DNA of 64,000 bases from a virus (IMGVR_UViG_3300037067_016777:32001-96000); one strand, 5' to 3'. Positions 1 through 64,000 are shown, numbered from the stretch's first letter. The notes: generated from the sequence alone by a model not told the origin. Numbers and translations are program-made.

Positions 1-127
1 CGACACTGTGGAGATCGATCGGTTTCCCGAGGCGAGCTAAGACTCCTTCCTCAGTCAGCTTAGTCGGCAATACAACCGGCTTCTTTTCTTCTTTGTCGAA
101 TTGCTTCCGTGGCTTCGTAGCTGTCAT
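1..127 (-). CDS. hypothetical protein, runs off the left edge of the window
   Basis: ATG at 127 preceded by CACAGGAG RBS and a promoter copy at 185-214; frame open to position 1. Confidence 0.6.
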   Translation of the reverse strand, partial: MTATKPRKQFDKEEKKPVVLPTKLTEEGVLARLGKPIDLHSV

Positions 128-184
128 ATAAGCTCCTGTGCAAATTCTTAAGTATTAATATTAGGGTTTTGCTGGGTATGCTTT

Positions 185-306
185 CTTATAGCACAACACA
201 CCCAGATCGTGAACTTGCCTAACTTAGGTTTATATGAACCTATGGTCAAATACACCCGAAGAGGTGCCAAGCAGAGGTTAAGGCTGGCACATTCTTGTGC
301 TATGAG
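185..306. promoter_or_regulatory. divergent pair of phage promoter copies (185-214 minus; 277-306 plus)
   Basis: GTTCACG-17-TATAAG and GTTAAGG-17-TATGAG, both with TGC immediately before the -10 box. Confidence 0.6.
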
Positions 307-331
307 TACTTAGACACCCAGGAGATTTATC

Positions 332-1792
332 ATGGCGACAGTTGGAATAGGCCCGCAGTTCTTCAAGAAATCACTCAACGATTACCGAGATTGGTTGTGG
401 GCGATGCCACGAGAGGCACTCCAGAACAGCATGGATGCACCACATTCGAAGAACATCCATACTTGGCTTGAACTAAAGGACGGCAACACCGTCTTTTCTT
501 GGGGTAATGACGGCGATCCGATGAGCAAAGAGGAGTTGATTGGTAAGCTCCTTACGCTCGGAGAGTCGGGAAAAGATTTTCAAGGAACAGTTGGCGGTTT
601 TGGCGCTGCGAAGCTTATTTTGTTGTTTGCTCATCTTCACTACGAGATTTACACCGGTAATTTCTACGTCACCGGTAGTGGTGGAAATTACACCCTTGAG
701 GAACGCGATCATTATTATCCCGGCACGCTGACGAAAGTTACGATTGAAGGCGACCAGCAGCAATCTCTATTAGACAACCTTCGTGCTTTTTTGTGTATGT
801 CGCAGTGGCACGGGAACATCAAAGTCAACAACCAAGACTTCACAGAGAAGATGAAGAAGGGATCACGTCGTCGCGAATTCGATTGGTGTACGATCTACAC
901 GAACAAATCGATCACCAATCGCATGATTGTCCGGATCCACGGTATCCCAATGTTCTACCGTTATGTTAGTTGCAATAATCGTTGTGTTGTAGTCGAGCTG
1001 AAGACCGCTGATGCGACGATTTTGCAATCGAATCGCGATGCTCTCAAAAGCGAATTCCAAGCTCAACTCGACACCTTTATCGACGAGATCACCGTTGATA
1101 AGGCGTCTGCTCTCAAAGACGATGAGCCACATTATACTCATTTTCACGGAAACAAGTTGTCGAACGTTGCGAGGGCGAAAGAGACTCTCAATGCTATCAT
1201 CACAGCAGCCTATGCTACGGTGCCTGTTCCTTGTGATGATGAAAAGACCGAAACGATCATTGAAGGACGTCAAACCGCCATCGCAGCACCGACACCAATC
1301 TCTACTCGCGACACTGGTAAGCACTCAAAGCTTAAGCATGAGTTCATTATCAAGAACAATACAGGAATGGAAATTCCTATTCACTACATCCCAAGCGATT
1401 TCAGCGAGTACAGCACGAAGCTTACGAAAATCTGGGTACAGGTGTTGCTTGGTTTGCACGATCTGTTCAATAAACAAGCCGATTTTACTGTCGGCTTTGT
1501 TTTCGATGAATCCGACGAAGCACAGTTCGAACGCCGTAGCGAATACGGTCAAGTCTACTACATCAATCCGATAACAGTTGTCAAACAGAAGGCGACCGGC
1601 AGCCGTTCATTGTCAAAGAGATGGAAATTCAACGCTGCCGGTCGATGGGCTATCCTTGCCGATGCCCTTCACGAGTTTGTTCATGGTGCTATCGGCCTTC
1701 ACTACCACGACGAATTTTTTAGCACTACTCTGACCGAGATGGCAGGTGTCTTACTCAGAGAGCGGCAGAAGTTCAATAAGTGCTTCAATTAA
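332..1792 (+). CDS. GHKL (HATPase_c) ATPase with C-terminal HExxH zincin-like motif
   Basis: REALQNSMDA, NDGDPM and GGFGAAK Bergerat-fold motifs; LHEFVH...YHDEFF near the C-terminus; CAGGAG RBS. Confidence 0.75.
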   Translation: MATVGIGPQFFKKSLNDYRDWLWAMPREALQNSMDAPHSKNIHTWLELKDGNTVFSWGNDGDPMSKEELIGKLLTLGESGKDFQGTVGGFGAAKLILLFAHLHYEIYTGNFYVTGSGGNYTLEERDHYYPGTLTKVTIEGDQQQSLLDNLRAFLCMSQWHGNIKVNNQDFTEKMKKGSRRREFDWCTIYTNKSITNRMIVRIHGIPMFYRYVSCNNRCVVVELKTADATILQSNRDALKSEFQAQLDTFIDEITVDKASALKDDEPHYTHFHGNKLSNVARAKETLNAIITAAYATVPVPCDDEKTETIIEGRQTAIAAPTPISTRDTGKHSKLKHEFIIKNNTGMEIPIHYIPSDFSEYSTKLTKIWVQVLLGLHDLFNKQADFTVGFVFDESDEAQFERRSEYGQVYYINPITVVKQKATGSRSLSKRWKFNAAGRWAILADALHEFVHGAIGLHYHDEFFSTTLTEMAGVLLRERQKFNKCFN

Positions 1793-1817
1793 AACCATGC
1801 CTATTTCCGGCTATAAT
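1788..1817 (+). promoter_or_regulatory. phage promoter copy
   Basis: TTAAAA-17-TATAAT; the -35 overlaps the stop codon of 332..1792. Confidence 0.65.
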
Positions 1818-1836
1818 TTGGTATAGGAGAACCAAC

Positions 1837-1995
1837 ATGGTCCAACTTGACGAAAACAAACGACCAGAAATTATCGTCCCTCTTTGTTGTTGGTGTGAAG
1901 AGCCATTAGACGGCGCTGGACAGAACGGAATGCACGGTCCTTGTGCCAACGAGTACCGAGAAGCCATTAGAGAAACAGGAGAGGATGAGCAATGA
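1837..1995 (+). CDS. small Cys/His-rich hypothetical protein
   Basis: AGGAGA RBS then ATG at 1837; CxxC...HxxC. Confidence 0.55.
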   Translation: MVQLDENKRPEIIVPLCCWCEEPLDGAGQNGMHGPCANEYREAIRETGEDEQ

Positions 1996-2177
1996 AAAGA
2001 ATCTGGGAATGGGCGTTTGCTACCTTCTTCCCTAATGCCTGTTTGCGCATTACGACTTATGCCTACAGCACATCTAATAGGCTGACGGAAGGAGATAAGG
2101 TTTTGATGGCGATCGATAGAGCTATCCGGCCGGAGTGGTGGCAAGAAGCTGAGGAGTATCTGGAATCAGAATCCTAA
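1992..2177 (+). CDS. hypothetical protein
   Basis: ATGA overlap with the upstream gene; GAGGA RBS. Confidence 0.55.
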   Translation: MKRIWEWAFATFFPNACLRITTYAYSTSNRLTEGDKVLMAIDRAIRPEWWQEAEEYLESES

Positions 2178-2249
2178 TCTGACTCTGCTTTGTGGATGAG
2201 GTGCTTCAGCATCCATGCGATTAAAGGATTATTTCCGGCTGTATTTGTA

Positions 2250-2279
2250 GTTTACGCATGATATCTCTCGTGCTAAAAT
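2250..2279 (+). promoter_or_regulatory. phage promoter copy
   Basis: GTTTACG-17(TCGTGC)-TAAAAT. Confidence 0.65.
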
Positions 2280-2328
2280 TGTTCAGTCAAAGGTGCTTTT
2301 GAACGGTAATGGTAAGGTTGGTGACCAA

Positions 2329-4380
2329 ATGAAAATCTCAGAGCTCCGTAGTGCGATCGATAGAGCTTCGCAGCTCTATTACACTCTTGGCACGATCTCA
2401 TCAACCTCAGATACCGAGTATGATGTGTTGATGGACGAGTTGAGGCGATTAGATCCATCAGATCCTCGACTAACTAGAATCGGTCCCCCATATTCTGCTG
2501 CTGATTTCGCTGCCAAGAAACAACACCTAATCCCAATGGGGTCTCTCGATAATACTGATGGTGGTATTAGTGGATTTGCTAGTTGGTACGACAAGACTTG
2601 TGCTCTGCTCGGTGTCGAGAGTTTCACGATCAACGCTTCCTTGAAGATGGATGGCAACAGTGTTGCGTTAAATTATGAAAAAGGTATGCTTAAGGAAGCG
2701 ATCAGCCGTGGAAACGGTACCGAAGGTTTGGATATCACAGCAAATGCCGTAAAGTGGATGGGCGTTCCGACCTGCTTGCCAGTCACATTCACTGGTACGG
2801 TCCGTGGCGAGGCGATTCTCTACAAGGCCGAATTTGACGCGATGAAGGAGAGCGACCCGACACTCACCAACCCCAGGAATGTGGGTAGCGGTATTCTCGG
2901 TCGAACTGATGGCACACAGAATGAACTGATTCGTTTTGTCGCTTTCAACATCGTCGATCCGAAGACGGGTTTCTCCTCTTTGAGCACCAAATTCAAGGTT
3001 CTTGAGAGGCTCGGTTTCAGTCCAGTACCACATATCGTCATCAGTGGTGATCATCGCCAAGCCATCATCAAATCGTTTGAAGACAATTTCGCTGAGACGG
3101 AAGCGCAACGCCCGATGTTGCCTTTCGAGATCGATGGCGTCGTGGTGATGGTCGATGACGTTCCAGCACAGAAATCGATCACGAAGGACCGAAAGGATGA
3201 GCTACGACCGAAGTATGGTCGGGCTGTGAAGTTCGTCACCGCCAAAGCACAAACGACAGTGACCGGCGTCACCATCACCATGGGCCATACCGGCTCTATC
3301 ATCCCAACGGCGATTCTTGAGCCGGTCTTCGTCGGCGGCGTCACTGTCACCAACGTCCTGCTCAACAACTGGAACGCGGATAGCGAAGCTCCATCAGCCG
3401 CTCATGTCGCAATCGGCGACACTGTTGAGATTGCCAGGCAAGGCGACGTCATCCCGAAGATTGTCCGCGTCATCGATCGTCCATCCGATCGCCAGCCGAT
3501 TGAAGAGCCGAAAGTATGCCCCGTCTGTGGCTCGCCGACAACAAGGACATTGCGAGACAAAGAAGGCGTCGTCACCTACTGCACGAACGCTGACTGCGGC
3601 GGTGCATCGGTCAGCAAGATCAAGCACTACATCGGAAACTCCGACAAGGGTGCTGGTATCATGGGCGTCGGCGATAGTGTTCTCGAAGCACTCACGAGCA
3701 ACGGACTTGTCACAACACCCGGCGACCTTTACCGGCTCAAAGCTGAGCAGTTGATTGATTTGCAGATCGGCACGAGCAAGAGCGGTACGCCAATCCGGCT
3801 CGGCAACACCAGAACAAACAACCTTCTCGCCGAAATCGAGAAGTCCAAGCAACTTCCGCTCACTAAGTTCCTTGGCGCTCTCGGCATTTCGCTGCTCGGT
3901 CGGCGTCGTGTCGAAATCGTCGCCCAGGAGCAAGGACTGACGACGCTTGAGGATTGGTTGAATGAAGAGAAACTCGCCACGATTCCCGGTGACGTGATAC
4001 GGAAGACGATTATCGATGGGCTGCAAAAGGTGCGGCCCGTCATCGACGATCTGCTTGCCGTTGGCATCGTTGTTTCGCCTGTTGTTCCTATCGAAATCCT
4101 GGAGACTACAACCGTCGCAACGGCCGATGACGGCGTGATTGGTCCCAAGCAGATCGCTGGCAGCACGTTCTGTTGGACTGGCTGCCGCGATTTTATCGAT
4201 GAGGTTGTTGCGAGGGGTGGTGTCGTGAAGAGCGGTGTGAGCAAAGGACTCCATTATTTGGTGCAGAAAGATGCTACGTCATCGTCTGGTAAGACCTTGA
4301 AGGCCGAAAGCTACGGCACGAAAATCATCAGCATCGACTGTCTGCGTGAAGTCCTTGACGGTCTTCGAGAGCTGCCATAG
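2329..4380 (+). CDS. ligA: NAD-dependent DNA ligase
   Basis: SDTEYD, KMDG adenylation motif, NPRN, EIDGVVV, GDVIPKI, C4 zinc finger, C-terminal BRCT (SGVSKGLHYLV); start assumed at ATG 2329. Confidence 0.95.
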   Translation: MKISELRSAIDRASQLYYTLGTISSTSDTEYDVLMDELRRLDPSDPRLTRIGPPYSAADFAAKKQHLIPMGSLDNTDGGISGFASWYDKTCALLGVESFTINASLKMDGNSVALNYEKGMLKEAISRGNGTEGLDITANAVKWMGVPTCLPVTFTGTVRGEAILYKAEFDAMKESDPTLTNPRNVGSGILGRTDGTQNELIRFVAFNIVDPKTGFSSLSTKFKVLERLGFSPVPHIVISGDHRQAIIKSFEDNFAETEAQRPMLPFEIDGVVVMVDDVPAQKSITKDRKDELRPKYGRAVKFVTAKAQTTVTGVTITMGHTGSIIPTAILEPVFVGGVTVTNVLLNNWNADSEAPSAAHVAIGDTVEIARQGDVIPKIVRVIDRPSDRQPIEEPKVCPVCGSPTTRTLRDKEGVVTYCTNADCGGASVSKIKHYIGNSDKGAGIMGVGDSVLEALTSNGLVTTPGDLYRLKAEQLIDLQIGTSKSGTPIRLGNTRTNNLLAEIEKSKQLPLTKFLGALGISLLGRRRVEIVAQEQGLTTLEDWLNEEKLATIPGDVIRKTIIDGLQKVRPVIDDLLAVGIVVSPVVPIEILETTTVATADDGVIGPKQIAGSTFCWTGCRDFIDEVVARGGVVKSGVSKGLHYLVQKDATSSSGKTLKAESYGTKIISIDCLREVLDGLRELP

Positions 4381-4384
4381 CTCG

Positions 4385-4414
4385 GTTAATACTGACCTGT
4401 CCTCGTGCTATAAT
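4385..4414 (+). promoter_or_regulatory. phage promoter copy
   Basis: GTTAATA-17(TCGTGC)-TATAAT followed by AGGAGG RBS. Confidence 0.85.
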
Positions 4415-4433
4415 GAAATAGGAGGACACACAG

Positions 4434-4934
4434 ATGTCGAAATACCGAGTTTGCAGGTGCTGCGGTCAGAAAATCCGCCCCCAATTACACTGCCATTACA
4501 GCGGTGATGGATGTCTCTCGCTTAGCTGGGTATACCACAACAACGGCAAGATAGAACATGCCAATCGCAAGGTCACAAAGGCCGATTGCCAACGCTATCT
4601 GCGACGAAAAGACAACCAGCGCATGGTCGAACGCGATTGGTTGCCGGTTCAGATCAACGACAAATGGAAGCTCGTTCGCTACGTCAAGCGGACCGGTCCG
4701 GCTCGGCTCAACATCAGCGGCCACGTCTTCTACTACAATGCCATCAAGATGCGTGACGGTCGTATTTTCGACTGTGACCTGAAAGTCACGTTCAAGATGC
4801 GAGTCAAGGGTAAGATGGTCGAGCACGAAATGCAGAACATCAGCATTCGCAGTGAGATTCGCTTCTTCCTTGAAAATGAGAAGGTTCTTAAGCCACAATT
4901 CAAGGGCTTCAAACCGGTCAGAGGAGAGCTATGA
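4434..4934 (+). CDS. basic hypothetical protein
   Basis: promoter and AGGAGG RBS directly upstream. Confidence 0.7.
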   Translation: MSKYRVCRCCGQKIRPQLHCHYSGDGCLSLSWVYHNNGKIEHANRKVTKADCQRYLRRKDNQRMVERDWLPVQINDKWKLVRYVKRTGPARLNISGHVFYYNAIKMRDGRIFDCDLKVTFKMRVKGKMVEHEMQNISIRSEIRFFLENEKVLKPQFKGFKPVRGEL

Positions 4935-5221
4935 TGTTGGCTGTTGATGAGGAATTGCAAGCGATTGCTGATGAGAAAGACGCCGACAAGATCAGTGAAG
5001 CCGCCGATGTGACTCTTGTATTGGATGGTGATGATAGCACTATCGATGGCATCGTAACTGGACTAAAACTTGCTGCTAAAGCACAAAAACTACAGAGGCA
5101 GACTGTCGGTAAGAAGGTAATGATATTCAAGATTACTTTCTCCGAATACGTTGACGATGATGGTATTGCCATTTTCGTAGGAGCCAAAGAATCGGTGCGG
5201 AAACGGCTTAAAAAACTATGA
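4931..5221 (+). CDS. hypothetical protein
   Basis: ATGA coupling; GAGGAG RBS. Confidence 0.65.
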   Translation: MMLAVDEELQAIADEKDADKISEAADVTLVLDGDDSTIDGIVTGLKLAAKAQKLQRQTVGKKVMIFKITFSEYVDDDGIAIFVGAKESVRKRLKKL

Positions 5222-5229
5222 TCACAGAA

Positions 5230-5259
5230 GTTAACTGCCCACCCTGGTCGTGCTATAAC
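5230..5259 (+). promoter_or_regulatory. phage promoter copy
   Basis: GTTAACT-17(TCGTGC)-TATAAC, then CACAGGAGA. Confidence 0.85.
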
Positions 5260-5278
5260 TAATCACAGGAGAACCAAC

Positions 5279-5494
5279 ATGACCGACCGAATCGAGCGTA
5301 CCTACAACTCCGCAGAACTCAAACACACCAGCGTTGATATCGCACGCGTTGTCATCGAGGACGAGCAGGGGCGTCGAGGTATTGCGTTCCTCTCGGCTCA
5401 TATGAGGAATGGTCGCCCCTGCTTCGTACTCACGACCAAGAAGAATCACGACAAGGAAACCATTGTCGCCTCCACGGCAGATTGGCTAATCTGA
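5279..5494 (+). CDS. hypothetical protein
   Basis: promoter plus ACAGGAGA RBS. Confidence 0.7.
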   Translation: MTDRIERTYNSAELKHTSVDIARVVIEDEQGRRGIAFLSAHMRNGRPCFVLTTKKNHDKETIVASTADWLI

Positions 5495-5967
5495 TGCGAG
5501 TGCACCATACATGCGACACGATGAATTGCGATGTTCGCGACGTGAATGATGCGGCCAAGTTTACCAAGCTTCGGGTCCGCAACGACGCTCAGATCGGTAT
5601 CGGCATTTGGATTGATGGGTACTCAACCCATACAGCCACTGATGATGACCCCGATGCCGTTTTCTACCTCGAAGTCCAGGATGGTAAGCCTGTCCTGCGG
5701 GTATGGGCCGACATCAATTCTGAAGAGCCGACCCATACCATTGACCTGTCGGGTGCCCATATCAATTGTCGTCTGTCGATCTTCAAGGGCAACCTTTACT
5801 ACTACGGTGACGACCACGAGGTCAAGCATCACCTTGCTAGTTTCGAGGAGCAGGCCGTAAATGCCACCCTCCTGGAGCGGAAGGTCCTCGACAAGTATTG
5901 GGATGATCGGCTCGACGCGGCTAGCTGCTCGCCCCATTTCGAATACGAGGTAGTTGTTGATGAGTGA
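5494..5967 (+). CDS. hypothetical protein
   Basis: TGATG coupling to the upstream gene; exact start uncertain. Confidence 0.6.
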   Translation: MRVHHTCDTMNCDVRDVNDAAKFTKLRVRNDAQIGIGIWIDGYSTHTATDDDPDAVFYLEVQDGKPVLRVWADINSEEPTHTIDLSGAHINCRLSIFKGNLYYYGDDHEVKHHLASFEEQAVNATLLERKVLDKYWDDRLDAASCSPHFEYEVVVDE

Positions 5968-6160
5968 ACAGATCACGGCTGAACTTGCTTGGAGATTGCG
6001 TAAGCGAGGTTTCATTCTTGAGACCGGCAAACAATATGAAGACGAGGCTGTTGCGGCTATTGCCAAGCGACAAGAAGAATTAATGGCTGATAAGTGGCAG
6101 ATTCAAGTTGAGATGGGTAGGCTTGATTTGCAGCTCCAGCAGCTTGCCAAGGAAGTATAG
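5960..6160 (+). CDS. small coiled-coil hypothetical protein
   Basis: GAGG RBS; overlaps the upstream stop. Confidence 0.55.
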   Translation: MSEQITAELAWRLRKRGFILETGKQYEDEAVAAIAKRQEELMADKWQIQVEMGRLDLQLQQLAKEV

Positions 6161-6241
6161 TCGGATGGGTGAGGGAAGGCGTTATTTGCTATATGTCGCA
6201 CCGTGATGACGACGGCTCAGCGACCAACTCACCCATCCGAC
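6160..6241. other. structured intergenic element (14-bp perfect closing stem with inner hairpin)
   Basis: GTCGGATGGGTGAG 6160-6173 pairs with CTCACCCATCCGAC 6228-6241. Confidence 0.7.
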
Positions 6242-6316
6242 CTTTCCACCTTGGAAATCTGAGGATGTATTTAATGGTTCCAGATTTTGGTGATTGCAGG
6301 AGGAGGAACCATTTAT

Positions 6317-6604
6317 ATGTCCGTGAAGCTTTTAAAGTTATCTTGCGGCGATCTTCTTATTGCCGAAGTAGAAGATGATCAGTCGGGAGAGAACCTATTG
6401 ATCAAGAGACCTCTCCGTATGATTATCGGCAGAGAAGGGATTGGCCTTCAGATGTGGATGCCGTGCAGCCTCGATCAAGAGGTTCCGGTTTGCCGGGCTC
6501 ATATCGTTACCGAAACAGAAGCCGAAGGTCCTCTAGCTCAAGAGTATCAGAGCAAGTTCGGTGGTGCTATCGTTACACCAGAGAAGCCGAAACTGGTCAT
6601 TTAG
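6317..6604 (+). CDS. conserved T4-like phage small protein (possible Sm-like fold)
   Basis: MSVKLLKLSCGDLLIAEV...WMP...YQSKFGGAIVTP pattern recalled from T4-like myovirus proteins; AGGAGG RBS. Confidence 0.6.
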   Translation: MSVKLLKLSCGDLLIAEVEDDQSGENLLIKRPLRMIIGREGIGLQMWMPCSLDQEVPVCRAHIVTETEAEGPLAQEYQSKFGGAIVTPEKPKLVI

Positions 6605-6812
6605 GTTCGCAGAGCGATAAGTAAGCATCACGCTGCCCACGCAGATATGCGACCTGCAGGGCGAAGTGCAGGCTGCCTACAAACGCATCACGAAGATCCT
6701 TTGGAAGCCATATTTTAATTTGTTCTTCCAGCAGGTTTTGTTCTTGCGTCGGCTCGTTGCTTGCTTCTTTTGCAATCTTGGCGACCGCTTCGTCACTAAG
6801 GATATTGCTCAT
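6597..6812 (-). CDS. hypothetical protein
   Basis: AGGAG RBS then ATG at 6812. Confidence 0.55.
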   Translation of the reverse strand: MSNILSDEAVAKIAKEASNEPTQEQNLLEEQIKIWLPKDLRDAFVGSLHFALQVAYLRGQRDAYLSLCEPK

Positions 6813-6820
6813 GTCTGCTC

Positions 6821-7249
6821 CTAGTCGAGATAAATGGTGCGGATAATTCCCGGCTTTGCTACCGGCAGATCTTCTTCCGGTCCGTTGCCGCCGAAGTACG
6901 GCAAAAGTGCTTGGGCAAGGCGGGCAAGCTTGTGCTGCATTGCTTCGCCCGACACACATGACGCTTTGATGGGGTCATAGCAACCAGACGTCCGCAGACA
7001 TTTCTCGATGATCTGAACTTCGGTGAGTTCGATGGTCTTCTGCGTCTTGCCGTTTTCAGCCAGGTAAGCCTTAATGTGCTTGCAAGACTTCGGGACTTCC
7101 TTAGAGAAGATCCAGCCTTTGCAGTTGCAATGGTGGATGCCGTCCTTAAGACGAATCTTGTATGGCTCCTCGCCCGGATCAGTGCGGCTCTGGACGTGGC
7201 ACACAACCACGCCATATTTCTGGATTTTGTCGTTTTCGGTCATCGCCAT
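6821..7249 (-). CDS. SWIM zinc-finger protein
   Basis: YKIRL...CNCKGW...CKHI (CxC-xn-CxH). Confidence 0.75.
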   Translation of the reverse strand: MAMTENDKIQKYGVVVCHVQSRTDPGEEPYKIRLKDGIHHCNCKGWIFSKEVPKSCKHIKAYLAENGKTQKTIELTEVQIIEKCLRTSGCYDPIKASCVSGEAMQHKLARLAQALLPYFGGNGPEEDLPVAKPGIIRTIYLD

Positions 7250-7294
7250 CTGAATTACCTTTCCAATCTGGAAACTGACACAGTCTTTATATTC

Positions 7295-7744
7295 TTATTT
7301 GGAGTATCCCGGCATCGTCCGGATAGCAGCGGCGAGAATCTTGGCCTTCGGCATATCGCCAGCTTCCACAGCTTCGAGAAGGTGGAAGAATACCGCCTTC
7401 GCTTCCTGGTTGATCGGCTCCATTTGCGGCGTTGTCATACCCTTTCGTCGTTGCATTGCAACAAGGGCCGGATGGTCAGGGCTGGCATGACCGACGACAG
7501 TTGGGCGGTGCTTGTATCCGAACTTATATTGAGCACCTTGACCGTTGACCAGGACGCCAAGGAATGGGTTGGCCGGTCGGCTTGCCTTAATGTCGGTGAC
7601 AATCATCTGCTGGCGATCACCGTAAAGCTGCACGATATCGAAGAGCTTGATTTCGGAGATTGTCGTAGTCGGGCGGGTGTTGAATCGCGGGCTGGCGTTT
7701 GCCATTTGTTGGGCGATGACGTCGGCTCGGTCGCTATTCATCAT
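7295..7744 (-). CDS. hypothetical protein
   Basis: promoter 7787-7816, hairpin leader and ACAGGAGA RBS. Confidence 0.7.
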   Translation of the reverse strand: MMNSDRADVIAQQMANASPRFNTRPTTTISEIKLFDIVQLYGDRQQMIVTDIKASRPANPFLGVLVNGQGAQYKFGYKHRPTVVGHASPDHPALVAMQRRKGMTTPQMEPINQEAKAVFFHLLEAVEAGDMPKAKILAAAIRTMPGYSK

Positions 7745-7811
7745 GAGTCTCCTGTGTGCTGGAGAGGGCATCCCTCTCTCTAATTTATCATAGCACGAAC
7801 AGAAGTAATTA

Positions 7812-8486
7812 TTAATCGGGCTTTGAGTAGTCGATCTGAATGACCGGTGCTTCTTCGGTCGATCCTAACTCATTGAATGCCTTGATGCCCAAATCAGAGA
7901 TTCGATGCGTGATGGCAGCTTCAAAGGAGCTTTTGGCATCCGTTACGACCTTGTCCATCGCTTCATTGAACTGTGTGCCGATAAAGGGCAGATTCGATCT
8001 GAGGTTTATCGAAATTTTTCTGAGGAGTTCGAGAAGCTCCTTTCGGTCTGATACCTTGACCGTTTTTTGGTCAAGTAATGCCTCTGCCTTTTTGATCAGG
8101 TTGAAAGCTATGTCTGAAGTCTCGACACAGGCGTCCTCAAATTCTGCCTCAAACAGTTGTCGCATTGAGGTTTCTGGACAGTTCTCGACACCTTGCTTTC
8201 CGATGCGACGGACAGTGCACGGAACGCCGTCGCCAACGTTGAGTGTTGTGATTGCTTCGGCGAATTGGGCAGGGCTCATCTCGACTTCGATGATTGTCTC
8301 ATCGCCGTAATAGCGATCTTCATTTAGTGAGCGTATTTTGGTAGCTTGTTTGATACGAAGGGCGATCGTGTGGTGGTGGCTCAACGAGGAGCCGAAGAGG
8401 TTAGTTCCTCCTCTTGCTCCACCATGTGTGATACGGGAGAAGCCGACCATTCCGTAGCTTGGGTGCTTTTCTCTTTGTTCTGCCAT
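7812..8486 (-). CDS. conserved phage hypothetical protein
   Basis: 224-aa ORF; HPSYGMVGFSR...LFGS...GDGVPCT pattern recalled from phage proteins. Confidence 0.7.
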   Translation of the reverse strand: MAEQREKHPSYGMVGFSRITHGGARGGTNLFGSSLSHHHTIALRIKQATKIRSLNEDRYYGDETIIEVEMSPAQFAEAITTLNVGDGVPCTVRRIGKQGVENCPETSMRQLFEAEFEDACVETSDIAFNLIKKAEALLDQKTVKVSDRKELLELLRKISINLRSNLPFIGTQFNEAMDKVVTDAKSSFEAAITHRISDLGIKAFNELGSTEEAPVIQIDYSKPD

Positions 8487-8506
8487 TATTACTCTGCTGG
8501 GTTAAC

Positions 8507-9070
8507 TTAGAACTTGGTGGCTTTCAACAACCCAAGGTCACGACCTAGAAAGCGTTGAATGGCTTTTACGTCATCTATTAACATCCGCTCGTGGTCGTCG
8601 TATTCGAAGACCCATGAACCGGATGGTAGGTTGAATCTGGACGCTATCAGCTTTGCTGGGCTTCTGACCGGTGAATCGCCACCATGCAATATGAGATACT
8701 TTGCAGGAGCACCACGTTTCATGATGCCTCTGGTTACGCGGCCACGAGGAAGACCACTATAGCAGTGCGATATGTTCCTGACCGCTGCAGGATCATCAAG
8801 ACGCAGCATAGTGCTAGACCACTTCTTCCATATCGTAGCATGGTCCAAGTCAAGACCGCGACTTGACGGGAATTGGGAATCGAAAAACGACTCCAAACGC
8901 CATCCCGATGCTAGTGGAATCCAGAAATAAATGCCGGTTTGTGGCTCTTTTTGGCCCTCGACCAGATGCCGTAGAAACCGCATAGCTGCCGCTCGTCTCC
9001 GATAATCCTTGACCCCATCTTCGTTGATCAAGGATAGCGTTTTCCAACCATTCATTTCAGACAATTTCAT
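8507..9070 (-). CDS. hypothetical protein (possible head-packaged protein)
   Basis: GGAGG RBS; N-terminus MKLSEM...LINE resembles a protease-cleaved leader. Confidence 0.6.
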   Translation of the reverse strand: MKLSEMNGWKTLSLINEDGVKDYRRRAAAMRFLRHLVEGQKEPQTGIYFWIPLASGWRLESFFDSQFPSSRGLDLDHATIWKKWSSTMLRLDDPAAVRNISHCYSGLPRGRVTRGIMKRGAPAKYLILHGGDSPVRSPAKLIASRFNLPSGSWVFEYDDHERMLIDDVKAIQRFLGRDLGLLKATKF

Positions 9071-9093
9071 AATGGGTCCTCCAACTTATCTTT

Positions 9094-9348
9094 TCAGAAC
9101 CCATTCCTTTCTAGCCAGTCGACTTCAGCTTGTAGTGCGTCGGACCGTAGACGATATGGCCCTAGTTTCGGCCCGTTCACCGGCGACAAATCGGCCACCC
9201 AATTCACTTGCTCGCCACCATCGATAGGCTCGACATGGCTAGCACGTCTGATGGTGGTTTCGCCCTCATCGTAGAGAGTGACAAGGGCATCGTTGTGGAT
9301 GGCCGCAATGCTGCCGTCAGGTTTGATCGCAAGGCTAATAGCTGACAT
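9094..9348 (-). CDS. small conserved protein of the DUF1257/DUF2997 module
   Basis: IRRASHVEP...WVADLSPVNGPKLGPY.LRSDALQAEVDWL, recalled as the neighbour of DUF2997 genes. Confidence 0.7.
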   Translation of the reverse strand: MSAISLAIKPDGSIAAIHNDALVTLYDEGETTIRRASHVEPIDGGEQVNWVADLSPVNGPKLGPYRLRSDALQAEVDWLERNGF

Positions 9349-9517
9349 GATTCTGCTGCGGCCTTTCGTACATTTCCGGTGTGTCTTTGTCTGTGGAGAC
9401 GGTCCCGAGAGCCTTTTCGACGGCTTTCGTAACGTCTTTGCAGGATTGGCCCTTCACGCCGTTGACTTCGATTTTCGGCGTCCCGTCCGGAGAGACTGTG
9501 ATCGTGATTGTCTGCAT
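9335..9517 (-). CDS. DUF2997 family protein
   Basis: ITITVSPDG.PKIEVNGVKGQSC.DVTKAVEKALG...TPEMY. Confidence 0.85.
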   Translation of the reverse strand: MQTITITVSPDGTPKIEVNGVKGQSCKDVTKAVEKALGTVSTDKDTPEMYERPQQNHVSY

Positions 9518-9526
9518 GGTGTACTC

Positions 9527-9970
9527 CTACTTCATTGCGACCAAGCGGACATCGCCGGTCTTTGCGTCAGCTTTTTCGGTAACGTGCCACCCTTGGCTCT
9601 GCAACGTTCGAGCGGCGACGGCAACACCGTATCGCTGCTTAAGCTTTTGCATTCCTTGGCCGAATACCTTCGCCAAGCCACCGGGACCCCACTCGTCGGC
9701 AACGACCACGAATGATCCGTTTGGTTGTTTGACCAGGCCGATGTCGTAATTGCATTCCGGATGCGTGATGACGTGATCACACTTGCCGTAGTCTTTCGGA
9801 CTGATGCCCTGCTTGTATGCGGCATTGTCCGCACTGTAATCGTTCATCCAGCGACCATACCACCGGAAGGTTTTCTGGTCTCGGACGAGCTCAGCACCAA
9901 GAAACCTCGCGGCGACTTCCAGTGCTTTCAGGTCCCTTACTTCGAGTTGAATCGTGACGACGTGTGACAT
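9527..9970 (-). CDS. DUF1257 (Ycf35-like) protein
   Basis: MSHVVTIQLEVRDL.AL..A...YDIGL...DEW...LKQRY. Confidence 0.8.
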   Translation of the reverse strand: MSHVVTIQLEVRDLKALEVAARFLGAELVRDQKTFRWYGRWMNDYSADNAAYKQGISPKDYGKCDHVITHPECNYDIGLVKQPNGSFVVVADEWGPGGLAKVFGQGMQKLKQRYGVAVAARTLQSQGWHVTEKADAKTGDVRLVAMK

Positions 9971-10236
9971 TGTTGTCTCCTGTGTGAAATCCCCTCTATT
10001 TCATCATAGCACGAAAGAAGGTGATTATTAACTCGTTGCCTATATCAAATCAGCACGAGCATTTTGGTAGTCGAGTGATTCGGATAGGCCCGATGTCGGT
10101 TGTGTTGCCACGAATTTGGATCGGCCAGAATCGCCAGCCGATCGGAGCAGACGGATATGATTGCCCATCCCGGTAGATCCATCGTCCGAACGTTGTACGC
10201 CACCCAGTCCACAACCATTCGACTTTCCATTCCATG

Positions 10237-11199
10237 TTATTCGTCCTCCTCGTCTTCGTCATCGCCCAGATCGATCGCTCTGGCTGGCATATCACGCAAC
10301 AACTTATCCAGATTCTCCTTGACAGTTGACATACGTTCGGCGACGACAGTAGCAATTCCCTCGTCTCCCTTGATGGATTCCGGAGTCTGCCCAGAAAGAA
10401 CTTCTTTGGCTTCGTCGGCAAGCAGCGCAAGCTCCTTGTCTCCGCAGACGTTGCGGGCCGAGAATAGCTCCAAGAAATCGACGATCTTGGTGATAGTGGT
10501 CGTGGCGAATTGCTTCCGCTTTCCGTTCGGCTGCGGAGACAGCCGATCAACGAGGTGATCGACAAGTTTCTTCAATCCAACCCTCAAGGCTGCCTTGATT
10601 TGAAGGGCCATGTCCTTGATTTCGGTTGCCTGTCGGTTCCTTTCCTGATGGGCAATCGCCTTGCTTACCTTCTTGTCGCTGGAGGGCGACCAGTCGAACC
10701 AACGCCGTTCGACCCAGAACTTGGCACGGAGAGCGTTGCGACCAGCTTCGGTGCTCACATCGAAATAATTCGATGCAAGAAATTGATCTTGCAACTCGAT
10801 TTTGGCTTCCTCTACCAAGTCGGCGTATTCGGCGACGAAGTGATCAGCCCACTTATTGTAGGCTTGTTCGGCGTTGGTGATCTTGTCATTGAGGTCATCA
10901 ACGAGCGGCAGCGGGACCAGATGCGTCCCTTCGGAGAATGGAGAGCCTGGGACTTGTCGCTTGACGGCGTAGCGGCGCATGTCTCGGGCGATGAAGAGCA
11001 ACTGCTCGTAGTTATCGCTCTGTAGGATTTTCTTGCTCAATCCGAGACGCTGTTTGTTTGCAATCGTCTGGATTTTTGCAAGGTTCCCTGTCCGGATGAT
11101 GCCGGTCTTGTGAAACCGAAGCAGCAAACAGGTCGTTAATTGGAGGACGTTTGCTGTTTCTTTGGCGTCTTCGGATTGAGCGGTTTCGATGGCGGTCAT
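10237..11199 (-). CDS. DUF3150-like helical protein
   Basis: LSKKIL...PF.EGTHLVP...LVDHLVDRLS...GKRKQF...FLELFSARNV...LDKLL pattern; has its own promoter and RBS. Confidence 0.65.
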   Translation of the reverse strand: MTAIETAQSEDAKETANVLQLTTCLLLRFHKTGIIRTGNLAKIQTIANKQRLGLSKKILQSDNYEQLLFIARDMRRYAVKRQVPGSPFSEGTHLVPLPLVDDLNDKITNAEQAYNKWADHFVAEYADLVEEAKIELQDQFLASNYFDVSTEAGRNALRAKFWVERRWFDWSPSSDKKVSKAIAHQERNRQATEIKDMALQIKAALRVGLKKLVDHLVDRLSPQPNGKRKQFATTTITKIVDFLELFSARNVCGDKELALLADEAKEVLSGQTPESIKGDEGIATVVAERMSTVKENLDKLLRDMPARAIDLGDDEDEEDE

Positions 11200-11265
11200 T
11201 TCAGATCTCCTGTTATTGTTTCCCTCTGATCTATTATAGCACGACGAGAGGGAATTATTAACCGA

Positions 11266-11550
11266 TTAGCGGGAGAGTGGCTCGAACTGTAGCATATCTC
11301 GGAAGCTTTGGTGCCAGATACGCCGATTGTCGGGAGGGAAGATGACCGGACCGAACCACGGCGAAACGATAGTCCAATAGCCCAATTCTACTCCCCTCTC
11401 ATCGAAGAAATAAACGATGGAGGTAAAAGGCTCTTTGGTTTCGTTACCGGAATACCAGTTGCGGCCGGTCAAGGTTCCACAACCAACTTGGGTGGCTCCG
11501 AGAGCCTTAAATTGTTCGATGATTTCGTAACTAACCTGATTTGCGAACAT
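11266..11550 (-). CDS. hypothetical protein
   Basis: AAGGA RBS; fits between a terminator and the next promoter. Confidence 0.6.
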   Translation of the reverse strand: MFANQVSYEIIEQFKALGATQVGCGTLTGRNWYSGNETKEPFTSIVYFFDERGVELGYWTIVSPWFGPVIFPPDNRRIWHQSFRDMLQFEPLSR

Positions 11551-11572
11551 GCTGAGTCCTTAGAAAAAGACA

Positions 11573-11614
11573 CTCTTGGCGGGGGCGACTACGAGCCGAC
11601 AGCCCCGCCAAGAG
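11573..11614 (-). terminator. intrinsic terminator after the AAA ATPase gene
   Basis: CTCTTGGCGGGG / CCCCGCCAAGAG stem followed on the minus strand by TGTCTTTTT. Confidence 0.65.
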
Positions 11615-11634
11615 CGACACACAGGACGCACAGA

Positions 11635-13200
11635 TCAGACGTGCAAAGCCCGATTGGGCTCATTGTTTCCCGGCAGCTTATAGACGCCTTCACGACTCGC
11701 GGACAAATAGCGTTCGTTCGCCGACTCCCGCAGCCGCTTGATTTCTTCCCGATCGGTCATACCAACGGGAGTGATGTAGGTGGCGGCTTCGGCAATCGGA
11801 ATGTTCATCCGGAACGCCTTGTCGCAGCAATGCTTGATGTCGCGAGCAGCCCATTTGTCGTCGTCCTTGAATGGCTTATCATCAAGCCCGTACTTCTTGA
11901 GGAGCACATCCCAGATTGGGCGACGTTCGACCTTCGGCGGTAGATCGAAGAAGAAAATGTCGGTGAATCGAGACTTCATTGCCCCCGATAGGCCGTCGAT
12001 GCTGTTGCTCGTGGCCAGCCACAGCGTTTCGTTGCCGCCGATAGCTTGCACGACCTTCAACGCCGACCGAATGAGGTTCTGGCTCTGGCCGACCAAAGAG
12101 CCCTGCATCGCACCAAGATCGATCCGGATAACGACGCGATCAAACTCGGCTCCGACTGCCTTGCAGATGGCCGACTTACCGCAGCCGGGAACACCTAGCA
12201 ACATGACACCGAACACATCAAAATCTTCCATCCAGGAAAGCAGCGTGCCTTCCTGGTCCTGATTGACGCCGCTCGTATCGCCACGAGCTGCCAAGCCGGT
12301 CTTCTCGATTTCGTCCAACCAGACGATAAGCTTGGGTTGTTTACGGCCGGTCATGATGCGGCTCAGGTAGGTCTTGATTTGGTCGAGGCCACCGAGATCC
12401 GTGAACTTCTCACCGCCACGATGGATCGAGAGTCCTTTCGTCTGTTCGACTTGCTTCCGCTTTGCAATCCAGCAATGCTCAAGGTCGATGCCACTCGCTG
12501 GGACCTGCCCTTCGACGGTCTGCGGACGTAAAGCCATTGCCACGACCTGTTCGGCTCCGAAGTATGGGAGGCCCTTAACGGCTTCGACGACGCGATCGAC
12601 CGCCTCGTCGCTCGCCAACGGCCGCTTCTTCTTGATGCCGGTCCCACCACAAACCTTGCAGCTTTTCAACCCATCACAGTCACAGAGGCTGACTTGTGCA
12701 TCGAGGTCCTTGACGCACTTTGCCAATTGCTCCTCGTTGGGCATCGGCTCTTCGATGATGATGACGTCGTTCTTGAGGCTCGCCGGAAGTTGGATTGTGT
12801 CGGCAAGCAATACGAGAGTGCAGCACGCCCGTTTGAAATCGTCGCGAAGGTTCCAAACGGCCTGACGGACAGTGGGGTTGTCGAGCCAGTCCGTTGCAGC
12901 TTGCATCGCGATGATGGAACCGCTCGGGATCAGGCTCAGATCTGAAATCGCCTTCAGGAAGCCAAAGGGCGACAGGGTGTTCAAATCGTCGTTCAGTGTG
13001 GCCACCGTTTTGGTGGCCATCTTGTTGTAACCATTCACGCCGCTGGCAGAGTTCCACATCATTAGCGCGGCATTCCGTGGGATTTCGCAGCAGTCCTTGA
13101 GGAGCGTCTGTATCGTGGCGGCAGGGTCAGAACATTCGATGCCGATGAGAGGCACACCAGCCTTGCGAGCAGCCAAAAATTGTTCAGTGAATGTTAACAA
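11635..13200 (-). CDS. Ycf46-like AAA+ ATPase with permuted Walker motifs
   Basis: DLGGLDQIK, IVWLDEIEK, GVPGCGKS, IDLGAMQGSLVGQSQ, ATSN, SRFTDIFFFDLP; TTG start after ACAGGAGA. Confidence 0.9.
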   Translation of the reverse strand: MLTFTEQFLAARKAGVPLIGIECSDPAATIQTLLKDCCEIPRNAALMMWNSASGVNGYNKMATKTVATLNDDLNTLSPFGFLKAISDLSLIPSGSIIAMQAATDWLDNPTVRQAVWNLRDDFKRACCTLVLLADTIQLPASLKNDVIIIEEPMPNEEQLAKCVKDLDAQVSLCDCDGLKSCKVCGGTGIKKKRPLASDEAVDRVVEAVKGLPYFGAEQVVAMALRPQTVEGQVPASGIDLEHCWIAKRKQVEQTKGLSIHRGGEKFTDLGGLDQIKTYLSRIMTGRKQPKLIVWLDEIEKTGLAARGDTSGVNQDQEGTLLSWMEDFDVFGVMLLGVPGCGKSAICKAVGAEFDRVVIRIDLGAMQGSLVGQSQNLIRSALKVVQAIGGNETLWLATSNSIDGLSGAMKSRFTDIFFFDLPPKVERRPIWDVLLKKYGLDDKPFKDDDKWAARDIKHCCDKAFRMNIPIAEAATYITPVGMTDREEIKRLRESANERYLSASREGVYKLPGNNEPNRALHV

Positions 13201-13270
13201 GGCAATTCTCCTGTGTTTCGGGGAGGACCTCCCTCCCTCTGATCTGTCATAGCACGAAATAGTTACGTGC

Positions 13271-13612
13271 TTAACTCGTAGTCGTTGACGTTGCCAGAAA
13301 ACGAGATACTTTCCATCGGTTGCTGAGAAGAGCTTTCAGATGCGTTTTGTCCAGCGTGCTGTGTGTCATCAGGGTGGGATTGACGTTATCGGGTAGATTG
13401 TCAAGCACGTTCTGGAAGACGAAGGCAACCTCAATGGCCCCTGAATGTGGCTCTTCCCAAAGACGCACTTCACAATGCTTCATCAGCATTTCGCGATTAC
13501 TGCCCTTTTCAATCTTGAACTCTGGACCAAGCTTTCGCAAAAGTCGATCTCGCCAAGTGGTAGGATCGACGCCAACATCGCCCTCTAAGGAACAAGCTCT
13601 GTAATTTGGCAT
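13271..13612 (-). CDS. hypothetical protein
   Basis: promoter, hairpin leader and ACAGGA RBS. Confidence 0.7.
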   Translation of the reverse strand: MPNYRACSLEGDVGVDPTTWRDRLLRKLGPEFKIEKGSNREMLMKHCEVRLWEEPHSGAIEVAFVFQNVLDNLPDNVNPTLMTHSTLDKTHLKALLSNRWKVSRFLATSTTTS

Positions 13613-14361
13613 CGTGAGTTTCCTGTGTTTTGAGGAGGACCTCCCTCCCTCTGATCTATCATAGCACGACGAGAGGTAATTATTAACTCGGCTTGCTGGA
13701 TGGCTTCTTCCATCAACAGGACTTCATGGTAAGCCATCCAGCCATCGGGGTGTTTGGGGCAAGGGTAGCCTGTTTTATCCCACGCCTCATAAATGGGAAT
13801 GCGGTATTCTGCCATAGGGAGAATCAGAGCATTCGAATAATCAGACATTGTGGTTGCTCTTTGCTTGCGACCAGTTGGGCGAACATTGAACTTCGTGCAG
13901 CGATGGACCGAGGTAAGTCGTCTCTGATCCAATAATGAACCAACCACGCCTGGCCCGGTTCTTTTCGTCTCTGGCCGTTGTGAATGCGACGGCCGATGGA
14001 AGTACCCCGAAATGCTTTGCGATCTTTTCTTGTTTTGTCATTTTCCTTAATCGGCTATGGCTTCCTCGACCGCTTCATCGACCATCTGTTGAAAATACCC
14101 GCTGTTCTTGATGAAGTCTTGGGCGCTCTGATAAGAACAGTTGCTAAGATAGTTCGGAGTTCCATAGGATGACTGGCGCAACCATCCGATCGTAATCTTG
14201 ACGATGCACCAGCCCCATCGGCCCTCTGCCGTCTTCATGTTCTCACGGACACACTTGGCGTAGCCTTTCATCGAGCCGGTCCGCTTCTCGGATTGTTCCG
14301 GTGTTTCTTCTTCGGCCAGCGCTTCGATGGTGATGGTGAGTTTGTTTTTGCCAGCAGCCAT
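13585..14361 (-). CDS. three small hypothetical genes (14047-14361, 13841-14041, 13585-13848)
   Basis: coupled ORFs downstream of promoter 14410-14439. Confidence 0.6.
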
Positions 14362-14447
14362 TTCGATTCTCCTGTGTGTCGGAGCGGACCTCCCGCCCCC
14401 TCCTACCTAGTTATAGCACGAGGGGCGGGAACTATTAACCGACTTCA

Positions 14448-14687
14448 TTACTTCGCTTCTGTGGTGAGTGCGTCGGTCAGGCTTGAGTAGTAACGATGAT
14501 TGACCCAACTACCGTTATCCATCTCAGCGCATGCCCAATGGATTGAGCGATTGTTGACGCATGCCCAAATCCTGATTCGAGGATGTGGGAGACGCGAACG
14601 GCTGAAGATCGGCGGATCACCGACCATGCGTTGCGGTTCGATAGTGTAGCCAAGGATCTCAGCGAGTTCAATCTCTTTTTGGTACAT
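14448..14687 (-). CDS. hypothetical protein, paralogue A
   Basis: shares GDPPIFSRSRLPHPRIRIW with 15334..15576. Confidence 0.75.
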   Translation of the reverse strand: MYQKEIELAEILGYTIEPQRMVGDPPIFSRSRLPHPRIRIWACVNNRSIHWACAEMDNGSWVNHRYYSSLTDALTTEAK

Positions 14688-14719
14688 TGTGGTTTCCCTC
14701 ATATATAGTCCCAGTCAGA

Positions 14720-15106
14720 TTAACGACGGGGCGAATCGTAGAACACGACATTGGGCATATGCCTGTTCTTACAAATCTTACGAGCTTTCTGCTCCACCTT
14801 CTCTGTCCACCTTCCACCCTGGATGTGGTGGCTACGGCATGGGCATTGAATGCAGAAATACGGTTTGCCGTTGTAGCGAAAGCTACTGACGAAGATGGGA
14901 ACAGGCAGAGAGACAGGGCGAAAGTATGCCTCGATATACCTGCTGCCGTCAATCGACGAAAACTTCGCCAGTACTTCGCCGTCCATGATGCTCTGCCGTA
15001 CTCCAGCCATGACACGGAAGACGAATAAGCCTTTGTGCCCTTGGATGGTCCAGCGAATGACATGACGACCGTTCTCGACGACGCGCTTGGAGCGTGCTAT
15101 TGCCAT
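14720..15106 (-). CDS. hypothetical protein with Cys/His motifs
   Basis: promoter and ACAGGAGA RBS. Confidence 0.65.
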   Translation of the reverse strand: MAIARSKRVVENGRHVIRWTIQGHKGLFVFRVMAGVRQSIMDGEVLAKFSSIDGSRYIEAYFRPVSLPVPIFVSSFRYNGKPYFCIQCPCRSHHIQGGRWTEKVEQKARKICKNRHMPNVVFYDSPRR

Positions 15107-15151
15107 GTGTGTTTCTCCTGTACCCCGTTATAGCACGACGACGGGGAACTA

Positions 15152-15337
15152 TTAACGGTGCTCGAATCTGACCAGACGCCTATTCAAGTCATAGACGCGC
15201 TCCAAGATGTCAAGAACATGTGAAGCCATCTTGCGGTTCCACGTCTCACCTGGAACGTTCTGCCAATGGCCGTCGCCCCACTTAAGCTGGAAATAGAGGG
15301 TCCGGCCATTCGTGCACTGTTCAACCTTGATCTTCAT
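15152..15337 (-). CDS. hypothetical protein
   Basis: ATGA coupling; GGAGG RBS. Confidence 0.6.
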   Translation of the reverse strand: MKIKVEQCTNGRTLYFQLKWGDGHWQNVPGETWNRKMASHVLDILERVYDLNRRLVRFEHR

Positions 15338-15576
15338 TTTGCCTCCATCGTGATGGCTTCCGTCAGGTCCGCATAATAGCGGTGGTTCTTCCAACCGCCA
15401 TTGTCCAACTCGGCACACGCCCAACGGATCTTGCAATCGTGGACGCATTCCCAAATCCTGATTCGAGGATGTGGTAGACGCGACCGGCTGAAGATCGGCG
15501 GATCACCGGCTTGCCGTTGCGATTCGACTGTGTAGCCAAGGCTTCGAGCGAGTTCAATCTCTTTTTGGTATCCCAT
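15334..15576 (-). CDS. hypothetical protein, paralogue B
   Basis: highly similar in DNA and protein to 14448..14687. Confidence 0.75.
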   Translation of the reverse strand: MGYQKEIELARSLGYTVESQRQAGDPPIFSRSRLPHPRIRIWECVHDCKIRWACAELDNGGWKNHRYYADLTEAITMEAK

Positions 15577-15699
15577 GTGGTTCCTTTCAACATGAGCATC
15601 GGTTGTGCTGCTCAACCCCATGTCGCCATCGGTACTGGCGTAAGGGACAGACAACCGATGTCTCTCGGTACTAAGTTATAGCACGAGTGGAGGGAACTA

Positions 15700-16226
15700 T
15701 TAACCGATGACGGTGACGCTCTTACGGAAGGCAACCCGACATTCCTGTAGGTTGTCGTTGTCGATACCACCATCAAGCTGCCAGCATTGGTATCGGATAG
15801 CCTTGGCTGCTTGTCGGATCGTCGCCATGATCGGCTTGAATCCTGGAAGGCCGAAACCCCAAAAGCTGTCGTCGTTTTCACCCGACAGATCAACCGCTCT
15901 GTCGAATGCCAGTTTGCAGGCTGTCTTGAACTCGGCTGCTATCATTCGTCGTCCTCCTCTTCCTCTTCCCATTCTTCAACGAGATAGCCGAAACTGGTCG
16001 CCATTTCGTTGATGAGTTGGGTCTTGGTCATATGATCGTAGCCAACGCAGCCATCACGCAGCATATCGCCGTACATGTCTGCTCTGTCCGTGGAGCTACT
16101 GTCGATGAAAGCACTAACCAAATTGTCGACAAGACGCTCGATGACGTCTTCCATCCCGTGCCGCTCGATAATCTCGGCAGCGGCTTTCTTCAACCGTCGT
16201 AGTTCTTTTTGTTCGGCTGGTGTCAT
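15700..16226 (-). CDS. two small hypothetical genes (15942-16226, 15700-15945)
   Basis: downstream of promoter 16244-16273; ATGA coupling; the first has an acidic tail. Confidence 0.65.
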
Positions 16227-16342
16227 GGTTTCCCTCCTACCTAGTTATAGCACGACAACAGGGGATTATTAACCTCGGGTTTGGATACGACAGCACCCCC
16301 CCCATGGCGACTACGGGCCACCTCTTGACTTGTTAGGGCCTT

Positions 16343-17433
16343 TCAGCCAGCGCCTGATAAAGCGCTGCGTGGGACGCCCAATGGCAAAATGTCAGTTTCT
16401 TCGGTCGTCACCTTTCCGCCATTTCGGATTGCCCAATCGGCTCGACTGGCAAATTCCCTTTGGGCATCTCGATCATCCCAGTCGATGACTCGCTTGTTGC
16501 ATTCACCAGTATCAGAATAAAAGACGGTGCAAAGAACCTTCAACATGGTTGTCCTTTCCAAGTAGGAAATCTACTAATCCCATTCGCCGATGACGGCTCG
16601 CAAATCCTTTTCGAAGGCATCACCGCACCATGAGTTCAGACCGAACTCGATTACACCAGCCCCAAGCTTCTGGCGGTCAAATACGGCCACCTTGCCGGGT
16701 TCCTTGAAGACGACGGCAACCATCGGGTATCGCGAACCTCTGACGACACAATCAAAAGTGACGACACAGAAGCCCGCGTTTTGTCCGTTCCGGTGGTAGG
16801 TTTTTTCAGTCGAGCCAGGAACGATAGGGGTGAATTCGTCGTGCTGGCTTTTCATGCTCTCCCTTTCCAAGTTGGAAACCCGATGGCAGAGGGTGTCGTC
16901 ATTAACGGCAGCCTCTGCCATCCTCCCTATTCAGGAGAATGGCGAAAATAATTCCCTGCTAGGTGGTCCTGTCACTCAACCCCATTCCGCCTTCCAAACG
17001 CCGTACAACGGCAGGGCTGGATGGCCTATGGAACCGTGGCTATCAACCACGGTGATGCAGGGTTCGAGTAGCAGGCACCGCAACAGCAAAATCGCGATGC
17101 CGAGCATGTTTTCTCCTCCTCTACCCAATCGTAGCACAAATGCAGGTGATTGTTAACTTGTGTCCTTTCCACTCTGGAAATCTAACCGCCATATCCGACG
17201 ATCAGACCAGCGACAACTCGGCCGATGGTAGAACACCAAATCCCGTTGACCTTCACAATCCAACCAACGCCGTCGATCGGGCGTAGCTCTGACAGAACGA
17301 TTGGACCGCTAAAGCCGAACATTTCGTGGCCGACAATCTCCACTCGACCAACAAGTCCAGTAAAGGTGGCCTTCACGCCGTGGTCTTTTTTGAGCCACCA
17401 GCATACGCTTTCGCCAAGTTCGTGATATTCCAT
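16343..17433 (-). CDS. four small hypothetical genes (17182-17433, 16976-17107, 16574-16855, 16343-16546)
   Basis: each has a purine-rich RBS; three RBSs overlap the TTTCC-N5-GGAAA palindrome. Confidence 0.6.
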
Positions 17434-17454
17434 GTTTTTCTTCCACGAAGGAAA

Positions 17455-17984
17455 CTACATTTCCTCGAATTGGACGCTCTTCACGAAGACACGGACACCA
17501 AGCCGCACAGTCTTCCGCGTGTCGGTTTCTTCGTCTTCTCGCACGTGAGTGACACAGCCGTCTCTCCACTGGAACTCCGTTTCTTTTCCGTCGGAGTCCA
17601 CGACAACACGACTCCCCATATCGTCCAGCGACGACCGCAGTTCTGCTGCGACTGCTTTGCAAAACTCCTCGGCATACTTTTCCGGTGCTTGCATCGATCA
17701 ATCTCCTGTGTGTTGGGGAGGGCTTCTTTCCACGAAGGAAAGTACGATCACAAATCCTCTTCCGTCACGGAGACGACGACGACTCGCACATCGAGCTGCA
17801 CAACCGTCCGTTTGCCAGTTTCTTCGTTCTCTTTCGTCACGCGACCACTTCTCCAGTCAAGATCGTATTCGCTGCCATCGGGCAAGAGCAGCATCCAGGA
17901 GCCGTTGCACAACGCCTCTCCCACGTTGTCCTCTGCTGCTTTTCGGACTTCTTCTGCAAACTGCGTTTGTTCTGGTGTAGACAC
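17455..17984 (-). CDS. tandem paralogue pair (17748-17984, 17455-17694)
   Basis: shared PE..AEE..KA...GS......DG.E....WR.G.VT...EET..R..V.L.VRV.V.SV..E; ACAGGAGA RBS on both. Confidence 0.7.
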
Positions 17985-18075
17985 GTTCGTTCTCCTGTTG
18001 TTTTGGGAGGACCTCCCTCCCTCTGGTACGTCGTAGCACGACGAGGGCACTTTCTTTCCACGAAGGAAAGCACGA

Positions 18076-18627
18076 TCAGCTTTTTGCGGCTGTGATCAAC
18101 AACTCTCTGTTGTGGGCGATTGCCAGCCCGATGCCGAGTCGCGCTTCCTCTACGGAAAGTAGAGGGTATCGTTTGCGCATCTCGTACACAAGACCGTCGC
18201 AGATCCGCTGCAGCCTCTTTTTTGGCGGCAGCTTGATCGGTGAGTGGTAAACGATGGTTTCAGACATGCTTGCCTCGTGAAAAAGGAGGGTGTCGGTCGT
18301 AGGCAACAATCCCTATCTTGCGATATTGGACCACAGTGTCGGCTTTTCGCCGTCTTTGGCTAGGATGACTTGTGCCTACGACCGACACCCTCCCCAGCCA
18401 GACGGACCAGGGGAGGGTGTCACCACGACGGATCAGATCGGGCCGATCACGGGTGCTGCGGCAACGAGCTTCTCTCGATGCGCGTTGAGCGTCATTCCGG
18501 CGAGCATCCGGGCTTGATCGTAGTCAGCGGGCGTCGGGACATACTCGTCGCCCTTGTCAGCCGTGTCGCGAAGGACGATCCCGTTGACAATGCTCTCGGT
18601 GATAGCGTGGAATTGCTTCTGGGTCAT
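18076..18627 (-). CDS. two weakly similar small genes (18433-18627, 18076-18267)
   Basis: shared AR...G.......RE.L..AA C-terminal pattern. Confidence 0.55.
18285..18421 (-). promoter_or_regulatory. alternative-hairpin element (21-bp stem plus U-run versus a competing 12-bp stem)
   Basis: 18285-18305 pairs with 18373-18393; 18384-18395 pairs with 18410-18421. Confidence 0.6.
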
Positions 18628-19071
18628 GACGAATCCTGTGTGTACTGGAGGAGGGCCGGACCGACTGGCCTCGCGTCACCCTCCCCCTCTGGTACGTCGT
18701 AGCACCGCGAAGGCAGCCGCTTTCAGTTAACGAGGAGGGCTCGTCGGGCTAGTGGGAGTGCTCTCCCTCCCCGTACCCCTATCCCCCTCTACTGGGAGAG
18801 TATAGTAACTATGCCCCAGGAGAATGGGGGTTGTGCAAGGGGTGGCCGGGTTTCTCTCTGTATCGAGTATATTTTCCGCGTGCGTGAGGGCCATATACCC
18901 CTTCTGGGTGGGATGCTAGCTTACACTTTTCTGCTAGCCAGTTGCCGACGTAGAGTTTCCGCTTTGTTTCCGATGTATCTCGTCAGAATAACAAGATTCT
19001 TTCAGCTCGATAAGCAATCTAGATAGTTTCACTTTAGCCCTGGCCTGTATTTCTGGTACGAGACTTGCGTA

Positions 19072-19102
19072 GGAAGATTGGAAGATTGGAAGATTGGAAG
19101 AT
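19072..19102 (+). repeat. tandem 8-bp repeat GGAAGATT, ~4 copies
   Basis: directly visible in the non-coding divergence zone. Confidence 0.85.
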
Positions 19103-19279
19103 GGGGAAGTGGGGCACTTATTTCACGCCCCGGACAAATACTCAATATCCAGGAGGACCCAATATCGAATTTCCGCGAGAATAAATTTCTAAATATGCGA
19201 AGGCTACCTGTCTCACCATATATACATATCAGGAGATTTAGAATGTGCCAGAATCACAAATATACTTCTGAGGTGTCCG

Positions 19280-20167
19280 ATGAAACTAGCATTACTGTGT
19301 GAAGATTTCGATAGCCAGTTCAGAAACCAGCAGTTATCATGGGGAGAAAGAAATCGTGAATTTATCAAGATAAGAACAGAGGAGACGAAAAAAGAATTAT
19401 TGCGATTGGCAGTAAATGGTGCCAGACGACCAAAACCAACATCGTCAGATGCAAAAGAGCGACGGTTAGCAAATTCACTGGGCAGTTATACCGGCAAGTC
19501 GCGTTCCTATGATAGAGAATTCGATGATAAAATTCGTGCTTTAGCACCGCAATGGTTCCTCCATGTAAATGAACATAAAGAGGAATTGTTGACGTTGGCT
19601 AAAAGTGGTGCCGCTAGGCCGAGCTTTGCTAAAAATAGATCGCGGAAAGAACGAATACTGGCAGGAAGATTGAATAATTATATACAACCAACTAATAAAT
19701 CATATGACGCCGAATTCGTCGAGAAGTTGAGAAAGATAGCTCCAGGATGGCTAGTCGATAAGGTAGCGGAAAACAGAAAGAGGATATTGGAAATCGCTAA
19801 AAGTGGAGGAAAACGTCCCTGGATAACATCTACTGACCTGGAAGAGAAACGGATAGCATTAGCACTCAATAACTATCTCAAAAAGAGCCATCCCTCTTAC
19901 GATAGCAGATTTGTTGAAGAACTACAAAAAATTAGACCAGATTGGTTTCCACAATCAGTTGTGGCCGAGAATAAAAGAAGACTGCTAGCAATAGCTAAAA
20001 GCAGCGGAGCGCGTCCAAAGTTCACAGACGACAAGCAACTAGCACGAGCTATTATGACTTATACTGATAGAAATGGGCCATCCTATGATGAGGCGTTCGA
20101 TGCAGAAATTCGCAGATTAAGGCCAGATTGGTTCGGACGTGGATATCATCCTAGACGAGGTGTCTGA
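19280..20167 (+). CDS. tandem ~69-aa repeat protein 1 (4 repeats)
   Basis: KxxLLxxAxSGxxRP...ExRLA..L..Y...SYDxEF...IR...PxWF units. Confidence 0.85.
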   Translation: MKLALLCEDFDSQFRNQQLSWGERNREFIKIRTEETKKELLRLAVNGARRPKPTSSDAKERRLANSLGSYTGKSRSYDREFDDKIRALAPQWFLHVNEHKEELLTLAKSGAARPSFAKNRSRKERILAGRLNNYIQPTNKSYDAEFVEKLRKIAPGWLVDKVAENRKRILEIAKSGGKRPWITSTDLEEKRIALALNNYLKKSHPSYDSRFVEELQKIRPDWFPQSVVAENKRRLLAIAKSSGARPKFTDDKQLARAIMTYTDRNGPSYDEAFDAEIRRLRPDWFGRGYHPRRGV

Positions 20168-21084
20168 TGAAACTCAGTTTGCTAATAGAAGATTTCGATA
20201 GCGAATTTCGCGATGATTATACACCATACGCTGATAGAAATAAAGAACATGATAGATTAAGGATAGCAGAGACGAAACGAGAAATAATAAAATTAGCGGC
20301 AAGCGGTGCAAAACGACCAAACCCAAAATCAAAAGACCCAAAAGAAAGACGACTAGCGAATTTTATAAACTCCCATGCAAGCCCCGCATCTCACGTTTAT
20401 GACATGAAATTTCGTGGCGCTTTGCGTGAAATAGCCCCGCATTGGTTTAGCTGGGCAGTAGAGTTAAAAGATGAATTGCTAAATCTTGCTAAAAGCGGCG
20501 CAAAACGACCGAACATCAGATCCAAGGATCCGAAGGAAAGAAAGCTCGGGCAGGCGTTTGATAGCTATTATCGCCGAACGTCCAAAGCATACGATCCAGA
20601 ATTCATTAAGAAAATCAAAGCGATAGCTCCAGAATGGCTAATATATAAGACGCCAAGAGTAGAAGAGAACATACGGAAGCTGTTAGAGATAGCCAAGAGC
20701 GGAGGGCAGCGGCCTAGTTGGATGTCGAGCGATCCTGAAGTTAGGCGATTAGCAAACGCATTAACCAGCTATATGAGAGTGGATTCTACAACCTATAGAA
20801 AAGACTTTGCCAATCAATTGCGTAAATTGCGGCCAGAATGGTTTATAGATATACTGGTAGCGAAGCATAAAAAACGGATACTAGAAATAGCTAAGGGCGG
20901 AGAGAAGCGACCACGATATAATGCTGGTCCTGAGGAGAGGCGATTAGCAGTAGCACTTGCTCTCTATATTGATAAATCTGGTAACTCGTATGATAAGGAA
21001 TTTGATGAGATGCTTCGCAAAATGAGGCCAGATTGGTTTATTAGGAGACATAGAGGATACGGCGACAAGAAACAACCGCTCTAA
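20167..21084 (+). CDS. tandem ~69-aa repeat protein 2 (4 repeats)
   Basis: same repeat; GAGGTG RBS; MKLSLLIEDFDSEFR N-terminus. Confidence 0.85.
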   Translation: MKLSLLIEDFDSEFRDDYTPYADRNKEHDRLRIAETKREIIKLAASGAKRPNPKSKDPKERRLANFINSHASPASHVYDMKFRGALREIAPHWFSWAVELKDELLNLAKSGAKRPNIRSKDPKERKLGQAFDSYYRRTSKAYDPEFIKKIKAIAPEWLIYKTPRVEENIRKLLEIAKSGGQRPSWMSSDPEVRRLANALTSYMRVDSTTYRKDFANQLRKLRPEWFIDILVAKHKKRILEIAKGGEKRPRYNAGPEERRLAVALALYIDKSGNSYDKEFDEMLRKMRPDWFIRRHRGYGDKKQPL

Positions 21085-21094
21085 GAGGTGTCTG

Positions 21095-22234
21095 ATGAAA
21101 CTCAGTTTGCTAATAGAAGATTTCGATAGCGAATTTCGCAGGGAATATGTGCCATTCGGGCAGCGGAACCTTAAATATATTAGGTTAAGAATGGAGGAAA
21201 CTAAGGAGAAATTATTAGAGCTAGCAAGAAGCGGAGTGAAACGCCCAAAATATAAATCGCTTGATCCAGAAGAAAGGCGACTAGCTCGTGCATTAAATGA
21301 TTTTACAAGCCTAGACGTTGCACGGCGTGACCCAGAATTCTGTGCTAAGATATATGCCCTCGCTCCAGGATGGTTTGATCCAGACAGGAAAGCTAGGGTA
21401 ATAGCTACAAAAAAGAAGCTATTAGAGATAGCGAGAAGCGGGGGAGAGCGACCAAGATACAACTCTACCGATCCAGAAGAAAGACGACTAGCGATCTCAT
21501 TAACCCGTTATGCCGTTCATCCGGATACAAAAGATGACGAATTTGCAAAAGAGATATTCGTAGCAAGGCCAGAATGGGCACCGGGGTATCGCACAATCCT
21601 AATGGCAAGAACAAAAGAGAAATTGCTGAAGATGGCTGCGAGTGGAGCCGCACGCCCGGACCGATATTCAACAAACCGGGAAGAGGCTAAATTAGGAATA
21701 GCCCTAAATAATTATACTACTAAGAGCCAGCGACAATATGATGCAGATTTCTACAATAAACTCGTTAAAATCAACCCTGATTGGGTTGATAGATTGGATC
21801 AGATATATAAAAGAGTGGCAGAGACGAAGAAGAAACTGCTGGAAATGGCAAGGAATAACGAAAGACGACCAAACATCAGATCTAATAATCCAGAAGAAAG
21901 ACGACTAGGAATAGCTCTCAGCGTCTATGTCAACAAATTAACAAGATCTTATGATGCAATATTTACAAGAGAAATCCGTGCACTTAGACCAGATTGGTTT
22001 GATTCAGACAGAAAAGCAATAGTGGCAGAGACGAAGAAGAAACTGCTGGAAATGGCAAGGAATAACGAAAGACGACCTCAATACAAGTCAAGCGATCTAG
22101 AAGAGAAGCGATTGTCTAGCGCATTAATGACTTACACTTCAACCGGTAGTGGTTCTTACGACGAAGCATTTACAAGAGAAATCCGTGCACTTAGACCAGA
22201 TTGGTTTGATTCAGACAGAAGAGGAGCAATATGA
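21095..22234 (+). CDS. tandem ~69-aa repeat protein 3 (5 repeats)
   Basis: same repeat; the last two units are a 207-bp duplication (starting 21814 and 22021). Confidence 0.85.
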   Translation: MKLSLLIEDFDSEFRREYVPFGQRNLKYIRLRMEETKEKLLELARSGVKRPKYKSLDPEERRLARALNDFTSLDVARRDPEFCAKIYALAPGWFDPDRKARVIATKKKLLEIARSGGERPRYNSTDPEERRLAISLTRYAVHPDTKDDEFAKEIFVARPEWAPGYRTILMARTKEKLLKMAASGAARPDRYSTNREEAKLGIALNNYTTKSQRQYDADFYNKLVKINPDWVDRLDQIYKRVAETKKKLLEMARNNERRPNIRSNNPEERRLGIALSVYVNKLTRSYDAIFTREIRALRPDWFDSDRKAIVAETKKKLLEMARNNERRPQYKSSDLEEKRLSSALMTYTSTGSGSYDEAFTREIRALRPDWFDSDRRGAI

Positions 22235-22249
22235 TATTAGTATAACGTT

Positions 22250-24499
22250 TCACGATACTCCTAGGGCTATATCTGGTGGGAGCATCTGTATCCGATGAAG
22301 TACAGTTTCTACATCAAGATTCAACTTATGCCCCCATTCCGCTGCCGTGAGCTTCTCATTATTATAAATGAATTTCGTGACTTGATGGCCTACCATTATA
22401 GCCTTGTGGAATTTAGCATAATTTGCCCCTAATTTTCTTGCCCACTCAGCCATTAATAATGTCTGACCATTATATTCATATCTTGTCCTGCCCACGCCTC
22501 TACATCTCAATTTCACCACAGCCGTGAATCTGCTTGCCCACTCCCTTAGCGTCAACGACTCACCATTATATGTGAATAACTTTGTGTCATATGCTTTTAA
22601 TTTCCTCTGTTTATAGCATTCGACAGCTAATGCCTTTTCTACTGGCTGTCGAATCAAACGACGCTGCATTGCTTTTACTGAGCACTGTCTTCTTTTTGCC
22701 CATTCCTCTATTGTAAGAGATTCGCCATTATAGGTGAATAGATGCGTTGGAGTCAGATTATGCAGTCGCTCCAACAGAACCTCTATTGGTATTTTGCTAG
22801 AATAAACAGCAAGCGTGTCTGGCGATATATCAAATGTTTTTGCCCATTTATGCAATGACATCGTTCGGCCGAGATATGTATATTTCTTCACATTTGATGA
22901 TTGATTCGTCTTTTGTTCTGCGTCGGGACTTACCTGATTTGCCTGGATCTGATCTGTTTTGATATGCTCCGCTTGTGCTTTCTCGACCTCAGCGAAACAT
23001 GTGAGGCGTTTAACCGCCTTTGATTCTATCTGACGTATCCGTTCTCTCGTAACCTTGTATTTTACAGCTATTTCTTGAAGACTTAATCCTTGTGCACGTA
23101 ATTGCAGTACCTTGATGGCTCTCGCTGACAATTTGTCGTTCTGAGATTTATGTGATTTGTTATACCATTCCACGACTTCATCTAGTGATATGCCGAATAT
23201 GTTTTCAGGCTTCGAGACGTTTCGACAACAAGCATATTCCTTCTCCGCTTCTCGTCTCTCATATAGCATAATGAGATGCGACATCTTATGTCTTCCAACT
23301 ATCGACAAATAATTTAATATGTGCTGGTTCGACTCGAATTTATCAATATTGTTCTTCATTAAGATTGTGCAAGCCGCTGTCCAAGCAAGATCTTCAATAT
23401 CTTCGTCAGTACAAGGTTTTCGACGCACTTGATTGCAGTAAAACGTCAATACAGACACAATCATATCGGCAATCGGTTTGCCATCACCCGTTAAGAAATA
23501 ATTCTTAAAAGCTGACAACATATCAAATCTAGCGTACTTCGCTGGCAATTTTACGAAGTGCTGCGATTTTCGCATCGGATTTATGATAATATATGGATAA
23601 TCCGGGGCGTGGCTTGCTTTACGAGTTTTATGCCTAGTCCTGACATTTCTTCTTTTGTGTTTTCTCTCTGCTTTTCCGAGCCTATAACGCTCTACTGCTT
23701 CTGCTAATGAATGGGAAGCAACGTAGCCTTGAAACGTCATCTTACTCACATTTAACTCTGTCGCCCATTCTCTACATGTCAACGATTTACCGTCGTATTC
23801 GTATCTCGGTACAACATATTTCACATTTATTGCCTCTTCAATCGGCAATCGCCGTAACCGCCTCGACATCTGTGTCATAGATAGGCCCAGCTTCTGAGCC
23901 CATTCAGCGGTTGTTAATGATTCGTCGCCAAATGTATACCTCCTAGTCCTGTTCTCTTGTACAGCCTTCTGAAATTTTTCGTTATCAAGTGCTATTTCAT
24001 GCGAATAGCTATTCAATCTGTTTCGCAATTGCGAAACAGAGATTCCTAACTCGGTCGCCCACTCTTTGGTTGTTTGTGATTTTCCATTGCACTTATACCG
24101 CCTCGCCCTATTTGCCTCAATAACCGCTTTGAATCTTTCATTATCCAACGCCACATCGACTGCATAACGCCTCAACCTGTGTCTTAGTTGGTCATATGAA
24201 ATGCCCAATTCAATTGCCCACTCATCCAACGTTTTCCCACCATGCGTGAACTCTTTTGATATTACACCAGCGACTTTCCTGTACTCCGTGTTATCTAATG
24301 CCACCTCCGGGATATAGTCCCTTAACCTGCGCAATAGCCGTCGTGGTGTAATCCCTAACCTAGATGCCCACTGATGCAATGCCAGCGTTTCGCCGTCGAG
24401 CGTCAGTATCTTCTCATATTCCGGTTTTGGATAGATATCGACGTTATATTCATCACTATCAAGGGCAATAGTAAAACTCACACAGTTAGCGTTGTCCAT
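22250..24499 (-). CDS. sigma70-like protein (region 4, probable region 2) flanked by ten HTH-like repeats
   Basis: LSARAIKVLQLR...SLQEIAVKYKVTRERIRQIESKAVKRL; DIEDL...IDKFE...YL; ten YxGxxxTxxEWA repeats. Confidence 0.8.
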   Translation of the reverse strand: MDNANCVSFTIALDSDEYNVDIYPKPEYEKILTLDGETLALHQWASRLGITPRRLLRRLRDYIPEVALDNTEYRKVAGVISKEFTHGGKTLDEWAIELGISYDQLRHRLRRYAVDVALDNERFKAVIEANRARRYKCNGKSQTTKEWATELGISVSQLRNRLNSYSHEIALDNEKFQKAVQENRTRRYTFGDESLTTAEWAQKLGLSMTQMSRRLRRLPIEEAINVKYVVPRYEYDGKSLTCREWATELNVSKMTFQGYVASHSLAEAVERYRLGKAERKHKRRNVRTRHKTRKASHAPDYPYIIINPMRKSQHFVKLPAKYARFDMLSAFKNYFLTGDGKPIADMIVSVLTFYCNQVRRKPCTDEDIEDLAWTAACTILMKNNIDKFESNQHILNYLSIVGRHKMSHLIMLYERREAEKEYACCRNVSKPENIFGISLDEVVEWYNKSHKSQNDKLSARAIKVLQLRAQGLSLQEIAVKYKVTRERIRQIESKAVKRLTCFAEVEKAQAEHIKTDQIQANQVSPDAEQKTNQSSNVKKYTYLGRTMSLHKWAKTFDISPDTLAVYSSKIPIEVLLERLHNLTPTHLFTYNGESLTIEEWAKRRQCSVKAMQRRLIRQPVEKALAVECYKQRKLKAYDTKLFTYNGESLTLREWASRFTAVVKLRCRGVGRTRYEYNGQTLLMAEWARKLGANYAKFHKAIMVGHQVTKFIYNNEKLTAAEWGHKLNLDVETVLHRIQMLPPDIALGVS

Positions 24500-24508
24500 A
24501 ATACTAAT

Positions 24509-24578
24509 GTCATAGCACGAAAAGCGGAAATTATTAATCTCCTTAATAGTTAATAATTTCCGCTTTTCGTGCTATGAA
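24509..24578. promoter_or_regulatory. back-to-back promoters forming a 28-bp perfect inverted repeat
   Basis: 24510-24537 is the reverse complement of 24550-24577, with a 12-nt spacer. Confidence 0.9.
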
Positions 24579-24638
24579 TGATTGAAGAAGAACTGTATGT
24601 TAGTACTTTCTTGGCTAACTGTAACGTAAAGTTAAATC

Positions 24639-25025
24639 ATGAACAATAGAGTCCAAGGTGCAAACGCAGAAAATTCCATTCCAATCCTCATAAAAACGAA
24701 GGTTGGTTATGTAGAATTGTTGTTATCATTCATATCAAGCGATAACATCGAGAACTTCCCAGACAATGCAAGAGAATGTGCCGTAGAAGTGGACGGCCAA
24801 TGGATGGTACCTGGAATAACAGGGGCGAGAATGTTGCTGGGTCCATTAATGGAAAACGTGCCCGCTGGTGATGGAGGAGTGCCTATAAAACCAGAAATGG
24901 CACAACGAATAGCAGAAGGCATCGACCTGCCTGAGTTTCTGGCTAAATTCCGTGGTGAAGTAGACGACAATAGTATCGTCGCACGGATTATAGACGCATT
25001 TTTACAGAAGTATCGTGGCTACTAA
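24639..25025 (+). CDS. hypothetical protein
   Basis: ORF downstream of the rightward promoter. Confidence 0.6.
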   Translation: MNNRVQGANAENSIPILIKTKVGYVELLLSFISSDNIENFPDNARECAVEVDGQWMVPGITGARMLLGPLMENVPAGDGGVPIKPEMAQRIAEGIDLPEFLAKFRGEVDDNSIVARIIDAFLQKYRGY

Positions 25026-25237
25026 CTGTCGTAAGAGACGATTGCGGCAACATCTGTATTTGGAAGTTGGTTTCTAGGGCGGAGAGTAATCTCAATCCGA
25101 CCAACCGGCATCTTTCCAAGGCCACAAATACGCATGACGGTTGTAGTCTGGTAAACTTCCAAAGCTTTGTCGTCGGCTGTGTGGAAATATATCACACCAC
25201 GTTCATGGTCAATCTCTAATGTACCGGGTATTTCCAT
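25022..25237 (-). CDS. hypothetical protein
   Basis: GAGGA RBS. Confidence 0.55.
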   Translation of the reverse strand: MEIPGTLEIDHERGVIYFHTADDKALEVYQTTTVMRICGLGKMPVGRIEITLRPRNQLPNTDVAAIVSYDS

Positions 25238-25398
25238 TATTTCCTCGCTACTTCACACATGATAGAAAGCTTGGCCTGTAAAGCTCCAATTTTGACGCCG
25301 TCTTGTTCAACACTACTATAGCCATGGCCAAATTTCTCTTGTATAAGAGATAAAATTAAGCTGATTTCTTTTGCTGTCAATTGTCCCATTGCAATCTC

Positions 25399-28300
25399 CT
25401 AGTAATCGTAGTCTTCGTCGTCGTCATCTTCCGTGGCCGGTACGTATTCGACTTCCATGTCTTTGACTTTATCGTAGAACTTAATCTCATCAACCTTCAC
25501 GCCACAGCCGTATTGATTGGCCTGCACGTAAAGCTTGTTTATTGTCCATCCGTTGATATCAATCCCACGCTCGATGACGTAACCAACCATATTCTCGATC
25601 CATCTAGGCCAGAGATTACTTGGCACCGACAGATCTTCTTTGTGATCTTCCCACAGATCGCCGTCGTCATCAACGTAATCTTCGAGGAACTTGGTACGTT
25701 GCTCTTCATACCAAGCTGCTCTAATCAATTCATACGCTTTCTGTTCTATGGCATGGATCGGCCTTCTCATCAGCCGTTCCTTCTTCTTCGCCTTCTCCGC
25801 TTTCTGCTCCTCTACCACGAACGAAGTGATGTTATCTTCGAAGATGATAACGATGGTTTGATTTCTCCAAGTCAGATCGTCTGGTTTTAGAGAAATACCA
25901 CGGCAACCTGATAACCTGAAATGCAACTCGTCTTGCTTCTTTTCCCATCTGACGCGAACTGTGGCACATTCCGGGCTTTCGACGCGACCTGTCATCAATT
26001 TCTTCGTCATCGAAGCGTGATATTGCAAGTAGTAGAGACAGACGCTCTCGTCCTTCGGATCGGCAGCCACCGCAAGCGGCTTTAGCCACGGCCTACGACC
26101 GTGCTCACGTCTTCCATCAAGAAATTCTGACCATTCAGGTGGATTCGCAGCCACATCAGCCAATTCTGCCAATGCGTAATCAGCAGCCTGCTTCCGTTCT
26201 GCGTCTGTCAGATGTTCTTGTGATCGTGCACCGATTAGCCATTCACTCCATCGCGGATGACTCCACACCAATTGCCAACTCTCATGTCGCTTGTCGACGA
26301 CGGCCCACTCTTTCATGGATGCACGACGCACAAACACGCCACAATCAAATTGGATGATATTCTCACCGTTTGTAGATGCAAGAACCGATCCAAGCTGCGT
26401 GTCAGCACACAATTTCCAGATTTCCTCTTGGACCCAAACATTCTCGGAATTCTCGCACCGTAGAACTGCATAGCTTTTGTCTGGTCGGTAGAAGATCGCC
26501 AGAGCCTTGTCGTCTCGAAGTTTTTCTACCGCTTGCTCGTGTGCTTCGGCCAGTGCCTCATTGTCGAGCAATTTCCGACGACCGAACTCGGCCACAATCA
26601 TTCGCAACGCTTTGGCGTCTTCTGACAGTAACGCCCGATGCTCTCGTGTCTTGAATTTCCACCATTTGATCAATGCATCAATACTACGTTCTGCTCTCGC
26701 AAATGATACATTGTGTTTTCCTGCAATGACGCCGATCAACAATTGGCGAAATGGAGCTTCTTCCTCTGCCTCCTTTTTCTTGATCGCGAGTGCGACCTTG
26801 AGTAGCGGAATCATATTGAGATAATGGTGCCGGTTCGTCCGCGACCGAATGTAAAACTCGATATCAGCAACAGTGACGCTATCGATGTTGATAATGAAAT
26901 CATCGGCCTTGTAGATCAGATAACTCACGCGTGGCGCATTTTGATTCCGGCCCCGCCAGTTGTTGTGGTCTGACTTATATAGGAACCTAAAACTTCTTTC
27001 ATCGACCTTTCTATCGATGATGTGGATTTCGTCGCTTGATGGCCTGTAAGCATGCTTGGTCCCTTGCCGCTCATGCAGATCGCGTCTGCCAGCATAATGA
27101 CCCTCAAACTCACCGATAATCCTACAACCAACCTCCAATTCACCATTCACGGCACCTAGCCATTTGTCAAAATCGGGCCGTCCTGTTCCAAGCAGATTCT
27201 CTGCGTCGTATCGCAGCGTTACGTGCTTCTGTCCTTCCAAGTTGCAGACGTTTATCGGCTCGTTGATGGGAAGCGGATGAAACACCTTCGTTCGATCAAG
27301 CAGACCTTGGATCATAATTAGGACGGTGTAGAAACGACGCTTCTTCGCTTCTGCCTTATCCATAGCCTGCATATACTTCGCAGAACCCGGCGTCAGCGGT
27401 TTCTTCACCTTATCGTGCGTATCCCAATCGGTGTGCGACTCATAGAAGAAGTGCTCGAATTCGTCTTTTCGCGGCAAGAACACTTCATCGACCCACAACG
27501 TTGTGTGAATGCGATATAGGTTCTCGCCATTGCGAATCAGAATGTAGAGGCATTTGTTTTGCCGGTTCAACTCTGAATTGACAAACGGATTGTCGTCGTA
27601 GAATTTCGGATTACGACGCGGCTTGATTGCAACAACGCCCCTGATCTCAGGGAGAACTTGTTGTAGATGCTCGGGGTCACTAACCCATGCGTCGAACTCT
27701 TCGACCGCTTTGAAATCGAGGCCACCACGTTTTGCAAAGTCTGCAGCTACCGCTGATTCTTCGTCCATGAATAAAACTTGTTGCCGAATGACGATCTTCT
27801 CGTCTTCTGATGCTGGTTCACCAGACTTGATTCGGACAATCTCTTCATCCTGACCAAGATATGCATTAATCATGTAAATGGCTTCCTGTGCCATTTCGAT
27901 CTGTCGTGTCAGAATAGCCGTCTTGGCTTTCAGAATCAGTGCTTGCTCTTGAATGAGCGTTTGCAATGCCGAGTGACGCTTCGCTATTTGATTCTTCGTG
28001 ACTGCGAACGCCGTCTTCACTCGCTTGAGATTCTTGGCGGCAATAGCCGGGTTCGTACGACTCGCCATTGCAACGAGATCGGTGCTGGTCGGCTGCCTTT
28101 GTGCTGGCCGTGTGTTGTCGGCCAATAGTTTCGGTGTCGAAGCCGACTCGATAAGGTTGTCTTGGCGGTCGCCGACTGCATGTAAACTCGACATAAGATC
28201 GGCAAGCTCATCCTGTCGTTCTCTAATCCCCTCTGGAGCATATGCAAAATGATCCAAGAAAGTATCGAGCGAGAACGTCCAAGTACTTTCACCTTGGATG

Positions 28301-28422
28301 AGCGTTACTTCATCCCCCTCAATCTCCGACAAATACCATAGACTTCCGACCTCACACCGGTTGCTGTCTCGGTCTTCGGACTCGTCGATACGCTCAATCA
28401 GTCTATAATATCCTTGTTCCAT
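25399..28422 (-). CDS. large hypothetical protein (1007 aa)
   Basis: long ORF with N-terminal coiled coil and acidic tail; no recognised catalytic motif; apparently leaderless start. Confidence 0.85.
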   Translation of the reverse strand: MEQGYYRLIERIDESEDRDSNRCEVGSLWYLSEIEGDEVTLIQGESTWTFSLDTFLDHFAYAPEGIRERQDELADLMSSLHAVGDRQDNLIESASTPKLLADNTRPAQRQPTSTDLVAMASRTNPAIAAKNLKRVKTAFAVTKNQIAKRHSALQTLIQEQALILKAKTAILTRQIEMAQEAIYMINAYLGQDEEIVRIKSGEPASEDEKIVIRQQVLFMDEESAVAADFAKRGGLDFKAVEEFDAWVSDPEHLQQVLPEIRGVVAIKPRRNPKFYDDNPFVNSELNRQNKCLYILIRNGENLYRIHTTLWVDEVFLPRKDEFEHFFYESHTDWDTHDKVKKPLTPGSAKYMQAMDKAEAKKRRFYTVLIMIQGLLDRTKVFHPLPINEPINVCNLEGQKHVTLRYDAENLLGTGRPDFDKWLGAVNGELEVGCRIIGEFEGHYAGRRDLHERQGTKHAYRPSSDEIHIIDRKVDERSFRFLYKSDHNNWRGRNQNAPRVSYLIYKADDFIINIDSVTVADIEFYIRSRTNRHHYLNMIPLLKVALAIKKKEAEEEAPFRQLLIGVIAGKHNVSFARAERSIDALIKWWKFKTREHRALLSEDAKALRMIVAEFGRRKLLDNEALAEAHEQAVEKLRDDKALAIFYRPDKSYAVLRCENSENVWVQEEIWKLCADTQLGSVLASTNGENIIQFDCGVFVRRASMKEWAVVDKRHESWQLVWSHPRWSEWLIGARSQEHLTDAERKQAADYALAELADVAANPPEWSEFLDGRREHGRRPWLKPLAVAADPKDESVCLYYLQYHASMTKKLMTGRVESPECATVRVRWEKKQDELHFRLSGCRGISLKPDDLTWRNQTIVIIFEDNITSFVVEEQKAEKAKKKERLMRRPIHAIEQKAYELIRAAWYEEQRTKFLEDYVDDDGDLWEDHKEDLSVPSNLWPRWIENMVGYVIERGIDINGWTINKLYVQANQYGCGVKVDEIKFYDKVKDMEVEYVPATEDDDDEDYDY

Positions 28423-28427
28423 GATTA

Positions 28428-28481
28428 GTTATAGCACGAGTAATTATCGATGTTAACTAAGACATCTGTTCGTGCTATAAC
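28428..28481. promoter_or_regulatory. overlapping divergent promoters sharing a GTTAAC palindrome
   Basis: minus 28428-28457 and plus 28452-28481, each TATAAC-5 nt-ATG. Confidence 0.85.
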
Positions 28482-28486
28482 TAACC

Positions 28487-28642
28487 ATGGCCAACCGAAT
28501 ACGTACCTACGACAAAGTTTTTATTCGATGCCCATACTGTAGGGTGGGCTATTGGGTGATGCCCAAATCTGACGGTCGCAGCGCCAGGTGTCACAAATGC
28601 AACAAATCGTTCATTGTCGATATTGGTAGAAAGAAGCGGTAA
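28487..28642 (+). CDS. small zinc-ribbon protein (not in the ORF track)
   Basis: MANRIRTYDKVFIRCPYC...ARCHKCNKSF; stop overlaps the next ATG. Confidence 0.7.
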   Translation: MANRIRTYDKVFIRCPYCRVGYWVMPKSDGRSARCHKCNKSFIVDIGRKKR

Positions 28643-29127
28643 TGAGACAACTGGTGATAACAGAGATCGAAGAACTGATCATGTCGCTTGGCAACCACCC
28701 AGGATTGTGTTTTTATTATACCAAATATATAATCGACATCTTGAAGCGATATGGCTATAACGCAGTGCCGCAAGCAGGATCGATGCAATGGAGGCGATTG
28801 AAGGAAGACGATGGTGTATGCGCTACGCATTTCTCATATATGTGGAATCCAGCTACACCAATAAGCACAATTTCTATGGCACTTGGTCAGTTGCCAGAGA
28901 TGCACTGCTGGGTTGGATTAATCGACGAGCAGGAGGTTGTCGATTTCAGTACTAGACATTTGAAAAGTGCTGCTGCGGCAATAGGGATGGAATGGACAGC
29001 TGAAGATCCGCCGCAGTATTTATGGTGTGCGGTAGGCGATATCCCGGAGTCAGCTTATTATATACCAAACCGCGAAGCAACAATCTATGCTGGATTGTTA
29101 ATGGAGCAGTTCAAAAATAGACTATGA
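28642..29127 (+). CDS. hypothetical protein, possible transglutaminase/papain-like fold
   Basis: GLC...MHCWV...VVDFS gives Cys-His-Asp order. Confidence 0.5.
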   Translation: MRQLVITEIEELIMSLGNHPGLCFYYTKYIIDILKRYGYNAVPQAGSMQWRRLKEDDGVCATHFSYMWNPATPISTISMALGQLPEMHCWVGLIDEQEVVDFSTRHLKSAAAAIGMEWTAEDPPQYLWCAVGDIPESAYYIPNREATIYAGLLMEQFKNRL

Positions 29128-29251
29128 GAAAAGATGATAGTAATGTAAGGGAACGAGTGCGACACACGCGTAATGCTGGCGGATATGGCAAACGCGGAGT
29201 GAATAAGCGAGTTCGGAAAAATATCAAACAGAAAATACAACGCGGACAAGT

Positions 29252-29491
29252 CTAGCTCTTCTGTGCAATCAGATAACGCCGTAGAGAGTTGAGCCCGCAG
29301 CAACAACCGGCTCCGAAGGCAGGAGATATATCTGCAGTTGGTTGTCCTGCTATCTTATCATAAATGCTGCAGATAAAACGGCATTGAAGACTCGGATGTG
29401 GTACTAAATAGACACACGAGCCATCGACATCAGCTTGTCCCCAGCCGCAAGGAGCTTTTCGACAACAATAGCCACAATGTATGCATTCCAT
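29252..29491 (-). CDS. Cys-cluster (YkgJ-like) protein
   Basis: CIHCGYCC...C...CVYL...CSIY; promoter at 29499-29528. Confidence 0.6.
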   Translation of the reverse strand: MECIHCGYCCRKAPCGWGQADVDGSCVYLVPHPSLQCRFICSIYDKIAGQPTADISPAFGAGCCCGLNSLRRYLIAQKS

Positions 29492-29689
29492 TTGTATTTT
29501 CATAGCACAAAGGTAGCCATTCTTAAACTGCGTATTTTAGGTCTAGGAGGGAAATATGCAAGTAAATATTTGCGGCAAATGTCAACAAGATGAGACATGC
29601 GATCAAGAGTGCTATTGTCCATATATTATCAGATTCTCTGGTAGTTTAGAAGAATTTGAGAAACTTATGAAATTCGTCGAAGAAAAGCA

Positions 29690-29719
29690 ATTAAATAGTT
29701 GATAGCCTCGTGCTATGAC
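29690..29719 (+). promoter_or_regulatory. phage promoter copy (leaderless arrangement)
   Basis: TTAAAT-17(TCGTGC)-TATGAC, ATG 5 nt later. Confidence 0.75.
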
Positions 29720-29724
29720 CATTT

Positions 29725-30966
29725 ATGGTGAATAAGAAAACCAAGAAATTTGATAGGAAGAAGACGTATAACGGCGCATCGCTATTTCGCAGTTTTGTGG
29801 ATTATGTCTTCGAAAGAGATTCGACTCCAGAGGCCATTCGTCTTGATTTGGTGAAGGCGTTCAACCGATCAATGAAATGGGCATTAAATAAAGGTGAAAT
29901 CGTACGAAAGCCAGTTCGCGTAATGGCTGTGAACGAAATGGACGATTCTATCGTCCGATATGCCAGAAAGGTAATGGACGCAACACAATCATCTATATTC
30001 GGATTCGAGCAGCCGGCACAACTATTGTGGACGATTCTTAACCCAGCAATTCAAATTATGAAAGCGCTTGGCGATAAGCAATACGCCAAGCGTAAGAAGA
30101 TGAATGAACAGGCAGAAGCAGATTTTTCCATATTGGCGGAATTTGTAACTCCAGCGTACGATAAGCATGTTCTCGGTAAGCCGATTAATGACATGCTAAA
30201 CGACGTAATGCGATACTTGATTGATTTAAGCACATTCGATGGTGGTATCTATGTTGCAGATATGCTTGATAGCGATCATGGGCCGTTATTTCCCACGCCG
30301 GTCGTGGGAATAGCGAAAGAGATGAGGGTAAAAGATTTCAAGATAAACCGCAAAGTAAGGTCCGGCTATGGTATAGGTATGTTGAATAAGGGTGACCTTA
30401 AGTGGCTGGAGATTGAGTACAACGGTAATCAATTGCCTGTCTACATCCAAAAGCATGCTATAGACAGGCTTGTTGAAAGAACCGCACCAATAAGCGATTC
30501 AAATGCAGCAATATATATGATGGTGTGCGATTCTGTCTCAGAACCGGCTATATGCAGCCGCAACCATGACGGCTTTCTATTAGAGTGTAGATCACACAAT
30601 CGAAAGCTTGGATATTTCGGTTGCGTAGCAATACACAATGCTATCCTTATCACGACATTCCTGTTCTTGACGATGGATGGTACGCCAGAAGGCGAGCGGT
30701 TATGGCAGAAGCTGCGCCTCGGGCGTCAAGATAAAGAGTATCTTGGACTTGACAATTTACGAACATTTGTGAGCTCGGATATACGTTCTGATATTGCGCT
30801 ATCGCGTCTTCTTGGTGAATGTAGCTGCGGGCACCTGCTAAAGATAGAAGATAGCAATAGTATTGTGGTGTCTGGTGTGGCGGAGGATGTTCGGAATTAT
30901 CTGAGCAGTAATGAGAAGATACCAGTTTCAGTCATAAGTGCAGACCTCAGTAGTATACTGGGCTAA
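29725..30966 (+). CDS. hypothetical protein (413 aa)
   Basis: long ORF; HAIDRLVER motif. Confidence 0.8.
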   Translation: MVNKKTKKFDRKKTYNGASLFRSFVDYVFERDSTPEAIRLDLVKAFNRSMKWALNKGEIVRKPVRVMAVNEMDDSIVRYARKVMDATQSSIFGFEQPAQLLWTILNPAIQIMKALGDKQYAKRKKMNEQAEADFSILAEFVTPAYDKHVLGKPINDMLNDVMRYLIDLSTFDGGIYVADMLDSDHGPLFPTPVVGIAKEMRVKDFKINRKVRSGYGIGMLNKGDLKWLEIEYNGNQLPVYIQKHAIDRLVERTAPISDSNAAIYMMVCDSVSEPAICSRNHDGFLLECRSHNRKLGYFGCVAIHNAILITTFLFLTMDGTPEGERLWQKLRLGRQDKEYLGLDNLRTFVSSDIRSDIALSRLLGECSCGHLLKIEDSNSIVVSGVAEDVRNYLSSNEKIPVSVISADLSSILG

Positions 30967-31158
30967 TCTTCCAGTAAGCTCTTCTTCGGCTCTATAGATC
31001 TTGTCGAAGTAGTATGTGTTTGGTTTAGCCTTCACATGGGCTCGCTCTAATCTGAAAAAGTCGATATAATCGCCCATCTGGCACCACATGACGGCTGGCC
31101 ACCAAACATTTGGCCCGTGTGAAGCTGGCTGAACTTGAATAATCATAATACTTAAATA

Positions 31159-31193
31159 CGACAACGGGGAGCAATTACCGCTCCCCGTTGTCG
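31159..31193 (+). terminator. intrinsic terminator
   Basis: 14-bp stem CGACAACGGGGAGC / GCTCCCCGTTGTCG with a T-rich tract downstream. Confidence 0.75.
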
Positions 31194-31250
31194 ACGCATT
31201 TCACTTTTTCTTTTTCATTTTAATATTATATATCGCACATGCCAGATTAT

Positions 31251-31495
31251 AGGGCTTATCGGTAGCGGGGTGGTTCGTTGATAATTCTAGACTTATCAAT
31301 GAGACCCGGAACGTTTAAGTTACCCTAGGCGGGCAATCCCGTAGACCTTATCTGGTCGGTCACGACTACCACTATTTTCCAAGTGGCAACCGAGTTGTAT
31401 CTTCTCCTTTCTTGACAACTATTTGGTGGAATGAGCTTATAAGCGACGGGTACGTGTCGGTACTATGAGCCGACCCCTACTCCAAACAGGGCTTA
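31251..31495 (+). ncRNA. candidate structured non-coding RNA (~240 nt), family unrecognised
   Basis: no ORF of 60 aa or more in the track; nested long-range helices and at least six hairpins; G-U pairs favour the + strand. Confidence 0.55.
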
Positions 31496-32164
31496 ATCAG
31501 GCACCCACAGACGCTTGTCATCTGCCCATTCAGGGATTAATAATTCACGCTTTCGCGTGAACCACAAAAGAAGTTTCGTTGCACGATCGGCATTTGCTTT
31601 ACTGATGCGACCGCACCGAAGCGTAAACGACGCTAGCTTTTGAGCGAGCGAATCGCGGCCGTCTTGGTTGAGCATCATTGTGAAAGGCTCGACATAGTTA
31701 ACTGGTCGTTCTGATTTCTGCAGCGATGTTGCTAAGAATCGGCGAAATGTGGTCATATTGCCGATGGAGACGGCATTGGCGTAATGGTGCGCTGCTTCGA
31801 AAGCTTCCTTCCGTAGCATTTCACGTGCTTCCTTATGCTCGTTGGACCATTCGCTGTGGCGGGCGAGAGCGTTTCGGCCCATGGCGTTGAACCCACCGCG
31901 AAACGCGCCGTCGATACGCATTTTTCGCTCCCACCAGTTCACTTCATAGAGTGTTGGGGTGGGGATAAATAGTTCAGTCTGCAGGCTCGTCTTGGCGACG
32001 GCTTCGCTGTGGCCATTGCCCATCTTGGACAAGTGCAACCACTGACCGAACTTGCGCAGCCATTGCCCGAGTTTAGAAATGCGTTGCTCGGTCGGTGTGC
32101 CAGATGAGCGGTCGTCATCGTCGTGATCAGGATATTGGACAATACTATGACACGGTTCGCACAT
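31493..32164 (-). CDS. hypothetical protein
   Basis: promoter 32189-32218 and AAGGAGA RBS. Confidence 0.7.
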   Translation of the reverse strand: MCEPCHSIVQYPDHDDDDRSSGTPTEQRISKLGQWLRKFGQWLHLSKMGNGHSEAVAKTSLQTELFIPTPTLYEVNWWERKMRIDGAFRGGFNAMGRNALARHSEWSNEHKEAREMLRKEAFEAAHHYANAVSIGNMTTFRRFLATSLQKSERPVNYVEPFTMMLNQDGRDSLAQKLASFTLRCGRISKANADRATKLLLWFTRKRELLIPEWADDKRLWVPD

Positions 32165-32206
32165 TTTCAAATCTCCTTTGTCTATTGTATTATAGCACGA
32201 CGGCAA

Positions 32207-33082
32207 CTAAGCGTTAACTTTTGCTTTGTTGTATCGAAAAGACCCGTCGAAAGGGGTATGCCAGCAAAATAAACATGGGTCGGTAAGTTCGAAGAATGGA
32301 TTAATCTCCAGCAACTTCACCTCGACATCACGCGAATTTGGTGATCTTTGCTTAACATCTAAGAATACATCGAATACAACAGAAGTTAAAGTCGTAGCCT
32401 TGAGGAATCTATGAAAAAACACGCCAATAGCCCATTCACACAAACCTGGATCAATCTCTTCAAAAACCTCGCCATCTAAATAATTATATTGCGATACGCC
32501 CACAAGCTTGCGATCTTTCATAAAACAACGAAATTCTGCCCATCGTGGGATGTCTATCCATTCTCTAACCCATATGTATGGTGTATAATGCTGCTGAATA
32601 GCCAGCATCAAATCTTCATAGATACGTTCAGAACAATCCAATATAAATCGCAGCGGATCTTGACCAGGCGAGATTTTGCCACTTTCCTTGTAAAGAAGAT
32701 AACTATCTTTTGGCGATCTGCTGCCTAATCGGATAAACGCACCTTTTGGCATTTTATCGACAGCTTCAGATACTTCAGTCTTGATGTCAGAAATGTCGCC
32801 ACGCACATAGGTTGGTTTGATGTATTCGATTTTGTTTGGCGGTTCTGGTTTTCCTGTCATTTTAGCACAACAGGCTTGTTCACTCCATTGTATAGCGAGC
32901 CTGTTATGCTCTCTCTCGGCATCTGTTTGACAGAATGCTCCACCCAATTCGATAATATTTGACCCTAGTCTCTGCGGCGCATCCCCTAATAGAGGAATAC
33001 TTATAGAAGCAATGCTTAATGAATGTAGTGGACGATCCCAGTTTTCGATATATGTCGGTTTAACGATATCCCAGTAATTCAT
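32207..33082 (-). CDS. Cdc123/D123-like (R2K clade) ATP-grasp protein
   Basis: FIRLGSRSPKD, WVREW, EFRCF...VGVSQY, VVFDV, LLEINPF. Confidence 0.85.
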   Translation of the reverse strand: MNYWDIVKPTYIENWDRPLHSLSIASISIPLLGDAPQRLGSNIIELGGAFCQTDAEREHNRLAIQWSEQACCAKMTGKPEPPNKIEYIKPTYVRGDISDIKTEVSEAVDKMPKGAFIRLGSRSPKDSYLLYKESGKISPGQDPLRFILDCSERIYEDLMLAIQQHYTPYIWVREWIDIPRWAEFRCFMKDRKLVGVSQYNYLDGEVFEEIDPGLCEWAIGVFFHRFLKATTLTSVVFDVFLDVKQRSPNSRDVEVKLLEINPFFELTDPCLFCWHTPFDGSFRYNKAKVNA

Positions 33083-33139
33083 TGTGGTAGCTCTACTTCG
33101 AAGTATAACCCGCAATGAGGGCAATTTGGCGTGATTGAG

Positions 33140-33346
33140 TCATGACGAACCGAAACGAAAAGGAGGATTATTGCCAATCTGAATGACATCATTCGGCTTG
33201 AATTCAAAGGTATTGACCAAGTCCTTGACGATAATCCCATTAATTTTCACGCCCCCTTGGATCGCGACTCGACGTCCTTGTGATATACTGGTAGTATATC
33301 CGAGATAGTCGAGAAGTTGCGTAATAGTCCCCTGGAATGTTGTCAT
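33140..33346 (-). CDS. stand-alone S4 RNA-binding domain protein
   Basis: TSISQGRRVAIQGGVKING resembles the TyrRS C-terminal S4 domain. Confidence 0.7.
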   Translation of the reverse strand: MTTFQGTITQLLDYLGYTTSISQGRRVAIQGGVKINGIIVKDLVNTFEFKPNDVIQIGNNPPFRFGSS

Positions 33347-33400
33347 AGCGACCCTCCATAAAATAAAAATACCTAGCAGTATTGTAATTTTGTCGGAGTG

Positions 33401-33430
33401 GTTTACTGTAACAACTCGTCGTGCTATAAT
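33401..33430 (+). promoter_or_regulatory. phage promoter copy
   Basis: GTTTACT-17(TCGTGC)-TATAAT. Confidence 0.85.
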
Positions 33431-33444
33431 AGATCGGAGAGATT

Positions 33445-33840
33445 ATGGTTGAGTCGACTACCTACCGAGAATTATGTGTCGCGATGATAGCTGAATTGCG
33501 AAAAACTGCCAATCTAATTGGTGGTCCGCGAACAGATCTCGCTGTTGAATCAGCGATGCGGCTACAACTGCAACTAAAGAAGATTGATAGATCTCAGTTA
33601 TCTGATTTGAGGGAAAAATCAGATAACCCTGAAGGGCTTTATCGGAAATATAACATCACAAAAGCCGATGGCAGTCCATGCAACCCAAAGGCAAAATATT
33701 TCGTTCTTCGTTTGGACTGGAATGGAAGCGATAAAGATCACGTAGAGGTATGCCGCATGGCGGCACGCACCTACATAAGAAATGCTCCAAAGCGCTTGCA
33801 AAAGGTGGCCTCCGAATTAGCGGAATGGATAGGTCTATAA
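33445..33840 (+). CDS. hypothetical protein
   Basis: GGAGA RBS; GLYRKY...YFVLRLD phage-type motif. Confidence 0.7.
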   Translation: MVESTTYRELCVAMIAELRKTANLIGGPRTDLAVESAMRLQLQLKKIDRSQLSDLREKSDNPEGLYRKYNITKADGSPCNPKAKYFVLRLDWNGSDKDHVEVCRMAARTYIRNAPKRLQKVASELAEWIGL

Positions 33841-34355
33841 TGAATATTGTTCAAAAAGCTGAACGACTCGCACGTGATGCACACGAAGGTCAATATCGGA
33901 AATATACCGACGATCCTTATATAGTGCATCCAGAAGCCGTCGCCAACATAGTGGCATCGGTCACTGACGATCCCGTTATGTTGGCGGCAGCTTGGTTGCA
34001 TGATGTCGTAGAAGACACTAATGTGACCATCGATATGATTGAGGTTGGCTTCGGACCAGAAATTGCCTCAGTCGTATCCGACGTCACAAATGTCACAAGG
34101 AAGTCTGACGGCAACCGTCAATATCGCAAGGGAGTCGAGAGGCAGCATTTAGCTGGGGCGTCTCCGAAAGCTAAAACTGTTAAGCTTGCTGACATATTGC
34201 ATAACGTTCCAGATATTATCAAGAACGATCCTGGATTCGCACGTACTTATGTTGCTGAAAAGCAGGCCGTCTTAGAGGTTCTGGTTGGTGGCGACGAAAC
34301 GCTATACGCCGCAGCAAAGCAAATCATAGACGGTTTTATGCAATTTGTGCTATAA
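33840..34355 (+). CDS. SpoT/MESH1-like HD-domain hydrolase
   Basis: AHEGQYRK...PYIVHP...AAWLHDVVEDT...VKLAD..HN. Confidence 0.9.
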   Translation: MNIVQKAERLARDAHEGQYRKYTDDPYIVHPEAVANIVASVTDDPVMLAAAWLHDVVEDTNVTIDMIEVGFGPEIASVVSDVTNVTRKSDGNRQYRKGVERQHLAGASPKAKTVKLADILHNVPDIIKNDPGFARTYVAEKQAVLEVLVGGDETLYAAAKQIIDGFMQFVL

Positions 34356-34559
34356 TTAATTGAGCATATCTATGAATTGGCGAGAACACTGGAAACAAGC
34401 GAATCCTTTTGATCAGTTTATGTGTATTTTGATGTCTGTTGACGGCAACGTCCAGAATATCAAAGATTGTATCGGCGGCGATTTACCTGTTGGTCGACTG
34501 GAGCGACATGTTGAAGAGCTACGTGCTTTAGAGCCTTACTTGCGTCGAGGGTCGTGGGA

Positions 34560-35012
34560 ATGACGAAGTTGTATATTCTGCGTGATGATATTACTGTATA
34601 TTGCGGTGATAAAGAGTGCTTGTATCCCAATTGGGCTGGTACACCGTGTAGAAGCTTAGCGACTGTATGGAGTAATGCCAGTGAGGTTGCACAGGCTTTG
34701 GTGAAGTTGTCTGTCAACAACAAAGTCTGTGTTGTTGAATTCAGCGATGAGAAGACATGTTTGTTCCAGACATGTGAGAGCGAAGTAATTCATGTTAGCG
34801 GCGATCAAGTTGTGGTTGTAATAGCCATCGACGACGATTTAGTTGAACAAAAGTATGGCACGTCACAATTTATAGATGGTCGTATACCACAGAAGGGCGA
34901 TATGCTCGAAATGCGTGTCCAATTCATCAAGCTCGACTCACAGGAACACGCACAACCAGGGCAAATATCTAAACCACGAAAGAATGTTGTGCCACTTCCA
35001 CGCACATTTTGA
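34560..35012 (+). CDS. hypothetical protein
   Basis: coupled to small ORF 34360..34563. Confidence 0.6.
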   Translation: MTKLYILRDDITVYCGDKECLYPNWAGTPCRSLATVWSNASEVAQALVKLSVNNKVCVVEFSDEKTCLFQTCESEVIHVSGDQVVVVIAIDDDLVEQKYGTSQFIDGRIPQKGDMLEMRVQFIKLDSQEHAQPGQISKPRKNVVPLPRTF

Positions 35013-35019
35013 ATACGCA

Positions 35020-35051
35020 ACCGCCCCATAAGCCTAAGCAAATGGGGCGGT
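35020..35051. terminator. hairpin between convergent genes
   Basis: ACCGCCCCAT / ATGGGGCGGT stem. Confidence 0.65.
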
Positions 35052-35060
35052 GTACTATCG

Positions 35061-35630
35061 CTATGCTACTGGTGTTTCAGCAGCGGTAGCAGCTTCAGCA
35101 GCGGTAGCAGCTTCAGCAGCGGTAGCAGTTTCGGCGGTAGCAGTTTCGGCGGGTGTTTCCACTGTTACTATGATATCCTCCGGAGTTCCGGCAACAATGT
35201 TTAATCCGGCCGCTACGCCACCAACCACTTCTATGTCAACCATACCAGAGATGGTCTTAACGCCCTCGCCCAAATCAGCGTCGGCTGTGATTGTGATTTG
35301 GGTCGTGCCGATTGCACCAGTCGTCGTAGCTACGCAAGTCAAGCCATCAGTTGATGGTGTAAGAGTGAGGATTGCTGGATCGGCAACAACCCAAGTGGGT
35401 ACTCCATCAACCCGTGCAGCATTACCCTTTGCGTCAACCGGGGATACTGTGATGGTAACTTTCTGAGCGTCTTTCAAAACTAACATCGCAACTTCTCCTG
35501 ATCTCGGTGATGATTCAACAGGGCCAATACGCCACCGGAAACATACGGCCTTGCGTTTACAAAACATTCCCCGGATGTCTTGAGCCAGCGACACTATTGC
35601 AGTTTTCAGCTGTATGAGCCATCTTAGCAT
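35061..35630 (-). CDS. Ig-like beta-domain protein with TAAEAA repeat tail
   Basis: beta-strand pattern VTITVSPVDAKGN...PTW...; 18-bp tandem repeats at about 35077-35150; CAGGAGG RBS. Confidence 0.65.
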   Translation of the reverse strand: MLRWLIQLKTAIVSLAQDIRGMFCKRKAVCFRWRIGPVESSPRSGEVAMLVLKDAQKVTITVSPVDAKGNAARVDGVPTWVVADPAILTLTPSTDGLTCVATTTGAIGTTQITITADADLGEGVKTISGMVDIEVVGGVAAGLNIVAGTPEDIIVTVETPAETATAETATAAEAATAAEAATAAETPVA

Positions 35631-35698
35631 AGTGCCCTCCTGTTATATTTACATTGTGTATTTGAACTCAAAAGCTCTACAGAACTAGATGACAAAAG

Positions 35699-36326
35699 GT
35701 GATTATGATTGACGAAGAACTCGAAGAGGATGAAGAAGTTGAACAAGCTGAGATTGAGGAGGACGGCAGCCGGATAGTAGAGATTGTGAAGCCAAAGGCC
35801 ATAATATTATATGGGCATATTAATATTGCTAGGAAAGGCATTGCATACCTCACATTAAAAAATTCAATCGGACAGGAGTCGTTTGCAGAATGCAATAAAA
35901 ATATTCTGCGAATACTCGGCATTGGTATCAAAGATGCATTTGAGATTATTATTTCTAAACCAGATGGCGTCATAACAGTTTTCATCCAATCGCCGAAGAA
36001 GAGCCAGCAGTTGTTTGATTGGCGGTTTATGCGCGAGACTGTCGAGCAGGCGTTATCAGATAATAAAATGGCCGATATTGAGGAGAAACGACATGGTAAC
36101 TGAAATCGAGGAACTGCGTCTCAAAGTCGCCAACCTGCAAAGGCTACTAAAATCAGTTCACAGTGTTGCTGGAGAAGCATTTGATGCTTGGGATTCTGAT
36201 AATGATATGAGAGTTGGTAAAATTCTTAATGCATTATCTGGTGGTATTCCTGGATATAGATCAGATATAGATGAAATTGTGGAAGCTGTACTTCAGATAG
36301 ACCGGTTGACTATAACCCAGCCTTAA
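35699..36326 (+). CDS. two hypothetical genes (35699-36103, 36093-36326)
   Basis: RBS-supported coupled ORFs. Confidence 0.55.
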
Positions 36327-36676
36327 AATGAAACGTTTGTCGCATTTATATCGTGCGATTTGACTTTTTCAAGTGCGTTTTGTGCTGCTGTGATGTGTCT
36401 TAAATCGAAAAATGCTGTTGCACCTGGATCTGCTTCGATACAACGAAGAAGTAAAGAAAGGGCTTTGAAAAGGTCGTCGTGGCAATTGCAAGCACAAACG
36501 ATAAACTGTGCATCTTCTTCGCTGATTTGAACGCCAGATATAGTTCCATCTTTCGATGAGTCATAGGCTGCAGAACAAATAACCGGCTTATTCTTGGCAT
36601 AAATTTCACGCCAATTCTTCGTAAAGCCGCTTTTAGTTTGTGTGTTCCTGACTTCCCAGGGTGTTGCAGTGTGCAT
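36323..36676 (-). CDS. phage hypothetical protein
   Basis: HTATPW...EDAQFIVCACN.HDDL phage motif. Confidence 0.6.
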   Translation of the reverse strand: MHTATPWEVRNTQTKSGFTKNWREIYAKNKPVICSAAYDSSKDGTISGVQISEEDAQFIVCACNCHDDLFKALSLLLRCIEADPGATAFFDLRHITAAQNALEKVKSHDINATNVSF

Positions 36677-36778
36677 AATCAATCCCTGAAGAGATCGGAG
36701 GGGCCGGGCTAAAATTAGCCTCACGTCACACCTCGTCTCTTTCCCCATTCCTAAAATACATATTGCTAGTATTTAAAT

Positions 36779-37939
36779 GTGATGAGCATAAAGGACACAG
36801 AACATCTTGGACAGGTTTTTACGCCCCAGTCTATAGTAACTCATATGCTGACGTTGCGGCAGCGTCTTGGTACTGTTCTAGAACCAAGCGTAGGCGATGG
36901 TGCTTTCTGGCAGCATTTATGCGGTGAAGATGCAGTAGGGATTGAAGTTGACCCTAAGTATTGCCCGTCAGATTGTCTTAATATAGATTTCTTCGACTAC
37001 GATATCAGCCATCGATTTAACACAATCATAGCAAACCCTCCCTATGTCGCAGGTAAGAACATCTGCGCGTCGACTAGATCGAAGCTATCTAAGTTATTCC
37101 CATTCAAAACGAACCTTTATATCCACTTCATAGCTAAATGTCTTGCACATCTCAATAGGTATGGTGAGTTAATAGTTATCACTCCACGCGATTTCATTAA
37201 ACTCACGCTCGCGGCCCCTATTAATAACTTGATGTCTTCAACCGGTTACATAACACATTGGCTCGAATTCGGTGAAGACAATCCTTTCACAGGCCCGACT
37301 GCACACAATCTTGTAATATGGAGATTTGAAAAAGATTACACTGGACATCAACTGACATTCGTGAATGATTCTATCAGAAGGATGGTTAACTCGAACGGTC
37401 AGCTGATGTTTGTGTCGGCCGATTATTCTGTTCCGTTTTCAGAATTATTTTATGTGAAGGTTGGTGCTGTTAGCGGTGCCGACAAGGTATTTGTTGATGA
37501 AAAGGGTAATCTTGATATAGTTTATTCTGGTACAGCTAGAACTGGCAAGACAAGAAAGGTCTATTATGACCATTTTGATGATCATTTGCTTGAATCAAAA
37601 GAGCGGCTAAAGACTAGACGGATCAGAAAATTCAATGACGAGAATTGGTTTAAGTGGGGACGCTCGCTTTGCGCTGATAATTCTGACAGGATCTACGTCA
37701 ATTGCAAGACACGTAGTAGTAGACCATTCTTCTTGCATCAGTGTAAGAACTTCGATGGTGCAGTATTGGCTGTGTTCCCGAAGAAAAAGATGAATTTACA
37801 AAAAGCCTGTGGCATGCTGAATGATGTTGATTGGCACGATCTCGGCTTTAGTTATGGTGGTAGATTCATTTTCAACCAGAGGGCATTAGAGAATTCATTA
37901 CTACCAGCCGACTTGGCTGCTGGGGTCTTAAATGGGTAG
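36779..37939 (+). CDS. amino (N6-adenine) DNA methyltransferase, gamma class
   Basis: GQVFTP, LEPSVGDG, IANPPY. Confidence 0.9.
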   Translation: MMSIKDTEHLGQVFTPQSIVTHMLTLRQRLGTVLEPSVGDGAFWQHLCGEDAVGIEVDPKYCPSDCLNIDFFDYDISHRFNTIIANPPYVAGKNICASTRSKLSKLFPFKTNLYIHFIAKCLAHLNRYGELIVITPRDFIKLTLAAPINNLMSSTGYITHWLEFGEDNPFTGPTAHNLVIWRFEKDYTGHQLTFVNDSIRRMVNSNGQLMFVSADYSVPFSELFYVKVGAVSGADKVFVDEKGNLDIVYSGTARTGKTRKVYYDHFDDHLLESKERLKTRRIRKFNDENWFKWGRSLCADNSDRIYVNCKTRSSRPFFLHQCKNFDGAVLAVFPKKKMNLQKACGMLNDVDWHDLGFSYGGRFIFNQRALENSLLPADLAAGVLNG

Positions 37940-38729
37940 ACACGTAAGAAAAAGCAAGCAGTGTGCTTTCTTCACTAAACCAGAGATAGCAAAACAGCTA
38001 ATCGATGAGGCACATACCGAGCGTTTCAAGCTTATCGTTGAACCATCTGCTGGTGATGGGTCATTCTCAAGACAGATTGAAGGATATCAATGGGCTCTTG
38101 ATATAGACCCGAAGCACCCATCAATAGTCAAGTGCGACTTCTTGAAATTTCAATATAAAGGTGAAATCGACCGCAAAGACATACTATGTATAGGTAATCC
38201 TCCGTTTGGTCCCAACGGCTCACTTGCACTAGCTTTCATTAAGAAATGTGCTGAGATAGCTGATACTATCGCATTTATCTTGCCGTTATCATACAAGAAA
38301 GAGAGTATGCAGGCGAGAATACCAGCGAATTATCATTTGGCAAAGCAGATCGATCTGCCATTAGAGAATGCGTTGCTCGATGGCGAACCGCAAGAAGTAC
38401 CGGTTGTGTTTCAGATTTGGGAAAATAAGTGGTATCTTCGGCCAAAACCTGTCTATATTCAACCAATCGGCTTCTCTTATGTGAAAAGAGATCAAGCGCA
38501 CTTTTGTGTCAGGCGGGTCGGAATGCGTGCTGGCAAAGCGTCTCGTGAATTATCGCCATCCATTACTGCACACTATTATATCAGACTTGATTTGGATAAT
38601 GTCGTCTGGGTTGATACGGCAATACAACAACTTAATATGGTGAAATGGGAGCATAATAACACGGTAGGTCAGAGGTCAATATCGAAGAATGAGTTAACTA
38701 GAGTATTAATTCCGATATTGATGCTTTAA
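37932..38729 (+). CDS. amino DNA methyltransferase
   Basis: FFTKP, VEPSAGDGSF, IGNPPFG. Confidence 0.85.
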   Translation: MGRHVRKSKQCAFFTKPEIAKQLIDEAHTERFKLIVEPSAGDGSFSRQIEGYQWALDIDPKHPSIVKCDFLKFQYKGEIDRKDILCIGNPPFGPNGSLALAFIKKCAEIADTIAFILPLSYKKESMQARIPANYHLAKQIDLPLENALLDGEPQEVPVVFQIWENKWYLRPKPVYIQPIGFSYVKRDQAHFCVRRVGMRAGKASRELSPSITAHYYIRLDLDNVVWVDTAIQQLNMVKWEHNNTVGQRSISKNELTRVLIPILML

Positions 38730-39520
38730 TCTTTCTCTTGCGATATTAACTTACGGATAAATGTGCCGTATGCATCCTTCATCGGTAATTCAAGTTCTCG
38801 ACGTAGCCACCTACGGCTCACCACCACCGGCTGTTGTGTGGCTTTGTTGATAGCGTGTTTTTCGTATTCCTGCCAATAGACACCTACACCGCGTTTTTGC
38901 CAACTCGGCAAGTCGTTGAAGTTGATATTGTGGTCGAATAGTAACTCGTTCTTTTGTGCGACAGTGAGACCGAGCATCTCAGACGTTGCTTTTTTCGCAC
39001 TTCTACCAGCGTTTCGAAGGCACCAGTAGCAATGCGAATTTAGTGCATTCCGACAGGCATCCTCGTTTCGCCAGCGGAAGTAATCGACGATCAGTGTTGT
39101 GGTCGGGAGCTCGGAGATTCTGCAATCGAAAGCAACTGTGTCCTTGCCGGTCGTCGCCGGAAAAAGGCCGATCAACAACGACGTGAATATCGAACTCGCT
39201 TCACTGGCCAGGACGGAAGTCAATTTACGGATCTTCCTGCCGAAGGTTTGCTCATTCAATGCGAAAAGCAGCGAAATCTCATCGCTCTCCGTGTAGCCAT
39301 AGGTGATATCAAAGCCACACTTCATCAGATGTTCAGTGGTGCTGATCATCATATCACGAAATGTAATGTCAAAAGGTACGTCGAACCTGCCGCCCTCCTT
39401 CGTCAGCCGTGTGAAGCTACGCCCGTCAAGCCGAGCGACCATACGAACACCGGGAAGGACGCAATAGTCGTGTGCTGTCTCAAACACACGCATCTTAGTG
39501 TCGAGGTCATCGAACTTCAT
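38726..39520 (-). CDS. thg1: Thg1-like tRNA(His) guanylyltransferase / 3'-5' polymerase
   Basis: RLDGRSFTRLT, GYTESDEISL, AFDCR, DYFRWR..DA.RN, INFNDLP.WQKRG. Confidence 0.92.
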   Translation of the reverse strand: MKFDDLDTKMRVFETAHDYCVLPGVRMVARLDGRSFTRLTKEGGRFDVPFDITFRDMMISTTEHLMKCGFDITYGYTESDEISLLFALNEQTFGRKIRKLTSVLASEASSIFTSLLIGLFPATTGKDTVAFDCRISELPTTTLIVDYFRWRNEDACRNALNSHCYWCLRNAGRSAKKATSEMLGLTVAQKNELLFDHNINFNDLPSWQKRGVGVYWQEYEKHAINKATQQPVVVSRRWLRRELELPMKDAYGTFIRKLISQEKD

Positions 39521-39532
39521 TACTTCTCCAAA

Positions 39533-41179
39533 TTATTCCAATTGAACAAACTCGTAGGCGTCAAGGCATTCATTGAGCGTACACCACTTCGAACCATCGC
39601 TTATGGATAGTATCTTTTCGTCTCTCCAAGCACCTTCTGGGTCATTCGGAATAAACACGGCAGCAACGCATTGGCCGTTCTTTTCGAGTAGGTCTCGTAG
39701 TTCGCTTAATGCTTGAACCTTAGTGCAATCTTGTTTCATGACCAGCTTAAGGTGCATCGGCTTTGCGACTATTTTGAATCGCTCAAACACATCAGCACCT
39801 TGCATAAATTTCGTTATGCGTTCGTCACCAAAAACAGCAACAACAACCAATTCACGCATTATACCCTCCTAGTACTCCATCTGGCAAAATGCTTAATGGT
39901 ACAATTGCCATCTACCCACGTTTTACGAATAAAGCGTCCGGTTTTCCTTTCACGCACTAACTTAACGTAAGCGAGGTCTGTCGGTTTATAACCATGTTTG
40001 GGAGACCAAAAGAACACAACACGACGATATGTACCATTGATACAACGATATATATCATCAACTTTTATATCGCTAGGTTTCATATATCACCTTCAAGATT
40101 ACTTCACAGGGGTGAAAATTAACGATATATTTTTAGATCTGCAGTTTGGGCAATAAGCTGGTTTTGACGTCTTCCTTGATTTCCACTCATAGCCACAATC
40201 ATTACATTTCATACCACCAGCCCACACAGTTAGGTGTGTCTTTTCACCGCCCCAAAAAATTCGTCTGATCAGCAACATCAAGGGAAGTATTATAGAAATT
40301 AAAAAAGCATTCACATCTATCTCCGCATTCAATCGTTACCAAACACCCACAAGTGATCGAACTCGGCAGCAGCCATTGCTGGTGTGTCGCCGGTTGCTGA
40401 TACTCCATCGAGTTCCATTACCCAATGATCGTCGACTTGCTTGATGCTAATGCCTGGCTGATGTGATGGCCGTTGGAATTCTTTGTAGTGTTGTATTGCA
40501 AGTTGGGCCATCCTTAATCGTTCTGCACACTCTGCTTGCTCTGATTGTATTCTCGTCCTCATTGCATCAACGCTTAGCAGTGCTGCATCGCGGTTGATCT
40601 CAGCAACTTCACGCTCCAATTCAGTACGGCGTAAAGATTCACCTGCTGATTTCAGCGAAATCTCTTCCATACGCTTCTGGAAGTCCGAGTAGCTGCTCGT
40701 TCCGAGCATTTTTGCAAATTTGTCTAACCGCTCTTCGGCCGCTGTGAGAATAGGGTCATATTGTGAATCTTGGTTTTGCGGCATTTCGCTCTTTCTGTGA
40801 TTGGCAGAATCTATGGATTTAATTCGGATAAAATACGGTCTGCGTCTTGTATGCATTCCGCCATCGCATCCATATGCATCTTCTTGTAGAATGCGTAATC
40901 TTTGACGATTAACTTGATGAGCGATATGGCGTGGCTATTAACCATCGTTCCACCTGTAATCTCGCCTCTCGTCGGCGAAATCGTCAGGGTTGCAAATTGT
41001 CGCTTGCCTCTGTTGCACCGCAAATCGATATAGGCTTCTACCGATATATTACAGAATGCAGCGGCACCAGTGGGGAGGCGGCGCGGTGTGCGTATGACTA
41101 GTTTGATGTGTAGCGGCCCTAATGTTTCCTCTACACATCGCTTGACACCACGACAAAATTCTGGTGCGGTCATGCTCAT
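39533..41179 (-). CDS. run of five small hypothetical genes (40811-41179, 40329-40784, 40099-40332, 39859-40083, 39533-39859)
   Basis: contiguous co-oriented ORFs; 40099-40332 has a TM helix plus a C4 zinc ribbon. Confidence 0.6.
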
Positions 41180-41601
41180 GTGAATAACGTCCCTTCCATC
41201 TTACGCCGTCGTGCTTCTCCGAGACTAATGCTGAGTTCGGCAGCGATTTGCTTCATGCTCATTCCAGCAAACCTATGATCGCCCGGAGCGTTTTTTGGAG
41301 TACCATTCAGACGAATCTCTTCGTCGTGTGCTTTCTTCCATGAGATATAGGCTGAATGGTAATTTTGGAATGCTACGCACTTGGGACCTTTTCGTTCCCA
41401 TACTGGACAACCTGCACATGGATTACGCCCAGTTAATCCCATTAATGCGTAGAACATTTGTCTGAGTGAATCTGCCTCGGCTTGAATGCAGCCGTCAGAT
41501 TTCAACTGATCGAAGTCGGCACTTAGTGTTCCGACAGGCGGTAAGTACCTACTGTCTCTGAATCGTTCCTTACTTTGTGGAAAAGCTTGTTCTAATAGCA
41601 T
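41176..41601 (-). CDS. hypothetical protein with C-terminal HTH
   Basis: CAGC...C motif; GMSMKQIAAELSISLGEARRR. Confidence 0.65.
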   Translation of the reverse strand: MLLEQAFPQSKERFRDSRYLPPVGTLSADFDQLKSDGCIQAEADSLRQMFYALMGLTGRNPCAGCPVWERKGPKCVAFQNYHSAYISWKKAHDEEIRLNGTPKNAPGDHRFAGMSMKQIAAELSISLGEARRRKMEGTLFT

Positions 41602-41669
41602 TTATTTCTCGTGCTATAATTGATGTACTTCGGCCCTATCAATTATAGCACGAGAAATAAATGCTATTA
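41593..41669. repeat. 32-bp perfect inverted repeat made of face-to-face promoter copies
   Basis: 41593-41624 is the reverse complement of 41638-41669, with a 13-nt loop. Confidence 0.9.
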
Positions 41670-41698
41670 ACTTGGCCTTCTACTGGCTATCTCTAACA

Positions 41699-42251
41699 CT
41701 ATTTTCGAGTGCTAGCTAATTCCGATAAGACGTGTTCCTTGAACGTCTCGCGTTCGTTTTCATCTTCGATCACGACATCGGCTAGTATACACATCTGTAT
41801 TTCTGTTAGATTTTTTAATTCCTCCTCCGATGGTATATATGGCACCCGACGATCACGCCAATGCCTCTTACATATCGTACGCGATATCAAATATTGTCTT
41901 GTGTTATATAGCCAACTTAGTCCTCTGTGCCGCAGCTTACCTTTTTTATCGATCGGCTCTTCATAGAACCGCTGAATTTTAATGGCTGTTCGGAGTCGCA
42001 TCGAGCAGAACCTTAACTTTTTTCGGGGTCGCACCATCAATCAGGCCGGTACGGTCGATGACATCATTTAATATCTGCCTGATTTCTCTGTATTCAGAAG
42101 TCTGTCTAAATGTTATTCTGTCTGCTCTAGTTGGATATGCGACAGCCACTATTCCATTCACCGGATTGAACAGTGCATTTGATAAGTCTGCCCAAGTCTC
42201 AGCAGATCGGGCTAAAATTTTTGCAGTTTCAACTATCTGGTTGGATGTCAT
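41699..42251 (-). CDS. two hypothetical genes (41979-42251, 41699-~42001)
   Basis: overlapping co-oriented ORFs. Confidence 0.55.
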
Positions 42252-42288
42252 TATCTTTCCTAGATAACACGAATCTGATCAGCTAATT

Positions 42289-43482
42289 CTATTGACCATT
42301 TATTTCAATCGCCTCCTCTAATGGATACCATGATAGCTCGCTCATTTGCCGGTCGGCGTAGGTTGGACCTCTGCCGGTGACGACAACAGGGGCCAATATT
42401 TGTCGAATCATCTTCTTGAGTTCGACGTAGTCGACGTGTTTAGTCTCGCCATTTAGGACGGGAATCAAGCGATTCATGTGGTCAATACAACTCAAAGAGA
42501 TGCTGTGTAATTGTCCGCCTAAAGCTGCCTTCGAATAAGCCAAGACATTCAAATCGAGCATACCATATCGTATACGTCCCTGCCATTCATTTGGCGGATT
42601 GCCGACGTCGATGTTTAGTGCATCGGACATCATATTCTGGTCATGTGATAAGAACGTCCCCGCACCATGGCGTGTCATATAAGGCCGGATACAACCCATG
42701 ACGTTGACTTCAGTATCCGACCCTCGCAACAATTCACCGGCATGCTTCAACGTAACGGTCGACCAAGTAGTGTGGGGATGATAGCCGTGATTCTCGTCGA
42801 GAAGTATACCCTGGGCACCCTCAAAGACAGCCATCTTGAATTCTGGCATCTTCTCGACGACGTTGATCTTGAGTGAAGCGTCTATTAGATGGATGTAGAG
42901 CGAATCTGGATCAAGACATTCGCCTACCGGCATACCAGCCTGCTTGGATGCCCATTGCTGAATCTTCTTCAATTTGTCAATAGCAGCCTTGCGTCCGTTG
43001 TAGGATAGAACTCGCAAATCCTTCATGTGTAAAGCGTCGTCTGGGTGAAGGATAGAATGCTCGCGTGTCGCACCTATCCCAAGGCCACAAGACCCATGCC
43101 TATCATCGCCCCTCTTACATTCCAGGGTTCTGTTCAACGATTGATGATAAGGCGTTGTAATAAGGCATTCTTGGTCGACGCTCAACAGCTTCCATGGATT
43201 CAAACCAAGTTCAGCAAGATGTTTTGCCTCATTGACCATGAAAAATGGTGAGATGATGACGTTTGGACCTATGTAGCTCGGCACATGGTGTAATGAGCCG
43301 GAGCCGAATTGGCTAAATGTGTGATGTGTACCGTTTGGTAGAATTACATTATGTGCAGCTTGGCATCCACCACAATAGCGAACAACAAGGTCGGCGTGCA
43401 ACTCTCGACACAAATAGTCACAAGTGGCCCCCTTGCACTCATCCCCGAATCCCATGCCGACAGTGATGACAGCTTTTCTCAC
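42289..43482 (-). CDS. divergent adenylosuccinate synthetase (PurA)-like protein
   Basis: GMGFGDECKG, RYCGGCQAAHNV, GSCGLGIG, FEGAQGILLD, YMTRHGAG; GTG start. Confidence 0.88.
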   Translation of the reverse strand: MRKAVITVGMGFGDECKGATCDYLCRELHADLVVRYCGGCQAAHNVILPNGTHHTFSQFGSGSLHHVPSYIGPNVIISPFFMVNEAKHLAELGLNPWKLLSVDQECLITTPYHQSLNRTLECKRGDDRHGSCGLGIGATREHSILHPDDALHMKDLRVLSYNGRKAAIDKLKKIQQWASKQAGMPVGECLDPDSLYIHLIDASLKINVVEKMPEFKMAVFEGAQGILLDENHGYHPHTTWSTVTLKHAGELLRGSDTEVNVMGCIRPYMTRHGAGTFLSHDQNMMSDALNIDVGNPPNEWQGRIRYGMLDLNVLAYSKAALGGQLHSISLSCIDHMNRLIPVLNGETKHVDYVELKKMIRQILAPVVVTGRGPTYADRQMSELSWYPLEEAIEINGQ

Positions 43483-43510
43483 TTACCATTGTCTCCATGG
43501 TAAATAGGGT

Positions 43511-44248
43511 ATGGATATTACAGATATAGAATATTGTCCCAAGTGTGGCATAGTCCCAGTCAAGCGTAAGGGAAGATTTAAGGCTTTGGTGCCTTGTGAT
43601 GGTTGTCGCGAAGAGAATAGAAAACATAGGAATGCAAGACGTGCTGAACGGCGCAGATCACTAGAGGTCAAATCGCACCGCAACGCTGCAGATGTCAGGT
43701 ATCCAAACAAGGTGATACCATTAGAGGTTACTTGTGATTTCTGCCACAAACCTTTCATCAAGACAGATAGACAATCTGGTAGGTTGGCTTGTACTAAATG
43801 TCGTTCTCTCAAAAAAGATGAACTGCGCAGGAAGAAAATCGAACTAATAAGAGCCAAATATTGGAAAGACCCTGCAGCAGCCAAAAGAAAGCGATTAGCC
43901 AACACTCTGAGGCATATGGGTCTTAGTATAGAATGGTATGATGCGCAACCAAAAGTATGTGCGATTTGTGGAACTGATGACCCAGGTGAAAAAGGTTGGC
44001 AACTAGACCATGACCACGACTGTTGCCCATATGGTACTCGACAAGGCTGCGCTAAATGCATACGCGGCTTGTTGTGTACTAAATGTAATCGTGGGATTGG
44101 GTTTTTCAATGAAGACACCGACCGTATGCTTTCTGCAATCGCTTATATCAAGAAACACAAGCGATTGCTAGCCTCCCGATTAAAGGAGGCTAGCAGTCGC
44201 CACGATGTTAGACCCTCGCCAATCCGGTTCCGGAAACAGAACCCTTGA
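43511..44248 (+). CDS. endonuclease VII-type HNH (putative homing) endonuclease
   Basis: CAIC...LDHDH...IRGLLC..CNRGIG.F; N-terminal zinc fingers; lies on the opposite strand within an operon. Confidence 0.85.
   Translation: MDITDIEYCPKCGIVPVKRKGRFKALVPCDGCREENRKHRNARRAERRRSLEVKSHRNAADVRYPNKVIPLEVTCDFCHKPFIKTDRQSGRLACTKCRSLKKDELRRKKIELIRAKYWKDPAAAKRKRLANTLRHMGLSIEWYDAQPKVCAICGTDDPGEKGWQLDHDHDCCPYGTRQGCAKCIRGLLCTKCNRGIGFFNEDTDRMLSAIAYIKKHKRLLASRLKEASSRHDVRPSPIRFRKQNP
44161..44200. terminator. 16-bp hairpin just downstream of the vWA gene
   Basis: GCGATTGCTAGCCTCC / GGAGGCTAGCAGTCGC. Confidence 0.55.
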
Positions 44249-45197
44249 CCAACTTGCGACCAGCCGAGTCGGCCAGTGGCACGAGTGCTTTGGTGATTGA
44301 AGCACGTCGGTCCTTCGAGACACCGGCGTCATCAAGGTTGCGGCCAACCGAATCGAGGTCATAGCCCTCGGCAAGGCTGATCGTACTTGCGATGACCTCG
44401 CTGATGGCATCGGGGTCATCGAGACGGAGAACTTGCTGACCGAGCAATTTCTGCCAGCCTTCCAACAACCACGGGGCGTCGTAATGGTTAGTGCCCTTCG
44501 GAATCAGGAAGTAGACGTCATACATCGTCTGCAATTCTTCCATAATCGTCTCGACGGGGATGTTCTCCTGCAGTGTGTCGCCGATAAGCCGTTTGACTTC
44601 TTCGGCCTTCACTTGCGGATAGTACAACTCGTCGCCGGTCAGGAAGAGGTAGCCCTTCTTGTTCCGCTTCTCGAAGCAATCGAGAGCCGTATGCCGGGCC
44701 ATGAAGTACATAGCCAACTCATAGCTCTCGGTATTCTGCCCGCCGCCAGCCCCTTCCAGGTAAATGTTGGTCAGGCAGTCTTCGATCTCGATTCCCGATT
44801 CGAATTGGCCGACTTGTAGCGGTGCGACTTCGCCGCCACCGCTCGCATCGCCGAAAGCGCCGATCAGGACTTGCGGATGTTCGACGACGCCCTTCCGCAT
44901 CAGAAGACCCATCAATTGCGGGAGTGCGGTCTGGAATTGCACCGGGACTCGTGCCATGGAGCCGGTTTCGTCGAAGAACACGCCGATAGCCAAGCTCGTC
45001 GGGTGTGCATCACTATCGCGGCTTTCACGGAATTTCACTCCGAACGGGTTGAGGCTGTCGTGCACTTTGCGGGCACTGACAGGGGCCGATCTCATCGCAC
45101 TGTCATATGCGAAGGTTGGCTTGCCGGTTGCGGCTCGCACTGTAGCACGATCTTTGTAATGGTCGTTAGACCAACTGGTACCACCCATAGTAATCAC
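44208..45197 (-). CDS. vWA-domain protein
   Basis: MIDAS-type FDETGSM, GGGQNTESY, FLTGDE. Confidence 0.85.
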   Translation of the reverse strand: MITMGGTSWSNDHYKDRATVRAATGKPTFAYDSAMRSAPVSARKVHDSLNPFGVKFRESRDSDAHPTSLAIGVFFDETGSMARVPVQFQTALPQLMGLLMRKGVVEHPQVLIGAFGDASGGGEVAPLQVGQFESGIEIEDCLTNIYLEGAGGGQNTESYELAMYFMARHTALDCFEKRNKKGYLFLTGDELYYPQVKAEEVKRLIGDTLQENIPVETIMEELQTMYDVYFLIPKGTNHYDAPWLLEGWQKLLGQQVLRLDDPDAISEVIASTISLAEGYDLDSVGRNLDDAGVSKDRRASITKALVPLADSAGRKLVKGSVSGTGLARV

Positions 45198-45224
45198 TCC
45201 ATAAGTTAAAGGAACACGGGTTAA

Positions 45225-46229
45225 TTACATCGGTAAAGCGTCGTATCGTGGAGGTCCGTAGACCTTCTTGAGCAGATGTTTCCATTCGTCAAGCAATTTC
45301 CAAGCGTCTTGTGGTCTTTGCAACGGCTTCGGATTGATACACGATTCCAAAAACACAACCAACTGCGATGGAATTTCACCGTGTTTGTGTTGCTTGCACA
45401 TTTCCAACATCGTCTTTGACGCTAGATAAATATCGAGGCTTGGCGTTGCCGGATATTGTTTTGTGATTTCTGGTTTTGGATACCATGCCTTGTGAGACAA
45501 TGGCGCAACAGAAAGTTTCTGTTCCATCCGGCAGCAGCTTGCCCAACTTATCAATTTGCAGCCGCGATTGACGTTGTTGAACAACAAATGCATCGGCAGT
45601 GGTGCACAATGCATATAGTTGATTGCGTGAACGAAGCCAAGGATGGTGAGTGTCCGGTTGAACATCCACGCAATATGTCTGCCGCCAACACCGTTTGGAT
45701 ACTTCGCCATGTACTCATTGACGGTGTAGAATCCATCATAATGCTGCTGAACTGCGACCAATAATTCATTGTGCGTGAAAAGATCAATCGGCTTGGCTAC
45801 ATATTCGCTATACTTTCGATCACCGGCCTGTACACGTATATCATCCAAAATTTTGGATTCTTTTTCGATGTACTCATTCGCCTCTTTAACGTGGGCGACC
45901 TTGAGGATGACAGGTTTCGAATCGCTGCCTTTCTTCCGTGTGGCGAGATAAACTTTTGAGACTTCGCCACTACCAAGCTGCGGACCAAGATGGTATTCGA
46001 AATCCGGAGAAGTCCAGATTGTCGGTGGTATCTTCAATTCTTCATGGCGTTTTTCAAGCAGCGTGAAGACGTCTTTCGCGTGTTCTTTTACATCATCGGT
46101 GCTGGACGCGAATCGGTCTGGGTGGCATATTAATGCCCATTCTCGATAAGTCTTGTCTGGGTCGTCGCCGAACAGGTCTTGTGCGGTTTTAGCCGACTTT
46201 AGTAGTGCTTCGAGTTGATTTAAGTTCAT
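45225..46229 (-). CDS. J-domain-like plus Ser/Thr pseudokinase fusion
   Basis: YREWALICHPDRF; GSGEVSKVY, VILKV; catalytic loop HCAPLPMH and ISW in place of HRD and DFG. Confidence 0.8.
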   Translation of the reverse strand: MNLNQLEALLKSAKTAQDLFGDDPDKTYREWALICHPDRFASSTDDVKEHAKDVFTLLEKRHEELKIPPTIWTSPDFEYHLGPQLGSGEVSKVYLATRKKGSDSKPVILKVAHVKEANEYIEKESKILDDIRVQAGDRKYSEYVAKPIDLFTHNELLVAVQQHYDGFYTVNEYMAKYPNGVGGRHIAWMFNRTLTILGFVHAINYMHCAPLPMHLLFNNVNRGCKLISWASCCRMEQKLSVAPLSHKAWYPKPEITKQYPATPSLDIYLASKTMLEMCKQHKHGEIPSQLVVFLESCINPKPLQRPQDAWKLLDEWKHLLKKVYGPPRYDALPM

Positions 46230-46978
46230 TTATTCTTTTTCTTGCTTGGCTCTTTACGGAAGCTGAATCTATCAAATCCTTTAATACTAACCATATCCTT
46301 ATCTGATGGTACCGGTATTGGATTCTGCGGAATGGCAAGCCCGCCAAGAAACATAGCAATTTCTTGGTAAGTAGTGACGGGATCTTGTACCTTGAAGAAT
46401 TTGAACGCTTTCAAAGAGCAATTATAACAAACGTACCAACCGTCATGGCGAGATTCGATTGCCCATATCGGATATTGTGTGAACAGTAAGCGAACCTTGT
46501 CTGCTTTGTTCTCTCTATTCCATTCTGTGAAGAAAGTTTCGAATTCTGCACGTCTCGTCGAAATTGAGTACCGCCGAGAAAATGGGTCTCGCCTCTTCGA
46601 CGCTGTCGCCCCGTTGAATATATCTTGCACTTTCCTGTTGCATTTAGTCTTGATTACCTTGTCGATATCAGCAAGGCTGTAGCAGAAGGCTTCACAATCC
46701 TTTTCTAGGGTATTTGGATACTGCCAAAACAATTGAAAGCAAGGATATACTTTCCCAGCTACGCCGATGACGTAGAATCGCATACCAGTCGGTAGTTCAC
46801 CAATTCTTGTATATCCTCGATGGGCGTCGACGTCTGGTAGAGGGAATGGTGCTCGTTTTGTTTTGAGTTCGGTTGCTAGCGGGAAGTCGATCTTTTTGCG
46901 GACATAGACAAGTTCTTGGTCTTGCCCGAAGGCTTGAGCACAATCGTAATAATCGTGGAAGTCAGATTTTATCCGCAT
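46226..46978 (-). CDS. conserved large-phage hypothetical protein
   Basis: MRIKSDFHDYYD...YQEIAMFLG...KGFD..SFRK. Confidence 0.7.
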   Translation of the reverse strand: MRIKSDFHDYYDCAQAFGQDQELVYVRKKIDFPLATELKTKRAPFPLPDVDAHRGYTRIGELPTGMRFYVIGVAGKVYPCFQLFWQYPNTLEKDCEAFCYSLADIDKVIKTKCNRKVQDIFNGATASKRRDPFSRRYSISTRRAEFETFFTEWNRENKADKVRLLFTQYPIWAIESRHDGWYVCYNCSLKAFKFFKVQDPVTTYQEIAMFLGGLAIPQNPIPVPSDKDMVSIKGFDRFSFRKEPSKKKNK

Positions 46979-46990
46979 TTGTGACTACCC

Positions 46991-47656
46991 TCAATTCGAC
47001 TCGATTATTTCTTTCATTGCCGCTTGCATGATTTCTGGTTCAATCGCTGCATGGGCTATGCCAATCAATCTGAAAAAATTGTCATCGTCTATCAGTCTGT
47101 CAATTCTTTCCTGAGACAGCGATATGAATCTTTTTACAACAACACAATCCTGACATACTAATAGTAGCGGTTCCTCAATACCCATCGATTTTTGGAATTG
47201 TGTAAATTGATAAACGTCGAAAGGCACCTTTATTTTAGTGTTCTCGCCATGCCATAGTACGTAGAATAGGCATGCAGTACCTTTTAAAGCGTCGAACTGA
47301 CTGGCTTCTGTGAATGGGTTGAATAACTTGCCGTGGGTGATCTCGTACTTCTTCATCTCGATCATATAACGGGTGTACCATTCTTCCTGCCTCAAGCCCT
47401 TTTTACCACAAATCAAGCAATGTGGTTCGACAGTTATACTCTGCCTTTCTTTTTCTTGTCGTTTTGCTTCCTTCGCTTTAGCTGCACTTTCAATTTCATC
47501 TTTCTTTTGCTGTGCAATTTTCGCCAATTCTAGCTTACTTGACTCCAGCGTTCCTTCGTGGTTTTTACAAGCACGCTTGCCGCCGCCGATATGTAGTGTC
47601 TGTGCTTTATTGACTTCTTGCCCGCAAACACAACAAATAACTTTTGGAATCGGCAT
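46991..47656 (-). CDS. Cys-rich hypothetical protein
   Basis: several CxxC pairs; GAGGGAG RBS. Confidence 0.65.
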   Translation of the reverse strand: MPIPKVICCVCGQEVNKAQTLHIGGGKRACKNHEGTLESSKLELAKIAQQKKDEIESAAKAKEAKRQEKERQSITVEPHCLICGKKGLRQEEWYTRYMIEMKKYEITHGKLFNPFTEASQFDALKGTACLFYVLWHGENTKIKVPFDVYQFTQFQKSMGIEEPLLLVCQDCVVVKRFISLSQERIDRLIDDDNFFRLIGIAHAAIEPEIMQAAMKEIIESN

Positions 47657-47834
47657 CAGTCTCCCTCAACTTTCACACCTTCTTCATCATGCACGAAAAT
47701 CAAGATCTCTCCACCACCAGAAAAGTGCAAAATCACTTCATCACTACCTGACGCTGATCCTTTTGCGGTGTTTTGCTCGAAATCAATCAGTGTCTGCCCA
47801 ACGATCTGATCTAGATTGCACGCCGTTACTTGCA

Positions 47835-48707
47835 TTAGGATAATCCTAATGATAATAGATGCTCTGGCGGCAGGTCTGTTTCGATATATTGGTAATCCTG
47901 TTGCGATAACACTGATTGAGCCGAGTCGTAAACTTCCTTGGCAAGATCGCGGTATCTTGCCAAAAGGTCATGTTTGTGTCGCTCATAATCTCTGATGATC
48001 GCACACAGCAAGAAATGCTCAATTGATTTGAACTTACATCTGAATCCGTTTGCCTCTGTTCGCCACTTATAAATATTGAGATAATCGCGTATCATCAGAT
48101 ATTTATTGTATGACCGACCGGGATTGACCTGTAAGTCTTTAATGAGAAGTTGCAAATTGCGATCTGATACCTTTGCACGACACATCTTCTCATCAATACA
48201 ACCAAAATGGGCGAAACACACATCCTGAACGAACATATAAGGCGATATGGCTTTATCAGGGCCGGTCGCCTTCATATCTTCTGGCATTTCATGAATGCAG
48301 CCGACATACCTATAGTGTGGCCGGTTCCGAAATAACCGCATGCCCATCGCCGTCTTGTTACCGCCAAGTATCAAATGCTCTTGCGCCAGCACATAAGCTT
48401 CGTAATAACTTGATTCAACTAGTGGTAACAAGCCCTCAGGATTGAAAAGAACCTCGTCAGCATCAATCTGTAGAATCCAGTCGCCGATCAATCCCTCCTT
48501 TGCTAGATTTCGTGCTTGTGCGAAATCTTCAAAAGGAATATGACGAATATGGCATCCTAATGATTCTGCTATGCTGACTGATGAGTCGGTACTTCCTGTA
48601 TCGGCATAGACGATGGTTTTGGCAATGCACTTAACTGATTTGATGCACCGGCTAAGATAATCTTCTTCGTCCTTACCAATCATCGATACTGTGATAGAAG
48701 TCATCAC
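47835..48707 (-). CDS. family 2 glycosyltransferase
   Basis: DTGSTD, DFAQARN, WILQIDADE, RLFRN...IHE. Confidence 0.9.
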   Translation of the reverse strand: MMTSITVSMIGKDEEDYLSRCIKSVKCIAKTIVYADTGSTDSSVSIAESLGCHIRHIPFEDFAQARNLAKEGLIGDWILQIDADEVLFNPEGLLPLVESSYYEAYVLAQEHLILGGNKTAMGMRLFRNRPHYRYVGCIHEMPEDMKATGPDKAISPYMFVQDVCFAHFGCIDEKMCRAKVSDRNLQLLIKDLQVNPGRSYNKYLMIRDYLNIYKWRTEANGFRCKFKSIEHFLLCAIIRDYERHKHDLLARYRDLAKEVYDSAQSVLSQQDYQYIETDLPPEHLLSLGLS

Positions 48708-50171
48708 ATTTTTCCCTTGTATGGGAATAGTGGCTTGTCTTCCACAACTTTCAAGGTAACACTCATACGAGCGGCCTTGACTACTTCAAACCGTGTTCCT
48801 GGTTTAACATAATGCTTGATCAGTAAATCTGGCACAAATGCTGTGGTCCCACGACAGATTCCCTGTTGTCTCACGAACCATCGCGGTCCGGTACCATCGA
48901 GCATAGCCCATAATTGCACCTTGAGTACCGGCGTTTTCAACTGGTTATGCGCGAGCACATAACCACCCTCGCATTCAAGAACATCACCTACCTTGATGCC
49001 ACGATCCAACAATTCTCTGGTTTTGTCTGCGTCGTCAGCCATTGTCGTAATATAAAAGATATGTTCTAGTTCGGATGGTTATAGCACGACAACTCAATAC
49101 GATTAATCGCAGCCAGGTTTCTCGCCGGGCCATTTATCAAGCCAATCCCCTAATCCGAGTTGTCTTGCAGCTTTTTCCATTGTTGATCTCGGGATGCACA
49201 TCTTGTTTTCACCCGACATTTGGATGGCTAATTCCTCGATATCTTTCCTGATGTATTGCTGTAATGCTGCAAGGAATAGAATCGAATCGGTGTCGTACGA
49301 AAAATCTTGCTTGAAGTTAGTAAAGGAGCCGCACGAAAGCTTTCCCCTACCAGACGGTTTCTTTTTTTTCTTTGCCATCATCTAGGTTCTCTTCGTGAAA
49401 AGGAACTCGGCAACAAATAATTCCAACCCAATAAATACGATAAATGGGCAAAACACGATCTGGCCGAGCAAATTCAGCTTTGCTTCTTTGCCATAGAAGC
49501 AAGCGAACCAGAACTTCGTCTCTTTGATTGCGTTTTCCATTATCGCCCCTGAGAACTCTTCTTCAGTGTCCGCTCACACAAGCCGTAAGCCGACACCAGC
49601 TTGTCTTTCGGTACACCGTTCGGAAATACACACTCATGAAAGAACTTCCGCTGTTCTGGCGAACACAACTCTAATATCTCAGCAAGCTCTTGTCGCTGGA
49701 ATTCTTCTGTCTTAGTGTTAAGTGTCGACATTAAACAGTTCCTGTCAATCGGTGTAACAACCTTGCTTGGAAGAACGGGATAGCCATCCATGTCGGCGAC
49801 AGCTACGATGCGGAAGTTTTCTGTAGCAAAACACTGTGCCGTGCCTACCTCGACGATTTCGCCGTGAATGGTACTCTCAAACCAGACGTCACCAATCCGG
49901 TCCCGAATTCGAGTCAATTCTTCAATCGCTTGCGTTATCGTTATCATCTGTGCACTTTCTTCACGACCGTCGCTTTATGCTCACGGCACCAACGACGCCA
50001 GGTTTCAAGGGAGCATGCACTATCTGAACGATATTCTGCTCCCCCGCCTTTCCAAGGACTGTAATCAACTCGGAAGCGATCGACGTGATTCACTTCTCTG
50101 CCAATATCACAGTTATCGGCGGAAATAACATCTCCTCGCCTCGGGTCTGTCAGCGGGTTTCTGCTGGTCAT
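48704..50171 (-). CDS. four small hypothetical genes (49944-50171, 49540-49947, 49103-49381, 48704-49042)
   Basis: co-oriented ORFs; promoter copy at 49078-49107. Confidence 0.55.
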
Positions 50172-50195
50172 CTTTTCCTCATTTCGACTAATCAG

Positions 50196-50269
50196 TATGC
50201 CCGGAGGGACTCGGACCCCCGACCTGGGGGTTAGAAACCCCCTGCTCTATCCAACTGAGCTACGGGCAC
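50196..50269 (-). tRNA. tRNA-Arg(UCU)
   Basis: GTGCCCG acceptor stem, GGGGG-TTTCTAA-CCCCC anticodon arm, T-loop TCCGAGT; no encoded CCA. Confidence 0.88.
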
Positions 50270-52130
50270 GTCGGTCCTTCGTTGTATCTTTTGACTGCCT
50301 GAAATTGATCTTCTAGCGATTGCATAATTACTACTTGGTCGGCTAGCGAATTCACTATAAACCAATCGTCACCACGCTGATCTAATTGGAATTTGTCGTC
50401 CATTTCTGGGTATGAACATACCCACAAAACATCATCTCTATCCGAATAGACAATAAGCTCACAGAGCTCCTTTTGCAGCAACAATAATGGTGATGCCGCC
50501 GAATCCACAACAATTCGAGTGCTCCAATCATTGGTTTTAGCAATGACTTCAATTGTTTTCAGGACGTCTTTTTTGGTCATATTTCCGTTCGCTTGATTTT
50601 GGTGTCGCCAGATGGAACACATCCGGTCAATTGCATCCGTATCTTCGTGCAGTTGATGCAATAAACTTTAGGAGGCTCATTACATCTGCCTGTATATCTG
50701 ACCTCGCATCGTCTGCCGCAAGAACACCGGTAATATGCTCTTGGCATCATTGTGTTCCTATATCGGGCGGCAATTCGGGCGGCAATGCCTGCCAAGGGTC
50801 GCGACACCAAACATCATCGCGATGCTCTTCTGCCTTATCGAAATCGTCCTTGCCAGGATCGTCGTCGGTATCGCCGATACTGTCGTCAGCAAAGTCGAAA
50901 GCTGGGACGAACGAGTCTTCGCCAATGCTGAGATTGGTATGATCAACAGCAGCATCGACTCTATTTTCGATCATACTGACGAATTCGACAATTGTGTCGG
51001 AGATATCAGGTGCATTTTGCTGATTGGCACCACCGCGTAGCGATTCATAATACGCAGTCATGATCTGCGTATTGAAGTTTACGGCATGAAAGTTCGGGTG
51101 GCGTTCGAGTGACATATTATAATCTGCTGTATTTCGACGCGGTCGCGGCTGAAATTCCGAGCTCTTCTCCGATATGCTTGAACGACTCGCCCTTCTTCCT
51201 GCGAGATTTCACGGACTTGATGTTGCGCTTCAAATTGTATTCTTTGGCTTGTAATAGTCGACGGCCGATCTTTCTAATGCTTACATCGTCACTGCCGTTT
51301 GTTTTGATGAATTCACCCAGTGCGATGCAAAAGTCTTCGTCCAACAATATCGGTAGGGTGTATTCGTTTACTTGCCCGACCTTTACGAATGCGGATTTCC
51401 GCATTCGTTCCAGCGATTCGAATTCGTCTTGGTCAAGTACATCGTATTCTCCGCTTTGTTCTGCTCTTTTTTGTGCTTTGCAGTGCCGCTTGCATTTGCG
51501 TAGCTGATGCGCGAATGCTATGATGGCTGAGTTGTCGGAGCCATGGCGTAAGATATAATCTCCAAGTGCTGTACACGTTATGACATCAAGCAGTAATACG
51601 AGATAATCACAGAAAACCATATAGGCTCCAGCCTCAAACTTTTCTGACTTAGCCTTTTTTGCCATTTCTTCCTCGTTTCTTGGTTTCTTGTTCGATAGAT
51701 CGGTAGCCGACAAAATCTCCACAAACCTTACAAACGGTACGAATCCTTCGACCGTCTTTGGTTATCATGTCAACAAAATTCTTCTGATCTGAACACGTCG
51801 AGGCCGGGTCAAGAAGATTGTGGATGTTCATCTCTTCCCCCTCTTGATTTTGGGCTCTGGTGGCCACTGGACCAACACCGGTTGTCCCTTAATCCATTTC
51901 GACCCACATTCCCGCCACTTCTCGATGTCTGCGGCCCACCGCGCCATGTCTTCCGGATCTATACCTCTTTCGAGGAAGTATTGGGCCGACAGGATACCTT
52001 GAGCAAAGCCACGGCGGTAAGCCTTCTCAATGTCGGCCTGAACAATCGCACCCGGAGCCGCACCGTCGTCTAACTTCCAAGCCGGGTCGCTCTTCGCCTT
52101 AACTTGCGGAGGAATGAATTTCTTTGTCAT
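50260..52130 (-). CDS. run of hypothetical genes (51828-52130, 51649-51831, 51117-51665 with C-terminal HTH, 50747-51115, 50577-50750, 50260-50580)
   Basis: contiguous ORFs under promoter 52146-52175; GESFKHIGEELGISAATASKY HTH. Confidence 0.6.
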
Positions 52131-52145
52131 AGTTTTCTCCTGAAT

Positions 52146-52175
52146 ATCATAGCACGAAGAAGATGAATAGTAAAC
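52146..52175 (-). promoter_or_regulatory. phage promoter copy abutting the tRNA-Thr 3' end
   Basis: GTTTACT-17(TCGTGC)-TATGAT. Confidence 0.8.
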
Positions 52176-52178
52176 TAG

Positions 52179-52251
52179 AGCCGATGGAGGGAATCGGACC
52201 CACAACCCTGTGATTACAGATCACATGCTCTACCAATTGAGCTACACCGGC
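52179..52251 (-). tRNA. tRNA-Thr(UGU), atypical C33 and C55
   Basis: GCCGGTG acceptor stem, TGTGA-TCTGTAA-TCACA anticodon arm, T-loop TCCGATT. Confidence 0.82.
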
Positions 52252-52262
52252 TAATTTTAACG

Positions 52263-52625
52263 TTAGTCGCTTCTACCAAAGCCATTTCTAGCCGAACCAG
52301 CTGCCTTTGCGCATAATATATTGGGATCTGGGATAGGCAATGGATGGTTTTCAGCACATTTTACACAATATCGTGTGTCTGGCAATAGTTCTAAGCGTTC
52401 AATCGGAATTATTGTCCCACAATCATCACACAGCTTGCTTGGTTTCCGAGTTGAATAACTGACAGAAATTGTTCGAGACCAATAGAATTCCTTACCGCAC
52501 CTACCACATTCATCTTGGCTATCTTCTTCGCCACCACCACCATATTCATAACTCTCGCTATGAACATACCCGCAATGCGGACACACTATTTCTTTGGTAT
52601 ATTCACAATCAATCTTTTCAGCCAT
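52263..52625 (-). CDS. zinc-ribbon plus DksA/TraR C4-type zinc-finger protein
   Basis: CDDCGTIIPIERLELLPDTRYCVKC; N-terminal CPHC...CGRC. Confidence 0.75.
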   Translation of the reverse strand: MAEKIDCEYTKEIVCPHCGYVHSESYEYGGGGEEDSQDECGRCGKEFYWSRTISVSYSTRKPSKLCDDCGTIIPIERLELLPDTRYCVKCAENHPLPIPDPNILCAKAAGSARNGFGRSD

Positions 52626-52639
52626 TTGAGTAGTACTAT

Positions 52640-53289
52640 CTAATGGTGTTTATACCAATCTTTTAGGCCAGCTGCAAGAAGCCCATTTTCTAGAAATTGT
52701 TTCTGCGATCTACTAAAACCACGCCGCTTACACATCTGCTCGAATTCATCTTTGTTGACCGGCACGGCAATATCTGCCCACATTATCAATTCTTGTCTAA
52801 CAAGTTGACGCCAACGAAAAGTGGCACTCGGATTCCTCTTAATTCTAGCCCGTACCCAATCTTCATTGGTTGTGAGGAAATCGGTAATCTTGCCGATATA
52901 GCGTTTCGACAATATAAGACGCTTGCGTTCTTTCCTGCGCGTTGCTATTAACTCGCGGACCGCCACTAAGTCATCTTCTCGTACTTTGAGCGTAGTGAAT
53001 TTCATATGAGCAAACCACCAATGTTTTCATAGATACTCTGCACAATCTTCAAATCGCGCATGTCGAATTCATCACAGAACTTGACTTCAAATAGTCCAGG
53101 GATTGCTATTATACGGTCAATTTTCAGAAATGGAGAGTCACCAACAACACGAACTAAGTAATGGCTCTCAGTTGCAGGCTTTCTACGTGCATTACATACA
53201 TCAATTGCCAGATATACCCCGGCTTTCAATTCCTGAATATCGCTTTGAATGGTGTTTCCAAGTAGCATGTTGCTCTCCATCCTACTCAA
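52640..53289 (-). CDS. two hypothetical genes (53002-53289, 52640-53005)
   Basis: ATGA-coupled ORFs. Confidence 0.55.
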
Positions 53290-53295
53290 ACTAAG

Positions 53296-53591
53296 TAGAC
53301 CCGGCAGGACTCGAACCTGCGAACCAAGAAATTATGCATACCACTTCGTTTTTCAACGCCTCTTTCGAGTTCGTGGTCTGGACCATACCTTCACTTTACG
53401 TGTCTGCCGTCTGGTCTCTACACCTTCTGCTAAGCAGCTTGGCTCGGTATTAGCATTGCAGCCTTCACCGAATTTGACAGATTCTACCACAACCCTCATA
53501 AGAAAGCTGTAGCAACCCAATAGGATAATCATGCTTGCGTTTAGATTATCCTGCAAAAGTTTCCTGCTCTAACCAACTGAGCTACGGGTCC
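53296..53591 (-). tRNA. intron-containing tRNA(CAU), most likely Ile2
   Basis: exons 53558-53591 and 53296-53336 join to give a GGAAA-CTCATAA-TTTCT arm; GGACCCG acceptor, A73. Confidence 0.88.
53337..53557 (-). ncRNA. group I self-splicing intron (221 nt, no ORF)
   Basis: 5' exon ends in U, intron ends in G; P AAATTCGGTGAA, Q AATACCGAGC, R GTAGAGACCAG, S AAGGTATGGTCC; P3 TCTGTC/GGCAGA; P7 GACCA/TGGTC. Confidence 0.9.
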
Positions 53592-53866
53592 ATTCTCCTT
53601 AAATACTTCTTGTCATTTTCTAGTTTGGTATTTTCTGATAAGCCCAGCCAGCAAAAGTCTTCAGGGGGGTACTTCCTGATTCTTTCCCAGGCTTGCCATA
53701 ATGCATTTGTGGTGTCGTTCTGCGCCAATTAACAACGCCGTCGATGATGCTCTCGACGATTTTCTGTGTTCCATTACATCCCTCGTAAACTTCACCTTCC
53801 TTGATTTCGGTAGTTTTCATAGACATTAACTGACAACCTCCAGCGGTTTGTAAATTTGTAGCTTCC

Positions 53867-54484
53867 CTAGTCGTCACTGAGTCCGTGTTTGAATTTCTCG
53901 CAGCCCCTGATGTGCCGTGGGTCGATTCCTCTACATATCGGACATCTTGCAATCTTCAAGATTGATAATATTTCGTCAAGTGAAAATGGTCGCCACTCCC
54001 CAAGCAATGCGAATGCGTTATCTATTCCAACATCCATTGCTCTTCTTCCTGGAAAATGTTCGTTCAAGAATGCCTCAGATCTACCATGAGAATGGCCATA
54101 TAGGTGTATCGATTTTGGTTTTTCGCGCCCACGCCAAGAGAATATCGGATAATGGCATAGATGAAATCTAACACCATCGATTTTGGCGTAATCGATCTCT
54201 TTATATGACGAGACGTACTTTGAAAGAGATCGATAATCGTGGTTTCCGCCTATAACATGTATTCTGCGGACTTTGAATTTCGCACGGTAATGCCCATACC
54301 AGCTAGCGCCCCAAATCCAATCACCAAGAACACGTAATTCATCGCTCGGCTTCACAACGCGATTGCACTCACTTATGAAGTGTTCGCTCATTGTGTCTAT
54401 ATCGCCGAACGTAGCGGCTCTAAGCGGCATATGCTTGAGTACGTTCCCGTGCCGGATATGCATGTCAGCAACGAACCAGATCAT
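53867..54484 (-). CDS. calcineurin-like metallophosphoesterase
   Basis: ADMH..H, LGD, GNHD, LCHYP, LYGHSH, DVGID. Confidence 0.9.
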   Translation of the reverse strand: MIWFVADMHIRHGNVLKHMPLRAATFGDIDTMSEHFISECNRVVKPSDELRVLGDWIWGASWYGHYRAKFKVRRIHVIGGNHDYRSLSKYVSSYKEIDYAKIDGVRFHLCHYPIFSWRGREKPKSIHLYGHSHGRSEAFLNEHFPGRRAMDVGIDNAFALLGEWRPFSLDEILSILKIARCPICRGIDPRHIRGCEKFKHGLSDD

Positions 54485-54843
54485 ACTTCGATCTCGACAC
54501 GAGTAACAGTGCAACACTTCGCACTGCGAACATCGGCTACTGCCGACTTGATGGCTTGTTCAAGCGACTCGGCCTCTCGGCTGAATCGTATCCAAACGCG
54601 ATCACCACAACTAGCGATTGTGCCATCGCCACATCCAGCTTCCATGAGAGGGTCAGCTATCAACTTCATATTAGTGCCACTATCAAGGCACACAATGAAG
54701 TCGAATGTTTTCTGTTTGCTACTGAAGATTCGACGTGCTTCCTCCCAATCTACACGATCTACCACAACATGCTCGTGGTCAGGACTTTGTTGTAGACTGT
54801 CGTGGTTATGTAAGAAATTGATTCGTTGCATTAATGCTGCCAT
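54481..54843 (-). CDS. hypothetical protein
   Basis: GGAG RBS; EAGCGDGT...FSREAESLEQAI.SAVADV motif. Confidence 0.6.
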   Translation of the reverse strand: MAALMQRINFLHNHDSLQQSPDHEHVVVDRVDWEEARRIFSSKQKTFDFIVCLDSGTNMKLIADPLMEAGCGDGTIASCGDRVWIRFSREAESLEQAIKSAVADVRSAKCCTVTRVEIEV

Positions 54844-54861
54844 AGTAATCTCCGTAAATAC

Positions 54862-55902
54862 CTACAAATTGCTGAGTTTGGTCTCGTCCTCCGCTATCCA
54901 TTCAAGAATTCTATTGATATATTCTTCGACGTTTTCTATTTTGTCCTCCAAATCGCTTAGCCACCCTTCCGCTCTTTCGCGATAGTCGTCATTCCAAGCA
55001 GAAAATATTTTATCTTGGAGATCTGAAGCACTAGCACGCATTTTTGTGAGATTAGATTTAGCAGTACAAAGCCGTTCTCTGTTGCTTTCCAGATTGGTCG
55101 TTATCCTTTCTCTAATCCCAGACCTTTTATGCTCGTGGTGCTCGTCTAGCCGACGCCTCAATTCTTCCCACCATATATCATGAGTCTTGCGCATCTCTTG
55201 GATGGCATGAAAGCATTCTTGCTTGTGTTCGCCAAACATCTCTTCTTTGTGATTATGCAGTCTATCTCCGGCATTCTTCAACAAGCGCGACATTGCCTTC
55301 ATTTCATCGGTATCAACAAAACCAATACCACCAGGCAAGATAGCTAGTTCGCACGGTCGTGCGTTCTCGATATCAGACAGAATATCATTCCTTAAGTATT
55401 CCGATTGACGTCTCCTATTTGTCTGGTTTTCTTTTACGCGATCCCAGCATTCATTATGCCTCTCGCGCATGCTTTGCAGAGCCTCAAAACACGCTTTTTT
55501 ATGCTCTGCGATCATTTCACGCTTATGGTCACTAAATTTCCTATTGGCGTCGTTAAGTATAACACCCAGATCTTTAAGCGAATTGCGGAGCTCGCCGTGC
55601 GACAAAGCAAACGATAGCGGTTGTGCGTTGGCGATATCGCTTAATATCTCATCCATTAAGTGTTCTGAGCGTACGCGAAAATTCTTTTGCTGGTTTTTGG
55701 CGTCATCGCATAACAAGCTAAACGAGTCCCAAAGTCTTTCTCTGTCGTTAGACGATAGAGGTTTTAGAGTTTTAAATAATACATTGATTTCTTTTACCAA
55801 GTCCCAAAAATCTCTATAACTTCTCGAAGATAGGTGGTCCTCTAAGCTGCCAATAGCATCGCTAATTATTCTCGCATTAGCTTCACATCCACTATTTTGC
55901 AT
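54862..55902 (-). CDS. all-helical protein with an internal repeat (DUF349-like)
   Basis: duplicated ILSDI.NA.P...HK.EM..EHK..CF.A.Q.MR..H...W unit; start uncertain. Confidence 0.65.
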   Translation of the reverse strand: MQNSGCEANARIISDAIGSLEDHLSSRSYRDFWDLVKEINVLFKTLKPLSSNDRERLWDSFSLLCDDAKNQQKNFRVRSEHLMDEILSDIANAQPLSFALSHGELRNSLKDLGVILNDANRKFSDHKREMIAEHKKACFEALQSMRERHNECWDRVKENQTNRRRQSEYLRNDILSDIENARPCELAILPGGIGFVDTDEMKAMSRLLKNAGDRLHNHKEEMFGEHKQECFHAIQEMRKTHDIWWEELRRRLDEHHEHKRSGIRERITTNLESNRERLCTAKSNLTKMRASASDLQDKIFSAWNDDYRERAEGWLSDLEDKIENVEEYINRILEWIAEDETKLSNL

Positions 55903-55932
55903 AATCCACCATGGCGTAGATTGTTGCGTATT

Positions 55933-56253
55933 TTATTCTCTACAAACTCTTTTCATAGCCTCTTCAAAAGAAATCCTCGTGCTGATGTCTTCAACCTTCA
56001 CATTAGCACCAGTGTACGGTTTCGCCATATGCCGCCCGACAGGAACTTCGAGTTGCTCGCTCAAAGTCTGTGCCACTATTTGCGCGGCGATCCTATGACC
56101 AAAAGTCGAAGGACAAGCCGATGTGCCCATCCATGACTTGGTTTTCATATCAAAGATACCCCAGGCTTTGGGGCTCTTTAAGGTGCCAGGAACGAAATCT
56201 TCTTTTGTAAGCTCCGGTTCTTGTGCTGATTCGAATTTAAGAATGTCGCTCAT
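55933..56253 (-). CDS. hypothetical protein
   Basis: ATGA coupling. Confidence 0.55.
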   Translation of the reverse strand: MSDILKFESAQEPELTKEDFVPGTLKSPKAWGIFDMKTKSWMGTSACPSTFGHRIAAQIVAQTLSEQLEVPVGRHMAKPYTGANVKVEDISTRISFEEAMKRVCRE

Positions 56254-56696
56254 TTGTTACGATACTCCATCATAGTCCGATAAACCAACATATTTGGCGT
56301 ATGCAGCCTGAAATAAAGGCTATCATCGTCATACTTAATCTTGGCGACAGCGGCGGCAACTGCGGGCGAACGGCACGTACCCGCAAGGCAATGAATCAAT
56401 AGTAAATCAACTTTATCCCAAACAGATTCAACAAAATCCCAAATCTGTGTAGCATGGCTTTTGTCGAATAAGATTTTGTCTCCGTTCGGCTTATCAATAT
56501 CGTCGAATGCGATCCGTAACCAGTCGACAAGCTGGTATTTGTTGATTTTAGGCCAATCGCCCGGTTCGCAGCCAATAGAGATGCAAGCCCAAGGCTTGTC
56601 ACTTACGAAGCCATTGGCCGCTGCCTTGCCTACAACTAGCAACTTGCCGTTGATGGGCTGCCCAAATCGCGACTCACTATCATCGTAGTTGTACAT
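56250..56696 (-). CDS. protein tyrosine / dual-specificity phosphatase-like protein
   Basis: IHCLAGTCRS (CX5R), FDD acid loop, PNMLVY. Confidence 0.85.
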   Translation of the reverse strand: MYNYDDSESRFGQPINGKLLVVGKAAANGFVSDKPWACISIGCEPGDWPKINKYQLVDWLRIAFDDIDKPNGDKILFDKSHATQIWDFVESVWDKVDLLLIHCLAGTCRSPAVAAAVAKIKYDDDSLYFRLHTPNMLVYRTMMEYRNK

Positions 56697-56758
56697 CTTA
56701 CCTCAATCTTGATAGCCACAATCAGGGCGTAATTACCGTTTGCGTATTTCGGTTATCT

Positions 56759-57423
56759 TCATATATCTTCCTCGCCGAGAGCTACACGACAAACGTAACG
56801 CAACACACGCACTTGATATTCGAATAATTCAATTTGAATTTTCTCGCCTTCTTTATTCCGAATTACATCAAGGATATATTGCGGCGGCGAATTATTCAAC
56901 ATTTCTGTCAGTTTAGCATCCATCTCTCTGATGCCATCTAACACGACAGATGCATTTTCTCCAGTTCCCCAAACTGGATCGTACGAGTCGCTTACTGGTC
57001 CTGGCATTGATTCTTCAATTCGTCAATTCGTTGTTGTAAAGTCGTATAATCGCCACTGTAATAAGCCTCCATCGACTTTGCTTCCATTTCAAGATCGCGC
57101 GGCGGCAACATATACGGTTGCTTTCCTAATTGCTCTTGGATTTTGGGATTCAAATACTTTGCCTTACTGGCGACACGCAGAAATAACATACCGGTGAGAA
57201 TGAACACAGCACCAACATAAGCGGCGGCTATACCTAAAACGAGGGATAGATCGCTAATATGAGGTAGCCATATCTTGAAGATCGGAAAAGTGCCGACGAT
57301 TATAAACATACAAGCCTGATAAGTCGTACTCCTCTTTTTGACGACCATTTCAACCATCATCGCCAAGCCTATAATCTGACCCAGACTCAAAGCCAATATG
57401 AGGATTACTGATACATTATCCAT
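56759..57423 (-). CDS. membrane protein (56992-57423) and hypothetical protein (56759-57007)
   Basis: three hydrophobic segments in 56992-57423. Confidence 0.6.
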
Positions 57424-57481
57424 TTGTTATTTCCTAAAGATGTGTGCCAAGAGGGTTAACCCTCTTGGCACATTTGAATAT

Positions 57482-57820
57482 CTACCACCCATACCAATAG
57501 GTAGGCTGTGGGTAGACGTAATAAGACGAGGGACAGGAATAGATTGGTGGACAGACATAAACCGGTTGTGGACAGCTATAAACCGGAATAGTAGAGTAAA
57601 CAATCGGCTCGTCGACCCAGTATATCTGTCGAACGGTCCTGGTTCGCTCTTCCCAATACGGTGCCGGTTGAACAGCATGGAGGCAGCCGTGATCACACCG
57701 CTCCCAGGTTGTGGCAGGATAGACCTTGATTTGATATTTCTCCTCAACCAATCGTTCATGCCAACCGGCGTTTGCTACGTTGGCGGTAAACAATAACAGA
57801 CACACCACTAACCATCTCAT
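57482..57820 (-). CDS. secreted Pro/Tyr/Cys-rich protein
   Basis: signal peptide MRWLVVCLLLFTANVANA; CAGGAG RBS; PVYSCP repeats. Confidence 0.65.
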   Translation of the reverse strand: MRWLVVCLLLFTANVANAGWHERLVEEKYQIKVYPATTWERCDHGCLHAVQPAPYWEERTRTVRQIYWVDEPIVYSTIPVYSCPQPVYVCPPIYSCPSSYYVYPQPTYWYGW

Positions 57821-58071
57821 GATAGTCTCCTGGAAAGAGCATATACTTGAAGAACGTACCAAAAATAGGTCATAGCCTGACGGCAATAGACGTTTAACTG
57901 AAGACGTTGTGTAGCTCGGCGTAATTATGCACCGCCTCCTCGGAAGTAGTTATGCAGCAATTCGTATTTCTTCAATCTTTGCTATAATATAGATAGTCTC
58001 ATAAAATTATCTTTGGTGAGATAAATTATAAAACCTGAAGCATAAGTATATCAGTTACGTATTTTGATTAT

Positions 58072-59208
58072 ATGGAACCTTTAACTCTACAGCTACGGCC
58101 CAAGATATTCGATGACGTTATCGGACAATCGCATCTCATTGCTTCTGGAGCGGCGTTTAGAAAATCAATCGAATCTAATAAATTCGGTAATTTTATCCTT
58201 TATGGCGTACCGGGTTGCGGCAAAACAAGCATAGTTAATGTTGTCGAACAACAACATAAAATCCATAAATTCAATGCTACTACTTTCACAGTAAAAGAAT
58301 TACGTAAAGCTCTCGATGTTACGGAAGATGTAATTGTCTTTATCGATGATTGCTATAGATTGACGTCAACACAAAGTGATGTACTATTACCATATTTAGA
58401 AACCAGCAGGGTGCGCTTCATTGGTGCTTCGGCGGACAATCCTTTCTTGACGTTGAGGTCGTCTTTACTTTCGCGATGCCAGATATACACTCTGGAACCT
58501 CTTACGGAAATCGACATCGCAAGAGTGATTGTGAAAGGGGTTAAACACCTAAAAGCAATTGATGAATTCACTAGCATCGACAAGGACGCAATACTTTATA
58601 TATCGCGAATCGCCTGTGGTGACGCTAGGAAAGCGTTATCTATTTTAGAGACTGTTTATAATTACAACTGCAAGATAAATCTTGAAAACGTCAAGAAGAT
58701 CGCACCATCAAAATATTATAGACGATCGGAAGACGACAAATACGACTATGCCAGTTGGTTCCAAGGTGCTGTACAAGCTTCTGATCCAGACGCAGCAATT
58801 TACGCAATGGCGGCTTGGTTAGAAAGTGGTGAAGATCCGAGATATGTTGCACGCAGGCTCTTGGTTAGTGCGGCCGAAGATGCATACTCTAATCCGATTT
58901 GTACAGCCGTAGCGCACGCGGCATATATATCGGCGTGTGAAATAGGTCGTCCTGAGTGTGATTTAATCATGGCTCAAGCTGTTTGTTTGATAGCAACAAG
59001 CAAACGCGATAAAACTTCACATGATGCAGTTCGTGCTGCTGTTGAGGACGTGCGGCATGGTGTGCATCTTGAAGTGCCGAAAACGATGAAGGACAGCCAC
59101 TATCGCGGGGTTGCTATTCTTGGTAATGGGCAATATCATGATGGTGCAGATCAAAGTTCATACGCTGGCGTTCGCAAAAAATATTTTAAGCCGGAGAATT
59201 GGCAATGA
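58072..59208 (+). CDS. rarA: replication-associated recombination protein A (RarA/MgsA)
   Basis: PL...LRP...IGQ.HL, GVPGCGKT, NPF...LLSRC, GDARKAL, SDPDAAIY, GEDPRYVARRL. Confidence 0.92.
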   Translation: MEPLTLQLRPKIFDDVIGQSHLIASGAAFRKSIESNKFGNFILYGVPGCGKTSIVNVVEQQHKIHKFNATTFTVKELRKALDVTEDVIVFIDDCYRLTSTQSDVLLPYLETSRVRFIGASADNPFLTLRSSLLSRCQIYTLEPLTEIDIARVIVKGVKHLKAIDEFTSIDKDAILYISRIACGDARKALSILETVYNYNCKINLENVKKIAPSKYYRRSEDDKYDYASWFQGAVQASDPDAAIYAMAAWLESGEDPRYVARRLLVSAAEDAYSNPICTAVAHAAYISACEIGRPECDLIMAQAVCLIATSKRDKTSHDAVRAAVEDVRHGVHLEVPKTMKDSHYRGVAILGNGQYHDGADQSSYAGVRKKYFKPENWQ

Positions 59209-60112
59209 TTGATTTCGTCCACTTATTAGAACGCTTAAGGTCTTGGTCCAACGCAAAGCATGCATGCACACAATGCAGTATGCTTGAACCAGCTTGCGAA
59301 TGTCGTAGTGGGCACGAAGAGGGACAGAATTGGGCACCTACTGAAGAATCGCGATTTATCGATGAAGCAATTTCTGCAATGGAAATGTTACTAAATTTCG
59401 CAGAAAGAGCATGTCCTAAATGCGATGGCTGCGGCAAGCTTTTATTGCGGGGCGGTATTACTGAAGCTGACGGTATCACGAAAAAGCCAGCACGTGTTGT
59501 ATGCGTCAAATGCAAAGATCCGAACTTTGTACCAGAACCATCTAGTGCTTCTCTGTCATTAGAACACTGGACTTTGACTGATGGTGATGCCGAGACAGTT
59601 TTGAAGGCGTTGGCAGACGGATTAGCTACAGCAAGAATAGAGATAAAACAACTCAAACCGTTTTCATGATCGGTAGCAAAACAGAGGAACTTCCTGAAGA
59701 TTTACGGTCGTTCGCACGACATTTTCAATCCGGATGCGAATGCAAGTGCGATCTATCTGTTGGATATGTTTGCGAATCGTGCGTATTACATGGATTGATG
59801 TTTGACGCAGCAAGGGAAATCGAAAAATTGAGAGGTATAACTGCCGAAAAAAGAAAGACTGATAGAGAGCGAGTGGCTACTCTGCCGATTGCTTATCGCA
59901 CTAGTGTGACGTATGTTGGTCGAAATATTTACACCATTGATGGCGTGAAAGGTTTGTATTGGCTATACAAAAGGCTACAAGACAAAGATCTACCAAAAGT
60001 ATCAGCCAGACGTAAAAGTACGCGTGGATGTAGTTGGGCTGAATCAGTTTTTGTACGAGTAAAAGAATTAGAGGAATTGCTAAAACCAGTAATCTGTCAA
60101 TTGGAAACTTGA
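59199..60112 (+). CDS. two Cys-rich hypothetical genes (59199-59669, 59666-60112)
   Basis: coupled ORFs. Confidence 0.55.
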
Positions 60113-60115
60113 ACT

Positions 60116-60424
60116 ATGAGTGAAGCCATTAGACATACACCGAAATTAGCCGAGCGACAGCACGATGGTATTTCATATTACATTTTTTGGTGTCCTGGCT
60201 GCAAGTGTGGGCATTCTTATTGTGTTGGTGGTCCTACTTCTTGGGAATTCAATGGCGATGTAGAAGAACCAACATTCAAACCATCACTGTTGAATTATAA
60301 TGAAATTTCCAGATGCCACCTTTTTATAATAGATGGCAAGATTAGTTACTGTGGCGATTGTTCCCATGAACTGGCTGGAACTACGATAGATATGGCTCCT
60401 ATTCCAGTTGGCTATGGAATATAA
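60116..60424 (+). CDS. DUF6527-like Cys/His protein
   Basis: FWCPGC..GH...WEFNGD...PTF.PSLL...CH.FI.DG.I.YC.DCSH.LAG. Confidence 0.65.
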   Translation: MSEAIRHTPKLAERQHDGISYYIFWCPGCKCGHSYCVGGPTSWEFNGDVEEPTFKPSLLNYNEISRCHLFIIDGKISYCGDCSHELAGTTIDMAPIPVGYGI

Positions 60425-61227
60425 GATCTTCTACACTGTGAGCAGCTAGCACACAACCCAAGTTCCGATTGCTGCGATTCAATATGATAATTTCTGACAG
60501 CATTGTATTCTATGCTATTCCAAACTTCTTCGATTGTCTGCTGATAAACGTTACCAAGGCAATGCTCGCCATGGACGTCCGCATGGCATTGGGCGACTCT
60601 GCCATCTACTAGTATCGTAAATGTTCGCCATAGACGATTGCATTTTATGAATTTACCAGCAGTTTTATTTCCATGCTGCCCACCCCAGTTGTGTTTTGGC
60701 CCAAGCGCAAATTCAACAGGGAAGTGTATCAGTGAGGTGGCGCTGTGGTTGGTGCAGCACGTCACATAAATGCGTGTCTTTGATTTCAAAGAATCACGCG
60801 TTTTTATTAATCCTTTGATATTCTTTTCCACCTCTGACCATTTAAGAGGCTGCCTTATTTCTTCAAATTGTTCTGGCGTCGAGCCGTCTACGCTTATCTT
60901 GATTTCATCTATTCCACTATCTAATAGCCTTTGTGCTCTATCTGAAGTGAGCAGGGATCCATTAGTGAAAATCTTAGTGTAAACTCGGCATTTCTGCTTT
61001 GCTAGCCTAATTCTGTCTTCTAGATTGGCGTCAAGCAGAGGTTCGCCAAAATTGTGTAAGTGTATCTCTGACAATTTGTTCCGAGAACATTCGGCAATTA
61101 TCTTATCAAAGAGGTCATCAGGCATGATACGCACAGGGCGTAGCATACTATTATGCGGACACATAATACAATGAGCATTACATGCGTTGGTTGTCTCAAT
61201 TCGTACGACTGGCGGAAATGTAGCCAT
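60412..61227 (-). CDS. radical SAM / SPASM(twitch) protein
   Basis: CNAHCIMC, GEPLL, TNGSLL, C-terminal C...C...CxxC. Confidence 0.9.
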   Translation of the reverse strand: MATFPPVVRIETTNACNAHCIMCPHNSMLRPVRIMPDDLFDKIIAECSRNKLSEIHLHNFGEPLLDANLEDRIRLAKQKCRVYTKIFTNGSLLTSDRAQRLLDSGIDEIKISVDGSTPEQFEEIRQPLKWSEVEKNIKGLIKTRDSLKSKTRIYVTCCTNHSATSLIHFPVEFALGPKHNWGGQHGNKTAGKFIKCNRLWRTFTILVDGRVAQCHADVHGEHCLGNVYQQTIEEVWNSIEYNAVRNYHIESQQSELGLCASCSQCRRSYIP

Positions 61228-61315
61228 ATACTTTTATGGTTTCTATGTTTAATTACTGCCAAAGAATGTCGGAAGATTGCGAGGTGAAATATAAAAAGGA
61301 AAAGGAGACATCATT

Positions 61316-61552
61316 ATGTTAAAGATTTTGATTGCGGCGTATCTTGGCGGCTGGTTTTCATCAGCATGTCCTTTCTATGCGACAACGAAAGCGGCGAATC
61401 CGAACCAGCCGATTAGGAATGCTTTTAAAGCATTTGGATTGTCGGCCGCTTGGATTATCTCGATTATACCTATAATGATAACATTCATCAAGGATCTGGT
61501 CGAGAGATTCAAACCGAAGGCGACCACAGCAGCCACAACAACACAAACCTAG
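61316..61552 (+). CDS. small membrane protein
   Basis: AAGGAG RBS; two hydrophobic segments. Confidence 0.6.
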   Translation: MLKILIAAYLGGWFSSACPFYATTKAANPNQPIRNAFKAFGLSAAWIISIIPIMITFIKDLVERFKPKATTAATTTQT

Positions 61553-61677
61553 GTGTGACTACATTTCTTGCGAAAAAACTTGTGGCTGATTGCGATAATC
61601 GTTTATGTCGCGTTGCTGTGACTATGTGGTCCTACCTCCATAACACTGGCGCAGAGCGACTGATCGTCGGTGGTATC

Positions 61678-61887
61678 TTATGGCCGATTAGATTGATTAA
61701 ATTGCTGCTTGGCGGGGGATAATTCCAGCCGCAGCCGATCGATCTCAGCGAGAGCCATCTTAAATGCCTCTAAGATTTCCGTTTCCACCATTAATTGAAT
61801 AAACTCTTGGAAAGGTTGCCTCTCATTATCTATTTCGACTAGTCGGCACCGCCACATCCGCTCGAATTCTGGCGTCCATTCTATCAC
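61678..61887 (-). CDS. hypothetical protein
   Basis: GTGA coupling to the FHA gene. Confidence 0.5.
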   Translation of the reverse strand: MIEWTPEFERMWRCRLVEIDNERQPFQEFIQLMVETEILEAFKMALAEIDRLRLELSPAKQQFNQSNRP

Positions 61888-62177
61888 GGCGATACTCCAA
61901 TCAATGCCGTAAAACTATTATCACCTATTGTTATCTTATCTCCGTGTTGCAATGGTGTATTCTTATTGATGCGCTGCCCATTGATGATTGTTCCAACCTG
62001 TGTACCCAAGTCCCATATCATGAATCCGCCAATATCTCTATCGATCATGCATTGATAGTGACCGATAGATGAATCATCTAGACTAACAATATCACCATTG
62101 GTACCACGACCAATAATTACTGGGAATTGATGTAGTTTGATAGACTTAACTGGTGATAATAATGATAATTCTAACAT
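61884..62177 (-). CDS. FHA-domain protein
   Basis: VIIGRG...DLG..VGTIING...LQHGDKITIG; Ser/His/Asn phospho-binding residues degenerate. Confidence 0.8.
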   Translation of the reverse strand: MLELSLLSPVKSIKLHQFPVIIGRGTNGDIVSLDDSSIGHYQCMIDRDIGGFMIWDLGTQVGTIINGQRINKNTPLQHGDKITIGDNSFTALIGVSP

Positions 62178-62497
62178 ATAACCTATTAAATACATTCTAA
62201 GTATTTAATAGCAACATGATTATTCTCACAAGCATAGATGAAATTATGACCTGTTATCTGAACGGTTTCAGGCTTAGTGAAGAAGCTCAACAGTTAGCTC
62301 AACAGTTAGCTGCAGGCCACGATTCATCTGCAATCTCAAATACATTTTCTGGCAATCAACCCTGGCTAGCTTGGATTATCTAGAGCCTCATTTAATGCTG
62401 TTTTGAAGTCTTTTCTGACGCTTTCCCAATTACATCATTTGGTGCGACGAGATTGTCTCGTTGCGGAGCAAAGATATATAGTAATAGGAGTATGTAT

Positions 62498-63238
62498 ATG
62501 TTGATGACAAGAACACAGCAATCTGGTCGGTACAATCCAAAAATCAGCTTCAATCGCGGCCTCACAGCGCAGACCGGATTTATGCCAGAAGGCACTCAGC
62601 TTCTACAAGACGTTTGGCCACTAAAGATTGTTGATACGAAACAGGTCATCGGCGAGGGTGCCCTTGGCGGCGTCCCTTTGACGCGTGTTACTGGTATCTT
62701 TCAAATCGCAGACGATCTAAATGCTAATGGTCGAATCTATCCGCGACCGGTTGTACGCGAGGCTGTTGAAGCTATTCAAGAAGATCTCAGCAATAGGAGT
62801 GTGTGGGGAGAATTCGACCATCCGGCTGACGCTAAAATACATTTGGAGCGTATCAGCCATCTTCTGACCAAGATATGGATGGAAGGTAAGAATGTCTATG
62901 GTGAAGCGGAAATCATTGATGAGCTTCCGTTTGGCCAGCAATTGAAAACTCTAATTAAGCGTGGCCGTATTGGTATCTCCTCCCGTGGCATTGGAGATAT
63001 GGACGTAAGGGACCAAGGTGGGCAGGAGATATATACTGTCACAGAAGGGTACCGTTTTGTCACTTGGGACGCGGTGGCTGAGCCCAGTGTAACTGGCGCA
63101 ATTTTACATATTTGTGAAGGCAAATTAAAGCCGCTGAATCGCTCGGTCAAACGAGAGATTCCAAAAGGTGTGTTTACAACCGAAGCCTATCAAAAGCGGC
63201 TGGCTAAAGAGATTTCTGAATATCTGCGAAAGAAGTAA
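62498..63238 (+). CDS. prohead core protease (T4 gp21-like)
   Basis: N.NGRIYP, GEFDHP, ISH, IGISSRGIG, WDAVAEPS. Confidence 0.92.
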   Translation: MLMTRTQQSGRYNPKISFNRGLTAQTGFMPEGTQLLQDVWPLKIVDTKQVIGEGALGGVPLTRVTGIFQIADDLNANGRIYPRPVVREAVEAIQEDLSNRSVWGEFDHPADAKIHLERISHLLTKIWMEGKNVYGEAEIIDELPFGQQLKTLIKRGRIGISSRGIGDMDVRDQGGQEIYTVTEGYRFVTWDAVAEPSVTGAILHICEGKLKPLNRSVKREIPKGVFTTEAYQKRLAKEISEYLRKK

Positions 63239-64000
63239 ATCGCACGAAACATAGCTTTTCGCCGCCATATTTCTTCACATAGCCCTTCGCTTCTGCAAAT
63301 TCATTTTCCGTCATTTTGAGATTTCTCGCCCTTCCGTATAACGTTCTTTTATGCATTACATAGCCTTGTGCGTCTACGTACCAATAATCTGCTGGAACGG
63401 TGTGATGTAATTGGAAATTACTAGCTTTATAAATTCCACCATTATGCCCGACTGTAGTGTCGGCGTACGCAACGACTAATTTGCACTCTATTTGTTTGAG
63501 TGCTCGCTTTATAAACCAACTAGCGAAATTCTTTTTATGATAAGATGGATGAATACACAGCCTGGATAATTCCCTAACTTCTCCGTCGAGCAATCCGAAT
63601 TGTCCTGCCGTGTTCTGTCTTAAAGGCGGACTGAAAACAATAGCGGCTACTAATAAATCATCATCAAAAACTCCAAAAGCCTTACCACCACGGTCTTTAC
63701 CAAGGTAGTGATAAAGGTCCAGAAAAGTTTTTGTTTCTGCACTGTTGATTTCTCGTATAACTAAATCCGAAAATTTAAATTCTTTTGTTTCTATACCAAT
63801 TCCCAGTTTTAATTTAAGCCTATCTAATACTCTGTCCTTACAGTAAAATTCGTGTTCCCAGACATACATTATTTCATGTTCTGGAAAATATTTAGAAATA
63901 TATGTAAACTTACCTCTGTCTCTCCTTTCCATGTCTTCTAGTGCATGCCAGTAATCGCCTTGACATTCAATTAATAGCCTCTTGTTATCATTAATGATCA
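63204..64000 (-). CDS. Vsr/DUF559-like nuclease domain fused to a Mom-like GNAT DNA-modification domain (start lies beyond the window)
   Basis: frame open to the window edge: LLIECQGDYWH...RD..K...VWEHE; then YHYL, ELSRLC, ASWFI, AYADTTVGHNGGIYKASNF. Confidence 0.75.
   Translation of the reverse strand, partial: IINDNKRLLIECQGDYWHALEDMERRDRGKFTYISKYFPEHEIMYVWEHEFYCKDRVLDRLKLKLGIGIETKEFKFSDLVIREINSAETKTFLDLYHYLGKDRGGKAFGVFDDDLLVAAIVFSPPLRQNTAGQFGLLDGEVRELSRLCIHPSYHKKNFASWFIKRALKQIECKLVVAYADTTVGHNGGIYKASNFQLHHTVPADYWYVDAQGYVMHKRTLYGRARNLKMTENEFAEAKGYVKKYGGEKLCFVRFTSFADIQKSL

Follow-up and report, generated by a model that had tools for sequence, protein, structure and literature searches.

A group I intron is reportedly present in the tRNA-fMet gene of cyanobacteria, in work attributed to Biniszkiewicz et al. 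1994 and Paquin et al. 1997. For introns of this kind in bacterial tRNA genes, four classical types are recognized (Leu.3Ug, Arg.5Ug, fMet.2Ug and Ile2.5Ug), to which 17 new ones have been added (Williams 2020, bioRxiv 10.1101/2020.01.27.920355). The seed alignment of that study, drawn from bacterial genomes only, includes Ile2.2Ug (seed Gba28.Ile2.2Ug) and Met.2Ug, and its fMet.2Ug bears out the statement of the original prediction for the locus described here that a cyanobacterial tRNA-fMet intron occupies the same site. In phages, group I introns have been found in protein genes, such as td, nrdB and nrdD of T4 and genes of Twort, SPO1 and the Bastillevirinae (PMC3984707, PMC11878797). According to the review of Hausner et al. 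(2014), all phage introns seen so far lay in protein genes, much as the original prediction had stated, and interruption of a phage tRNA gene had yet to be described; Devoto et al. (2019, PMC6784885) described introns in phage tRNAs as previously unreported, noting 'enigmatic' ones in the tRNAs of Lak megaphages. These two papers mark a gap in print, and our full-text literature search turned up no paper that describes a phage tRNA gene split by a group I intron.

The stretch analysed here (the window) is 64,000 nucleotides long and comes from the record of an uncultured jumbo phage (IMGVR_UViG_3300037067_016777:32001-96000). We are confident that it carries a working phage CAU tRNA gene, most likely of tRNA-Ile2, which is split between U33 and C34 by an ORF-less IC3 intron, most simply a passenger that was probably captured together with a Planctomycetota-type gene. 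The original prediction had called a group I intron at position 33/34 of a phage tRNA-Ile2, and this call is right, with the Ile2 isotype deduced as set out below. The novelty it attached to the site was overstated, since this combination of site and isotype is already catalogued in bacteria as Ile2.2Ug and is widespread there. The predicted features of the locus, in window coordinates, are these:

53591-53296, minus strand: the pre-tRNA, 296 nt.
53558-53591, minus strand: 5' exon of the tRNA(CAU), 34 nt, with the 5' strand of the acceptor stem, the D arm, the 5' strand of the anticodon stem (GGAAA), C32 and U33.
53337-53557, minus strand: group I (IC3-type) intron, 221 nt, from the RF00028 match, covariation and fold; it has no ORF of its own and closes with the omega G at 53337.
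53522-53552, minus strand: P1-extension hairpin, made of a 9-bp stem, an internal loop (UAAA/CAU), a C-G pair and a GCAA tetraloop.
53552-53544 and 53530-53522, minus strand: the two sides of the P1-extension stem, AGGAUAAUC/GAUUAUCCU, 9 bp.
53514-53518, minus strand: internal guide sequence GGGUU, forming P1 with exon A30 A31 C32 U33 and intron U1 (53561-53557).
53489-53510, minus strand: P2 hairpin, ACAGCUUUC-UUAU-GAGGGUUGU, from the Rfam alignment, structure and fold; relatives differ in the length of this hairpin, which is poorly aligned by MAFFT.
53427-53481, minus strand: 5' strand of P3 (UCUGUC), P4, P5, P6 and P6a, with 97-100% of cells paired and double changes in P3, P4, P5 and P6a.
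53378-53416, minus strand: 5' strand of P7 (GACCA), 3' strand of P3 (GGCAGA), P8 (CAC-GUAAA-GUG), J8/7 and 3' strand of P7 (UGGUC); P7, the guanosine-binding helix, is 100% paired.
53337-53376, minus strand: P9 three-way junction, in which CCAC/GUGG closes CUC-GAAA-GAG and CGUU-GAAA-AACG, followed by UAUG; 95-99% paired, with many double changes.
53296-53336, minus strand: 3' exon, 41 nt, with C34 A35 U36 (CAU), A37 A38, the stem strand UUUCU, the variable loop, a canonical T arm, the 3' strand of the acceptor stem and A73.

Every element listed in the original prediction for a 221-nt group I intron with a terminal G between U33 and C34 is present on the minus strand. The intron starts with UUUGC and ends with UAUG, the 3' exon starts with CAUAA, and CCA is absent from the encoded 3' end of the tRNA. 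When the exons are joined (a check proposed along with the prediction), ARAGORN accepts the product as a 75-nt cloverleaf with anticodon CAU, and the predicted junction reads ...GGAAACU followed directly by CAUAAUUUC... We also joined the exons at every offset, asking for a U before the 5' site, an intron-terminal G and a 7-nt anticodon loop; the sole offset that passes on all three counts leaves a first exon of 34 nt and removes 221 nt, giving CAU. The joined exons agree at 68 of 75 positions with an uninterrupted planctomycete tRNA(CAU), which is colinear with them across the junction, and the 5' exon agrees in 31 nt with the tRNA(CAU) of Aeromonas phage pAEv1810, which is likewise uninterrupted. 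Homologues were gathered by pattern scans from viral contigs and from at least 120 loci of species-representative genomes, nearly all of which, among the loci listed, are CAU tRNAs split after U33. We aligned 43 CAU-tRNA introns of identical insertion site and laid the structure of the window intron on the alignment: CAUAA, C32, U33 and the intron-terminal G before CAUAA are invariant. At the level of sequence, colinearity with intron-less genes shows where the splice junction lies.

Standard annotation gives a different picture of the site. Default ARAGORN makes no call there, Rfam at gathering thresholds finds no match there, and ARAGORN -i returns tRNA-Lys(ttt) i(38,221), that is, anticodon UUU with the intron at 37/38. 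Taken literally, this would be a tRNA-Lys(UUU) whose 221-nt intron sits at the archaeal/eukaryotic position and is removed by proteins. The call arises because a 3-nt slide (ACU/UUU/GCA ... AUG/CAU/AAU) permits both joins on paper; however, the intron would then end in U instead of G and the group I core would be ignored, no slide gives a tRNA in the family of one viral homologue (L008) and in 40 other genes, the uninterrupted homologues read CUCAUAA, and the tRNA body is of the CAU type. The comparative data refute the Lys(UUU) reading, to which we give practically no chance, and the CAU tRNA split after U33 is retained. We also noted a 67-aa ORF with a TTG start (53353-53556, minus strand), lying wholly within the intron and overlapping the ribozyme core; given the many indels among relatives in this region, we regard it as probably no gene.

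The core of the ribozyme is found by covariance search as well as by comparison. With permissive thresholds, Rfam RF00028 (Intron_gpI) aligns over its full length to 53514-53357 with 35.4 bits, the cmscan alignment spanning model positions 1-253. The E-value is 2.7e-7 locally and 2.5e-8 over the 269-kb genome record, in which this is the only Intron_gpI match, so that the Infernal-type check suggested with the prediction gave a clear hit below the cut-off: the gathering threshold of RF00028 is 50, and a default Rfam scan missed the intron for this reason. Williams (2020) points out that bacterial introns are absent from the Rfam group I seed, which operates at 18-20 bits. The conserved catalytic core P3-P4-P6-P7-P8 with the P/Q/R/S elements is present, every core helix of the window intron is fully paired, and across the 43 homologues P3, P4, P5, P6a, P7, P8, P9 and both P9 hairpins are 95-100% paired. 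In this alignment, standard pairs fill 89.7% of the cells, as against 30-43% when the partners are slid by 1-3 columns; 39 of the 65 pairs show changes on both sides, and the observed covariation score was reached by none of 500 shuffles. Folding of the pre-tRNA (z = -3.25) reproduced the acceptor stem, the P1 extension, P2, P4/P5, P6a, P8 and the P9 hairpins. Judged by its sequence and predicted structure, the presence of a complete, compact IC3-type group I ribozyme is confirmed beyond chance.

The P7 helix of this core, GACCA/UGGUC, had been singled out in the original prediction as a compensatory departure from the usual sequence. The compensation is real, as P7 switches from U-A (36 sequences) to C-G (7) and from A-U (39) to G-C (4) in the alignment. 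The peculiarity was overstated: GACCA/UGGUC occurs in 7 of the 43 sequences, namely the window intron and the six nearest Planctomycetota introns aligned, and on this evidence is a lineage mark of the Planctomycetota clade and no oddity.

P1 was likewise found as predicted, with AACU (plus the first intron U) pairing to GGGUU, a U33·G pair at the splice site and an extra 9-bp hairpin. U33·G marks the 5' splice site in all 43 homologues and C32-G is kept in 41, while the pair at position 31 alternates between G-C (28) and A-U (13), following the change in the anticodon stem. P10 is weak, with only 1-2 bp by inspection. In a relative from landfill (X3, ~90% identical), both sides of the P1-extension stem differ in a compensating way at 53552/53522 and at 53545/53529, and insertions at 53550/53523 are paired; this supports continuing selection on the stem, and the hairpin is, from the sequences compared, a shared feature of the family. 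Its tip carries the motif CUAAAC...GCAYG in the window intron, in Planctomycetota relatives (L139, L129, L169 and L175) and in the L008 and L097 viruses, and CUAAG...UAUG or UACG in relatives from CPR, Chloroflexota and Acidobacteriota. We take the latter to be the classical 11-nt GAAA-tetraloop receptor sequence. The window motif, CUAAAC...GCAUG, resembles that receptor and may be a candidate variant of it. Two further introns (L155 and L182) also carry a tip motif of one of these receptor-like kinds in the P1 extension.

A receptor at this place would be of interest for the tertiary structure. In the Azoarcus intron, the L2 tetraloop is said to contact P8, and this contact, usual in IC3 introns, is missing here because L2 is UUAU, which is not a GNRA loop, and P8 has only 3 bp. 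We infer from the sequence motifs that a GAAA loop of P9 would dock on the receptor-like tip of the P1 extension, replacing the L2-P8 contact of other IC3 introns.

The same departures could be read as signs of decay, the intron being a relic that no longer splices and the tRNA a pseudogene. No other member of its clade is as short (221 nt as against 242-291 nt), it lacks the P5 extension, and its Rfam score under the cut-off would fit as well as its L2 and P8. Yet all 70 invariant alignment columns are intact, the core helices pair fully, the exons give a clean cloverleaf and the compensating changes in the P1 extension of a close relative point to ongoing selection, while a length of about 200 nt is normal for the class (205 nt in Azoarcus). 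We therefore consider decay quite improbable and treat the gene as working.

Which tRNA is interrupted is a separate question. Bacterial host tRNAs of this intron family are of two kinds: initiators (CGCGGGG..., with a GGG/CCC anticodon stem), as in Nostoc, which represent the classical fMet.2Ug, and tRNAs like E. coli Ile2 (TAGCTCAG..GGTTAGAGCAG, with a UUGGU variable region), to which the window tRNA belongs. An initiator identity was rejected, as the window tRNA has G1·U72 and the anticodon stem GGAAA/UUUCU and shows neither a 1:72 mismatch nor three G-C pairs at 29-31:39-41. It has the Ile2-type GAGCAG-G27...U43 together with the UUGGU variable region, where both elongator Met references differ (GAGCAC..., GGGGUC/GGUGUC). 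C4-G69 and C5-G68, which are determinants for TilS, are present as in E. coli tRNA-Ile2. The window tRNA is 75% identical to E. coli Ile2, 73% to E. coli Met (metT) and 77% to the elongator Met of a Planctomycetaceae genome (G001), 80-85% to the planctomycete split genes and 91% to the uninterrupted one.

The Planctomycetaceae genome carries a related split gene (L129) and gave 57 Rfam tRNA matches. It has a separate initiator tRNA-Met and a separate elongator tRNA-Met and encodes TilS (184 bits), so that its split CAU tRNA is, by elimination, Ile2. In the same genome, about a dozen tRNA genes lie within 3 kb (G001:C1:3293545-3296410, L244), including a tRNA-Ile(UAU) and an aberrant 69-nt CAU tRNA, and this array may be mobile or part of a prophage. 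The Aeromonas phage tRNA that shares the 5' half has as its best E. coli match a gene annotated tRNA-Ile (PGAP). In the phage itself AUA is used 23 times per 1000 codons, and its other tRNAs, Leu-UAA, Arg-UCU and Thr-UGU, read the A-ending codons UUA, AGA and ACA. TilS (PF01171) was not found in the phage record, which is 74% complete, and the reading of AUA is for this reason expected to depend on a host enzyme.

The alternative, which leaves the reading of the intron unchanged, is an elongator tRNA-Met. Met.2Ug is listed beside Ile2.2Ug (Williams 2020), the identities to metT and to the planctomycete elongator Met are not far under those to Ile2-type genes, and the Met label is what ARAGORN always gives to a CAU tRNA. 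Set against this are the Ile2-type signature positions and the two C-G pairs of the acceptor stem, the closest relatives being the third CAU tRNA of planctomycete genomes that already have an elongator Met and TilS, and the frequency of AUA in a phage whose other tRNAs read A-ending codons. An elongator Met is, in our judgement, unlikely, and the sequence evidence makes Ile2 very probably the isotype. In the one viral contig inspected for this (L008, IMGVR_UViG_3300028569_002710), a tRNA-Ile(UAU) follows the split CAU tRNA after 2 nt; that phage could then decode AUA with two tRNAs, unless its CAU tRNA is Met.

As for the origin of the gene, the tRNA(CAU) genes of Planctomycetota provide the closest matches to the exons as well as to the intron. 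A maximum-likelihood tree built on 189 intron columns groups the window intron with the Planctomycetota Ile2-type introns, all eight of which fall in this clade (support 96/89); the nearest is from a Pirellulaceae genome (L139, 82%), and the other viral copies (L008/L010 and L097) are placed elsewhere. Because the intron clades mostly follow bacterial phyla, repeated pickup by phages of host tRNA genes with their resident introns is the simplest history, and this phage or an ancestor probably captured a Planctomycetota-type tRNA-Ile2 gene in this manner. From this one gene, Planctomycetota would be the candidate host phylum; the other phage tRNAs are 73-78% identical to their G001 cognates, which is uninformative on the host. 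In a DNA search of 401 Planctomycetota genomes, with the best two candidates per genome scored, the intron was recovered in G001 only, and since these introns diverge fast and two candidates were scored per genome, prevalence in the phylum cannot be read from this search.

Closest relatives of bacterial origin could also mean that planctomycete DNA was misjoined to the viral contig or flanks it, as IMG/VR records can include host flanks and Terminase_6C (PF17289) was not found in the phage record (74% complete). The split gene, however, lies 85 kb inside the 269-kb record, adjoined by tRNA-Thr and tRNA-Arg in a group of small ORFs of like orientation, and a phage clamp loader (phrog_5846, 1.9e-43) is encoded 4.5 kb away. 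The GC content of 43% differs from that typical of planctomycetes, and contigs from two DNA runs of independent studies (X1, groundwater; X2, landfill) bridge both exon/flank junctions with no differences. A misjoin is highly improbable, and we regard the gene as the phage's own. No intron-less allele of the phage was seen in the sequencing runs, and megablast of the 20 kb around the site found no match among cultured phages. Outside the window, the phage genome has an ARAGORN tRNA-Gly with the anticodon ACC (G000:C1 202034-202105, plus strand), which is unusual in bacteria and phages.

The neighbours of the gene are a DksA/TraR zinc-finger protein, a metallophosphoesterase and small ORFs with no assignment. 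The first of these, a 120-aa protein with a C4 zinc finger (PF01258, 2.1e-10; window 52263-52625, minus strand), lies between tRNA-Thr and the split tRNA. The domain search found no homing endonuclease or nuclease gene in the intron or among these neighbours. This bears on the idea that the intron now serves the phage, whether by gating or delaying tRNA-Ile2, by hiding the anticodon loop from a host anticodon nuclease or by giving immunity to a homing endonuclease. Split tRNA genes do recur on many viral contigs, but no endonuclease gene accompanies the intron, the tRNA once mature would be no better shielded than other tRNAs, and like introns reside in bacterial tRNA genes of the ordinary kind, in keeping with a neutral passenger. 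We think a phage use decidedly unlikely, and the protection of the anticodon loop that the original prediction had offered is unsupported here.

With the intron taken as a passenger, the course of expression may be derived from the established chemistry of the family. The pre-tRNA would be transcribed together with the neighbouring minus-strand genes, and the guide GGGUU would pair with exon A30-U33 and the first intron U to form P1. A free guanosine bound in P7 (GACCA/UGGUC) would attack after U33; the intron-terminal G would then occupy the guanosine site, and U33 would attack the bond between this G and C34, yielding the 75-nt joined tRNA. Host enzymes would add CCA and lysidine, with host TilS turning C34 into lysidine so that tRNA-Ile2 reads AUA, and IleRS would charge the tRNA. 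The intron would be retained as a passenger, and we propose that it persists because self-splicing makes it nearly neutral. In none of six RNA runs did more than 10% of the sampled words occur. The run examined closely (X8) yielded only tRNA and intron fragments of other organisms, and in it no RNA read or contig skips exactly 221 nt, the apparent joints being tRNAs of other organisms; with only such conserved fragments, the RNA runs neither support nor oppose splicing.

The window gene has counterparts on other viral contigs. Scanning IMG/VR with a 15-base core motif, and leaving in loci at provirus ends, we found at least 84 intron-split tRNA genes around the motif (84 of 118 loci among the matches listed). 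Among the matches listed, some 59 are Leu(UAA) split at U34/A35, CAU genes are split at 33/34 in four cases and at 36/37 in three, and the remaining loci belong to other types; some could be host genes at provirus ends. An overly loose pattern for viral contigs, GGGTTGCTAN{15,45}AATCTGTC, was discarded when 69 of its 77 loci proved to be chance matches. CAU.2Ug introns occur in at least three separate phage lineages, and group I introns are apparently common in phage tRNA genes, though unpublished.

Several of the individual loci deserve mention. The published uncultured phage LR756501.1 (735,411 bp; L003), the record of which carries no annotation, has at 1430-1720 a tRNA-Leu(UAA) gene into which a 205-nt group I intron is inserted at U34/A35. 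One contig (L021, IMGVR_UViG_3300044546_001481) has a split CAU gene with a 201-nt intron and a split Leu-UAA gene with a 195-nt intron (108-385 and 3219-3497), about 3 kb apart. In its sister (L020, IMGVR_UViG_3300043435_001243, ~5560-5930), a Leu 5' exon, one intron and a CAU-type 3' exon are found in a row, either because the two intron copies recombined with loss of the intervening DNA or because the assembly collapsed. The cultured Pelagibacter phage HTVC120P (MH598807.1, 19433-20607; L001) has two 'capsid protein' CDSs (gp29 and gp30) separated by about 190 nt, a spacer that is 72% identical to the core of the window tRNA-type intron, and six viral contigs (L007, L011, L012, L018, L023 and L026) have a like intron within an apparent coding sequence. 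By sequence similarity, a tRNA-type IC3 intron appears to reside in phage head genes.

With these loci in mind, one may speculate that phage-borne split tRNAs are an unpublished route by which compact IC3 introns pass between bacterial phyla and into phage structural genes, the window gene being one of several captures. The three or more phage lineages with CAU.2Ug, the dozens of Leu.3Ug contigs, the pelagiphage capsid introns and the apparent recombination between two copies can be offered for such a route, which we hold to be possible though doubtful. The similar suggestion of the original prediction, that phages ferry tRNA introns between hosts, is compatible with the CAU.2Ug lineages and the capsid-gene introns; it is plausible and unproven.

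These findings have some practical consequences. Because default scans miss the gene and ARAGORN -i mislabels it as Lys(UUU), inventories of phage tRNAs and analyses of codon supply would under-count such genes. For an otherwise hostless jumbo phage, the gene points to Planctomycetota as a candidate host phylum. At 221 nt, the intron is also a very small natural candidate ribozyme with an unusual P1-extension module, and would be easy to test at the bench.

How, then, does this intron compare with those already described? The introns in protein genes of phages are mostly of subgroup IA. Like these, the window intron is a group I intron carried by a tailed phage, its self-splicing being a prediction; unlike them, it lies in a tRNA gene. 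It shares a phage-encoded tRNA with the introns of the Lak megaphages, for which no class was named (PMC6784885), whereas the window intron is of group I. The Azoarcus Ile2.5Ug intron, which is self-splicing and has ~205 nt, is likewise a compact IC3 intron with GAAA tetraloops in the anticodon loop, there of a tRNA-Ile(CAU), which is also the probable isotype here. Its site lies 3' of the anticodon (36/37; 5' exon of 39 nt), with P1 formed by CAU/GUG, whereas the window intron lies before the anticodon, at 33/34, and takes its P1 from A30-U33. A contact of the Azoarcus type between L2 and P8 is impossible in the window intron, which has a receptor-like motif in the P1 extension instead.

Nearer still is the cyanobacterial fMet.2Ug intron (seed Tpc1.fMet.2Ug), which has in common with the window intron the U33/C34 site of a CAU tRNA, the IC3 core, P3 (CUGUC/GGCAG) and a hairpin in the P1 loop, and our genome scan retrieved the cyanobacterial fMet and the window-type introns as one family. 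The cyanobacterial host tRNA is an initiator (C1xA72, GGG/CCC anticodon stem), unlike the window tRNA, and some cyanobacterial copies carry the gene of the endonuclease I-Ssp6803I, whereas the window intron has no ORF and no endonuclease ORF beside it that would mark a mobile intron. With Ile2.2Ug, the window intron shares a CAU tRNA, probably of the Ile2 type, insertion after loop position 2 (U33), the U at -1, the omega G and an IC3-like core. The seed Gba28 intron has another core sequence and no P1-extension hairpin, which the window intron has, and the Ile2.2Ug-like copies nearest to the window are those of Planctomycetota (L139, L129, L169 and L175). The catalogued introns are bacterial, whereas the present one is on a jumbo-phage record; what is new here is a phage-borne, Planctomycetota-type copy of 221 nt, and the mechanism is that of the known family.
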